Shown here piece after piece: positions 1 to 64,000 of a stretch of DNA of 64,000 nucleotides; position 1 is the stretch's first letter, and every line of letters begins with the position of its first letter. A program made the position numbers and the translations under genes. The stretch lies in the NCBI GenBank assembly GCA_002104945.1, contig MCFH01000014.1, positions 62,001 to 126,000 of the forward strand, read 5' to 3'. The notes beneath the pieces were generated by a model that did not search any database, had not been told where the DNA came from, and saw only the letters and a program-made list of their open reading frames with translations. The DNA is from Piromyces finnis finn (taxonomy: Eukaryota; Fungi; Neocallimastigomycota).

Positions 1-1236
1 TGAATGATATTGGTGATGCTGTTACTGAACTTTCAAATAAATATGATTTAGTTTTCACTAGTGGAGGTATTGGGTAAGTAATATATATAATAAAAATTAA
101 AATTCATCATTTATTCCATATATAAATGTATTAATAGATAAATAAGCAATTCTAAAAAATATGATATAGTACATATATATTCGTTTTATTTTATTAATTT
201 ACTTCTTTCCTTTTTTTTTTTTTTTTCATAAAAATAATTAAAAATAATTATAGTCCAACTCATGATGATATTACTTATGAAGGTATGTCGTTTTTTTTTT
301 TTTTTTTCTGAAAAAGATATAATTATTATATATATATTAATTATTTCTTCAATCATACCTATTTAAAATATGATAAATGTAAAATTCATTTTGTAAAATT
401 GTTTTCATCCTTTTTAATAGCTATTGCTAAGGCTTTTGATTTAAAGTTAGAAGAACATCAATTAACTATTGAACGTATGCTTAAGCATGGTTTTGTTAGA
501 GAAGATTCTATATTACTTAAACTTCCAGGAATTCCAAATAAACCAAAACCAAGACCATTAAATGCTGCTAGATTAAGAATGGCAACTTTACCAACTCCAT
601 GTAATGTTATGTTTCCATGTGATGATCTTTGGGTACCTTTAGTTACTGTTAATAAAAATGTATCAATTTTACCGGGTGTTCCACGTTTATTTGAAAGTAT
701 GATTATTCCATACATTAATAAGGTAATTATTCATAGTTGAGGCACATATTAAAAATAATATTATTAAATTTTATTGAGAATGCCATGGATAGATTATATT
801 ATTTACTTTTATATATATAATTTTTATTGATACTTTTTATACTCTTTTTTTTTTTTTTTTTTTTTAAAAGGTTGCTGGTAGAACCAATTCTAACTTTGCA
901 AATGGTGCATATGACAAAAAAGGTAAATTCTTCCGTCAAATGATTGGATCTAATTTATTTGAAGCTGATTTAGCTCCAGTTCTTCGTGAAGCTCAAATGG
1001 AAATTAATAAGAAAAAACTTGGTATTAAGATTGGTTCTTATCCAAAGTACAGACCATCTCCAAAGAATGATGATGAAAAGGATATGCATAGTGATAACAT
1101 TCAAGAAAAATCTAATGTTTTAATTACTTTTGTTGGACGTGATGAAGCAGAAGTTAAGAAATGGAAAGAAATTGTTAAAGAAAAAATACATGGTTTTGAT
1201 GTTGAAGAAGAAGAAGATACTACTTCAAAACAATAA
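1..1236 (+). CDS. FPY1: Molybdopterin-binding (MoCF_biosynth/CinA-like) domain protein, FAD pyrophosphatase FPY1-like; 5'-partial, exons <1-73, 254-282, 421-722, 871-1236
   Basis: Splicing at GT-AG sites gives the continuous reading FTSGGIG|PTHDDITYE|AIAKAF...RMATLP...DDLWVP...ILPGVPRLF...IKIGSYP, which matches the yeast YMR178W/Fpy1 family motifs as I recall them. Stop TAA at 1234-1236. Confidence 0.85.
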
Positions 1237-1367
1237 ATATATAAATTTTAATAATAATATTAAAAAAAGTAGTTGAAATATAAATATACATAATATTGAT
1301 AAAATATTTCAATTTTTTTTTATTAATCAACTCGTCGTCTAATTAATAAAATAATTAGTTAATGGAA

Positions 1368-1398
<31 letters not shown>

Positions 1399-3475
1399 TA
1401 AAAAAACATATATTTGCAAATTCAAAATATTTTTTTTAAAAAAGAAAAATAATAATAATAAAAAAAAAGATATTAAGAAAAAAAAAATAGTTATCATTAA
1501 TAACTTTATGATGGTATATTTCTTTACATAAAAAAACTATTGCCATTCCCAACCATTTATCTTTATTATAATTTTATTTAATTATTTTAAAAGGAATAAT
1601 AAAGCAACAACACATTTTTATTTATTATATCCTTTTTAATTTGTAAATAAAAGAAATATTATCATTATTTTACTAATAAGAACCTAACAAATAATAGTAA
1701 AGAAAAAAAAAAAAAAACAAAAACAGAAAAATAAAAATAATTTTGACATTTAGATTATAATAATATTAGAAAATTTTTGTTTGTAAAATTTTCTATTCTA
1801 TTTTCTATTCTATAAATAAAAAAATAATGAATTGCTTTTTATTTAAAAAATCATAATATTTTTAAATGCATTTAAATTAGAATAAAAAATAAAACAAAAT
1901 AATAATAATAATAATAGAAAAAAAAAAGATCCTTTTATTATATGTATGATCCATTTATTCATTTAAAAAGATTCATTATTATAAATAAAAATTAATTAAA
2001 TAAAAGACTAAAAAAAAAAAGATATAAAATAATAAAAATTATTAATTAACAAATAAAATAAAATATTTTTATATTATTATTCATTGACTTTGGTGGTATT
2101 ATCAAAATACCATTTTCTTTGTTTTATTTTTATTATCGTTATTGAAAGAAAAAAAAAAAAAAAAAAGCATTTTATAAAATTTAATTTTTTATTTTATATT
2201 TCATTTAATTAAAATTTTTAAATTCATTCAATATATTATAATAATATTCTATTATATACTTTATATAAAAATGAATTTTTAATTAAAAATTTCTTATTTT
2301 AATTCTCTTAATAATAATAATTAATAATAAAATAAATTAATTCTAATAGAATAATAATTAAAAAAATTATATATAAAAAATAATTTTTTTTTTTAAAAAA
2401 AAAACAAATTTTAAAAAATAATAATAATAATTATTAAAAAAAAAAAAAAAAAAAAGAGAACAATTCAACATCATTAAAAATTTATAAGAAAATTAATTTT
2501 TTTTTTTTTAATTATTAACTTTACATTTTAATATCAATAAAACAAGATGGTAAACCATTTTTATATTTTTATATTATATACTTTAAAAAACAAAAAAAAA
2601 AATATATAATATATATTACAATTGAAAAAGACAGCAAAACGATTTTATGAAGAGGATTAAATATATATAAATAAAAAATATAAATGCTATTGATATAAAT
2701 TGGAATGTTACAAATAAATTAGTAGACAAAGATAAAAAGAAAAAAAAAATAGCAAGGGTTTATATAAGAAATATATTCATATTATTTTATTTTATTAAAA
2801 ATATCAATATCAATTTTTATATATAAATATGCGTGCGTGTGTATTTTTATTTCTTGTAACGTTTTGGCATAATGACTATGATGTGATATATAAATCATAA
2901 TAATCTAAAATTTAACTTTGATTTTTAATTAACAGAAAAAACTTAAAATGAAGTATTAAAATTATATAATAATATATAAATTAATAATAAAAATAAATAC
3001 TACTACAGTTAAACATTGGTTCACATACTTTTGAATTATTACTGATCAGATAAAAATAGTAATAAACTAAAATATAGTTGAAATGAAATTGAAAATGGTT
3101 CTTCCATTAAATAAAATAAATTTATTTGATAATATTAAAACATTTGATCATCTTTATAACAGAAATTATTTTTTTAACATTTTAACTTTTCTTTTGACAA
3201 AACGCTTTTTAATAAATTATATTAAAATTTGAAAACATTTTTTAAGAATAATTAAAATATTTTACTAATGAACATTTTATTAATTTATGAATATTATTTT
3301 TTTAAATGATAACTTTTTTTCTTGTTTTATTACAGTCCGGAAATGTAAGTATATATATATATATATATTAATTTTATTTATATAAATGCTATTGTTCAAT
3401 TGGATAATTCAATATTCCATTACACAACATTAATATTGTTTTCTTTTACTTATTAAAATGATATTCTATTAATAG

Positions 3476-5151
3476 ATTATGGTAAGCATTTTTTTTTTTT
3501 AGAAAGATCTTGGAATATAAAATTTTACTTTTTTCTAATTTTATTTATTAATATAAAACCAATTTTTTTCTTTATCATTTAAAAAGGAATATAATGGTGG
3601 TGCTGTTGTCGCCATGGTTGGTAAAGATTGTGTTGCCATTGCCTCAGATAAAAGATTTGGTTTAGAATTATTAACTTTAGCTACCGATTTTGAAAAGATT
3701 TTTAAAATGAATGATAAGTGTTATATTGGTTTAGCTGGTCTTGCTACTGATGTTCAAACATTGTAATTATATACATATTTTTAATACATTTAAATAATTA
3801 TATACAATATATATTTCATTATCAAATTAGAAAATCTTGCTATTATTAAAAATATTTTTTTTTAAAAAAATATATATTTTATTTAATGAAATTGAAATTA
3901 ATAATTAATTAAAAAATATACAATAATAATAATAATATAAAAAAAGATCTGAAGAATTAAAGTTAAAGTGTGATTTATACAAGTTAAGAGAAGAACGTGA
4001 AATTACTCCAAAGAAATTTGCTCATTTAGTATCTTCAACTTTATATGATCATCGGTAATTAAAGGAATAAAAAAATATATTGAATTATTCATTGTATTTT
4101 TATTTATTTATTTATTAAATTAATTATAATTTTATATTTATTTTTTCTTTTTATTTTTATATACTATTAATGTTATTTTATATCGTATTCTACTATTGTT
4201 CATTAAATTCATTTTTAAAATTTCAATTTTGTAATAAACAAAATCATATTTTAAATCATAATTCATTTCAAAATCAATATTAATAATTTAAAACCAATAA
4301 TATCAATTGATAATAACAAATTAAAAAAAAATAATTATCATCATTATGTATTAATATGGGAATTGTGGAATAATGATAACAATAATAATATTGGGAAATA
4401 AAACAATTATATAATATTGATATAATATAAATAACTAAAAATGTGGTTGTTATTGTATGGAATAGTTGGGGTCCATATTTCTGTGAACCATGCATTGCTG
4501 GTCTTGATGAAAACAACAAGCCATTCATCTGTTCAACTGATTTAATTGGTTGTATTAACTTTGCTAAAGATTTCGTTGTTTGTGGTACTACTGCTAGAGA
4601 ATTATATGGTATTTGTGAATCTTTCTGGGAACCAGATCTTGTAAGTATAACAGTATATTTCTATTATATATAATGCAATTTTCTTTTCTTTTTTTTTATT
4701 TTATTTGATGAATACTATTTATTATAGCATATCTATATACAAAACAATTTATGATTTATGAATTTCCAATTATATAGTTAATGATTTCGAAGCATAAATA
4801 AGTTATTTATAATTTTATTCCCCCCTTTTTTTTTTTCTTTTTAAACTCATAGGGTCCAGAAGAATTATTTGAAGTTATATCACAATCTTTATTAAATGCT
4901 TTTGATCGTGATTCAAAAAGTGGTTGGGGTGCTGTTGTTCATATTATGTAAGTCAATTATTATCATTAGTAATAATGAAGAAAAATGTAATATTTATTAA
5001 TTTATCTTTTTAATATTTTATTAATTTTATTAACTATATAAATTATATTATCCAATTATATGCATATATTAATTTTTATAAAAAAAAAAAAAAATAAAAC
5101 AGTACTCCAGAAAAAATCATTACTCGTCACCTTAAGACTAGACAAGATTAG
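3476..5151 (+). CDS. PUP3: 20S proteasome subunit beta-3; exons 3476-3481, 3587-3762, 3947-4054, 4466-4640, 4853-4947, 5103-5151 (possible further upstream micro-exons at 3336-3344 and 3095-3097)
   Basis: Spliced translation: [26 protein letters not shown]...[13 protein letters not shown]...[13 protein letters not shown]...CESFWEPDL...GWGAVVHII...RHLKTRQD*. This matches PSMB3/Pup3 throughout. The exact start codon is uncertain. Confidence 0.95.
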
Positions 5152-6497
5152 ATTTCAATATTTACATATTTCATATATATATATATTTAAAAAAGATAAT
5201 ACAAACAAACAAATCAACCAACAATATCAATAATAATAATAATAATAATAAAAGAAATGCAATATTATAAAGTTATCTTTTTATAAAAGATATTAATTTT
5301 TTTTCTGTCTAATTATTTTATCCATATATTTATCACAAAAGAATGAATGATAAAAGTGTACTTAAAAGTTCATTAATTTATTCAAAAAAAAAAAAAAAAA
5401 AAAAAAAATTTTTTTAAATGTACATATATAGATTGATAAAGAAATAAGACATAAAATAAAATTAATAATTTAACAAAAGAAAATACCAATTTAATTCAGC
5501 CAAATATAACGATTATTTAAAAAGAAGCATAATAATAAAAACAATATTTTTAATAAATAAATAATAAAATTATATATATATTTATATATATATATAAAAT
5601 ACAAACAAGTTCAACAATTAATATTCCATTATTTTTTTTATTAAATTAAAAAAAAAAAATTAAATGAAAAAAAAAAAAAAATAAAATAAAATAAAATAAC
5701 AATAAAAAAATATATACTGTATATATATTTACTATTTCAAATTATTATTATTACTATACATTATACCTTAAAAAATCTTAAAAAGAGAAAAAAGTTTATA
5801 TTAGCAAATTGATATAGATTTAATCAAAGATAGTTGTAGTTTTAAGATAAATTGGAAAAAAAAAAAAGGAAACAATGTTTGAAGATTTTTTTTTTGAAGA
5901 AAATTTTTATATTATAAATCTATTTTTAAAATCTCTTTGGGGGCGGTAAAGAATATTTTCTTTTTTAAAAAAAAGAAAAAAAGAAAGTGAATTTTTATTT
6001 TTATTTTTATTTTTATTTTTATTTTTATCTTTTGTCTTTTGTCTTTTGTCACTCTTAAAAATAAAAATTAATATCTTAAAAAAAAATTTTTATAAATCAT
6101 TAAACAATGATAATAAAATAATTTAAAATCCATATGTATAACTTTTTTTTTTTTTTAAATATGAATTATGTATATCTTTTGTGTGAATTGATAATTTAAA
6201 TTTTATTCTTTCTCTAATACCAATGATTAAAATTTATAAAACATTCATTTTTATAATTATTAAATTTTTTTTTATTTTTTTTTTTATTTATTTACTATTT
6301 TCTTTTAATTTTCATGATTTTATTTATATATTTTATGTATTATATATATATATTTATGATAATTTAATATTGAATACTGAAAGAGAAGAAAAAAAAAAAA
6401 AGAAAAAAAGAAAAAAAAATGTGTGGTGTGAATGAATATTTATGAACGAAAAGAAAAGGCTTTTATATATATATATTTCTTTTCTTTTTAAATTTAT

Positions 6498-6533
<36 letters not shown>

Positions 6534-6710
6534 TAATTAATTAATATTTTTTTATTGCTAATTTAAAAAGAGGGAGTAAGAGTAATAAAAAAAAAAAAAA
6601 AAAAAAAAATACAAAAAAAAAAAAAAAAAAAAAAGAAAAAAAAAATAAATAAATAAATTATAAAATGAAAAAAATAAAAAAAAAATATAGATTTTTTTTT
6701 TTTTTGAAAT

Positions 6711-9700
6711 TTATGCACCTAAACCATTTGCTTCTACCCATTTCCTATTTTCTTGAAGTCCATTAATAACAATATCCATCTTTTTACGAGATTCAAGATC
6801 CCTTTCACGCTTCATCATTAAATTAATGGCAGATTCTTTACTTTTTAAACCTGATTTAATTCGATTAGGAAGATCTGTTTTAAATAGAGAACCTACACTT
6901 AATTTTTTACCAGGATTTGGGCGTTCTTGTAGTGTTGGTGATGGTGGTGTTGATAAACTATTTGTATTTTTAGGTACAGTGGTGGCGGTATTGGTATTAT
7001 TATCATCTTTATTGAAAGCATTAGTAGTAATGGTGGTAGTACTAAGAGTTGAAGTATTGGTAGCCTTATTTTCATTAAGGAAGGAAAAAGTATTTTCACT
7101 AGTATCACTCATTCTAATAGGTGTTAGAGAGGAACGTCTACTAGACTTTGCAGACAAAGCTATATTATGAATATCAGAGGTTTCATTACTGTTACTATAA
7201 AGATTACAGTTACTAATACTATTTCTTTTTAATTTTAAAGATGACATAGAATTATGAATATCTGATTTTGTGATTGTAGGTGATTTTGAATGTTCATCTA
7301 CTTCTGGCTTACTTTGACAGGTGTAAACCCATTCTGCTAGTACTTCAAATATTGGTGTTGCAATAAATTCTACAAAACTTTTTTGACAACTATTTGGCTT
7401 TGGAACATCTCTATTACCAAATGGTGAAAGAGGAATATTTAATTCTTTTTCTCGATCACCTTGTCTATAAAATTCTTCCATTATTCCATCTACCCACTTT
7501 GAATAGGAGACTTTGTCCTTACTAGCATTAGATACATCTGCACATTTAATTAAAATCTTCATTAAAAGTATTTTATCTTCACGTTGAACACATTTCGGTA
7601 TATTTAATATCTTCTTCTTAAATAGAGTTAAAATTTGTAAATGTTCGGCTAAATCGGTTGCAAGAACTAAACTAATGACGGTTTCTCTAAAGTCATTGAC
7701 TTTTTCTTTATCAAGATGTTCTAAAAAGTTATTTTGCTCCTTAAACAGTATACTAAATGACATGGCACAGTGATGGTTTTCTAATACAGATTTATCATTG
7801 TAAAGAATAGCTAATGGATCACCTATTTGAACCAAGAATTTGTTACTCAATCCTGGGTGATCATAATCGTGAATACAGGCTGCAACAAACATAGCTAGAA
7901 GGTCCCAATCTTTAAAGTTTACACTTATATTTGGAATTGTAGAAAAGTAATACATACAGTGGAGAACATCAGTGGCATGGCAGGCATTATGGAAGGTGAC
8001 ATCAGTATGATATCCTTCTTCAATTTCTTTTATAAAGTTTAAGAATTTTTCATTATTTAAATGAAGACGTCCAATTAATCCTGACTTTATAAATAAATGG
8101 TATGACATGGTTAACAAAGGTCTTGGTGTAGAACTGCAGAATTCAAATATTGGGAAGTTATAATCATCTATTTTTTCTAAGAGTAAAAGGGTATTATTAT
8201 CAATTAAGGATAAAATATCAATGGTTGTTAATTCATGGAAAACGTATGGCGATGAAATAGATAAAGGTGAGTTTTCCGAACTATCATCATCATCATCATA
8301 ATAGGAATAGGTTTGTTGTGCTATTTCGTATAAAAGCCATTGTTTTTGTTCATCTTCTAATTCTATGGATCCTTGAAGTTGACGTTCTAAATCCGGTAAA
8401 AGAAGATTACTAGAGTTTAAATAGATCAAAACATTGTTTAATAGTTCATAATTCTCGGAATTATTATCTGTTTGACTTAAAAGATGGTTAATTGTATCGA
8501 TAGCTTTTTCAATTGGAGAATCAAAATCACCACTTTTAATGAGACCATTTTCAAATATATTTTCAATATTAAGACCGGATTTATTTTTAACGTATTGACT
8601 GTTACTAAGGAATTGAAGTTTCGATGATAAATCTAATTCATACATTAATTTGTTAATGATATAACATGAAACAAAAAAGGAAAAATAGATCAAAACATTA
8701 ATGGCCATGGTATTTCTTTCAATAAAGTTATTATTGTCATTTATAGTATTGATAAACTTTGTATTATTATCATCATCTTTTATAAATTCAGTCTGGCTTT
8801 GTAATTGCTTCTTTCCAACACTATTTTCTTTTTCATTTTCATATTTCATAATAAATCTATTAAGTTTTAATGGTTGGGTGGGTGATTCATATTCAACAAT
8901 CCATAAATCATGATTGGAAGATGAAACAAATCGTTGAATATTTTTCATTGTTTGCTTGAGATATTGTGTGACATAATTATGTAATGTTTTTTCAAGCTGT
9001 TGACAATCTTTTTTATTGCTTGAAACAAAGTTTTTATTTTCATTACTATTTTCAACTAGATGAACGCCATCAGGTAAATTCAATAATGGACTTAGTTTTA
9101 TATATTGAGTAGGAATTTCACCTTTGGAATTTAATGAGATAATTGCTTGATTTTCTATATGCAAAAGAATTGTGCTTCCTTTTTCCATTAACTCTTTAAT
9201 TTTTTTTGCATTTAGGTTGTCTTTCTTATGGATAGCGATGGTAGAACTCTTTTCTTTCTTAAATTTTAATAAAGAGTCTATTATATTTGGTTCTTCAAGG
9301 AAACTTTCATGTTTTATTTGACTGTATAATGTTTGATTGATAAATAGATGTTGTTGTAATGATGATGATAATGTATTGTTTACAAAGGATAGGCTAGTAG
9401 TGTTGATTTGTGTTAAATAATCGGTGGTGTATAAATGATAGTAAAATGGAAGCAAACATAATAAATAACATATAGTGATAGTGTATCGGGTATATTTATA
9501 ATTTAGATGAAGTACAAAATGTCCTGCAAAAATCCATATTATTAAATTTAATGCAAAAATTAAACTTAAATAATTATTGTACTTGTTACTAAAAAATAAA
9601 ATTAAATAGTTTATCGGACCAATTAGCAAAAATAATATGACAGTTGTAATATTTTTTATTTTGGTGTGATGATGAAAATCGAAAATCTTGATAAAAAAGA

Positions 9701-11816
9701 AAATTAAAAATATTGGTAGAATAGTGATAAAAAATTGAATTTTTAGGAATTTTAAATTATTTAAAAATAGATAAATTATGAAGTTTATAACACAGAAGAA
9801 ACAGCATTCAGTGAAGATACTACTTTTCCAATTTGTTTCATTTAACGAATTGCGTACTTGTTCATAGTCTTGTTCAATTTGCTTATTTTTGAACGTTAAA
9901 TCGTTAAGATTAATGAATTTACATAATAGTTTATAGGAGTTGCATTCTTTGACAGATGAATCATTAAATATTTCTTTTTGAATATCAGAGTTTGATGCCT
10001 TATTCGTTATAGATGGAGGATCATTTAAATCCTCAGTGGATGTTTGATCTTGGAAAAGAAGACCTTTATTTATACTTCCACTACTATTGTTACTATTAAT
10101 ACTTTTATTACTTAGACTTCTATTCATTACATGGACACCACCATTACCACTACGATAGTTTTCTAGTGATTTTGGGGTACCATCCTTTTTTAATGAATTT
10201 GCTCGTCGATTCAATAAGATATCATTGTATTTATAGGCATTCATCCGTTTCATATTTGGTGTCATTGGGGATGCTAAAATAGGATCATCCATACTTGTTG
10301 TTGACTTTGGAGATTTTGGAGAGTTTTGTAGTAGTATTGAATTATTAACATTAAGTTTTAATTTATTTCTATTTTTTATAGGATTATGATTTTTTGTATA
10401 AAGCATATTGATGTTATTATTTTTCAATGCTTTATTAATTATAGCTTGTTTAGAAATAATTTTGTTCTTGCTATCTGAAGAATTTGTACGACTACCAAGA
10501 TTTCCATGAAGTTGATTATAACTCTTTGGATAGTCATAATTATTAGAGGTTTCATTTTTAGAATTTATTTTGTTAAGATATTTTAAATTTGGATTATTTA
10601 AGGTATTAATGCTACTATTGCTGTTATTACTATTTATTCTATTATGATTTTCTTCTTTTTCTTCCTTTTTTCCTTCACTTTTATTTTTTCGATTATCACC
10701 TTTATTGGAATCATTTGAAGATTCTAACTCATTTGAATTTGAATCTAAATTAGGCTTATTTAAATTTATTATTGCTGTATTGACACTGTAAACAGGAAGA
10801 TCATTATTTTGGTTTTGATGAATTGATTCAAAATTCATGCTTTTCGAATTGTCGAAAGAAGTAAGCTTATCAGGACTTATATTTTCAATATTTAAATCAA
10901 GTTGTTTATCCATTTTTAAATCTTTGAGTTTAATATCAAAATCCGATTTACTTTTTGAAAAATTAATGTCATTTATTAAATTATTAAAATGATCATTATC
11001 CTTCGTTTTAATTTCATTAGTTTTTTTGTAGTTATTAGTTATTGGTACAGGTGAAATAACTGTAATATGATCATAAATAATATTTTGGTATTTTTCTTTT
11101 TCCTTTTCTGTTAATATTTGAGTTTCATTATCATTTTCACTATCATTATTAATTGTTTTACAAGAGTCTATCGTTATACTACTTCTTCTACTGTTATTCG
11201 TACTAGTATTTAAATTCACATTACAATTATTTCCTGATTTTGTATTAGAATCCAATGAATTATAATTGAACTCTGTTATACCGTTAAACAAATCTCCTTT
11301 ATTTTCCTCTACTGTAATCGTTGATTGTAAATTATCTTTATCAATTGTATTGGAATATGTGTATGAAGAATCAAAATTTGAATTATATATTTCAGGGTTT
11401 TGTTTGGAGCTTTGTTCGATAGTACTTTCTTGACAATGTTCTACTGAATCTTTAATTAAGTTTTGATTTATTTCCTCTGGCAAATTTTCATTAAATTTAT
11501 TAGAGATTAAAGAATTTTCATTTTCAGTATCCTTTTTATGTATTATGATACTATTTGAAGGAATACATTCTTCTGTTTGAATGGTATTTTTAGGTTGTAC
11601 ATCTACAGGTATTATTTCTCTTCTCTTATGTTGAAAATTTTTCTTTCTTTTAAATATACTTTTAATATTAATTCTGGAATGATTCTTTTTTGAATTAGAG
11701 GCACTGTTTTTATTTGATATCTTTTTTAGTTTTTCCTTGAAGGAAGTTTTAGTGTTTTTTGAGTTTTTATGAATATTATTATCCATTATTGATTCTATAG
11801 TTTTATTATTATCCAT
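6711..11816 (-). CDS. Class I 3',5'-cyclic nucleotide phosphodiesterase (HD/PDEase_I) with six predicted TM helices, 1701 aa, single exon
   Basis: Intact PDEase_I motifs FHNACHATDV, HDYDHPG, ENHH, ATDL, KCADVSN, EEFYRQGD. Five hydrophobic segments in mid-protein plus a sixth just before the catalytic region. Asn/Ser-rich N-terminus. Confidence 0.93.
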   Translation of the reverse strand: MDNNKTIESIMDNNIHKNSKNTKTSFKEKLKKISNKNSASNSKKNHSRINIKSIFKRKKNFQHKRREIIPVDVQPKNTIQTEECIPSNSIIIHKKDTENENSLISNKFNENLPEEINQNLIKDSVEHCQESTIEQSSKQNPEIYNSNFDSSYTYSNTIDKDNLQSTITVEENKGDLFNGITEFNYNSLDSNTKSGNNCNVNLNTSTNNSRRSSITIDSCKTINNDSENDNETQILTEKEKEKYQNIIYDHITVISPVPITNNYKKTNEIKTKDNDHFNNLINDINFSKSKSDFDIKLKDLKMDKQLDLNIENISPDKLTSFDNSKSMNFESIHQNQNNDLPVYSVNTAIINLNKPNLDSNSNELESSNDSNKGDNRKNKSEGKKEEKEENHNRINSNNSNSSINTLNNPNLKYLNKINSKNETSNNYDYPKSYNQLHGNLGSRTNSSDSKNKIISKQAIINKALKNNNINMLYTKNHNPIKNRNKLKLNVNNSILLQNSPKSPKSTTSMDDPILASPMTPNMKRMNAYKYNDILLNRRANSLKKDGTPKSLENYRSGNGGVHVMNRSLSNKSINSNNSSGSINKGLLFQDQTSTEDLNDPPSITNKASNSDIQKEIFNDSSVKECNSYKLLCKFINLNDLTFKNKQIEQDYEQVRNSLNETNWKSSIFTECCFFCVINFIIYLFLNNLKFLKIQFFITILPIFLIFFFIKIFDFHHHTKIKNITTVILFLLIGPINYLILFFSNKYNNYLSLIFALNLIIWIFAGHFVLHLNYKYTRYTITICYLLCLLPFYYHLYTTDYLTQINTTSLSFVNNTLSSSLQQHLFINQTLYSQIKHESFLEEPNIIDSLLKFKKEKSSTIAIHKKDNLNAKKIKELMEKGSTILLHIENQAIISLNSKGEIPTQYIKLSPLLNLPDGVHLVENSNENKNFVSSNKKDCQQLEKTLHNYVTQYLKQTMKNIQRFVSSSNHDLWIVEYESPTQPLKLNRFIMKYENEKENSVGKKQLQSQTEFIKDDDNNTKFINTINDNNNFIERNTMAINVLIYFSFFVSCYIINKLMYELDLSSKLQFLSNSQYVKNKSGLNIENIFENGLIKSGDFDSPIEKAIDTINHLLSQTDNNSENYELLNNVLIYLNSSNLLLPDLERQLQGSIELEDEQKQWLLYEIAQQTYSYYDDDDDSSENSPLSISSPYVFHELTTIDILSLIDNNTLLLLEKIDDYNFPIFEFCSSTPRPLLTMSYHLFIKSGLIGRLHLNNEKFLNFIKEIEEGYHTDVTFHNACHATDVLHCMYYFSTIPNISVNFKDWDLLAMFVAACIHDYDHPGLSNKFLVQIGDPLAILYNDKSVLENHHCAMSFSILFKEQNNFLEHLDKEKVNDFRETVISLVLATDLAEHLQILTLFKKKILNIPKCVQREDKILLMKILIKCADVSNASKDKVSYSKWVDGIMEEFYRQGDREKELNIPLSPFGNRDVPKPNSCQKSFVEFIATPIFEVLAEWVYTCQSKPEVDEHSKSPTITKSDIHNSMSSLKLKRNSISNCNLYSNSNETSDIHNIALSAKSSRRSSLTPIRMSDTSENTFSFLNENKATNTSTLSTTTITTNAFNKDDNNTNTATTVPKNTNSLSTPPSPTLQERPNPGKKLSVGSLFKTDLPNRIKSGLKSKESAINLMMKRERDLESRKKMDIVINGLQENRKWVEANGLGA

Positions 11817-12035
11817 TGTCAGAAAAAGAAATATTTATGATATTAATTATTATTTAATTGTTAATTAATTATTAAATATATAGATAAGATTTTAAAAAAT
11901 ATATGGAAGAATAGTATTTTCCTGTTTTTTTTTTTTTTTTTTCCTTTATATATATATATTATATATAGAGTTTCTTATATAAAAAAAAGTAAATACATAA
12001 TTACATATTATATATTTTTTAACACCAACTCTATT

Positions 12036-12067
<32 letters not shown>

Positions 12068-15000
12068 AGTTTTTGGATTTTTATCAAAAAAAAAAAAAAA
12101 AAACAATATTTCAATTTAAACTATTATTGTTAAACTGTTATTTATTATTGTTATTGCTTTTTTTTTTCTCTTTTTTTTTTTTCTTCCTTTTTTTTTTTTT
12201 TTTTTTTTTTTTTTTGTAAAAAAAAAACTATTTTTAAAAAAAAAATATAATTTAAATTTAATATTTATTGTATATAAATTTGATAAAATTAATATAGCAT
12301 TTTTTTAATTTAGTACTGAAAAGTTTATTAATGACTTTTTCTTTAGTAATTAAATAGTTTTCTTTCTCTTATTTTTTTTTTTTTTTTTGAAAATCTATTT
12401 AATTATAATTAATATAAATATATTATTAATTAATTTTAATGTTATTAATAAAAAAGGAAATTTATAATATCGAATAATAACTTTACCTTTATATAAAAGT
12501 GAATAAGTCAATTTATATATATAGCAAGAATTAATATATAAATATTCTTTTAAAATTTTTTGTAGTTTATAATAAAAGAAATTGTTTATAGCGAAATGAA
12601 TTGTTATTATTTCAAAAAAAGAAGCAATTAATATTATTTAGAAATTGATAATTTGCTATGAATAAATAAATAAAAAAAAAGTAATAAATTTCATACTTTC
12701 TTTTTTTTTTTTTTTTTGTTTTGTTTTTTTTTAATATTTCAAAGATAAAGTTATATATTACAAAAAAAACTCTTTATTTGTATAGAATTCTAGAATGGTT
12801 TATCGACAAGATTACTAATAATGGAAAAATAACTTGTACAAATATTTTATCTAGTACTTCATAAATTAGAAATGTTATTTTATTATATTCTTATTTTTTT
12901 ATATTATATAAATTATTTTTTAAATAATTACTTTATAATATTATATTGGAAATTATATTCCATTGATATTTGAGTTTGAAAGAAATAATTATTATGTAAT
13001 TAAAATAATTCACTCAATAAAAATATAATTTATTGTTCAAGATAATATAATTTTGATTTTATTATTTCTCTTTAATAAATGATTAAATGATTTTTAATTG
13101 AAAAGATTACAATTATTATATTAAATCAATTAATAGTAATTTTTTTTTTTTTATATTAAAAAAAAAAACAATTTTTTATTTTAATTTATTACTATTACTA
13201 TTATTATTACTATCGTTATGTGGTGTAACTAATATTGTTTAAACTTTATCTTTTCTTTTTTATTATAATTATGTTTTTTTTTTTTTTTTTCATTTATAAT
13301 AATTCAAGATTTAAAAGATAGAAGAAAAAAAAAAAGATTAAAAGAAATTAATAAATTAATATTGATAAATTTATTTTAATATAATTATTTAAAATTTTTG
13401 ATATATGGCGCATATACATAAAATGATGAAATTATATAATATTCTATATTAAATTATAAATATTTCATGGCTAATTATATCATGTGTATTTCATGAGATA
13501 TCAACATAGATTCTGAATTGGACTTTCAGAACTTTTTTTGTACTACAAATTCATATCAGAATTTAGGGCTCCAACATAAAAGAAAAAAAAAAGGAAATTA
13601 ACCAAATTGTCTACTACCAATATTTAAGTTCTATGTAAATATACATATTTTTTTTTAACAATTTAAAGTATTTAGAGTTTGATATATATTTAATATTATA
13701 TTTCATTGCTAAATTAGATAATATGCATGTGTTTAATTTCGAAAAAGCTTAATGTTTTTTAATTCTATATTTAATTGTAAAATGCCTATTTATATATTTT
13801 CTTTTTCTTAACCATTATAGATAGAATGTTATTTTTTTTTCTTCTTTTAATAATTATTTTAAATACCATTCTATTGAGTAAAAAAAAAAAAAAAAAAAAA
13901 AGAAATCTATAATTAATTAATATTTTTATTAAATGAATATTATATATTATTTATTTATTAAATTATATTACAAAAGTGTATTATACATATATAATAATTA
14001 ATAATATTAATATTAAAACCTTATTATTAATATAAATTTATTCAATAGAATGATTTAATATTTTATTTTATTTTATTATATTGTTACATGTAATTTAATA
14101 GATTTTTATTTCATATCAATAATATTATTCAGTTTAATTATTGACAAAAAAAAAAGTTTATTTATTATACTATTTAAAAAGATGAACTATAAAGAACTAT
14201 CGGAATAGAGCCTAATTTAGAAGATTTTTTTTTTTTTTACTTTTAGTTAAATGAATAGTATAATAATATAATAGATAATATTTTGAATTTTTTGTAACCG
14301 CCTCTTAGCTATTCATAATACATAAATAAATAATTTAAAACAATAATAATATAATATTTATGATCATAGTAATAATTATTCAATGATCCTTTGTGTATTT
14401 AATTATGTCTTTATTATTATTTTTAATTTATATACTATAAATAAACAATAAAATATATAAAATACTAACAACTTTATCCATCATTAGCATTATGTAATGA
14501 AAAATGTTATTATTTTTCATTACTTTAATAGGTTTCAAATAATATTTATAATTAAAAATGATATAAGGTTTGAAATTTTATTTATATTAATAATAATACT
14601 AAAAAAAAAAAAAAAAAAAAAAAACACCTTATTTATTAATTAAAAAAAGTATAATATTTAGTTTTTTAATTATTTACACAAAAAAAGAATGGAAAAGTAA
14701 TAATAAAAATTATAACATATTTATATTTTATAATTTCAACACTTTTATTACTAAAAAACATTAAGAGATCTATTAGTATTTAGATAAGCAATTAATAATT
14801 AGAGTACTTAAAATGACACGGAATGAGATTAAAAAATAAAAAAAAAAAAAAAGAAAAATAAAGTGCAATTTATATATTTTTTTTTTTTAATAAATAGTAG
14901 TAATAATAATAAAAATGTTAAAAGAATTGCCATATATTATCGAATGATCAAATATATATTAGCTAATAGTAAAAAATTCTTATTTTTATATTATCTTTTT

Positions 15001-18000
15001 TTTTTTTAATTCTACTTTATTTACAAAATTTATTATATATCAAAGCCAAATTCAATAGTGTAACGAGAAAAAATTGTAATCTAGGCAATTTTATAAACCT
15101 TTCATATATATTTTTCAAATACACATATATATTTATAACATTCCAAGAATTAGTAATCCATTTTATACTTTAGCAAAAGAATTTTCATAAATTATATTTT
15201 ATGTATGTTTATCATAAATCTATACATAAATTTCTTTCACCAATAAATGTTCGAGAAATTAATTAATTTGTTGAATTGATTAAATTGTTAAAAAAACAAT
15301 ATTCTATAAATTAAAAAATGAAAATGAGTTTGTATCCATCTATTTTATTTTATAGACATTTTAAATAAATATGAATATATATTTATTAGTAAGACTGATA
15401 ATTTTTAAGTAAATTGTTATCATCTTATATTTAATAGATTTAAATATTTTTTATTAGTTTTTGGAAAACCTTAGTAGAAAAGTATAACAAATAATAATAA
15501 ATTAATCATAAATTTTAATATATGATCTATTGAATTTTTCTAAAAAGGAAAGATTAAATAAACTTTTTTATATTAAATAAAGTTTATATAAAGAATAATT
15601 AAATTATATTAAAGTAGAACAAACTCATAGATCAAAGGAAAATTAAACATTAAAAAATATTAATTATTTCCTTTTTAAGGTTTGGAATTTAATATAAATA
15701 TTTTATTAAGTATTTTATCACCCTTTTCAATCAATTTAATTAATATATTGAAAATAATAAGGTGATTATATTATTAATAAACTTTATTAATTATAAATGA
15801 CTTGTTGAAATCAAACTCTGTCATATATAGAATTTTATTATTATTGGTTAACGAATATCAATAAAATAAAAAAAAGAAAAAAAAAAAAGAAAAATATTCT
15901 AAAACTACTACCACCATATAACCATGAAATATAAAAGTTTACAATTTCGTTATTAAATACTAATACGATGAAAGAAAATTCTTTATTCCTATTTTGAAGC
16001 GATATATCTTATAATCCTAGTTAAAAGAATATAATCCATATATTTAATTCTTATAAATTCCTTTTTTTTTTTTTACAAAAAAAAGTAACAAATATCATCT
16101 ATTTATTGTACATTTTATCTTCTTTTATGTATTGAATAAAATATATAGGATGTAATAATGTTAACAGATAAAATCATTATATGAATTATATGATAAATTA
16201 CACATATTTATATACAATAATATAATATAAAGTTTATAATTTTCCCCATATTACATAAAACTCTAATAATAAATGGTAATATAAAAGATTATTGTTATTA
16301 TCCACCTACAATTTCTTTTCTTTTTCTTTTCTTTTTTTTTTTTTTTTTTTTTGAATTAATAAAAAGTTCTTATTATATCTATGGCATATAATGTCATATA
16401 ATATGTATATATATATTAAACATTTTTATTAGTGTTATTATACCTATATACTAAAATACTATTTGTTACTTATTTAAAATTTTAAGAACAATTGACTAAA
16501 AAAAAGTAATATTTCTTTTTTTATTTTTTTTTATATAAAAAATACCTATTATAACAAATGTTGTTTTAATTTTTTTTTTTTTTTAGACAAAGAAGAGAAT
16601 ATACTTCTTGTATATATTTATTTAATTTATAATTGTATTAGGTGATAACACAATTGATAAAATAAATAATAAATAAAAATAATTAAATATAAAGATATAA
16701 ATATAAATAAAAAATAAAATATAAGTTGAATAAAAGTTCAATGAACTAATTTGTACTGTGTGGGATTGATCCTTTCTTAATAGATTAAATGAAATAAAAA
16801 AAAAAGTAACGATCAGATATGATAGTGTGATGTTTCTTCCATGAGTTCTTAATGTTTTCATTCAAAGAAATATAATATATATCCTAGATTAGATCCAATG
16901 GCCAAAATTTCAGCCAGAGATAAAAATTTCTCCTGGAAGAAGTTCTGGCTAAAAAATCTCAAAAAAATCATAACATTGAACCCTGTGTAAGGAACATTAG
17001 GAATGCTCTTTTGCTATATTGGTACGATGTCGGTGCTCTTGATTACATTAGATGTCTTAACTAAATCTATCAAAAAGTAGCTTCATAGAGTTACTAATGA
17101 TAATAGGGATTGTTTTAGTAAGAAAAGACTTTCTATATATGGAACATGAGACCCTAACTGTTCATTCAAATGTCTTTGTTCCACCTTATCAAAAATAATT
17201 TATAAAGTATCAAGATAAAAATAGTAATAATATATTGTATGAATTAGAAATAATGTCTATAGCCTTATAAAGTTAATTACTGGTTAATGAAAAAAATTCA
17301 TTTAAAGGAATTAATTAATAATCCATAAAAGAGTTCGATTATATGAATAAATCAACTAGAAGTTTATATGTTTTATAAATGTTTATTTCATTTTAAAAAC
17401 ATATGAAATAAAAGTATATTCAATTTTAATTAAGATTTTCAAATTAATTGTTTCAAAAAAAAAAAAAAAATAAAATAAAATAAAATTAAATAAAAAAAAG
17501 TTAAAATATAAAATATTTCTTCTTTTTTTTCTTTTTTCTTTTTTTTTATTTCTTAAAATGTAAAGATAATTTTTTATACACTATATAATAATCTGAATAT
17601 TTAAGTAAATTAAATAATTTTTAAAAACATATTAAAATATAAAAATTTAAAGTTTTTTATTAACATCATCAATTATTAGTTGTACATTTATATAAAGTAG
17701 ATAAATAATATAATAAACTTTTATTTCTTTTTTTCTTTTTCTACATAAAATAAATAAATAAAAACTGTAACAACAACAACAGTAAAAAGCAATAATTGAC
17801 TAAAGTTTTAACTTTTAATTTTTTTTAAAAAGTAATTTTTTATATAAATTTTTATAATTAATATTAACCAATCATTTTTTTAAAAATGTTTAAATCTTTC
17901 AATTTTTTTTTTTTAAAAAATAATATTGAAACAAAAAATAATTATTAAAATTTTAATAATTATTATAATAATATTATTATCTCAAAAAACAACAAAAATA

Positions 18001-18116
18001 TAAAGTCTAGATATACAAACACACACACATATATATTTTTTAAAAAAAAAAAAGTGTCAATAAACTCATTGAATAATTTATTATAATATATTTTGAATTA
18101 ATTTTTTTTTTTTAAA

Positions 18117-21100
18117 ATGGAAGAAACAAATAAAAGAATTCTTGACAATTCATCTCCAGAAGTTGAAAACAATGATGCAAAAAAAGTCAAAATTGATGTA
18201 GAATCTTCAGTTGAAAACAGTAGTAACAATGAAGTTTCTATGACTAATGTTGAAGAAAGTAGTTCAGTAGAAGCTTCTAATACTGAAGTTACCGAAGCTT
18301 CAAATACTGTTGAAACTACTATTGAAGAAACAGATAATAACGAAGAAGATAAGGAACAACAAACTGAATTTAAAATTAAGATTGAAAAACTTCCACAATA
18401 TATCAATATTCCAGATTTAAGAAAAATATTCCAAAAATACGAATTAAGATTCTGGAAATGTAAAACTAATTTAAAATGGGATTTTGCTTTTGCTAGCTTT
18501 AAAGTAAATATCAATAAGTAATATAATTTGATAATAAGAAAAAAAAAAAAAAAAGACCAATATAGTATTACTCTTTTTGGTGTAAATAGTTAATATTGAA
18601 TAGAAATAAATATAAAAGTTAAAGAAAAAATAAAGTAGAAATGTAAATCAAATTTGATAATATAAATGAGGAAATCGATTAATAAATGAAATGTGAATTT
18701 TGGAATTTCATTAATTAATTGTAAAATCAAGTTATCTTAATTTAAACTTAAAATTATTATTTACACAGAGAAAAAATAAAATCAATGAAATTTTGAACCG
18801 ACAAGTATTAAATAATCGAAACCAAACATAACAATTACTTTGAAATATTTCAATATAATCATAAATAATAGGAAATTAAATTTTAAAAGATTAATTTGAA
18901 ATTTATAAATTATTTTTTTTTTTTTAGTTATTTATTATTTATAAATATTTATTTACTTACGAATTAAACTAACAAATTAATATATATATATATATAATCT
19001 AATAAGTCTGAAGAAGAAAGACAAGATGCTATCAATAAATTAAATGGCTTAAAAATTAAAACAAGTAATATTGTTGTAATACCAATTAACGATGTAACTA
19101 TTTTTTTTTATTTTTATTTTATTAGTATAATAAAGTTTATTCATTTTATTAATATTAATTTATATATTTACCATATATAATATAATCATTATATATCCAT
19201 TAAAGAATAAAGATAAAGAAAAGAAATTTGAAAAAAGACCAAGTAACATAAGTAGAAAGGGTAATGTCAAAGAACCAGAACCAGAAGATACCAGAACCCC
19301 AAATGAAAAATTAATGGATCAAGTTACTCCATTCTGGAGGTACATTAAAATTAAAAAAAAAAAAAAAAAAAAACATTTTAGCATATATCATTATCCATTT
19401 GATTAATTAATTAATTAATTACTTATTATATATAATTATTTATAAATTATTTTCGGTAGATTTGAATATAAAAAACAAATTTTCAAAAAAGCTAGAATTA
19501 ATAAGAAGGTTCTTAGTGCTATGGTTAGAACTTTTAATCAAAAAGGTCGTTACATGGAAGATAAACAAAAATCTCAATTAGGTTGGGTTAAGGAAGCGTA
19601 AGTAGAATTTTTTTTTTTTTTTTTTTTTTTAAATTTAAAATTTACAATAAAGATATGATATTAATTAGTTTTAAGCCAATTTAAAAATGAATATTATAAT
19701 AATCAAATTAAATATTTATTATTTATTATATTTAATATATGCTTCATAAACATATTATAATAAATATAAAATAGTTCTGACGCTAACCGTGGTTTAATTT
19801 GTCCACTTGATGAAGTTGTTAAGTCACCAGTTTTAACTCATTATAGAAATAAATGTGAATTTACTATTGGACATGATTTTGAAGGTCAAAGAACTATTGG
19901 TTTTCTTTTAGGTTTATTCCGTGAAGGTGTTACTGTTGTTTTAGGTATAGATGAATGTGTTCATGTCCCAGAAAAGGCTAAAGCTGTTGTTAAGCATTTC
20001 CAAGTAAATATATATATATTAATTATTAATTCAATCCATACCTATTTGAAATTACAAATAAACTGATTAATTAAAAAAAAAAAAAAAAAGGAATATATTC
20101 GTAAATCTGATTTAGATGCTTTTAGTAGAAAAGGTCATAAAGGTTTCTGGCGTTTACTTACTACTCGTTTCTATAAAACTGGTGAAGGTATAATTAAACA
20201 TTTTAAATATGCATTATTCCCCCTTTTTTTTTTTTTTTTTTAGTTTTATAATATTCTTTTTATATTTTAATTATATTAAACTAAAATAAATAATTATTAT
20301 AATATTTTTCTCACCTTTTTTTTTTTTTTTTTTTTTTTGTTATTTACTCTTCAGATATGATTATTATTCAAGTTCACCCACAAGATCTTTCAAGAGAAAG
20401 AATAGAACAAGAAAAGAAGAATTTAGTAACTTTCTTTACTGATTTAATGGAAAAGATTCCAGATTTACATATTTCTAGTTTACTTTTCCAAGAATCTGAT
20501 GAAGTTTCTAATGGTGCCACTGAAAAAGCTGAAATGGAAGTTTTAATGGGATCAAAATATGCTCATGAAAACCTTTTAGGCATAAAGTAAATCATCTATA
20601 TATATTTATAGTATTAAATATATATAAAATAAATATTAATGCTTTAATTCCTTTTTTTTTTTTTTAAAAAAAAAAAAAAATAGCTTTAGAATTTCACCAA
20701 ATGCATTCTTCCAAGTCAACACTGATGCTACCGAACTTTTATACACAACTATTCGTGATTGGTGTATTGATAGTGTTGGCAAAGATAAAAAGATTGTTTT
20801 ACTTGATATCCTTTTAATTTCAATCTATCTATATATATATATTTAATATTCAATAATTCTTGATTTAATTTCCCCAATAATTATTTTATTATAACAAAAA
20901 GTTATTCCTTAACCTCCTTTTTATCTATTTATCTTTTAATTTTTTTTTCCTCAATTATAATAATTTATATCAATACATCTTTGTTGTGGTACAGGTACTA
21001 TTGGTATTTGTATGGCTCAATACTTTAAACGTATTGTTGGTATTGAATTATGTGAACAAGCAGTTGTTGATGCTCGTTACAATGCCGAAACTAATAACAT

Positions 21101-21764
21101 TAAAAATGTAGAATATATCTGTGCCAAAATTGAAGATGCTATGAAGGGTGTATTTAATAAAATTGGTCGTGATGAAGAAGTTGTTGCTGTACTTGATCCT
21201 CCAAGAACCGGTGTCCGTATCCTTTTTTTTTTTTTCATGAATTATATATTTTCAATATTAAATATATATCTATATATGTTTATAGATCTAAAAAGAAAAA
21301 GTATATATTATTATTCCTTAATTTCTGTTCTTTTTTCCATTTCAATTTTTTTTTTTTACTTTTAATAGATGGATCTGTTATTCAAGCTATTCGTGAATGT
21401 GCTGGATTAAAACATTTAATTTATGTTTCATGTGATGCTAATGCTGCTATTCAAAACTTTATAGAGTAAATTTAAATTTAAATAGATATAATAATATATA
21501 TATATATATATATTATTTTTTTTTAAAAAAGAAAAAAATTTTATAAATTATAATATAGAAATTAAACAACAATCATGATTTTTAAATTTTTTTTTATTAA
21601 TACCTCTTTTCTTTATATATTTTATATTTATAATTATTAGTCTTTGTAGACCAACTTCCAATAGATACAAGAACAATTTCTTTAAACCAGTTCGTGCTAG
21701 ACCATTTGATCTTTTCCCACAAACTAGACATTGTGAACTTGTTATTGATTTTAAGCGTGATTAA
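18117..21764 (+). CDS. TRM2: tRNA (uracil-5-)-methyltransferase TRM2/TRMT2A; 11 exons: 18117-18503, 19007-19093, 19206-19339, 19460-19597, 19775-20003, 20091-20187, 20355-20586, 20684-20805, 20977-21216, 21369-21465, 21641-21764
   Basis: The spliced frame is continuous. It contains an RRM-like N-terminal part, YRNKCEFTIG, AFFQVN, SAM motif LLDLCCGTGTIG, GIELCEQAV, LDPPRTGVH, IYVSC and DLFPQTRHCELV. Confidence 0.94.
20806..20976 (+). other. U12-type (minor spliceosome) AT-AC intron in TRM2
   Basis: 5' end ATATCCTTTT, branch consensus TTCCTTAAC at 20905-20913, 3' end ...CAATAC. Removal restores G|AT (Asp) in LLDLCCGTG. Confidence 0.93.
21217..21368 (+). other. U12-type GT-AG intron in TRM2
   Basis: 5' end GTATCCTTTT, branch-like TTCCTTAAT at 21314-21322, 3' end ...TAATAG. 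Removal restores DPPRTGVH|GSVIQAIR. Confidence 0.88.
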
Positions 21765-22004
21765 AACTATTCCTCACTTTTTAGAATTTAATTTTTTAAT
21801 TTTTAAATTATTTTTTTTTTTTCTTTAATTCATTTCGTTTTAGTTTAATTTATATATTAAATATTATTATAATAACAACTACAACAATTACAACTTATAA
21901 AAAAAAAAAAAAACATATATTTAGAGAATAATGCAATAATAATAATAATAAAACATATATATATTATTATAAGTATACAAACTTTTTTTTTTAATTGCAT
22001 TAAT

Positions 22005-22048
<44 letters not shown>

Positions 22049-22616
22049 TTATAATTTCATAATTACATAGAATTATTTAAAGTTGATTAAAATAAAAGAA
22101 AAAGGGATTATTTTTTTTTTATTATATTTTATTTTATTTTATTATATTTAAATTTTTATTATTATTATTATTTTTTGTTTGGTGATATAATTATTACTGT
22201 TTTTTTTTTTTTTTCACTTATTTTATGGAAATGATAAAGATAGATTTAATTTATCCTTTTTTTTTTTTTCTTATCTTCTTTTTCTAAACTAGGATGAATG
22301 GAATAAAAAAAAGAAAAGAAAAGAAAAAATACTTATTATCTATATTATATTAAATAATAATAAAATAAAAATATTTTTATTAAATATAGAACAAAAATAG
22401 TACTTTTTTTTTTTTTATATATTTACTATATTTTTTTTATTTTTATTTTATTTCATTATTATTATTTTATTTTATTATATATATATATAATAGTTATATA
22501 GGATAAAGGATACATATATATATGTATATAAAAGAAAAAGGAGGGAAAAAATAATAATAATAGAAAAAAAAATTAAGCTTTATTTTAAAATCATATCTTT
22601 TTTTTTTTTCCTTTTC

Positions 22617-22647
<31 letters not shown>

Positions 22648-22660
22648 TTCTACTACTTTT

Positions 22661-25600
22661 TTATTTTGAACAGAATTTTACAAGATTTTTTGCTGATTTG
22701 GTAACATTTTGTAATGAGACAATAACATTACGATTAAATGTAATACGTTGAGTTATTTCTCTTATAATAATGGTATATTGTATGAGACAATGGATATATT
22801 CAATAGAATCTTCATAAATGAGACGATGATCCTCCGCTGTTGAATTAGGATTAATAATGGCTGTGTTATTTAAGGTAATATTTCTAATTGGTATAAGATT
22901 TTTTGATGTGGCATGGATATCATTAAGGGTGGTATCAGGGGTTCCATTAACCGTGTAATTGACACAGGTCAAGAATTTTTCGTAATAATTATCAACAATG
23001 GTTCGGGTATTTTCCATGTGAGGACCTGAACAATCGACAATGAATTGATAGACTTCTGGATTTTCAGAAGCAAAGGTAGGCATTTTTATTGAATCAAACG
23101 TTATCTTAAGTAGTTCCAAACAAGCATAACTTGAACGAAGAGATGAAAATGATAAAATAAAGAATTGTTCTTCTAACGGATAATTAAATTCTTTTAATTC
23201 ATACGTCAACGAAAGATTTTTGAAATTATTCAGACGAGTAGAAGCTACCGAGGGCTGTGGTACAATGGTCATATTAATAGCGGATGGTAAAGAAGAGGCT
23301 GAATAGACAGATACTGTGTCTTCATTATTTTTTACATTGATTCCATTTCCGTTTATATTCATTTCCATATCATTCATACCGGCCATTGGAATGGTAGTAG
23401 ATTGTGGTGTTTGTATTTGAATATTGGATGGAGATCCGTTTTGAATTTGTGATGGTAATGTTTGTTGTTGTTGTTGTTGTGATTGTTGTGATTGTTGTGG
23501 TTGTATTTCATTATTCATAAACACTTCATTGCCTCCTCCTACAATTGCCGTTGAAGAAGAAGCGGAAAGAGAAGATTTATGTCTAATACGTCTTTCTATA
23601 GTTCCTATTGTATTAGAGGATATATGACTTTCATTGCCATTTATACGAGTATTAGTTGTCTCATGATCGATATTACTTTGAGTTGGTGTTATTATTGAGG
23701 TTGGGGTAACGACGGTAGCACTATTAGGGTTATTTCTACTATCTTCTATAGGCATATTGGCATTTATGTCAGAGACGGTGTTAACATTAGTATGATTTAC
23801 GGTTGATACTCCTTCATTGATATTACTATTCGTGACTAAACTGGTAAGACTATCCTTTCTTGGCAATGGGTGTATTTGAGTTTCAATATTAAGTTGCTGT
23901 GACAATTGAGATGGGTGATGTAATGTGTTTTCTGATAAAGGTTGTTGTTTTGAAATAGCAAATGGAGTTTGGTTAGTAATATTGCTATTGTTATTACTAT
24001 TATTATTATCGGTGGTAGCTTGATGAATATTCAACGATTTAATACTTTCGTTATAGCTACCTGTACCACTATCGGTGGCATCAAAACCAGTAAATGATTC
24101 TGTTAAAGATGTTCCATAGATATTAAGAGGTTCAGCAACTTCAGAATTTGATTTTTGATATAAGTTTTTCATGGATGAATTCGAGGCTTGAGATGTTGAT
24201 ATTGGTAGGGAAGAGAGATCATTCAGTGATGAACTCATTGAGGCCTTTAACCCGCTACCATTAATTGGTATTTCGTGACTATCCGTTAAAGATTTACTTG
24301 AATGATGATAAATAGGATTTGTTGCATTTTCATTATTATCAATGCCTACAGATGTTGATATAATGGTTGATGATGAAGAAGTATTTGCTGATTTAGCATT
24401 CATAGTATTGATAATAGAATTCATGGATGATTTTGAATTGTTAGATTTATGATTCATAAGTGATGGTATTGAAGCGGAGGAGGATGATCTTGTCATTGTT
24501 GGTGGTATTGGATTAGAGTTACGTTCAGAAGCTGGAATTGCCATTAGAACACTTTCAGTTGCTGCATGAACTTCTACAATTACACTATGACAGGTAAATA
24601 AAAAGTTTCTTGATACACGAATGTTTGTACTATCCATCAAAAGTTTTAAATTACTTTGTATTGTTATTAAGAGTTTTTTAACATCAGGTATAGTAGTCAT
24701 AACAATTAATTTCAAATCTGAACATAAACGACGATGTAACGATGGTTCGGTCATACCTCTATCGAAACGATCTAATGAATAAATAATTTGACATACCTTA
24801 CGATTAACATCTCCGTATTCTTTTTCAAATAATTCCTTTATTTTAGGGTTTGTTACTGCTGGTGAATATTGTTTTATTGCACGACAAAGTTGTGCTACTG
24901 CATATATTAAATTTCTTGCTGAATCAACAAAATAATATACCCATGGATCTAATTTATCCATATCATGAGTTAATCTAGGAACATTATGAAAATATGTATC
25001 GCATAAAATATCACAATCATTGATCGATGCTGCTTCTCTAATATAACTTTCCAAATTTTTTGAATGTCTTCCTTTAATATCATTATCAGGAATTCTTTAA
25101 TTTTTTTTTATATATATATATAATATTATATACATTTTGTTATTATTAATAATACCAAATTTAAGATTAAAAGATGAGTAAATAGTTTTTTATATATATA
25201 GGATTAATAAAAATAGGTTTCTTATTTTATGAAATATTTATTATAAAAAAAATTACTTTGCATAATCGTTTTTCTCTGCATATTAATATCGGAAGTGATG
25301 AATAATAAATAATAATGATAATAATAAGATTTATATATATGTTAAAACCTATACTATATATAGATATATATTTATATATTTATTTATTGTTTAATATATA
25401 AATATTATTAATATACCATCATTTTTTAAGAACTCTTTTAATCTATTGAGCCACTTATCCTGAGGCATTTCCGGTGGACAATTTATAATGTGTGGTGGTG
25501 GGTATTCAATTGGATTAAATTCTTTTTTTTTTTTAAATAAATATTTTTAAATGTAATATAAATTGTTAAAAGTAATTAAAAATATTAATATTTTTATATA

Positions 25601-25928
25601 TATTATATACTATTTTTTATTAAAAATATGCTTATTCTACCTAATTTTAGTATTTTTAATTCCTTTATTTTACTAAAATAGGAGGGTATTTCTTGTAGTC
25701 TATTTTTTGATATACTGAAAGCCTTTATTTTACGAATACTATTAATATATATATATATAATTACTATAAAACTATAGATATTACCTTTAAGGTATTTTGT
25801 AATCTACCGAAATCTTCGGGTAGAGTTTTAATTTGATTTTTACTAATATCTATTTAAATATAGAATATATTAATTTATTTTGATTTTCATTTTAATTTAT
25901 TATTATATCAAATAATACTCTTTTATTC

Positions 25929-25977
<49 letters not shown>

Positions 25978-26352
25978 TACCTAAAATTTCCAATCGTTGC
26001 ATATAACATAACTAAAATGATATAAATAAATAATTATTACTCTTTATATTTTGATATCTTTAAAATTTATTTACTTGATTAATTTCTTTTTTTTTTTTTT
26101 TTTTTATTGACTTACTGCTTCTGGAAATTCTTTTAATGAATTTGATTTTAAATTTAAATATTGTAAATTCGATAAATAGGTAATTTCAAAAGGTATTCTA
26201 GTTAATTGATTTCCGTCTAATTTTAATCTTTTTAAATTGGTCAAGAGTCCAATTTCGGGAGGTAAGTCCATAATTCCTCGCTGAGATAGGTTCATTTCAA
26301 CTGTCCCCTTTTCTCTTTCTGATTCTATAACACGAACTAAATTATTACCCAT
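22661..26352 (-). CDS. SOG2: RAM-network leucine-rich repeat protein Sog2-like; exons 26352-26116, 26011-25981, 25849-25785, 25722-25641, 25521-25417, 25275-25257, 25094-22661
   Basis: N-terminal LRRs (LKRLKLDGNQLTRIP, LQYLNLKSNSLKEFP, LDISKNQIKTLP, FSISKNRLQEIP, EFNPIEYPP), all joined in frame. The C-terminal helical blocks SARNLIYAVAQL and FFILSFSSLRSSYACLELL are separated by low-complexity sequence, as in Sog2. Confidence 0.8.
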
Positions 26353-29149
26353 CTTTAATTATTACTACTTTCTTGATGAAAAAAAAAGTATATGATAAAA
26401 TTTTATTTTTTTTGTTCAAAACTATAAAATCTATATATTTGTTTATTAAATTTTGAAATGATTTATCGTTTACTTTTATTATTAGTATTATTATAATTGT
26501 TTATTTCTAAAATAAATTTATTAATATCAATAAGATAAGTTTTAAATTAATAATAATAAAATAAGCAATTATAATGGTGACTTTTATAATTATATTTTAT
26601 TTTGATTTTGGATATCGAAATAATACAATTTTTTATATAATTACAAAATATATATATACTGTTGTTAAAAGAAAAGAATGAAATTTTTGATTATTTAAAT
26701 TGTAATTAAAAAAAAACTTTTAATAATATTATTTATATATTATTATTTTTATTAGGTAAATTATTATTGTTGTTGTTGTTGTTTCTATTTGTGAAATTAA
26801 AATTTTATTCCTTTTTGTACAATTAATGTCTTTTATTTAATTTAAGAGTTTTACAAAGATAAATAATAAAAAAAAATATTGTTAAAAATTTAGATTTCTA
26901 TTTATTGAATGTTATTTTTTTTTTTTTTTTTGATTAATATTTATATTTGTATACAACATAAAAGTGAGATGATAATATACAATACTTTGATTGTTTATAT
27001 GTGAAATTCTATGTTTATATTGTTTTAGTTATAATTAGTATTCTTTTTTTGTTTGTTTGTTTGTTTTTAGAAAAAGGGGAAAGAATGATATAAAAATATA
27101 TCTTATAAACATTTAATTATTGATTCTAAAAATATAATAAACAACAATTATTGTCTACAAAGATTTGATAAATATTATTACATTTACTTTTTATTATTTT
27201 CATTTAATATTTATCAATTTTTTTTTGTTTTTCTTTTTTTTATCTTATTCATTTAATAGTATTTAATATATTCTATTCTATTTTTTATTTATTAATTTTG
27301 GTTATTATGCCTCGATAAATTGTTTTTTTTTTTAAAATGTATCAATTATTTTATTAATAAATTAAGAATTTTGGATTTTTATATATTTATTTGGTTTTCT
27401 TTTTCTTCCTCTTATTATTATTAGTAATAATACTATTATTATTTGACATAAATATAAAATTTTAATATTTTAAATGATTCAAAATTGCATTTTTATAGTA
27501 TATATATATATATACATAATTTCTTTTATTTTTTAATTGCTTTTTTTTTTTTTTTTTTTTTATTATTATTATTATTTATTATTAATTAAATTTTATATAT
27601 ATAAAGTAATATGTAATAAAAAAATTTTTTTTTATCTTTTTATTATAATAATAAAAAATGAAATAATAATATAATTTTTTTATAATAATATTTAATATTA
27701 TTATTTATTTAATATTTTATATAGTATTAAGCTTTTTTTGAGATTAAATTTTGAAGGAGAAAAATTTAATAAAATTTGTCATACATCAATTCCTACATTA
27801 TCGAATGCATTATGTAATGTAATAGATCATTTTTTTAAATGTGGATTTTTCTATAAATGTCACTTTTTTTTCGTGGATGGAAAAAAAAAAAAAAGGATTT
27901 AAAAAGAAAAGAAAGAAAAGGATAAATTATTCTTAATAAATCAACAAACAAACAACTATTTTCATAGAGATTATAATTAAAAAATGATAATGAATCATAC
28001 TTTATAATTTCTTAAAAAGTAATTTAAAATCTATATGAAGAAAATATCAACATGAACATAATATATCATAAATGACTTATAATAAAAGGGACAAAATGAT
28101 AAAATAATAAAGTAATACTTTATTAGCAAAGATAAACATATAATATAATAAAGAAACACAAACACTGTACAATCGATGATAAAATGGCATAGTAAAGAAT
28201 TAAAATGAATATTTTATAAATAATGATAAAAGATATCATATAATATTATTTGTAAATAATATTTTACAAATAATAATAATGATATCATTATTCTTTTAAT
28301 ACTTTTTTATAATAATAAAATTATTATAAATAATCTTCATGTAAATTGATATAATTCCTTTTATTAAAACAATTTAAATGGTTATATTACCAATTTTTGT
28401 AAGACAAAAATAATGATAATTACAAAAATGAATATATTTATAACTCTACATGAAATCAGCCTATGATTAAATACAGCTTTTAAAATGGAAAGAAACTTGA
28501 CATCATTTCTTTTTCCTCTCGTTTACCTTCTCAATAATGAAACTTTTTTTTTCCCTTTTTTTGTTGATAGTAATTTTTTTTTTTTACCATAAAACATTGA
28601 CTAACGAATCTATAAATGAACCAATCAAATTTCAAAATAAATGTTTTAAATATAAATTAAAAAAGAAATCTTTTCATTGTTCAATAAAAGTTTTATATAT
28701 TAAAGTATATTGTGAATATATGAACAATAATTCAACCATAATTCATGCATTTTAATTTGTACTTTTGTAGAAGAGGGTGCATGGATTTTTGGGAAGAAAA
28801 AGACAAGAAACTATTTTTAATGTAAAAGGTGTGTTTTACGAAAGGAAAGTCATGAACCATAACAAAAGCACCCACACCCACATACAAAAAAAAAAAAAAA
28901 AGAAACAGTTCTCTATTAAATTTCACTTTTATTAAATAATAAAAAAAAATTAAACTTGACTTTGACATAAAGAGTAATTAATTCATTAAAATAAAAAAGT
29001 GTTGACTTTTGAAGCACCTATTAGAATACAATTTAATTAGCATTATCACTAATCCTATTTTTATTTTATAAAAAAAAAAGCATTTAAGATATTACTAAAA
29101 AAAAGATCGTGTAATATAGAGATCATTCAATATTATTAATGGTCTTTAT

Positions 29150-29210
29150 ATTCACATTTAAATATTTTAAACTATTCACATTTGAAGTTTAAAAATATTT
29201 AAATGTGAAT
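29150..29210. repeat. 24/25-bp inverted repeat with a 12-nt spacer
   Basis: ATTCACATTTAAATATTTTAAACT ... AGTTTAAAAATATTTAAATGTGAAT. The spacer itself repeats ATTCACATTT. Confidence 0.7.
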
Positions 29211-30154
29211 AGTTAATTCATTTTTATCACAAGATATTTTCTTTTCATTCATCAAAATAAATAATAAAAAATACTTTAAAAAGTTTTAAAAGCATTCCCA
29301 TCTCTTTATAAGTAAAAAAAAAAAAAAGAAGGAATCATACATATTCATCTCTTTCAATATTCCTATAGTTCCTCTAGTCCTATTTGTTATTATTTGAATG
29401 AAAAAGTTAAAAGTCCCACCATGATTAAACTTTAAAATTTTATTATTTTTTAAAATTTAAAACAAACAAATAAACAAAGCCACAACAAAATTTTCATTTA
29501 TTCTTTTCCTAAAATTTTTAAAATAGTTTTTAGAATAATAAATTATTTTATTATAAATAGAAACTAAAAAAATCTTATTTTTTAATATTCAATACTTTTT
29601 TATATTTATCAAAGTAAAATAAAAAAAGGCAATTTTATTCATACTTCATGAATTATAACTTTAGAATTTATGAAAATGCAATTAATGATAGGATAAAATA
29701 AACCATTAATAAAAAGACTATTTTAAAGCAAATAATTGAAATCTTTAAAAAAATTTATTATCAAAATAAAAATCAAATTGATAAATTAAAATATTAAAAT
29801 TTAATTTAATATTGTTTTACTTTTATATAAGGATTGTTCTTTTCATATAATTTATATATTACCTATTATATTCAAAATATATTATAAATTAAATTACATT
29901 AAAAAAGTATAAATATAGGAAGATGTTAAGTTTTTTTTTTTTAAAAGTAACAAAAAAACAAATATAAAAAAATAGTAATAATCAATGATACTGAGTAATA
30001 ATTAAAAAAAAAAAAAAAAGAATGAATAGAGAGTGAAATACCAAAGAAAAAAAAAAACAAATAGTAAATAATACTAATATTATTTAAAATTAAAAAAAAA
30101 TAATAATATATCTTTAAAAACTAAATGAAATTGTAAAGTTTAAGAAATTTCAAT

Positions 30155-31212
30155 ATGAATTCCATTACTTTTATAATTCTTATTATTACCATTTTCATCA
30201 CTTATGTAGAAACAACGATTATTTCTTCTTGTACACAAAATAAAACAATTGCTCTAACGGTAAAGTTTTTTTTTTTTAATTTCTATATTTTACTCTATTT
30301 CGAAAAATAATATTACATTTAGTATAAAAATGGATTGTAGATAATGTATTAATACTTTTTTTTTTTTAATAATATATTATAAAATTTTTATCAATTTATA
30401 TGAAATAGTTTGACGATGGCCCTTTCAAACATACTAGAGAATTAATTGAATACATAATAAAATATCATGACGTTAAGGTATCATTTTTTGTTGTTGGAAA
30501 ATTTCATTATCCCTATGCTGTGGATGACGAATCCTATCAATATGCAATGAAAAAAGCACATGATTTTGGTTATCAAATAGGATCACAAACGTATACCCAT
30601 GAAATTCCAAAGGATAAAAAAAAATTTAAAGAATCATTAACGAAAAATGACGATTTTATTGAAAAATATACAGGAGATCGACCAAAATATTTCCGTGCAC
30701 CAAAAGAAAATTGTGATAAGGAATGTCAATCAAATATTGAAGAATGGGGTTATAAACTTATTCAATGGGATGTTGATACTAAAGATTGGGATCTTAATGC
30801 TTCAGGATCTGTAGAACGTAGAGTACAAGATTCTGTTAATTATTTAGAGAATGTATTTTCAGAAGAAAGAGATAGTTACCTTATACGTTTACATGATACA
30901 CAAAATTATACCGTACATGAAATTGTACCATGGATTATTGAAAAAAGCGGAATGAAAGAAAAAGGTTATCGTTTTGTTACGGTAGCAGAATGTTTAGGAG
31001 AAAAGAAAAATATGTACAATTCAGGAAAAGTATATGGGGATGATATGTATGTACATCAAGTTCCAGTAGTTGTTAATGGTAATTCAACATCAAATATAAA
31101 CATAATAGATAATCAACAAAACATAAAATCTGAAGGGGTTAAAAATTTAAATTCATTATTATCATTAAAGTATCTTTTAAGTTTTATAGTTTTATTTTTT
31201 TTGTTGAGATGA
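30155..31212 (+). CDS. CE4 (NodB) polysaccharide/chitin deacetylase family, GPI-type, copy 1; exons 30155-30259, 30409-31212; motif 2 His->Gln
   Basis: Signal peptide, T|FDDGP split by a phase-0 intron, SQTYTH (motif 2), FRAPK, DTKDW, RLHD, hydrophobic C-terminal tail. Confidence 0.9.
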
Positions 31213-31420
31213 TCAAAACTATTATATAAAAAAAAAAAAAAAAAGTAAGAATTGTTAATTTAAGATGATCAAAACTATTATATAAAAGAAAAAAAAAAAA
31301 AAGTAAGAATTGTTAATTTAAGATGATCAAAACTATTATATAAAAGAAAAAAAAAAAAGTAAGAATTGTTAATTTAAGATGATCAAAACTATTATATAAA
31401 AGAAAAAAAATATAAGAATT
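31207..31420. repeat. Tandem repeat, about 3.7 copies of a 56-58 bp unit starting in the last codons of CE4 copy 1
   Basis: AGATGATCAAAACTATTATATAAAA(A/G)AAAA..GTAAGAATTGTTAATTTA starts at 31207, 31263, 31321 and 31377. Confidence 0.95.
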
Positions 31421-32167
31421 GAAATACCAAATTATTAAAATGGTTCAACAATTAAAAAGAAAACTAATACTTTTTTATTTATTGAAATAATAAAAAATAA
31501 TTTTTTTTTTTCATTGGTATACAAAAGAAAAGGATTTTTCAATTATACATCACCCCAATTTTTTTATTTAAAATCAGATTTTATATTCTTAAAATCCCTT
31601 ATAAAAAAGTTTTTTTTTTATATATATGTTAAATCGTATTTATCATTTTAATTATATATATATATATATATTATAGCATTAACATTAAATTATAAATTAT
31701 TATCCATACCTATTAGAATTTAATTTTAAATTTATATATATATAAGATATTTTATATAATATTTATAATATTTTTTTTTGTATTATCTTATTATTTATCC
31801 TATAGATAAACTATTATCCTATTCAAACAAAATAATAAAATAAAATTAATAAAAGGTTCAAATGTCCTAATCATTATTATCCTTTTTTATATTGATTTTA
31901 TAATAATAATTATTATTATTATTTTATTTTACTTTATTTTTTTTACATTATTATTCATTTAATATCTATTTTTTTTTATTATTATTGGTTTCTCAATAAA
32001 ACATTTAAAAAAAAAACTTTAATAATAAAGAAGCATTCCTTATCCTTAAATCATTTAAGAAGATAATTATGGGAAAAAAAAAAAAAGAGTTAAAACCCAA
32101 TTAAAAAGTTTATAAACATTTTTGTGTATCATTTCCTTTATCTCCACTTTTTTTTTTTTTTTAAGGA

Positions 32168-32218
32168 GTGATGATGTGTAACCACAGAAATCACAGACTA
32201 TCCATTTTGTGGTTCTGA
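32168..32218 (+). ncRNA. Possible box C/D snoRNA-like sequence at the SINE insertion site
   Basis: GTGATGA (box C) at 32168 and CTGA (box D) at 32215. Internal CAGAAATCACA is complementary to the conserved LSU rRNA segment UGUGAUUUCUG as recalled. The unit is short and has no clear C' box. Confidence 0.25.
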
Positions 32219-32219
32219 T

Positions 32220-32222
<3 letters not shown>
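32210..32222. repeat. Left target-site duplication TGGTTCTGATAGA
   Basis: Exact 13-bp match to 32812-32824. Directly abuts the T54 tract. Confidence 0.93.
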
Positions 32223-32279
<57 letters not shown>

Positions 32280-32811
32280 TTCCGAGTGCATTTCTCCCAT
32301 CGATCAGAGTTAGCTCCAATGGTGGTTCTTAGAGAAACGTTGGCTCATTCCTATTGCTAGGTGGTTGTGACCCTCCTGGTCTGTCATACTGTTTCTTCAG
32401 CTTCGACGCTCACTTAATCCATGTACATTAGATGCATGTCGTTGTACGATATTTCACAACTACAATGCTAAGCCTCTTATAGTCAATTTGATCACGTGTC
32501 AACCGCCCCCTAATGTTTACACTTAAATTGATTAAGGAATATTATGTGTTTTTGGCATAGCCTAAGTCACCACTTATTAAGTTCTAATTTGGAATGTACC
32601 ATGTACACTAGACCCTCTCAGGCCGGCTAGACGAGTGTTATTATCATAGTAGTAAATTAGAAAGTTCATTTATACTTACCTGAATATCATAACCCAACCC
32701 ATGGCAAACCCAGTGGGAAAATCCACAGGCACTGACATCTGCGGGGTCGAACCAGAAGCCTTATGTATGCTAAGGAAACGCCTTAACAACCAGGATAAAA
32801 ACTGGAACGAC
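32223..32811 (-). mobile_element. Non-autonomous retroposon (SINE-like), 589 bp: Pol III B-box head, body, LINE-related 3' motif, A54 tail
   Basis: GC-elevated island bounded by a 13-bp TSD. T54 at 32223-32276 is the poly(A) tail on the minus strand. B-box GGTTCGACCCC at 32753-32743. 39/44 nt identity to the LINE 3' region (32368-32411 vs 40883-40926). No long ORF. Confidence 0.85.
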
Positions 32812-32824
32812 TGGTTCTGATAGA
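32812..32824. repeat. Right target-site duplication TGGTTCTGATAGA
   Basis: Exact match to 32210-32222. Confidence 0.93.
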
Positions 32825-33024
32825 ATCCTCTAATAATTCATTTGAAATACATTACATTACATTACATTATTATTGTTGGTACATTTTGTATTAAAAATTA
32901 AACATAAAAGGTTACTTTTGACAGTTTTTTATATTTGTTAAACTTAACTATCAATGATTATTTTTAATTGGAAATAACATCTAAAAAGTATTTATATATG
33001 TTTATATGTTGAATATAAAAATTA

Positions 33025-33178
<154 letters not shown>

Positions 33179-34044
33179 ACTATTATCAAAATTTTATTTT
33201 TTTTTCATAAATATAAATAAATTAATAAAAAATGTCAAACTATTATGAAATTATATATAGAGTCATTGTAAAATTAATTCATTGTTATGGAATAATAATA
33301 TTTTAAAAAATTCTAATTCTTTGCTTTGTGAAAAAACTTTTTTTTAATTGTTGTTATCCTATGATATCGTATAAAGCAATGATTTAAATAATAATTTAAA
33401 GTATAACTAGTTTATATGATTTATTATCCCTATTACCTATTATAATAATAATAATAATAAACTTTTTATTATTATTTCCATTGATATAATGAACATCCTA
33501 CAATTATTTTTATAAAGATTTCAGAAATAAAATATAATATAACCTTTTTTTTTTAAAAAAAAAAAAAAACACCCTTTTATTATTACATTCATTAAATACC
33601 AAAAACAATATAGTTAAACTTTACACATAATAATTTATTAAATGTTATACATTGAGATTATATTATTTTATGTCAAAAAATTTATTTATTAAAATATATT
33701 TTTTTGAATATGAGTGCCTACTGTACTATTCTATCAAAAATATAGATATTTAATTAATTAATACTATGAATAACAAGAAAAATAAAGGTTATTATTTATA
33801 TTAATTAGAAAATAAATTTATATCAATATTCAATATTCAATATTCAATATTGTGTTAATGTTTTGAATAAATTTTTAATGAATATATAAGCATTCTTTTT
33901 CTTCTTCTTCTTTTTCAATCATATTATTAAATTAATTCTATTCCTTTATTCGTTTTTTAAATAAAAAATTGAATACTAATTTTTTTTTCTTTAATTACAT
34001 TAACAAAACATATTTTTTTATAAATAAAAATTGAAAATTAAAAA

Positions 34045-35120
34045 ATGAAATATTTAAACTATTTTTATTTTGTTTATTGTATGGTTTTAGCTAATTATGT
34101 TAAAACGAATGTTATTTACTCTTGTAGTGTAAACAAAACTATTGCTATAACTGTAAGATGTTATTAAAGATTTTTTTTCTTTTATGTTATTTTTTTATTT
34201 AATCAAATATTGAATAAACCTTTTTTTTTATTTAATAATTTTTTTAAATATTTTATAAATACCTTTTCCCCCCTCCTTCCTACTCTAAAAAGTTTGATGA
34301 TGGTCCACATAATCTTTCAAAAAGTTTAGTGGATTATCTTATGACTCAATCTGATGTTAAAGCTACTTTTTTCACTGTAGGTAAACTTCATTACCCATTT
34401 GCCATTGATACTCAAGAATATCAAGAGGCGATGAAAAAAGCTCATGATGTTGGATATCAAATTGCTTCTCATACTTTTGAACATGAAATTTCCAGTAATG
34501 TAGATGAATTCAGAAATTCATTAACACTTCAAGATGATTTCATTGAAAAGGTTACGGGTGATCGTCCACGTTATTTCCGTGCTCCAAAAGGGGAATGTGA
34601 AGAGGCATGCCAAGCTAATCTTGAGGAATGGGGTTATAAACTTATTCAATGGGATGTTGATACAAAAGATTGGGATCTTGAAACTTCTGGTAGTGAATCA
34701 AAAAGAATTGAGGATTCTATTAATGTATTAAAAGAAAAATTTGCAGAAGAAAAAGAAAATTATCTTATCCTAATGCATGATACCGAAAATTATACAATTA
34801 GTGATATTGCTCCATGGATTATTGAAAAAAGTGGTATGAGAGAAAAAGGATATCGTTTTGTTACGGTTGCTGAATGTCTTGGGGATAAAAGTGGAATGTA
34901 TATCTCTGGTAAAAATTATGGAAATGATACTTCTTCTACTAATACTAGTATCCATCATGAAGATTCTCCCATTTCTGAGGTTATTCAAAAAAATCATACC
35001 AATAATATTTTTAATGGGAATGAACAAAGTTTAAATTCGGGGACATCCACCATATCGATTAAATTAATTTCCTTATTACCTTTTCTTTTAATGAGTTTAA
35101 CTTATTTATTTTTATTTTAA
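34045..35120 (+). CDS. CE4 deacetylase, GPI-type, copy 2; exons 34045-34152, 34293-35120
   Basis: Signal peptide, T|FDDGP, SHTFEH, FRAPK, DTKDW, LMHD, hydrophobic tail. Confidence 0.93.
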
Positions 35121-36647
35121 AAAAATAAATTAAACACTATTTCTTCTTCTTTTCTTTTCTTTTTTTTTTAATTTCACATCTTTGTTCCTATTTATTTACA
35201 TATCAAATGATAATTTTTAATATATTATGCCTATTTAATATTTTAATAATTTATTTTTATTATATATTTATACCATATATATATTTTTTATTCCATTATT
35301 ATTCATTTGATAAAATACTGATTATAATATATTATTTATTATTATCATTATTATTTAATTTCAATTCATTTCATTACAAAAATATATATATATATATTTT
35401 TGTATATTTTATTTTATGTTTTTGATATTAAAAAAAGTGGTTGCGTGTACTAATGAATTAATTTATATATATATATATATATATTGATTACAAAGTATTC
35501 TATCAAAAAATAAGAATAAAAAAAAAAAAAACACATAATATATATATGTATATTTTATAAATTATGAAGCTTTCGTAAAATCAAGTACTAAAAAAGTTGT
35601 TAATATATCATAAATAATGGAATTTTTTTTTTCTATTATGTACATATTACTACACATATATTTATATAAAAAAGGGGTATTTAATAATGGATATATAGTA
35701 TTAAGGTTCATATTATTATGCAGAAAAAAATGTAAAAATAATGAAATAAAATTATTATAAAGTAGTGTTAATAATATTTAATTATTATATCCTAATGTAA
35801 TAATGCATAAATTTTATTATATAGTTTCTTTTTCAAAACATTAGAATTTAGGATAACATTACTGAGTAGTAAAAAAAAAAAAAAAAAAGACAAAAAATCA
35901 ATAGTATATTATATATTATCTTTTTTTAATTTGTTTATTATTTTATCAATCATTGATTTATCCAATTTTATTTTCGGTAGAGAATTTCTTTTATTTTAAA
36001 TATTGTAATTTTAATAAATATAATATTTAAAATTTATATAATTTATTATTATTTATTATAATAAATAAAAATTAAATAGATTAATAACAGATTTATAGAG
36101 GATTCACACACAACAACAACAACATGCTTGTTAAAATTGTAGGTGTTATATTGAGTGTGTTTAAAAGTATATTTTATTATAAAGTTTATCAAACTTTAAA
36201 ATTTTGTAAAAGTATAAAATTTTTAAAAAATAAAAATTATTACTATTATTATTAATATTCAAAAAAAAAAAAAATTTTTTTTAAAAAAAGAATATGCAAT
36301 ATGCAATGCCTATCTTTTACAAGTTTTTTTAAGAGTTTATAACCATTTCAAAAAAAAAAAGTTATTTATATATTATATATATACAAAAAGATACAATTTT
36401 TATTATGGATAAAAAAAATATTAAAATATATAAACATATTTTATAAAAAAAAAAAAACTATATATATAATTGAAGTTTTTTTTTTTCTATATATTTATTT
36501 TCATTAATTTAATTATCTTTTGGAATATAATTACTTATTAAAAAACATAGTAAAAAAAAAAAAAGAAAACACTTTTTCAATAAATTATAGTAGAAAAGAA
36601 AAAAAATATATAATAATCATAAATAAATAATATTTTTATATAAAACT

Positions 36648-37761
36648 ATGAAATATCTCTACTATATTTATTTATTTTTTATTTCCATTTTCAATAGTTA
36701 TGTACATTCAAAATTTATTTATTCATGTCAAGTAAATAAAACTATTGCATTAACGGTATATCATCAATATACATTGAAAAAAATAAATCTATATAGATTA
36801 ATGAAATAAAATAAAGGCTAACATAACTATACATTATGTATTATCTATATTTATATTATCATAAAAACCTTTTTTTTTTATATGAAAAAAAAAAAATACA
36901 TAATAGTTTGATGATGGTCCTTATCGATATTCCAATTATTTAATAGATTATCTTAAAAGTCAACCGGATGTTAAAGTAACATTTTTTACACTAGGTAAAT
37001 TTCATTATCCTTATGCAATGAATGTTTTAGAATATCAAGAAGCTATGAAAAAGGCACATGATGCAGGATATCAAATTGCTTCTCATACATTTAATCATAA
37101 AATTTCGGAAGAGGAAGGAGAATTTAAGGAAGCCTTAGACAAGATGGATGATTTTATTGAAAAGGTGACAGGAGATCGTCCAAAATATTTACGTGCTCCA
37201 AAAGGAAAATGCGATCATGAATGTCAAGAAAGGGTGGATCAATGGGATTATCAACTTATTCAATGGGATGTTGATACCAAAGATTGGGATCTTAAAAGTG
37301 CCGGATCTCCCGAAAACAGAGTAGAACAATCCATAACTATATTAAAAGAAAAGTTTGCTGAAGAAAAAGACAATTATTTAATTCTTATGCATGATACAGA
37401 AGAATATACTGTATCTGAAATTGTTCCATGGATCATTGAAGAAAGCGGCATGAAAGAAAAAGGTTACCGTTTTGTTTCAGTTGCTGAATGTCTTGGTGAT
37501 AAAAGTAGTATGTATGCTTCGGGTAAGGTGTATGATGAAGATCCTAAAGAATCACATCAAGATAATCCTCAATCAATTGAGAATGAATTGTTATCCTCTT
37601 TAAAAGATCCTATAGAACCTATTGATCCAGATATTGATTCAATAGTTTATTCCGATAATTTACAACATTTAAATTCTAGTGCTTTTTCTTGTAAAGCATA
37701 TCCTATCCTTCTTTTCTTTTTCCATTTATTTTTGATATATTATCTATATTTATATTTATAA
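36648..37761 (+). CDS. CE4 deacetylase, GPI-type, copy 3; exons 36648-36755, 36907-37761
   Basis: Signal peptide, T|FDDGP, SHTFNH, LRAPK, DTKDW, LMHD, hydrophobic tail. Confidence 0.93.
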
Positions 37762-38827
37762 TTTTTTTTTATAAATCATCTTCCTTAATAATGTATATAA
37801 AGCTAAAATTTAGTTTCTTTTATTTATTTATTAATAGAAATATAAATATCTATATATATTTATCAACAATTTTTTTTAAAATTTAATAAAATACAAGTTA
37901 TAACTTTTTTTAAAAAACGTTATTTACATTTATGCATTATTACTCTACCTAAAAAAATCACTTGCTTAAATAGTATCATGGACGTACTTTTTTTTTATTT
38001 ATATAGAGATAGATTTATAATAATAAACATAAACATAATAATAATATTTATTAATAAACAAATCTTTTGTTTATAAACCTCTAAATATTTTTATCAAGTA
38101 TTTATTAATTACCAACTATTCTTTTTTTCTTTTCTATTTCTTTCAACTATTTAATACTACTAAAACTATGATTGAAAATATTTCTTTTATCGTTTGTTTG
38201 TTGTTGCTACTACTGCTACTACTGTACTTGTTGTTGTTGTTCGTCGTTGCTGTTTGACGGTTGTTGTTGGTAGTTACCTTTTTCATTTATGATTTATACT
38301 GTCAATACTTATCTTTTTGATCATTTTGTTATATGCATTTAATATATTAATTAAATATATTATTATATTATTTAATTTCTATTACTTTATTTAAATAGTG
38401 AATCTCTTTTTTTTTTTATTGAAAATATTATCCTATCATATATTAAAATAGATTAGAATAAATTATAAATAAATAATAAATTAAAATTATTAATTTATAA
38501 AATTAAATTTTTTTGTGATAAGCAATGAAAATTCTTGAAAGAAATTTTTGTAGGAAAATGAATTAATCTATCAAATCAAAATCATTTAACGTCGTACAAA
38601 AAATTTGATGACTATAAAGATAAAAAAGAAAAGATTCATCTTTTGGTAAAAAAAAAATTTGTTCTTTAAAAAAGGAAAAAAGAAAGAAATAATAATAAAA
38701 AAAAAAGAAGATTTGGTATAATAATATTAGAAAAGCAGTTTAAAAAAAACCTCACACACACACACACCTTTATTCTATTTAAAATAAAAATAAATAATAA
38801 TAAAAATAACATTTATAATAAACCAAA

Positions 38828-39904
38828 ATGAAATTCATATATAATTCTATTTTATTCATTGTCACCTTATTAAATATATTTAATATGGCAAATGCTCAAA
38901 AAATATATGAATGTGTTCAAAATAATACCATTGCTCTTACTGTAAGTTTTTTTTATTCATATTATTTAAAAACTAATACCAAATTAATAAACAGATAAAT
39001 AGATAAATAAATAGATAAATAAGTAAATAAATAGATAAATAAGTAAATAAATAAATATTTTTAAAAAGGACACATAATAACTTATATTATTATTTCCAAA
39101 TTTTAAATTTAATAATAGTATGATGATGGACCATTTGAATTTTCCAAGCAATTAGTTGATTATCTTACTACTAAACCAGATGTTAAAGTTACCTTTTTCG
39201 CTGTAGGTAAATTTCATTACCCATTTGCCATTGATACTCAAGAATATCAAGATGTAATGAAAAAAGCTCATGATGTTGGATATCAAATTGCTTCTCATAC
39301 TTTTGAACATAAATTATATATTAATGATACCGATTTAATGAGAGACGCTTTAACTAAGCAAGATGATTTTATTGAAAAAGTTACCGGAGATCGTCCAAAA
39401 TACTTTAGAGCTCCAAAGGGAGATTGTGGTGAGGAATGTCAAAGTACTCTTGAAAGCTGGGGTTATAAAACTATTCAATGGGATACTGATACTTTAGACT
39501 GGGATCTTGAAGGTGCAGGTTCCCAAGAAAAAAGAGCTGAAGAATCTATTCAATATTTACAATCTGAATTCGCTAAAGAAAAAAGTAGTTATCTTATTTT
39601 AATGCACGATACTGAAAATGCTACTGTATCCGACATTACCCCATGGATTATCGAAAAGAGTGGAATGAAAGAAAAGGGTTACCGTTTTGTCACTGTTGCT
39701 GAATGTCTTGGTGATAAAAATGGAATGTATGTTTCTGGTAAGGTTTATGGTGACGAAGAAGAAAAGAAAAAGGAAGAAGCTAAAATAAAATCTGAAGAAA
39801 TAGCAAAAACTGCTGCTATCCATTCAGGTGTTGAATATTCAACAAAATTAACTTCTTTTATTACCTTGATCGTTGCTATAACCTTTATTTCCTTAATATA
39901 TTAA
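38828..39904 (+). CDS. CE4 deacetylase, GPI-type, copy 4; exons 38828-38941, 39119-39904
   Basis: Signal peptide, T|YDDGP, SHTFEH, FRAPK, DTLDW, LMHD, hydrophobic tail. Confidence 0.93.
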
Positions 39905-40564
39905 TTCTGGAAATAAAAAAAGAATATTAACCCCTCTTTTTTAATATTTTTTCATTGAAATTGAAATTAAGAAAAATTGAAATAATTTTTTTATACTTTT
40001 CAGATTCAAAATATATATTATTATACCTTTACCATTATAATTATAATTTGAAACTATAACAAAAAAAAAAAAAAAAAAAAAACTATTGAAACAAAAATAG
40101 CTTTTTTTTTTTTTTTTTTAATGATTATGAAATATTATTTATTATTATAAAAGAAATATATATACAAATTATTTAGACTTTAAATATTATGAAAAAAAAA
40201 AAAACACCAATTTTCACACCACTTTTTTTTAACCACTTCTTTTATAGTAAATATATATATATAAATGGTTTATTAAAATGGTGATTTTTTTTTTTTCCCA
40301 ACTCATCATAATTATCTTATTAAATAATGTTAACTCTATCATTTATCCCTTTTATGTAAAAAAATAAATAATTCATTATTATCTTATTATATATTTTTAT
40401 AAAAAAAAAAAAAAAAAAAAAGAAAAAATTATCATAGTTATTAAAATATTTAAATGATCTATATCTATATGTATGAATAAAGAAAAAAAAAAGAATACAA
40501 AAATCATTATATTATTAAATAAAAAGATTATTAAAGACCCATTCATTCTCTATTGACACTTTAT

Positions 40565-40568
<4 letters not shown>

Positions 40569-40610
<42 letters not shown>

Positions 40611-43600
40611 GGCATCAAATATTTTAAACTTTATTATTAATTTAATTAAAATTAGAATACATGTAATAAAAAAATTAAAATTAAAATAAAAATAAAAAAA
40701 AATATGTTTAAATAAACACAAATGAATAAAAATTGGGTATAATGTATTCTAGTAATTTTAATTAAAGTAAGAAAGCCACTATCATACTAAAGTATAATAA
40801 TTGTATTTGACTTCCAATGGGACACCGAGCCAAAGATCAAAATTTTATCATGGAACAAAATTATGATCTCCATTGGTTGCGCTGGCCCTCCTGGCCTGTC
40901 TTACTGTTTCTTCAGCATTGACGCTCTTGGATGTTGCTTCAAACCTTTTGAACATTGACCATTGCTGGCCAATAGCAAAAGGCATGATTTTGGTTAGAAG
41001 TTCCGCGGTTACCGTCAAGAATGGTGTTCCTTCGTTAGTACCAGATTGAATCTGACGCTTACAAAGTTCTTTCCATTCCCTTGAATTGTAATTGATATTG
41101 TTAAAACTTCTTCCCCCAAGAAGGAATTTAAATATTTTACTGCACACACTAGAATAATCATACACATTAATATTCACCGGATTATTAGAACTATTACTAT
41201 CATTAACTAAATTACTATCTAAATTAGAATTATTATCTTCACTATTGCTATCATTACTAATATTATTATTTCTATTATTGTTATTATTACTATTGTTATT
41301 ATTACTATTTCTATTACTACTATTGTTATTATTACTATTGTTACTATTACTATTGTTACTATTACTATTGTTATTACTACTATTGTTATTATTACTATTA
41401 ATGTTATTACTATCTCTACTGATATTATCAATTTCATTATTATTGATAGGACTATTGGAATTACGTTGACTGAAAAAATTTAATAGCTGGACTATGGAAT
41501 CATAATGTTTAATACGGATATTTCTAAATGTTGGACAATCTAATAACCAATGTTTAATACTTTGATCTCCACACTTGCAACATGGACAGTAGTTAGGACA
41601 AACTGGATCAACAAATTTAGCAGCTTTGGCAACTCTAGCATCCAACTTGTATCCGCTTCTTGCTTTCAATAGCCAGTATAAGCCATAGGCAAACTCTGGG
41701 TATTCATAACATAATTTAATGAAATCTTTAGTTTCAATAAATTTATTATCATCATAATATTGCGCTTTGATTGAATTCCCTTTGAGATCTTTCCAATAAA
41801 AGTTTTTAACTGCTTTAACATCTCCATGTTTCTTTAGTTTTTTATCAAGTGTCCTACTTGATTTGCACCACGTGTATTTTCTAAATTTAGGAATGTAATT
41901 GACAAGGTGTGAGATAATACAATTTGAGTTTTTCCATTTGTTAAAACATCTAACCTGAGCTAACGCACATTTGGCTGACAATGGAGGAATATTCAAATCT
42001 TTTGAAATAGAGTATAAAGATATAAACGATACAGCTTTATGAACTCCGGCAACCCATCGTATTCCTTTGTTAACATGCTTCTGAGCAATCCTAGACCTAG
42101 CTTTGTTGGATCCAAGTAATGGTGCAAAGTATGAAACTCTGCTACTGCTAATCACTTGTGAGTTAAGTACTAGCTTTTTGAAGGGAATAGGAATATTAGG
42201 ATTTCTTAAGAATTTACTGACTGAAAAAAGTCCTTTCAAAACTTTGTTATTAAGAGTTTTAATAACTGGTTTAAGGGACAGATTCTTATCAAATGGAACA
42301 CCAAGATAAGTATAACAATCAGTAGTTGGAATGGGTTGTCCTGCTAAGTAAAATGTTGGATCTCTCTTGTTCTGATTTTCTATTGATTCAGGACGAATCA
42401 CCATCGTTGAACATTTCTGGATACCAAATTCCATTTCATTATACAAGGCCCATTCATTAACTCTTCTTAGCATCTTTTTTAAGTATCCTCTTGTTGGAGC
42501 ACAAATAACTATATCATCTGCAAAAAGTCCACCACAGCATTGAGTGTCACCTAAACTGACTCCTAGATCTTCTCACTCTTTAAATATATCATTAATAAAG
42601 AGATTAAAGAGAATAGGAGAAAGAGGGCAACCTTGACGGACTCCTTTCTTCACATCAAAAGATTTCGAGAATTGTCCATTTAATTTGACATTAGCCTTAG
42701 ATGTTAAATATAAATTTTTAATGAATTGTAAACTCTTACCTCGGATTCCTAAACAATCTAATTTATGGAGAATATTACCGATTGGGACTGAATCGTATGC
42801 TTTCCTGAGATCTAAAAAGGCCAAATATGTCTCTTTATTATCTAATTGACGTCTACGACATATTTCTTGGATTGAAATGAAAAGACTGATACTTTCTTCC
42901 TTTTTTCGAAAACCAAATTGTTCAGGTCTAATGAAATTATTCTTTAAACCATATTCTGAGATTCTAGTGGTGACAATTTTGGAAATCAACTTAATACCAT
43001 TATTGATAAGTGATATACCTCGATAGTTATCACAATCTGTCAAATCTCCCTTCTTAGGAATAGAAACAATACTGGATTCATTCCATGAGTTGGGAAAGTC
43101 TCCATCCCAAATACGATTGAATAATTTAAGAATAAAATTTAAACCATGAGCATCATTATCTGAAGTGGTATTACCGGAAGAATTATTATCTGTAGCATTA
43201 TTAGAATCATTACTTGATGGAATTAATGCTTTGTAAAATTCAATTGGAATACCATCCGGACCTGATGCTTTATAATTTGGAGTAGAGAGGATAGCTGACT
43301 TGACTTCATCAATACTAATATCTTGGTTGATATCCCATTCATCAAGCATAGGAAGTGAAAAACGTTTATTCGTTGGTTCTTCATACCAATGCTCCAAATC
43401 AAGACTTACACCACTTGGATCTGATGCAAGGTTTTCGAAATGATCATGCCACACTTCAAGTTGTTCTTCCGTAGCAACAACTAATTCTCCATTTTTATTT
43501 TTAATTGGTTGAGCAATAAAGAAAGAATCTTTTCCAATTTTTGCAGTTTTCTTGATCCATTTCCAGGCCTTCTTAGGATTATGACTCTTCATATACTCAC

Positions 43601-43721
43601 ATCCTGTTTTAATCCAATGAAGATATTCTTGCTTCCTAAATTCATTACATCTTTTGTGGATGTAATCAATGAGCTTACGGTAGATTTTAATTCTTTTAAT
43701 AAATTCATCTATATCATAAAT
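40569..43721 (-). mobile_element. 5'-truncated non-LTR retrotransposon (LINE); probable poly(A) tail at 40569-40607
   Basis: RT ORF2 remnant. The open frame begins at about 43721 with no endonuclease domain. T39 tract about 240 bp past the stop codon. No TSD found, so the tail assignment is less certain. Confidence 0.9.
40848..43721 (-). pseudogene. LINE ORF2 (reverse transcriptase plus C-terminal CCHC zinc knuckle) with one in-frame TGA at 42575-42573
   Basis: KASGPDGIP, YRGISL, EQFGFR, LDLRKAYDSV, GVRQGCPLSPILFNLFIN, then KE*EDLG...GLFADD in the same frame as the 42473-40848 ORF. CPCCKCGDQSIKHWLLDC knuckle. Confidence 0.92.
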
Positions 43722-44238
43722 TCATTCCTACATACAACAAGTAATAATTTGTGTGTGGGTGTATAATTTATTTTAATTTTTATTTTCAAAAGAAGAAAAC
43801 AAAAAATCATTATTATAAAAAATTAAAGACACATTTATTTTATAGTACCTACATACAACATTTATGTGTGTGGGGTGTAGGTTTTTTTTTATTTTTATTT
43901 ATTTTTTTTCATTTTTAAATTTAATAAATATTATTATAGTAATAATAATAATAATAAAAAACTGTTATAGTTTTACTTACAATGGTACTTTTATCCTTTT
44001 TTTTTTTTTTTTTTTTAAAAAAAAATAGAAAAATATATATACTTATATTTATCACAAATTCAACTTTTTTTTTTTTTTTTTTTTTAAAAAAAATGATATT
44101 TAAATATATATACAATTATTTTTATTTATTTAGTTATAAAATAAAAATTTTTTTTTTCTACTTTCTTTTTTTGTTTTAGTCATCTAATCTATTTATTTAT
44201 CTATCGGGAAATATCACATTTCTCAACTCTTCCTTCAT

Positions 44239-45787
44239 CTAATATAAAGCATTTCTATAAACTAATAATCCACAAATTATAAATGTTAATAAACTTGGAA
44301 GGGAAGAAGAAGCTATACTTCCAGAATTAGCATCAGTATTAGCAGTATTGGCCATTAAAGAAACATTTTCATTATTGGATGGAACAACATTATTTACAGT
44401 GGAAGAGGCAGCATTTTCAGTACCAACAGCATTACCAGTGGCAACATTAGTTTCTGTACCAACGGCATTTCCATTAGCAACAGCATTTCCAGTTGGAGCT
44501 ACAGCATTATCTAAATTACCACTTTCTGTATTAGTGGTGGTAGTGGTAGTAGTACTGGTATTTGGAGCGTTAGAAATAACATTAGTGTTGGCAGCTGCGA
44601 TAGTTTTAGTAATGGTTACTTGCTTGGTAAGTGTAGTTGTGGCCTTAACAACAATAGAAGTCTTGGTAGTAGCTTTGGAAGTAGTTTTAGTTTTACTACT
44701 TGAGCTTGATCCAGAAGAAGATGATGAAGAAGAGGAAGAAGAAGAAGAGGAGGAAGAAGATTCTCTGTACATTTTTGATTTTTCTCCTAAACATTCAGCA
44801 ACAGTAACAAATTTATATTTATTTAACATTCCAGAATTTACAATCCATGGAACAGTTTCTTTAACGGTATGTTCCATAGAATCATGCATTAAAACAAGAT
44901 AATTACTACTTTTCTTATTAAAGAATTCCTTTAATGTTTTAATAGAAGTACTGGAACTGGATTTCCAATCTTCTGTATCGACTTCCCATTTAATGATACG
45001 GTAGCCCATACCTTCAATAGTTTTAACACAACTATCGCCACAATTACCACCTGGAGCTCTGAAATATCTTGGAGTGACACCAATAACAGATTTGATGAAA
45101 CTGTCCATTTTATTTAAAGATTTTTTCAATTCAGAGGTACTTGATTCAATAAGGTGATAGTAGGTGTGGGAAGCAATTTGATGACCAGATTTATAGGCCT
45201 TTTTAATAGCTTCTTGAGCTTCCTTTGATTCATCAGCATAAGGATGATAATTGTGAGCATTTATAAAGAAAGTAGCTTTAATATTATTCTTATTAAGTGT
45301 ATCAATTAAACTACTAGTATATTTTGTTGGTCCATCATCAAACTTTTTTTAACACATATATTGATACATCGAATCGACACATTGGTATATTGAAAGTGTT
45401 GATATATATATTTAAAATATATGAAATAATACAATAATATTAGAATATAGGTTATTTATAAATGTTCATTATTTAATATATAGTCATTTCAAAATCAAGG
45501 TATAGTTTGATGAAGTCATTTCCAAAAATTGTTTATATAATTTTTATTATTATTAAAAGTGGTATTTTCATTTAAAAATTAATATTTTTAAAAATTGTTA
45601 GTTAGTAACCTGACTTTTAGAAATAAATAAATATCTATATCTATGTGTATATATATTATCATTTCAAAATAATTATATTTACAGTAAGAGCAACAGTGTT
45701 TGGAGCTGTACAAGTGTAAATTTGAGCACTGTGTGCTAATGAAACGGAAGCAAGAATGCTAAGTAATTTTACAGATAATTTTACCAT
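44239..45787 (-). CDS. CE4 deacetylase, GPI-type with Ser/Thr-rich stalk, copy 5 (divergent, inverted); exons 45787-45683, 45342-44239
   Basis: Signal peptide, T|FDDGP, SHTYYH, FRAPGG, DTEDW, LMHD, poly-Ser/Thr linker, hydrophobic tail. Confidence 0.93.
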
Positions 45788-47316
45788 TGTTTCTCTTTTT
45801 TTTTTTTTTTATTATTTATTTTATTTTATTTTATTTTTTTTTATTATATATAACAAATATATATTATAATAATAACGATATTTTATTTATTTATAAAATA
45901 TAGAAAAGATTATATATATACTATCTATATATAAATATATATATATATTTTTTTTTAAAAGTGAACTTTTTTTACAAATTAATATTTTTTTTTTAAAGAG
46001 AAAAAGAAAGGAATTTTTTTTTTTCTTTTTTTTTCAATGACACTTTGTTTTATATTTTAAAAGATATAAAAAATTAAAAAACTTTTTATTTATAATTTAT
46101 TATTATTTCCTATCATTTTATAAATGGATTTAATTTAAAAGAATTTTAATTTTTTTTTTCATGTCAAATGTTAATAAAAAATTTTTTTTATAATTTAAAT
46201 TAAAAATAATATTGAAAATATTAAATCATTTAATATTAATATATTATCAAATTAAAATTTAATTTAATCTTATAATAAAATTAATATTATGTTACATTAT
46301 TAAACATGAGTACAATATTAATGTGCATTCAATTAATGTTACACAACAAACCTTATATTTATAGAATAAAATTAAAGTTTTATTTTTATGATAAACCTGT
46401 TCAAATTTTGTGACACCAACAACACTTTTTTTATCCAATTAAATTCGAGATATAAATCTAAATTTTTAAAAAAAAATTGATTAATTATTAATAAAAATGT
46501 GGAAAATTTTGATATTTTTTTGTAAAAGAAAAAAAAAGATTATAATTTCAATATTTATTTATAATTAGATTTCATTTTTTTTTTTTTTATAATACTACAC
46601 TTTAAAAGAAATACTACAAATAATAAAAAAGAACTAGATTATCAAAAAATTCATTTCATTTATTTCAATAAGAATTAATAAAAGATGGCTTCATTTATTT
46701 TTTCTATTTTTATTGATTAAAATTATTAATTTTTAATTACTACTTATATTTTCATATTAAAATGATTTTTTTTTTTTAATTACAATTAAATCTTTATAGT
46801 TTTTCATTTATTTTTGAATCATTAAAATAACCAATAAATAAATTATTAATTTATGCTTTTTATATTATTTTTCATTCTAGACTTTCATTTATACATTTAC
46901 TATTATTATCTTTTTATTATTAATAGAATATAAATAATTTAGTTTTAAAAATTATCATTATCTTGATATAAAATTATAAAAGAAAAAAGAAAAAAATAAA
47001 TATAAATTAATTAGAAAATCTATTTTTAAAATATTTAATAGGCATATATTAATTAAATTTAGAATATTCTTTTATTCTTTTTAGCCATAAAAATGTAAAA
47101 AATCTTGGTATCCAAAGAAAATTCTTTATTTATTTTCTATTGACATTTGTATATATTGTTATTAATAATAACCATAAAACTATAAATTTTTCCATAAAAA
47201 TTTGATTTTTTGTGGTTATATTAATTAAAGAAATTCTTTACAAATAACACCAATCAATGATAACTATTATGTATTTTATAAAAATTCTAATAATATTCTA
47301 CTTTAATGTTAAACAA

Positions 47317-47396
47317 CCAACACTTACTAATGATATTCTGTTTAAATGCTAAAATACCCAACACTTACTAATGATATTCTGCTTAAATGTTAAAAT
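47317..47396. repeat. Two copies of an approximately 41-bp unit
   Basis: CCAACACTTACTAATGATATTCTG(T/C)TTAAATG(C/T)TAAAAT at 47317 and 47358. Confidence 0.9.
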
Positions 47397-47554
47397 GAAT
47401 AAAATATCATTAAATATTATTATATCGTAATTAATTACGTATTTTTACACTATATTATTTTAATATAGCATTTAATTACATTTTTTTTGCACTGTATTAT
47501 AATACAATAATTATATAGGATAATTTAAAATTAACAAAAAGGGAATTTTTAGCC

Positions 47555-50023
47555 TTAACTTTCCCATAATTTTGATAAAAGAATGTGAATGGGTTCAAAA
47601 TTTAAGCCAGTTTCTTGTTTTTCATTTATTATCTTATAAACCTCATCCAAGGATAATAATAAACAACATGTATGAACAATAAGTTTTTCTAATTGATAGG
47701 CTTTTTCATTATAGTTCATAATCACCTCTTTATCATGTATAATTTCTTTAATGTACTTTATGACAGGATCTGTCTTTAATTCATGAATCTCAACTTGTTC
47801 TTCTAAAAGCTGGAAAAGTCTCTTTTGTATTATCCTTTGTTTTACATCCCCGTAGGTTTCTTCGGCATCTTGTTCAATTCCTTTGGTATAATAGGAGGAA
47901 TAATAAGCCATGGTGGAGATAATACTACGCAATATTTCATAAATTTTATCTTGATTTGGAATCTTTGGATTAATATCAATTTTATTTTCTTCATTTTTTA
48001 ATAACTCAAAATGATTTAATAAAACAGATTGTACAACTAATTTTGTATTATTATTTTTTAGATTGATTAAATTAGAGTAGAGTTCTTGAACAAAATATTT
48101 TATTTCTTGAGCTATCCACTTTAAAATTTTCCATCCAGTTTCCTTGGGTATACAGTGAATAATTAAACACTTGACTATTGTATTAATGTCATATTTATCA
48201 TTTGGATGAAAAAATAATTGATGAAGATGGGTTCTTTGATGATTTTGAATGTAACAATTTATTATTTGAAAGGATATTTCAATGGTATCGAATAGAATTG
48301 AATCTTCTTCATCATCTTCATCATCATTATTATCGTTACTAAAAGGTTCAAATTCTTTATTTTTATTCGGTATTTCGTTAAAGGTTAAATGAATCCATTC
48401 TAAAATTAATACAATGATATTGTGTTGAATGATGTCATCGGTCATTAATAAATTATTATTTTTTAAAAGGGTATAGACTATTTTTAATAGAGAAAGAATG
48501 ACTTCCATTTTTGATTCAAAAGTTTCAAAAAAAATTCTACATGAATGATAAACATTATTTTGCTCATCTTCCTCTTGTGTCTTTTCCGGTACAACTGAAT
48601 TTTTATTTTTATCTACTATCCCGTTCTTTTTCCTTTTTTCCCGATTTAAGTAATTAATATTTTTATGTAGGAATTGTAAAAGAAGATCGACATTATTTTT
48701 AAAGATATCCAAGTGATATTGTGCATTTTTAATTTTTTCATTTTCATCTTTATTTAAAATGTCTTGGTCCGCAATATAGAAAATGGTATATTCTTTTAAA
48801 AATACAGTTGAATATAAAAGATATATAATGTCCAATACCTCTTTTAATAAGTTGTTATGAAGAGAATTTTCTAGTATAAAAAAGATCTTCTTATCGACAG
48901 CATAGGTTTGAAAACATTTAAAAAAAGCTTTATGAAATTTTAGACCTCTGTCTTTTTGATCCTTTTCTTTGTCTAAATAGTTCAGTTTACAAAAACCAAG
49001 AATTAAATTTTTTATTATACGACAACAGGAAAAAAGAACTTCAGGATCCATTGAAGTGGAAAAAGTCATTCCTATAATAGTAATCAAAACTTCATTTTCA
49101 TAGAGTGAATGATATAAAGATTCAAAACAAGCAATATTTCCTAATATTCCTAAACAAAGTTCTTGCGTTCTCTCCATTTTTGTAATTGTCATTAATTTTA
49201 AGAAAATAGAAATAGAAGACTCTATACAATTTACTACTAACTTTGCATTTTCCTCCTGACAAGTGATATCCCATAGGAAACATAAAATTTTTTGTAATTC
49301 ATTATCATCATCTTTTTTTTTTTTAATTATGCATTTGAAATTATAGTTTAAATTATTCGTTATCATTAAAAATTTATAATTATAAAAATTTATTTTGTAA
49401 ATATTCACGTTATTTTTTTTATTAAAAATTATGAAAAAAAAAAAAAAATAAAATAAAATAAATACCATTACTACAATCGTCATCTACTTTATCTTGTTCA
49501 ATTAGGTTAATTATTGTTTTAAAGAATACAATAATTTGTTGATACAAGTGATACAATTCGTCATCGTTATCGTTCATTTCATTGTTTTTATTGTTATAAG
49601 AATCAAAATTTGAATAATTTTCATTTTCATTTGAAATTGGAAACTGACTTTTTAAAGAAATACTTTCATTTACACTATTGTCATAATTTGGAGGAGGTGA
49701 AGGATTTCTGTAACTTTTTTCATCTTCTGACTTTTTTTTTTTAAAAAAAAAAAGAAATATATATATAATTTATTAGACCTTATTGTTTTTTTTATTATTC
49801 TATAAAAAAAGTATACAATGCTCAAATTTAAAATGTATTTTTTTTTTTTAATTTTACTGTTTTTTTATATATATATAAAATTTTTCATAATGAGAGTTTT
49901 TCTATAAAAAAAACCATTAATAATTATTATATCTTTTCTTTTTTTTTAATTCAAAATGTATAAACCTTTTATTCTTTTTAGTAATATTTCAAAACACCAT
50001 TCCTTCTTTTCACTACTTACCAT
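47555..50023 (-). CDS. SAAL1: SAAL1-like armadillo-fold protein; exons 50023-50021 (ATG only), 49730-49472, 49311-47555
   Basis: Spliced MSEDEKSYRNPSPPP...LCFLWDIT...QELCLGILGNIACF...DPEVLFSCCRII resembles human SAAL1 (RNPSPPP, RVWDMS, EICVGILGNMACF, DPPTLLETSRLL) as recalled. Confidence 0.75.
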
Positions 50024-53000
50024 GATAACTTTTTTTATTCATTACTTTTAAATTTCTAAAAAATTTTATATTAAATTTAATAAATTTATATTAATTATTT
50101 TAATATGAAGGATGATTGGATTTTCACAAAGTTAATAAAAGGATTATTCACAAAAAAAAAATTAAATTTTATTTTCCTTTCCTTTATACAATATCCTTAA
50201 TAAATGATTATATATATAAAAATATAAAATAGTCTAATAATAATAGTGATAATAATAATAAATAATAACAACAGACCACTATTTCATCTTTTTATTTATT
50301 TAAATATTTTTTTATTCTTAATGCTCTATTTTTTTTTTCTTTCCTAATGATATTTACATTATTAAATTCACATTTCATTAAAGTTACACAAAATAATAAA
50401 TTAAATAAAAATTTTTTAAAAAAAAAGAACAAGATCAATCTTTGTTGAGTTATAAAAATTAAAAAAAAAAAAATAGATATGTGTGAGAGAATATTACCAA
50501 CTTTTTATTAAAAAAAATATATTTATTTAATTATTATTATTTTGTTTTTTTTTCAGAACTTTTTATTAATAACAAAATACTCAAGAAAAAGTTATTTTTT
50601 TATGAAAGGAAATAGTTATTCCAATCTATTTATACCATTAAAGTTTTATTATCTTCATGTTCTACATTACATTTACGTAATACATTATTACATTTTGATT
50701 AGTAAATTATCCAAAATCTTTATCTTTTTATATATTGAAATTTAATAAAAAGGATTCTTTACCAATCAATTTATATAATTAATATATAATTAATTATTTT
50801 TTATAGGTAAATCAATTGAAATTAAGTAGAATATATTCAATTCGTATATTAATAATATATAAGGTGAAATTTAAAATCTATAAAATAATTTATTTGTTCT
50901 CTATTAATCAATAAATATTGATTATACTCTAATATATATAAAATTTATCATCTTTTTTTTAATTAATAAAAAATTGGTCTTTTTACACCACTAAAACCAA
51001 ATGAGCTTATCATGTAGTAGTGCCTAGATTTAAATTTATATTTAAATTTTAATAGCAGTTATTTATTTATTATTTATTCATTTAATTTGTATATAATATT
51101 TATTTAATTATTTATTTATTCATTCTTTTAATTTATATACATTATTTATTTAATCATTTATTCATTTAATATATATGATTTATTTAATTATTAATTAATT
51201 ATGTATTTAATTTATATAAATACCTATTTTACTAAAAAAGAAAAAAGTTTGATGACTAATTTTTTATAATGCATAAAAAGAATTAACTTTTTAAAAATGT
51301 GGAATCACACCACCATTTTCACAGAAATTCTATTGAACATAGGCATAGTTCAAGTTTTATTATTGCTAGTATTGATTATAATATATTAAACAAGTTGGAG
51401 AATTGTTTACTTATACCTGCTGCATGAATAACAATTAAAATCAAATAGAAAACTGCTTTGCTTTTTTTTTTTTTCTTTTATATTTGTGGATAGATATGGT
51501 TGATTAACAGTTTTTATTATTATTTGATTATTATATAATAATAATAATAATAATAATAATTATTATTAATTAAAGTTTCTTGTAAAAAAGAACAAAAAAA
51601 AAATTATAAATTACTAATAAATTGGTATTTATGATGAATAATATATTTTTATTTAATAAATAATAAATAATATTTATATTGTATATGTATAATATATAAA
51701 TTAATACATATAATATTCTATTTATTATATAGTATAATATAATATATTATTAAAATTTCAATAAACATTACTATAATAAAGTTTAGTGTTGTTTTATTAA
51801 TATATTATATATAAAAGTTCTAATATATTAGTACATATTGTAAATAAATTAATATTATAATATATTTATATATTTTACATATATTAGTAGGTGAATTATG
51901 GCTTATTGCTAATACTATAAGTACTATTAATGAATCAAATTTAAATAATAAATCTTAATATATATATAATTAATAGTAATAATACAAATAATATATTATC
52001 ATCCTTTTTTTATACTACATTTTATATTGGATTTAAGTTTTTAAATATATAAATAATATAATTAAATACTATTGATGATATTAAATATTAATGATAGATA
52101 TAAATAAATTTAAATATTATTTCAAATTATATTTAAATTTTTAAAAATTGAAAAAAAAAAAAAAAAAATTATAATTACATACAAAAAAAAAAAAAATAAT
52201 TTAATTATTTTAATAACCTTTTTTTTTTTAAAAATCCATCATCATTATATTGAAGAAAGAACCAATTTTCTAGTTAATTTAATCTACTATTTCGGTTTAA
52301 GATAAAACAATAATTAAATAAAAGTTTCAGATATAATCATATATTATTAAGTTTATACCAATATTATAATTGATAAAGAAAAAAAAAAATCAATGTTAAA
52401 CATTCGATACCAGTATCTATTTTAATATATCTAATATATTATATATATAAAGAAAAGGTGAAGATCAGTTCAATATACATTATTATATAAAGATTTCATT
52501 ATTTTTATTATTATATTTCGTCTGTTGAATACAGCTCTAAATATTAAAAAAAAAAAACACAATCTTTTAAAGTATTTTTTTTTATAAAAAAAAAAAAAGC
52601 AATCAGTAAGTCATTAAATTTAGAAATTTTATTTTAAAGTAGAGCTCGATGAATAATCAAAATTAAATACATACTTTTATATTTATACGTATTTATATTA
52701 AAACGAAAAAATAATCTATAAAACATAAAAGAAAAAAAAGTATTATATTGAATGATTTAAAATACATTTGAAATTTTTTAATAAATTTTAAAAAATTTCT
52801 TGATACTTTTTAGTTTTTTTTTTTTTATAATAAATATTGTAGTGTTTAATAAATAAAATATAGTGTGAATCAGTGTTGTTATTGCTCATGTAGAATTTTA
52901 TATTTTTAAAGTATACATGAAATATAATAATGGATTTGAAAAAATAAATGTAAATGATTTTTTAAAATTCTAAAAAGAAATCTAAAAAAATCAAAAAATT

Positions 53001-53313
53001 GTGAAAAGGCGAATTATAATTCTTTTAAATAAATTATTCATATATAGTAATATGTAGATATTGTATTAATATTTTTTTTTTAAATTTAAAATTTAAATAT
53101 AGGTTAAAATATATAAAAAACATAATAAGAAAATATTCAATTAATGAACATATTGTTTAATTTTTCAATAATATTAATATTATATTAATATTTCATAAAG
53201 TATATTTTATTTTCTTTATTCTTTTTTGAAAAAAAAAAAAAGAAAAAAAGAAAAAAGAAAAGCGGAATATAATTTATACATTCGTTTTTTTAAACATCAA
53301 AATTTAATGTATA

Positions 53314-54184
53314 ATGGGTTATAGTTATCCTTATAGAAATAATTCATCAAATAAATCATCAGTTCCGCAATTGACACCTGTAGCGCCATATCCAAATATT
53401 CAATTACCAATAACTAATTTACCAGTAGTTCCAATCACATCAGCAACAGCTTCTTCTTCATCGTCATCTGTAAATGATACTTCAAACCAAAACAAATTTA
53501 AAACATTTCCAAATGTAAAAAGAAAAAGAACAGCACAAGCTTGCAATGCCTGTAGACGAAAACGTATAAAATGTGATGGGAAATCACCGTGTACCCAGTG
53601 TATACAACATAAAATTGAATCGGAATGTTGTTTTGCTCAACCATTAAAACGTGGTCCAAGGAAAGGTTCTACTCGTGTTAACTTAAAAGAAAGACTACAT
53701 AAGGTGGAAGAATTACTTTATGCTCTAACTTCAAAACAAAATATTGATGAAATGTTGGCAGCAAAAAGTGCAGCGGATGAAAAAGCAAAACTTGGTGGTA
53801 AATCAAGTCAATCAACATCAACTATAAATGCTACAACTGTAACACCAATAACAACAACTGAATCAACTCCAGCAACAACAAATACTTCAGCATCATTATT
53901 ATCCCAAAAATCATTAGCTGCTTCACTATTAAATAACGGTTCAAAAATATCTACTTCTTCAACACCTATTCTACCTAATCCTACAATAACAGAGGCTGCT
54001 GCTTCAACATTGTTAAATACCAATACTAATTTATCTTCAAGTACAAATAATACTGACCTTTTAAATGCATTACAAACTAATGCTAATGTGGCTTCATCTT
54101 CATCCCTAAATAATACAAAGGATAACAATGGCGTTAATGTATCAAATATAAATTCATTATTATTTAATTCATTATTGTTAAATC

Positions 54185-54216
<32 letters not shown>

Positions 54217-57200
54217 ACATCAACCATAAAAAACTCGTCAAATAAAGCAACAACTAATTCTGAGGGATTGGCTGCTTTACAAGCCCTAACACAACAACAG
54301 CAATTACTTTCTTTAGCCTCTCAAAATCCAGGAATAGATTTAATGTCTTTAGCATCACTGCAGTCCAATGGTAAATTAAAAAGCAATATATTAAAAAATA
54401 ATAAAGCATTAAATAATACAACACCACAACTTTCGGAAATTCCTTTATCAAATCCAGCGACATCATCATTCCCAACAGTATTACCATCAATGAGTCCTAG
54501 CCCAAAATCACTCCTTGAAACCGCAATACCAATTTCACCTGCATTATCAGGAAAAAATAATAAAAGAAAATCAAAGATGGGTAAACGAGTTAATGTGCCA
54601 AATAAAAAAATTGCTACATCAGTTTTTAATGATCAAATAAATATTAAACAAGATAATATTATTGATTTAGCAAATAATATTCCTACCTCTTCAACAAATA
54701 AAATAGCACCTGTAAATACAATTAATGTTAAATTAGAGGAAGAAATATTAAAGAGTAAAATGAAAGGATTGGGTAAAATAAACGGTGAAAAGAATGATAT
54801 GCCATATATGACCTCAAGCAATTCAATAACAATTCCAAGTTCATGGACGAATACAGAGGCAACTAATGTATCGTCATCTACGTCGTCAATATATAAAAAT
54901 TTAATGAATAATAACGTTAAAAAAGAAACTGAAATTTCTTCCAACACTCCAAATCCATCAGTAAGTAATTTACCATTTATTAAGGTGTCATCCCAAACGC
55001 CAATTGTATCCACAAATCCATTATATACACAGGATACTATTAATAAACCATCATCAAATGCAATGAATATGGATATTCTCAAAAATTCACAATACAACTT
55101 ATCTTCTAATAATGACAAATTATTAAATACGACCGCCAAAGATATGTTAAATCAAACAAAAACACAACAAATTCTACAAAATACAATTAAAAATCTACTA
55201 AAAAGTGGTGTAATTGATCAAGAATTCATCAATAATAATCCCATATATTCCCAACTCCTAATGGATAATAATTTAATAAAGAATAGCGCACAGAAAAATG
55301 TATTATCTTCAATGAATACAGATCCATTGAGCTCTAACCTAGAATCCTTTAATTTGGCAAATCCCATAGATACAAATACCCTTGGATCATCATACACACC
55401 TACATCAACAACCAATATAGCTTCAAACATGTTATTGTCTAATGAATTTAGTAATTTCCCAATAAATTCATTATCCCCAGTAAATTCACCTGAAAGTGAC
55501 AAGAACTCCAATATAAATGCCCTAACCAAAGCAAAATTCAATATTGGTCAAAATAAAACATCACCTTTAATTAGTCAAAATGGATTAACCATTCCAAGTG
55601 ACAATACAACTTCAATGTTAGTAGCCGAAAAAAATGCAAATATTGGATTAGATTTCCTAAATACAATAAATAATACAAATAGTTTAAATTCACTAAATAT
55701 AAATAATTTGTATCGTAATAAGTTATTGAGTTCATTTAATCCGCTAAATTCATTAAATAATAATTTACAAGATAATATTTTTATGTATAATATAAATCCT
55801 GAACTACTACAAAATTATCCATTTGGAATCAATGGAAATGATGGGAATTTATTAAAACCAGCACCAACCTCCAAGGAAGGTACAGAGGATAAGAAAACGG
55901 ATGAAAAAACCTATAAAGGTGATCTTGGTGTTGCATTTATAGATATGAAATCATCAGGTGGATACATTTACTTTGGAAATTCCTCGTGTGTTGGTTTGGC
56001 CTCAAATTTAATTAATGACCTTTCCTCGGAAAAGAAATCCGCTTCATTTTCGTTTAATGATATAAAAAATATTCTTGCTTCTGTTTCTAATCGTAAAGAA
56101 GATGGTTCAGATATTGTTAACATAAACTCTAGAGTAGAAGATGTTACCCCAATAACAACAAAAGAAAATTTCAAAAAAATTCTTGATCTTTTCTTTGATT
56201 ATCTTCAACCTATTATACCACTTTTTAACAGACAAGTCTTTACTTCATTCTTAGATAATGATCCAGATGCTCCAGGATATCAATTATTATTACATTGTAT
56301 TCTTGCTGTTGTTGGTAAATATATTCCAAAGGAAGAATTACCAAAAGATTTACCTGAAAATATTAGTCAATTGGCTTTTGATTGGGCAAGAAATCAATTA
56401 CAAAAAGTGTTTGACATTCCAAGTTTACCTACTGTACAGGCTCTTATAATTTTATCTACACTTGCAATGAGTAATCCACGTTCAGAAATGGGATATTCTA
56501 CTTATACCTATACTGGAACAGCTGTAAGAATGGCTCATGAATTAGGTTTACATCGTGATCTTATGTTAAGAGGTCAAGATCATACCCTTGAAGAAAAAAA
56601 TGAAACCAGAAGAGCTTGGGTTCTTTTATATGTTTTAGATAGGCAAAGTGCTTTAATGACGGGACGACCAATGATTATTGATGATAGTGATTGGGACATT
56701 CCACCACCAACCATTGATTCTAATGAAGCCACAGATGTTGAAAAAGCAACTGTACAAGCTTTATTGGTGAGACTGGAATTATTTGAAATTGTGGGAGAGA
56801 TTTCACGTTGGAGTAATGCTGGTAAAAGAAAAGCTTCACAAGAAACAGATCCATTAAAGAAGGAAAAATTTGTAATTAATCATCAAAGAAAATTAACTGA
56901 ATGGAGAAATTCAATACCCGAATTTTTACAATGGACAGATCCTCCATACTTGTATGAAGAAGAAAGTGCAAATCCAATGAAAAATGAATTTACCTTTATA
57001 GATCAAGCCGCCACAGATATGTCCAATAAAGCAGACTTTAAAATTCCAACCAATGATAGTGGTAGTACACTAAATAATGAAACAAATTCACCCTCCACAG
57101 GATTAAATAAATCACCCAAAGGTTTAGTATGGACCATGTTCCCATTGTATTTAGCAGCCATTTATTATCGTGCCCAATTAACACTGCATGTCTATTCTCT

Positions 57201-58133
57201 AACCTCCTCCTCTATAACCCCAACCGTTTTACAATCCAAAAAGATTTGTACTTCAGCTGCCATTTATTTAACCAACATTATTATTTCAATGATGGCTATC
57301 ACTCCAGAACCACATCCATTATGCTCATTCTTTTTAGCCCAACTTCCAACAACTATTATGACCTGTATTAGTGTACAACTTTTCATTGTAAAATCCAATA
57401 ATTGGTCGATTGAGGAAAGACAAACGGCAACCAAAGCCATTTTAAATAATATTCAATTGTTGAAGATATCCAAAGTTCAACCATTAGGTACCTATCTTTA
57501 TGCTTATGCCAAATGGATTGTTCGAAAAGCAAATATTGAAATTAATGAATCTGATCTTGAACATATTGATGCAATGAATGCAAACACTACCACCTCTAAT
57601 CTTAAAACAATCTATTCATCCATTCATTCCATTACTAAAAATAAAAAAGAAAATAATGTTGATAATAATGATAATTTATCAACCCCTACCAGTACTAGTA
57701 CCAGTACCAATACCAATAGTAGTCATCTCTCCATGTCTAAAATGAATTCCACTGTACCCAACTCATCTTTATTCCCAACTTCTCCAAATTATATAGAATC
57801 AAACATTCTAAATGATCCAGGTAAGAATAAACATTTACATTTCTTTATCTATAATATGTTTTTTTTTTTTTTTCAACTAATCAATCCATTAACAAAAAAA
57901 CAAAACTTTTTTATGATTTACTTTAATTAGTAGGGTTAGCGTACAAAGGAAAGGAAACTTTGAATGAAAATGAACTATTACCAACGGAAAATAAAAATAT
58001 CCCAGCATCAACAACGAATATACAAGATGATGCATTATTGAATGCCTATCGTGAAGCTTTAAAACATAATGATCCATTCCTTACCACTATGGATTTCCGT
58101 GATTTAATGCAAGAAATGAATCTTGAACTATAA
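53314..58133 (+). CDS. Zn(II)2Cys6 fungal transcription factor with Fungal_trans middle homology region; exons 53314-57820, 57934-58133
   Basis: ACNACRRKRIKCDGKSPCTQC...C binuclear cluster. FFDYLQPIIPLF, AVRMAHELGLHRD and RRAWVLLYVLDR...GRP. The terminal GT-AG intron restores the frame to a TAA at 58131-58133. Confidence 0.95.
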
Positions 58134-59322
58134 AAATAGAGTTAAATTCCTTCAAAGTCCCACCACGAAATTCATAACCATTGACATTGTGTTTTTTTTT
58201 TAAAAAAAAAAAAAAAAAGTAAAGCATAACAACCTTATTATAAACTATCACACCTCACACACAAAAAAATATAAAAAAGAAAACTAGCAACAGAAACCAT
58301 GTTAAAATTCGTGATATCTATTAATTTTCATATTCTTAATATACAAATATTAGTAATTTTCTCAATTTTTTTTTTATATATTTTTCTGATAATACTCTTT
58401 CTATAATATAGTTTTTTTTTTTTTTTTTTTTAATTCTATGAATGAAATAATATATATATATATATATATTGAATTCTTAATTTATTATCATATAAAAAGA
58501 ATCATGAAATGTAGTAGTTTTTTATATATATGTAATTTTTTAAAATACACACTAAATGACAATAATACTTTTTTTAAATCTTTTTCTTCTTCTAATTACT
58601 ATTATCCTATTATTATTCTTATATATTCTTATTATCTTTATATATATATACTTTTCTCTCTTTCATTTAACGTTTCAAAAAAAAAAAAAAAAAAAAAAGC
58701 AAAGCATAAATAAAAATAAAACTATTTAAAAAAAATTTTTTTTAATCCTAAACCACAAAAGAATAAAAATATAAAATATTAAATTTCATTCCTATATAGA
58801 ATAGAGATTTTTATTTCTTTAATTGTAAAAAAAAAAAAAGTTTTTTTAAAGGGAGGAAGAGGATGAGGATGACACCTTAGTCATGATTGTAAATCTATAT
58901 ATAAAAATATATATAGAAATATATTTAAATTTTTTAAAAAAAAAAACCATTCATTTTATTTTTCAAAATTTATATTTATTTGTTAAAGTGTTATAGGAAA
59001 GAAAAAAAAAAAAAAAAAAAAAACGAAACTTTTTCTTCTTTATACTATTCATTTATCCTTTTTGGGGGAGGGAAAGGCCTTTATTTTGGTAGAACAAACC
59101 AATCATTCATTTTATATAAAATTATATAAAATTTTAAATATTTTTTAAAAAAAAAAAAAAAAAAAAAAATTAAAATTATACTAATGAAATTTTATTAAAA
59201 AAAAAAAAAAATTTTTTTATTTATTTATTTTTATTTACTAGGTTGTAAAAACAACAATTTTTTTTTTTTAAAATATAATATAAATATAATATAACAAAAA
59301 AAAAAAAAAAAAAAAAAAAAAA

Positions 59323-60017
59323 ATGAAAAACTTTACTGGCATATTTTCTTTTGAAGAAGCAAAACAAACTTATCAAAAGTAAAATAAAAAAAAAATAATA
59401 TAAGCATAATAATATAAATAAAGAATCCAATAATAATAATAAAATTTTTTTTTTTAAAAAAATAACAATTTTCTTTTTTTTCTTTCTTTCTTTCAAAATT
59501 TAAATTTTAAAAATTTACCAATTTAAATAATAATAATAATAATAATAATATTAGTAATAATAATGTATGTAAAATACTAAGTTATAGTGTGGATACCTGT
59601 CCAGAACCATTGATATGTTATTTAGGTGATTGTTATTTAAATTTTAAATGTAATAAAAATGATTTAACAAAATGTTCGTTGAAACCAACGCTAGAATGTC
59701 AAACGAATGACGATTGTTTATTCAATCAATGTCAAAATCATCAATGTCTTATTACTGATAAATATATTGAATGTTTATCTGGAAATGGAAAAACTTATTG
59801 TGGTAATGAAATAGGACAATCTTGTCATACCAATAAAGATTGTATTTATGAAAATTGTAAAGATAATATTTGTATTTACCCTGAAGTGTTGGATAAAAAA
59901 ATGATATTATTTCCAGGAATAGTATTTTTAGTTGCTTTTGTCATATTAATCCTTTTATGTTGTTGTTGTTGTATTTGTATTGCTATTAAAAAGAATAGAA
60001 AAAAGGAAAAATGTTAA
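59323..60017 (+). CDS. Small Cys-rich single-pass membrane protein (about 161 aa); exons 59323-59378, 59588-60017
   Basis: The spliced frame MKNFTG...YQN|VDTC is consistent. It has 15 Cys before the TM helix, including two C-x5-C-x4-C-x4-C units, then the TM helix, a CCCCCIC cluster and a basic tail. Confidence 0.8.
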
Positions 60018-62884
60018 GAATTTTGTTTTACTCCCATAAAAAAAAAAAAGAAATATCATTAGGTTACACAAATTAAATTAATAAATTGGTCAGGCTCTTC
60101 TTAGATGGAAATAAAAATAAAATGCCCGCTTTTTCCTACCTACAAATTAATGGTGTGAATGGGTAGTAAGGAAGAAAACGAAAAAAAAAAAAAATAAACT
60201 AATAATTAATAAATGTAAAAATGAAATAAAATTAGAAAATAAATAAATAAAAAAAAACCATTAATACTTTTTAATTTTCTTATCCTGAAATTATTCAATG
60301 TTTTTTTAATAATCATCTCTAAATCATTATAAACAATAAAGATGAAAAGTATTAGGCATATTCAATGGGCTTAATCACATGTATTTATAACAAAATTTTG
60401 AATATTATTAAAAAAAATAATATATATTAATAAGAAAGAAAATAATAATAAAAAAAAAAAAGTTTATTATCTATTTATATTATATAATAAAAATAAGGAT
60501 TAAAAAAAAAATAGGTTACAATTTTTTTTTTATATTTAATTATTTATTGAAGTTTGAATTGAATAGTTTTAATATCATGATGACAACAATATTTTAATAT
60601 GAAAATAATTACTGAAATCCTTTGTATTAAGCTATCTAGTTGTTGTTAACTTTACATAATACTTCATAATTATTAGAATATAGACATAATTTATGAAAAG
60701 GTAAAAAAAAAAAGATCTTTTCATTTTTAATATATATTTTATGATTATTCCTTAATAATCATAATTAAATACTATCCCATAAAAAAAAAAAAGGATATAA
60801 AAATAAAATTATCATAAGATTAAACAAATTTAAAAAAAAAAGTATCCATACATTCATTACAAATTCAACGTTTATTTTTTTTTCAATTAAAAAGCAAAGT
60901 TATTATAAATCAGATATTTATTGTTATTCATCATAATACTACAATAGTTAAAGTGGATTTTTTATCTTTTTTTTTTTTTTTGAAAAATTTCCATTTTCAA
61001 TATTTCTATATTAATTAATTAATATTAATTATAATATAAATATAATAAATTGTTTAATTAATAAAAGAAAATTTGAATTTCTTTTTTTTTTTTTATATTG
61101 TTCATATTGTTTATATTATATACATTATATATTGTTTATACTATTACTACCACCTAATAACTTGCAGTATTTTTTCTTTTTACTAAATAACTACAATAAA
61201 GAATTAAATTACTACTTAAAAAAAAAAAACTTTCATTTTATTAAAAAAAATATAAATTTTTTTTCTTTTAATTATTTTATTTTTAAATGTTTTAATGTCA
61301 CTTTGGCTTAACTTTAATAGTTACACAAAATATAAATTTTAAATTTTTTTTTATTTGTTTAATGAATGACAGCTTTTTTTTCTTTCTTTTCTTTTTTTAC
61401 AAACAATAATAAGAATCATGACTTTGACAAAAAAAAAAGGTAAAAGATACCTAGGATTATTAAAATCTATTTTATTATTTACATTTACCTTTTATTATTT
61501 ACAATGTTTTTTTTTTTTTTTTTTCATGAATATTTTACATTTTTATTTTTATTTGTCTTTTTTAAAAAAGTTTATTCTATATAAATAAATGAAAATAAAT
61601 GAATTACATTTTTATTTTTATTGGTTAATTTTATTTTATTTAAGTAAAAATGGAAATTATGCCGCAATTCAATACTCGAAACAACATGAAACAAAAAATA
61701 GAAATATTTATATAAATTCTTATAATAGAGAGATAGATATCATTAATGTTTAGAATAAGAACAATATATGCTGTAAATTACTTTAAAACCTCAATTATTT
61801 TCTATTTTAATAGTAAAAAAAATTAAATTAAAAGATAGATAAGCAATGAAATATGAAATCCAGAGTTTATAATAATTTACCTATTTTATATTTTATTTAT
61901 ATTTATATATATTAAAAGACACAAAAAAAAAATCTGTATTTTTCATAGTAATCCTATAATAAATAAAGATTAAAATTTATAATCCTATAAAATATAAATT
62001 AAAATTTATATATGTTGTGTAACTGGCCGTCCAATTTCATTTTTAATACATATAAATTAAAATTGATTGGTAGTAAATTATGTTTCAAAGTTAAAACTTT
62101 TTTGTACTACAATAGTAATATAACATCATCATGGAAATACCAATAGATTTTCTTTTTAAATATATATAATTATATATCAACATTTTTTTAATACAAAATT
62201 TTTCCATTTTTTTTAAAAAGAAAACAAAATAAAAAAAAAATTTAAAATTAATAAAAAATGGATATTAAATTAAATTAAATTTAATTTAATTCATTTAATT
62301 ATTAATAAAAAAAGTTTATATTTTTTTTAAAGTTTTATTTCTATACAAAAAAAAAAAAAGTAGCAAGCTAGGTAGCAGCAGCAGTTAAAAAAAGTTTTCT
62401 TTTTTTTTTTTTTGGTTTACTTTTATATCTATTTTATTTCGTCTATTTTTTTTATTCTTTATAGGATTTTTTTTTATAAAAATGAATTCTATTTATATAA
62501 AAGATATACAAAAGCTTTTTTTTTTTTTTTTATAATGTATATTTAAATTATTTAAATAATTAATGTATTAATAAATAAAAAAGATTGCTTTTTTTTTCTT
62601 TTTTATATATAATTATTGTTTCTTAAATTATTGAATTGTTTAATGAATAATAATCCATAGCTTTAAACTATTACTGAGAATAATGACATAAAATTATGCC
62701 TCTTTTTTTTGTGTGTGTGTGTATGTGTGTGTTATTTTATCTAATATTGTTTCAACTATAAAAATGAAATATAATATAAAAAGAAATATATAATTAATAA
62801 TTATTTTCAATCAAGTTAAGTTTTTAAACTATTTTAATTTTTTTTTTTTTTTTACTATTATTGTTATTTTTTAATGTTATATTT

Positions 62885-64000
62885 TTAATGACTTACTTGA
62901 TTAAAGTATTTATCTGAATTTTTTAATGTTCCATAAGGACTATAATTAATTGATTCAGTACCACTACCATTCATTCTAATTATTGGTTCTTGAGATAAGG
63001 TAAATCTACTAGATTCTTCAGAACTTCCATTATAAAAGGTATATTGGTTATTACTATATTGACTACTGTATGGTGGATTGCTACTAATTTTATAATTTCC
63101 TTGAGACATTGTATTAGTATCACCAGTTTTCTTGTAATATTGATTTGAACTATTTCCGGTATTTCCAATAAATCCCATTTTTTCTTTTAAATCAATACGA
63201 ATAAATAATAAATCTAAAAGGAAAATTAAACCTAACGCTGCTTTGGCCCTCCATACAGTATTTTTTATACCCTTTAAAATAGGTGGAGCATATAAGAAAC
63301 ATACAATAGAACTTGCAAAGTAAATTAACGCAACTATTTTTATTTATTTTTTTTTTAAAAAAAAAAAAAAGAAAATATATACTATTATTAGTAAATCGAT
63401 CCAACAAAGAGTCAAAATCTAATTTTAAAAAAAAAAAAAAAAAATTGATATTCTTACCTAAAAACATTCTTGTTAGTGTACTAGTCAACATAGTAGAAAC
63501 AATATCTTTACTCATACTATTGTTATTGGATTGTTCAATAAATGTTTTTATAATTAAATACATAAATACCACTTCAACTAATGCTAATGGAAGAAACGTT
63601 AAACCTTGTAAATGTGATCCTGCACTACTGGTTCTACCTGCAACATTAGCCGCTGCAATGATAAATCTTACAATAATATTATAGACAAATAATCCTTTCA
63701 TAATATAATCCCAATATTTCTTTTTAAGTGCATTTACTACTGTTTGTAATTTTATATATGAAATATAAACATAGCCATATTCATTTAAATGCCAAAAGAT
63801 AGCTTCAAGCCATTTAATTTGTAAAACATAATCAAGTGTAAAGTATAATTTAAAAGTATCGAATAAACTTGTTAATGAAACAGCAATGAAACCATAAAAA
63901 GTAACACTTAATAAGTTTTTCCAAAGTTTTCCTTCCCCAATAACAATGTAGGTATATAATACTAAAATAAAACTTAAACTTGGACCATAATATTGTGTTT
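62885..64000 (-). CDS. Seven-TM (GPCR-like) membrane protein, 5'-partial; exons >64000-63458, 63333-62885
   Basis: The frame is open from the window edge. One GT-AG intron (63457-63334) joins ...TRMFL|VALIYF... and continues into the 63178-62885 ORF. Seven hydrophobic segments are followed by a Ser/Asn/Tyr-rich tail. Confidence 0.75.

Follow-up and report, generated by a model that had tools for sequence, protein, structure and literature searches.

An AT-AC intron of very probable U12 type lies within the SAM-binding motif of a TRM2/TRMT2A-like gene in the gut fungus Piromyces finnis

The TRM2/TRMT2A orthologue of Piromyces finnis is interrupted, within its SAM-binding motif I, by a 171-nt segment that we take to be a genuine U12-type AT-AC intron, with a probability of about 0.9. 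Positions are those of the window, which is the whole 64,000-nt stretch of DNA that was analysed (contig MCFH01000014.1, positions 62,001–126,000, forward strand). The assignment is based on the splicing signals, the restored reading frame, the identity of the spliced product with a public protein, spliced RNA from relatives and the snRNA genes of the genome. We infer that the intron is removed by the minor spliceosome. The gene and the two exons that flank the intron are as follows.

18117–21764, plus strand: TRM2/TRMT2A-like tRNA (uracil-5) methyltransferase gene; 11 exons, 10 introns, 628 codons plus stop
18117–18503, 19007–19093, 19206–19339, 19460–19597, 19775–20003 and 20091–20187, plus strand: exons 1–6
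20355–20586, 20684–20805, 20977–21216, 21369–21465 and 21641–21764, plus strand: exons 7–11
20684–20805, plus strand: exon 8; its last base, G, opens the motif I Asp codon, and it matches FRISPNAFFQVN...KIVLL of the homologues
20977–21216, plus strand: exon 9; remainder of SAM-binding motif I and the methyltransferase core (PF05958, Methyltransf_25, Methyltransf_31)

The 11-exon model contains a single stop codon, which is the terminal one. Its translation is the same, residue for residue, as the public P. finnis protein P0152 (628 aa), and the public annotation therefore already splices the AT-AC intron. Profile searches were carried out exon by exon, and the joined translation served for the frame check and for the comparison with P0152. 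Exon 9, searched singly against Pfam, scored 32.8 bits with tRNA_U5-meth_tr (PF05958; cut-off 23), and generic SAM-methyltransferase families also match this exon, starting at its first residues. When exon 9 was compared with protein representatives, a 606-aa relative (P0001) was matched at 95% identity, with IVLLDLCCGTG unbroken. A word search with P0001 as the query gave the public title of P0152, 'S-adenosyl-L-methionine-dependent methyltransferase [Piromyces finnis]'. P0001 shares approximately 40% identity with vertebrate TRMT2A over 89% of its own length and 43–45% with Mucoromycota Trm2. Relatives carry the names Trm2/TRMT2A, and LDLCCGTGTIG aligns with fungal and animal TRM2/TRMT2A without a gap. 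Judged by sequence, the gene is a TRM2/TRMT2A orthologue that encodes a predicted tRNA (uracil54-C5) methyltransferase. Downstream of the gene, 22347–22386 is AT-rich intergenic sequence.

The elements of the intron are listed here.

20806–20976, plus strand: AT-AC intron assigned to the U12 type; 171 nt, phase 1, starts ATATCCTTTT, ends ...CAATAC
20806–20814, plus strand: 5' splice site ATATCCTTT, the predicted U11 pairing site; identical in P. finnis, the relative L008, Anaeromyces robustus and Piromyces sp. E2
20905–20913, plus strand: branch-site consensus TTCCTTAAC, 64 nt from the intron 3' end
20949–20957, plus strand: weak proximal branch-like motif TTCCTCAAT, approximately 20 nt from the intron 3' end
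20975–20976, plus strand: 3' terminal AC, the first AC 3' of the branch motif

Re-reading of the sequence confirmed what the preliminary description had reported: a 171-nt gap that begins with ATATCCTTTT, ends in AC and contains a perfect U12 branch consensus. Exon 8 ends ...AAG ATT GTT TTA CTT G at 20805, and exon 9 starts AT CTT TGT TGT GGT ACA GGT. The intron thus splits the Asp codon as G|AT (phase 1), the join reads KIVLLDLCCGTGTIG, and excision restores KIVLL-D-LCCGTGTIG. The G+C content of the intron is 16%, compared to 31% in the TRM2 exons. Around the site there are 74 GT-AG, GC-AG and AT-AC pairs that stay in frame and are free of stops; of these, only 20806–20976 gave LDLCCGTG. Each of the 12 GT-AG or GC-AG pairs deletes CCGTG, which bears out the earlier statement that no GT-AG alternative restores the motif. 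Since AT stands on both sides of the junction, a shift of 2 nt is possible; canonical ends are found in the AT...AC register only.

U12-type introns are defined by the 5' site and the branch sequence (PMC3584512). The 5' site ATATCCTTT conforms to /RTATCCTTT and the motif TTCCTTAAC to TTCCTTRAY. The predicted duplex of the latter with the P. finnis U12 box has an energy of −10.8 kcal/mol. The termini are AT...AC and are not mixed with GT-AG ends. The phase, 1, agrees with the published phase bias of minor introns. The 5' sites of the other eight TRM2 introns are of a different kind (GTAAAT, GTAAGT, GTAACT, GTACAT and GTATAA).

Spliced RNA from relatives and orthologous genomic loci give the same boundaries. 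An intronless 1,821-nt JGI contig from a close relative (L007; approximately 90% nucleotide identity) aligns to each of the 11 exons in turn, with 20805 joined to 20977. In Anaeromyces robustus, a Logan mRNA contig (L010) contains the whole 638-aa reading frame and untranslated ends. It is 100% identical to the A. robustus genomic locus (L009), with the 231-nt orthologous intron removed. That intron starts G|ATATCCTTTT, contains CTCCTTAAT and ends AAATAC|AT. A genomic contig from another close relative (L008) reads ATATCCTTT...GTTATTCTTTAAC...AATAC at the same codon, with the branch motif TTCTTTAAC. The P. finnis intron can be aligned with that of L008 only at the 5' site, the branch island and the 3' end; the remainder has diverged. 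Across P. finnis, L008 and A. robustus, the branch motif is a conserved island within an otherwise unalignable intron. For P. finnis itself, 0.38–0.43 of the sampled words from 18000–22000 occur in each of four runs, near the exon share, as expected for spliced RNA contigs. A word search with residues 405–545 of P0152 for junction-spanning P. finnis protein fragments from RNA contigs returned only distant proteins.

The preliminary description had warned that GT-AG-only annotation will mis-model the gene. The warning holds for GT-AG-only predictors, but not for the public P. finnis model, which is identical to the AT-AC-spliced one. The public orthologue of Piromyces sp. E2 (KZ151413.1, L013:3067–4391) is a 488-aa partial model. 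The 5' site ATATCCTTT is kept in this species, and the assembly gap then begins. The E2 model is partial because a gap of approximately 1.3 kb of Ns starts inside the AT-AC intron, just after a poly-T; mis-modelling of the AT-AC intron was rejected as the cause of the truncation, as the model ends at this gap.

The spacing between the branch motif and the 3' end departs from the standard. The optimum distance is 11–13 nt, and it is a characteristic important for recognition (PMC3584512). The distances in the AT-AC intron, and in the intron that follows it in the gene, are as follows.

AT-AC intron, P. finnis: 64 nt from branch motif to 3' end
AT-AC intron, relative L008: 90 nt
AT-AC intron, A. 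robustus: 116 nt
Next intron (GT-AG), P. finnis: 47 nt
Next intron (GT-AG), A. robustus: 45 nt

The value of 64 nt lies far outside 11–13 nt, and such a long spacing counts against a standard U12-type intron. In the P. finnis, L008 and A. robustus orthologues alike, the stretch that follows the distal motif contains no AC before the terminal one. The shuffle statistics for this first-AC rule are weak, with P values of 0.05, 0.09 and 0.48 for the three.

We looked for the same arrangement elsewhere. The 5' consensus RTATCCTTT by itself is not rare, with nine occurrences in the window against 3.3 expected. Other places in the window that carry it (1085, 34853 and 48277 on the minus strand) were rejected as introns; they are devoid of a branch motif and fall within coding sequence or on the strand opposite to it. 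When ATATCCTTT was required to be followed after 70–100 nt by TTCCTTAAY, 10 pairs were found in the genome and none in the reversed control. Nine of the 10, TRM2 included, are intron-like. In all nine, an open frame is recovered if the intron is ended at the first AC that lies 10 nt or more beyond the motif. Most of the junctions of these genome-wide candidates are placed by open frames only, and the distances from motif to 3' end range over 15–68 nt. Two of the other candidates have canonical spacing (15 and 25 nt), and one more has a second, proximal motif. Eight of the nine pairs found in addition to TRM2 (L026–L034) resemble AT-AC introns in coding genes, among them an XPG/FEN1-like gene and the tail of an RNA polymerase subunit; the L026 pair lies in AT-rich non-coding sequence. 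The junction could be fixed by homology in an NF-YB/HapC gene (L032:1501–1655, G000:C169:121488...). Its upstream exon covers residues 17–48 of HapC (4g91_B) and its downstream exon residues 50–89, so the junction is exact. The only TTCCTTAAY motif of this intron is 68 nt from the 3' end, and the distal spacing thus recurs in a second gene, NF-YB.

These distances bear on where the branch site lies. The intron could be of the U12 type with the proximal TTCCTCAAT at 20949–20957 as its working branch site, the distal motif being a relic or an enhancer. This would keep the textbook spacing, since the proximal motif falls within the canonical distance window, and it would agree with the two candidates of canonical spacing and with the third that has a second, proximal motif. 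We regard it as unlikely. Neither L008 nor A. robustus has the proximal motif in its orthologous intron, whereas the distal one is retained by all three introns, at 64, 90 and 116 nt. The predicted duplex of the proximal motif with U12 is only −5.5 kcal/mol, compared to −10.8 kcal/mol for the distal motif. The NF-YB intron has its sole consensus motif at the distal position. The distal motif at 20905–20913 is thus the one that we infer to be the branch site.

A search of the genome for U11, U12, U4atac and U6atac, as the preliminary description had proposed, found candidates for all four. Two score above and two just under the Rfam thresholds, which supports the active minor spliceosome that had been inferred from the intron. 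The matches, together with those to minor-specific protein domains, are given below.

U12: 66.6 bits (Rfam threshold 53), passes
U6atac: 52.1 bits (Rfam threshold 33), passes
U11: 38.2 bits (Rfam threshold 39), just below
U4atac: 49.2 bits (Rfam threshold 53), just below
SNRNP25-type Ubiquitin_4 domain: 35 bits (threshold 22.8)
zf-U11-48K domain: 27.9 bits (threshold 21.1); this model has low specificity, and the control matched in an archaeon too

Minor splicing in P. finnis is a correct inference that is already known from the literature. According to the available part of a 2023 paper (PMC10639083), minor introns and minor snRNAs have been published for this species. The available part of a 2024 paper (PMC11347168) gives 129 minor introns in Neocallimastix californiae and a divergent U4atac in Neocallimastix. 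A search for minor-specific proteins had also been proposed as a check, and the SNRNP25-type and zf-U11-48K domains were found. PDCD7 (Pfam PF16021, threshold 27) had no match in the genome, and its control likewise matched nowhere, so that this search carries no information.

The P. finnis U12 retains the GAGUAAGGA box and the Sm site. The U11 gene (L003:1380–1615, G000:C152) matches Rfam strongly in its 3' half. The sequence AAAAAGGGCUUAUG, which is the Rfam consensus of the U11 5' end, is found 120 nt upstream of the Rfam-aligned start, as is AAAAAGGGCUU. The gene therefore probably starts approximately 120 nt upstream of the aligned start, at AAAAAGGGCTTATG, and this suggests a long AT-rich insertion in stem-loop I, which would account for the sub-threshold score. 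A SNORD14-like match (52 bits, threshold 64) is located approximately 550 nt downstream of U11 on the opposite strand. Cofolding of U4atac and U6atac gave a stem II of 11 bp, in which CGUCCUUAUCU pairs with AGAUAAGGACG. Some of the changes in stem II are presumably compensatory relative to the human sequences, as is, we assume, the pairing of UGGCA with UGCCA in stem I.

The U6atac of P. finnis is divergent. UCCUU in the 5' splice site is the usual pairing partner of the AAGGA box of U6atac. The locus (L002:1501–1649; G000:C112:211500–211648) is the sole U6atac-like locus in the genome, and it has GCCGA in place of the AAGGA (box GCCGAGAGA). The P. finnis locus reads ...UAUGAGCCGAGAGACAGUUGGCAC, whereas each of five U6atac sequences obtained from metagenome contigs has ...UAUGAAAGGAGAGAAGGUUAGCAC; likewise, P. 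finnis has GCCGAGAGACAGUUGGCAC where all five have AAGGAGAGAAGGUUAGCAC. The AGC triad is GGC in P. finnis. The box for pairing with the 5' splice site is therefore lost, and the predicted duplex is −3.3 kcal/mol, compared to −10.3 kcal/mol for the canonical box. In a pairing scheme drawn up by hand, U12 and U4atac seem to compensate for the changes at other positions. The poor pairing of U6atac with the 5' site counts against the minor-spliceosome reading of the TRM2 intron.

It can also be read in favor of excision by the major (U2-type) spliceosome, and U2-dependent AT-AC introns do exist, as the available part of PMC1557818 describes. We consider this highly improbable for TRM2. The 5' site matches the U12 consensus in full, unlike those of the other eight TRM2 introns, the U12 branch consensus is conserved between species, and the minor snRNA genes are present in the genome. 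That 20806–20976 is not an intron, and instead an insertion, a pseudogene break or an assembly artefact, can be dismissed: the frame is restored exactly, the product is identical to P0152, orthologous introns are found in two other genomic sources, RNA of relatives is spliced, and the word share over 18000–22000 is near that of exons in all four runs.

Removal of the intron by the minor spliceosome could proceed as follows. The 5' end of U11, AAAAAGGGCUU, would pair with ATATCCTTT, and the GAGUAAGGA box of U12 would pair with TTCCTTAAC at 20905–20913, leaving the branch adenosine bulged. The U4atac/U6atac.U5 tri-snRNP would join next, and the first AC downstream of the branch would be used as the 3' end. 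Excision of the 171 nt would rebuild the Asp codon and the SAM-binding LLDLCCGTG. Retention of the intron would bring a stop after approximately 20 codons, and the product would not have the methyltransferase domain.

The following intron of the gene is also U12-like, of the GT-AG subtype.

21217–21368, plus strand: second U12-like intron, GT-AG, phase 1; 5' site GTATCCTTT, with TTCCTTAAT at 21314–21322

The two neighbors share the TATCCTTT core, a branch motif approximately 100 nt from the 5' end, and phase 1. They differ in that the second has GT-AG ends and a position shared with clam and bird. The possibility that intron 8 is a copy of intron 9 was rejected, as the alignment (z = 0.89 against shuffles) shows similarity limited to the signals. 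Intron 21217–21368 lies at the His codon after PPRxGx, and the clam and bird introns at this position are U2-type with GTAAGT. In Phycomyces and Gigaspora, an intron is found 10 nt upstream of the position. The position shared with clam and bird suggests that 21217–21368 is an ancient intron whose type changed in one lineage.

The AT-AC intron has a different distribution. The animal comparison that the preliminary description had proposed found no intron at this codon in clam (Mercenaria) and bird (Ammospiza), and the codon is also intronless in Spizellomyces, Cladochytrium, Chytriomyces, Phycomyces and Gigaspora. Among the fungal and animal lineages sampled, the position thus occurs in Neocallimastigomycota only. 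Such a restricted position could reflect either a lineage-specific gain or repeated loss.

Compared with the U12-type AT-AC introns of animals and plants (PMC3584512), the TRM2 intron has the same /ATATCCTTT, TTCCTTAAC, AC terminus and phase 1, and the pairing boxes of U11 and U12 are intact in P. finnis as in those systems. It differs in the distance of the branch motif (64 nt, and 64–116 nt in the orthologues) and in a U6atac without the AAGGA box. The minor introns catalogued for Neocallimastigomycetes (PMC10639083 and PMC11347168, from the parts available) are of the same organism group and the same intron class, and the public annotation underlying such catalogues contains the TRM2 AT-AC intron. 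The TRM2 intron, its branch spacing and its phylogenetic restriction are not described in the available parts of these two papers. We tentatively suggest, while holding it to be doubtful, that anaerobic gut fungi have a modified minor spliceosome, in which the branch site may lie beyond 10–26 nt, the first downstream AC or AG is used at up to approximately 116 nt and a single U6atac functions without AAGGA pairing, and that the U12-type intron of TRM2 was gained, as a rare event, in this lineage. The unusual U6atac, the spacing of the branch motif and the limited distribution of the intron position should be taken as leads and not as established findings.

The occurrence of minor splicing carries little weight by itself, since it has been published for P. 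finnis and the public model already has the intron. The intron does provide a clean example of a catalytic motif, the SAM-binding motif I of a tRNA methyltransferase, that is present only once minor splicing has taken place, and gene predictors limited to GT-AG can usefully be tested on it. The spacing, the first-AC rule, the U6atac and the intron position are relevant to the question of how strictly the minor spliceosome adheres to its rules of spacing and pairing. An AT-AC position unknown outside the Neocallimastigomycota in the lineages sampled here bears on whether U12-type introns can be gained.
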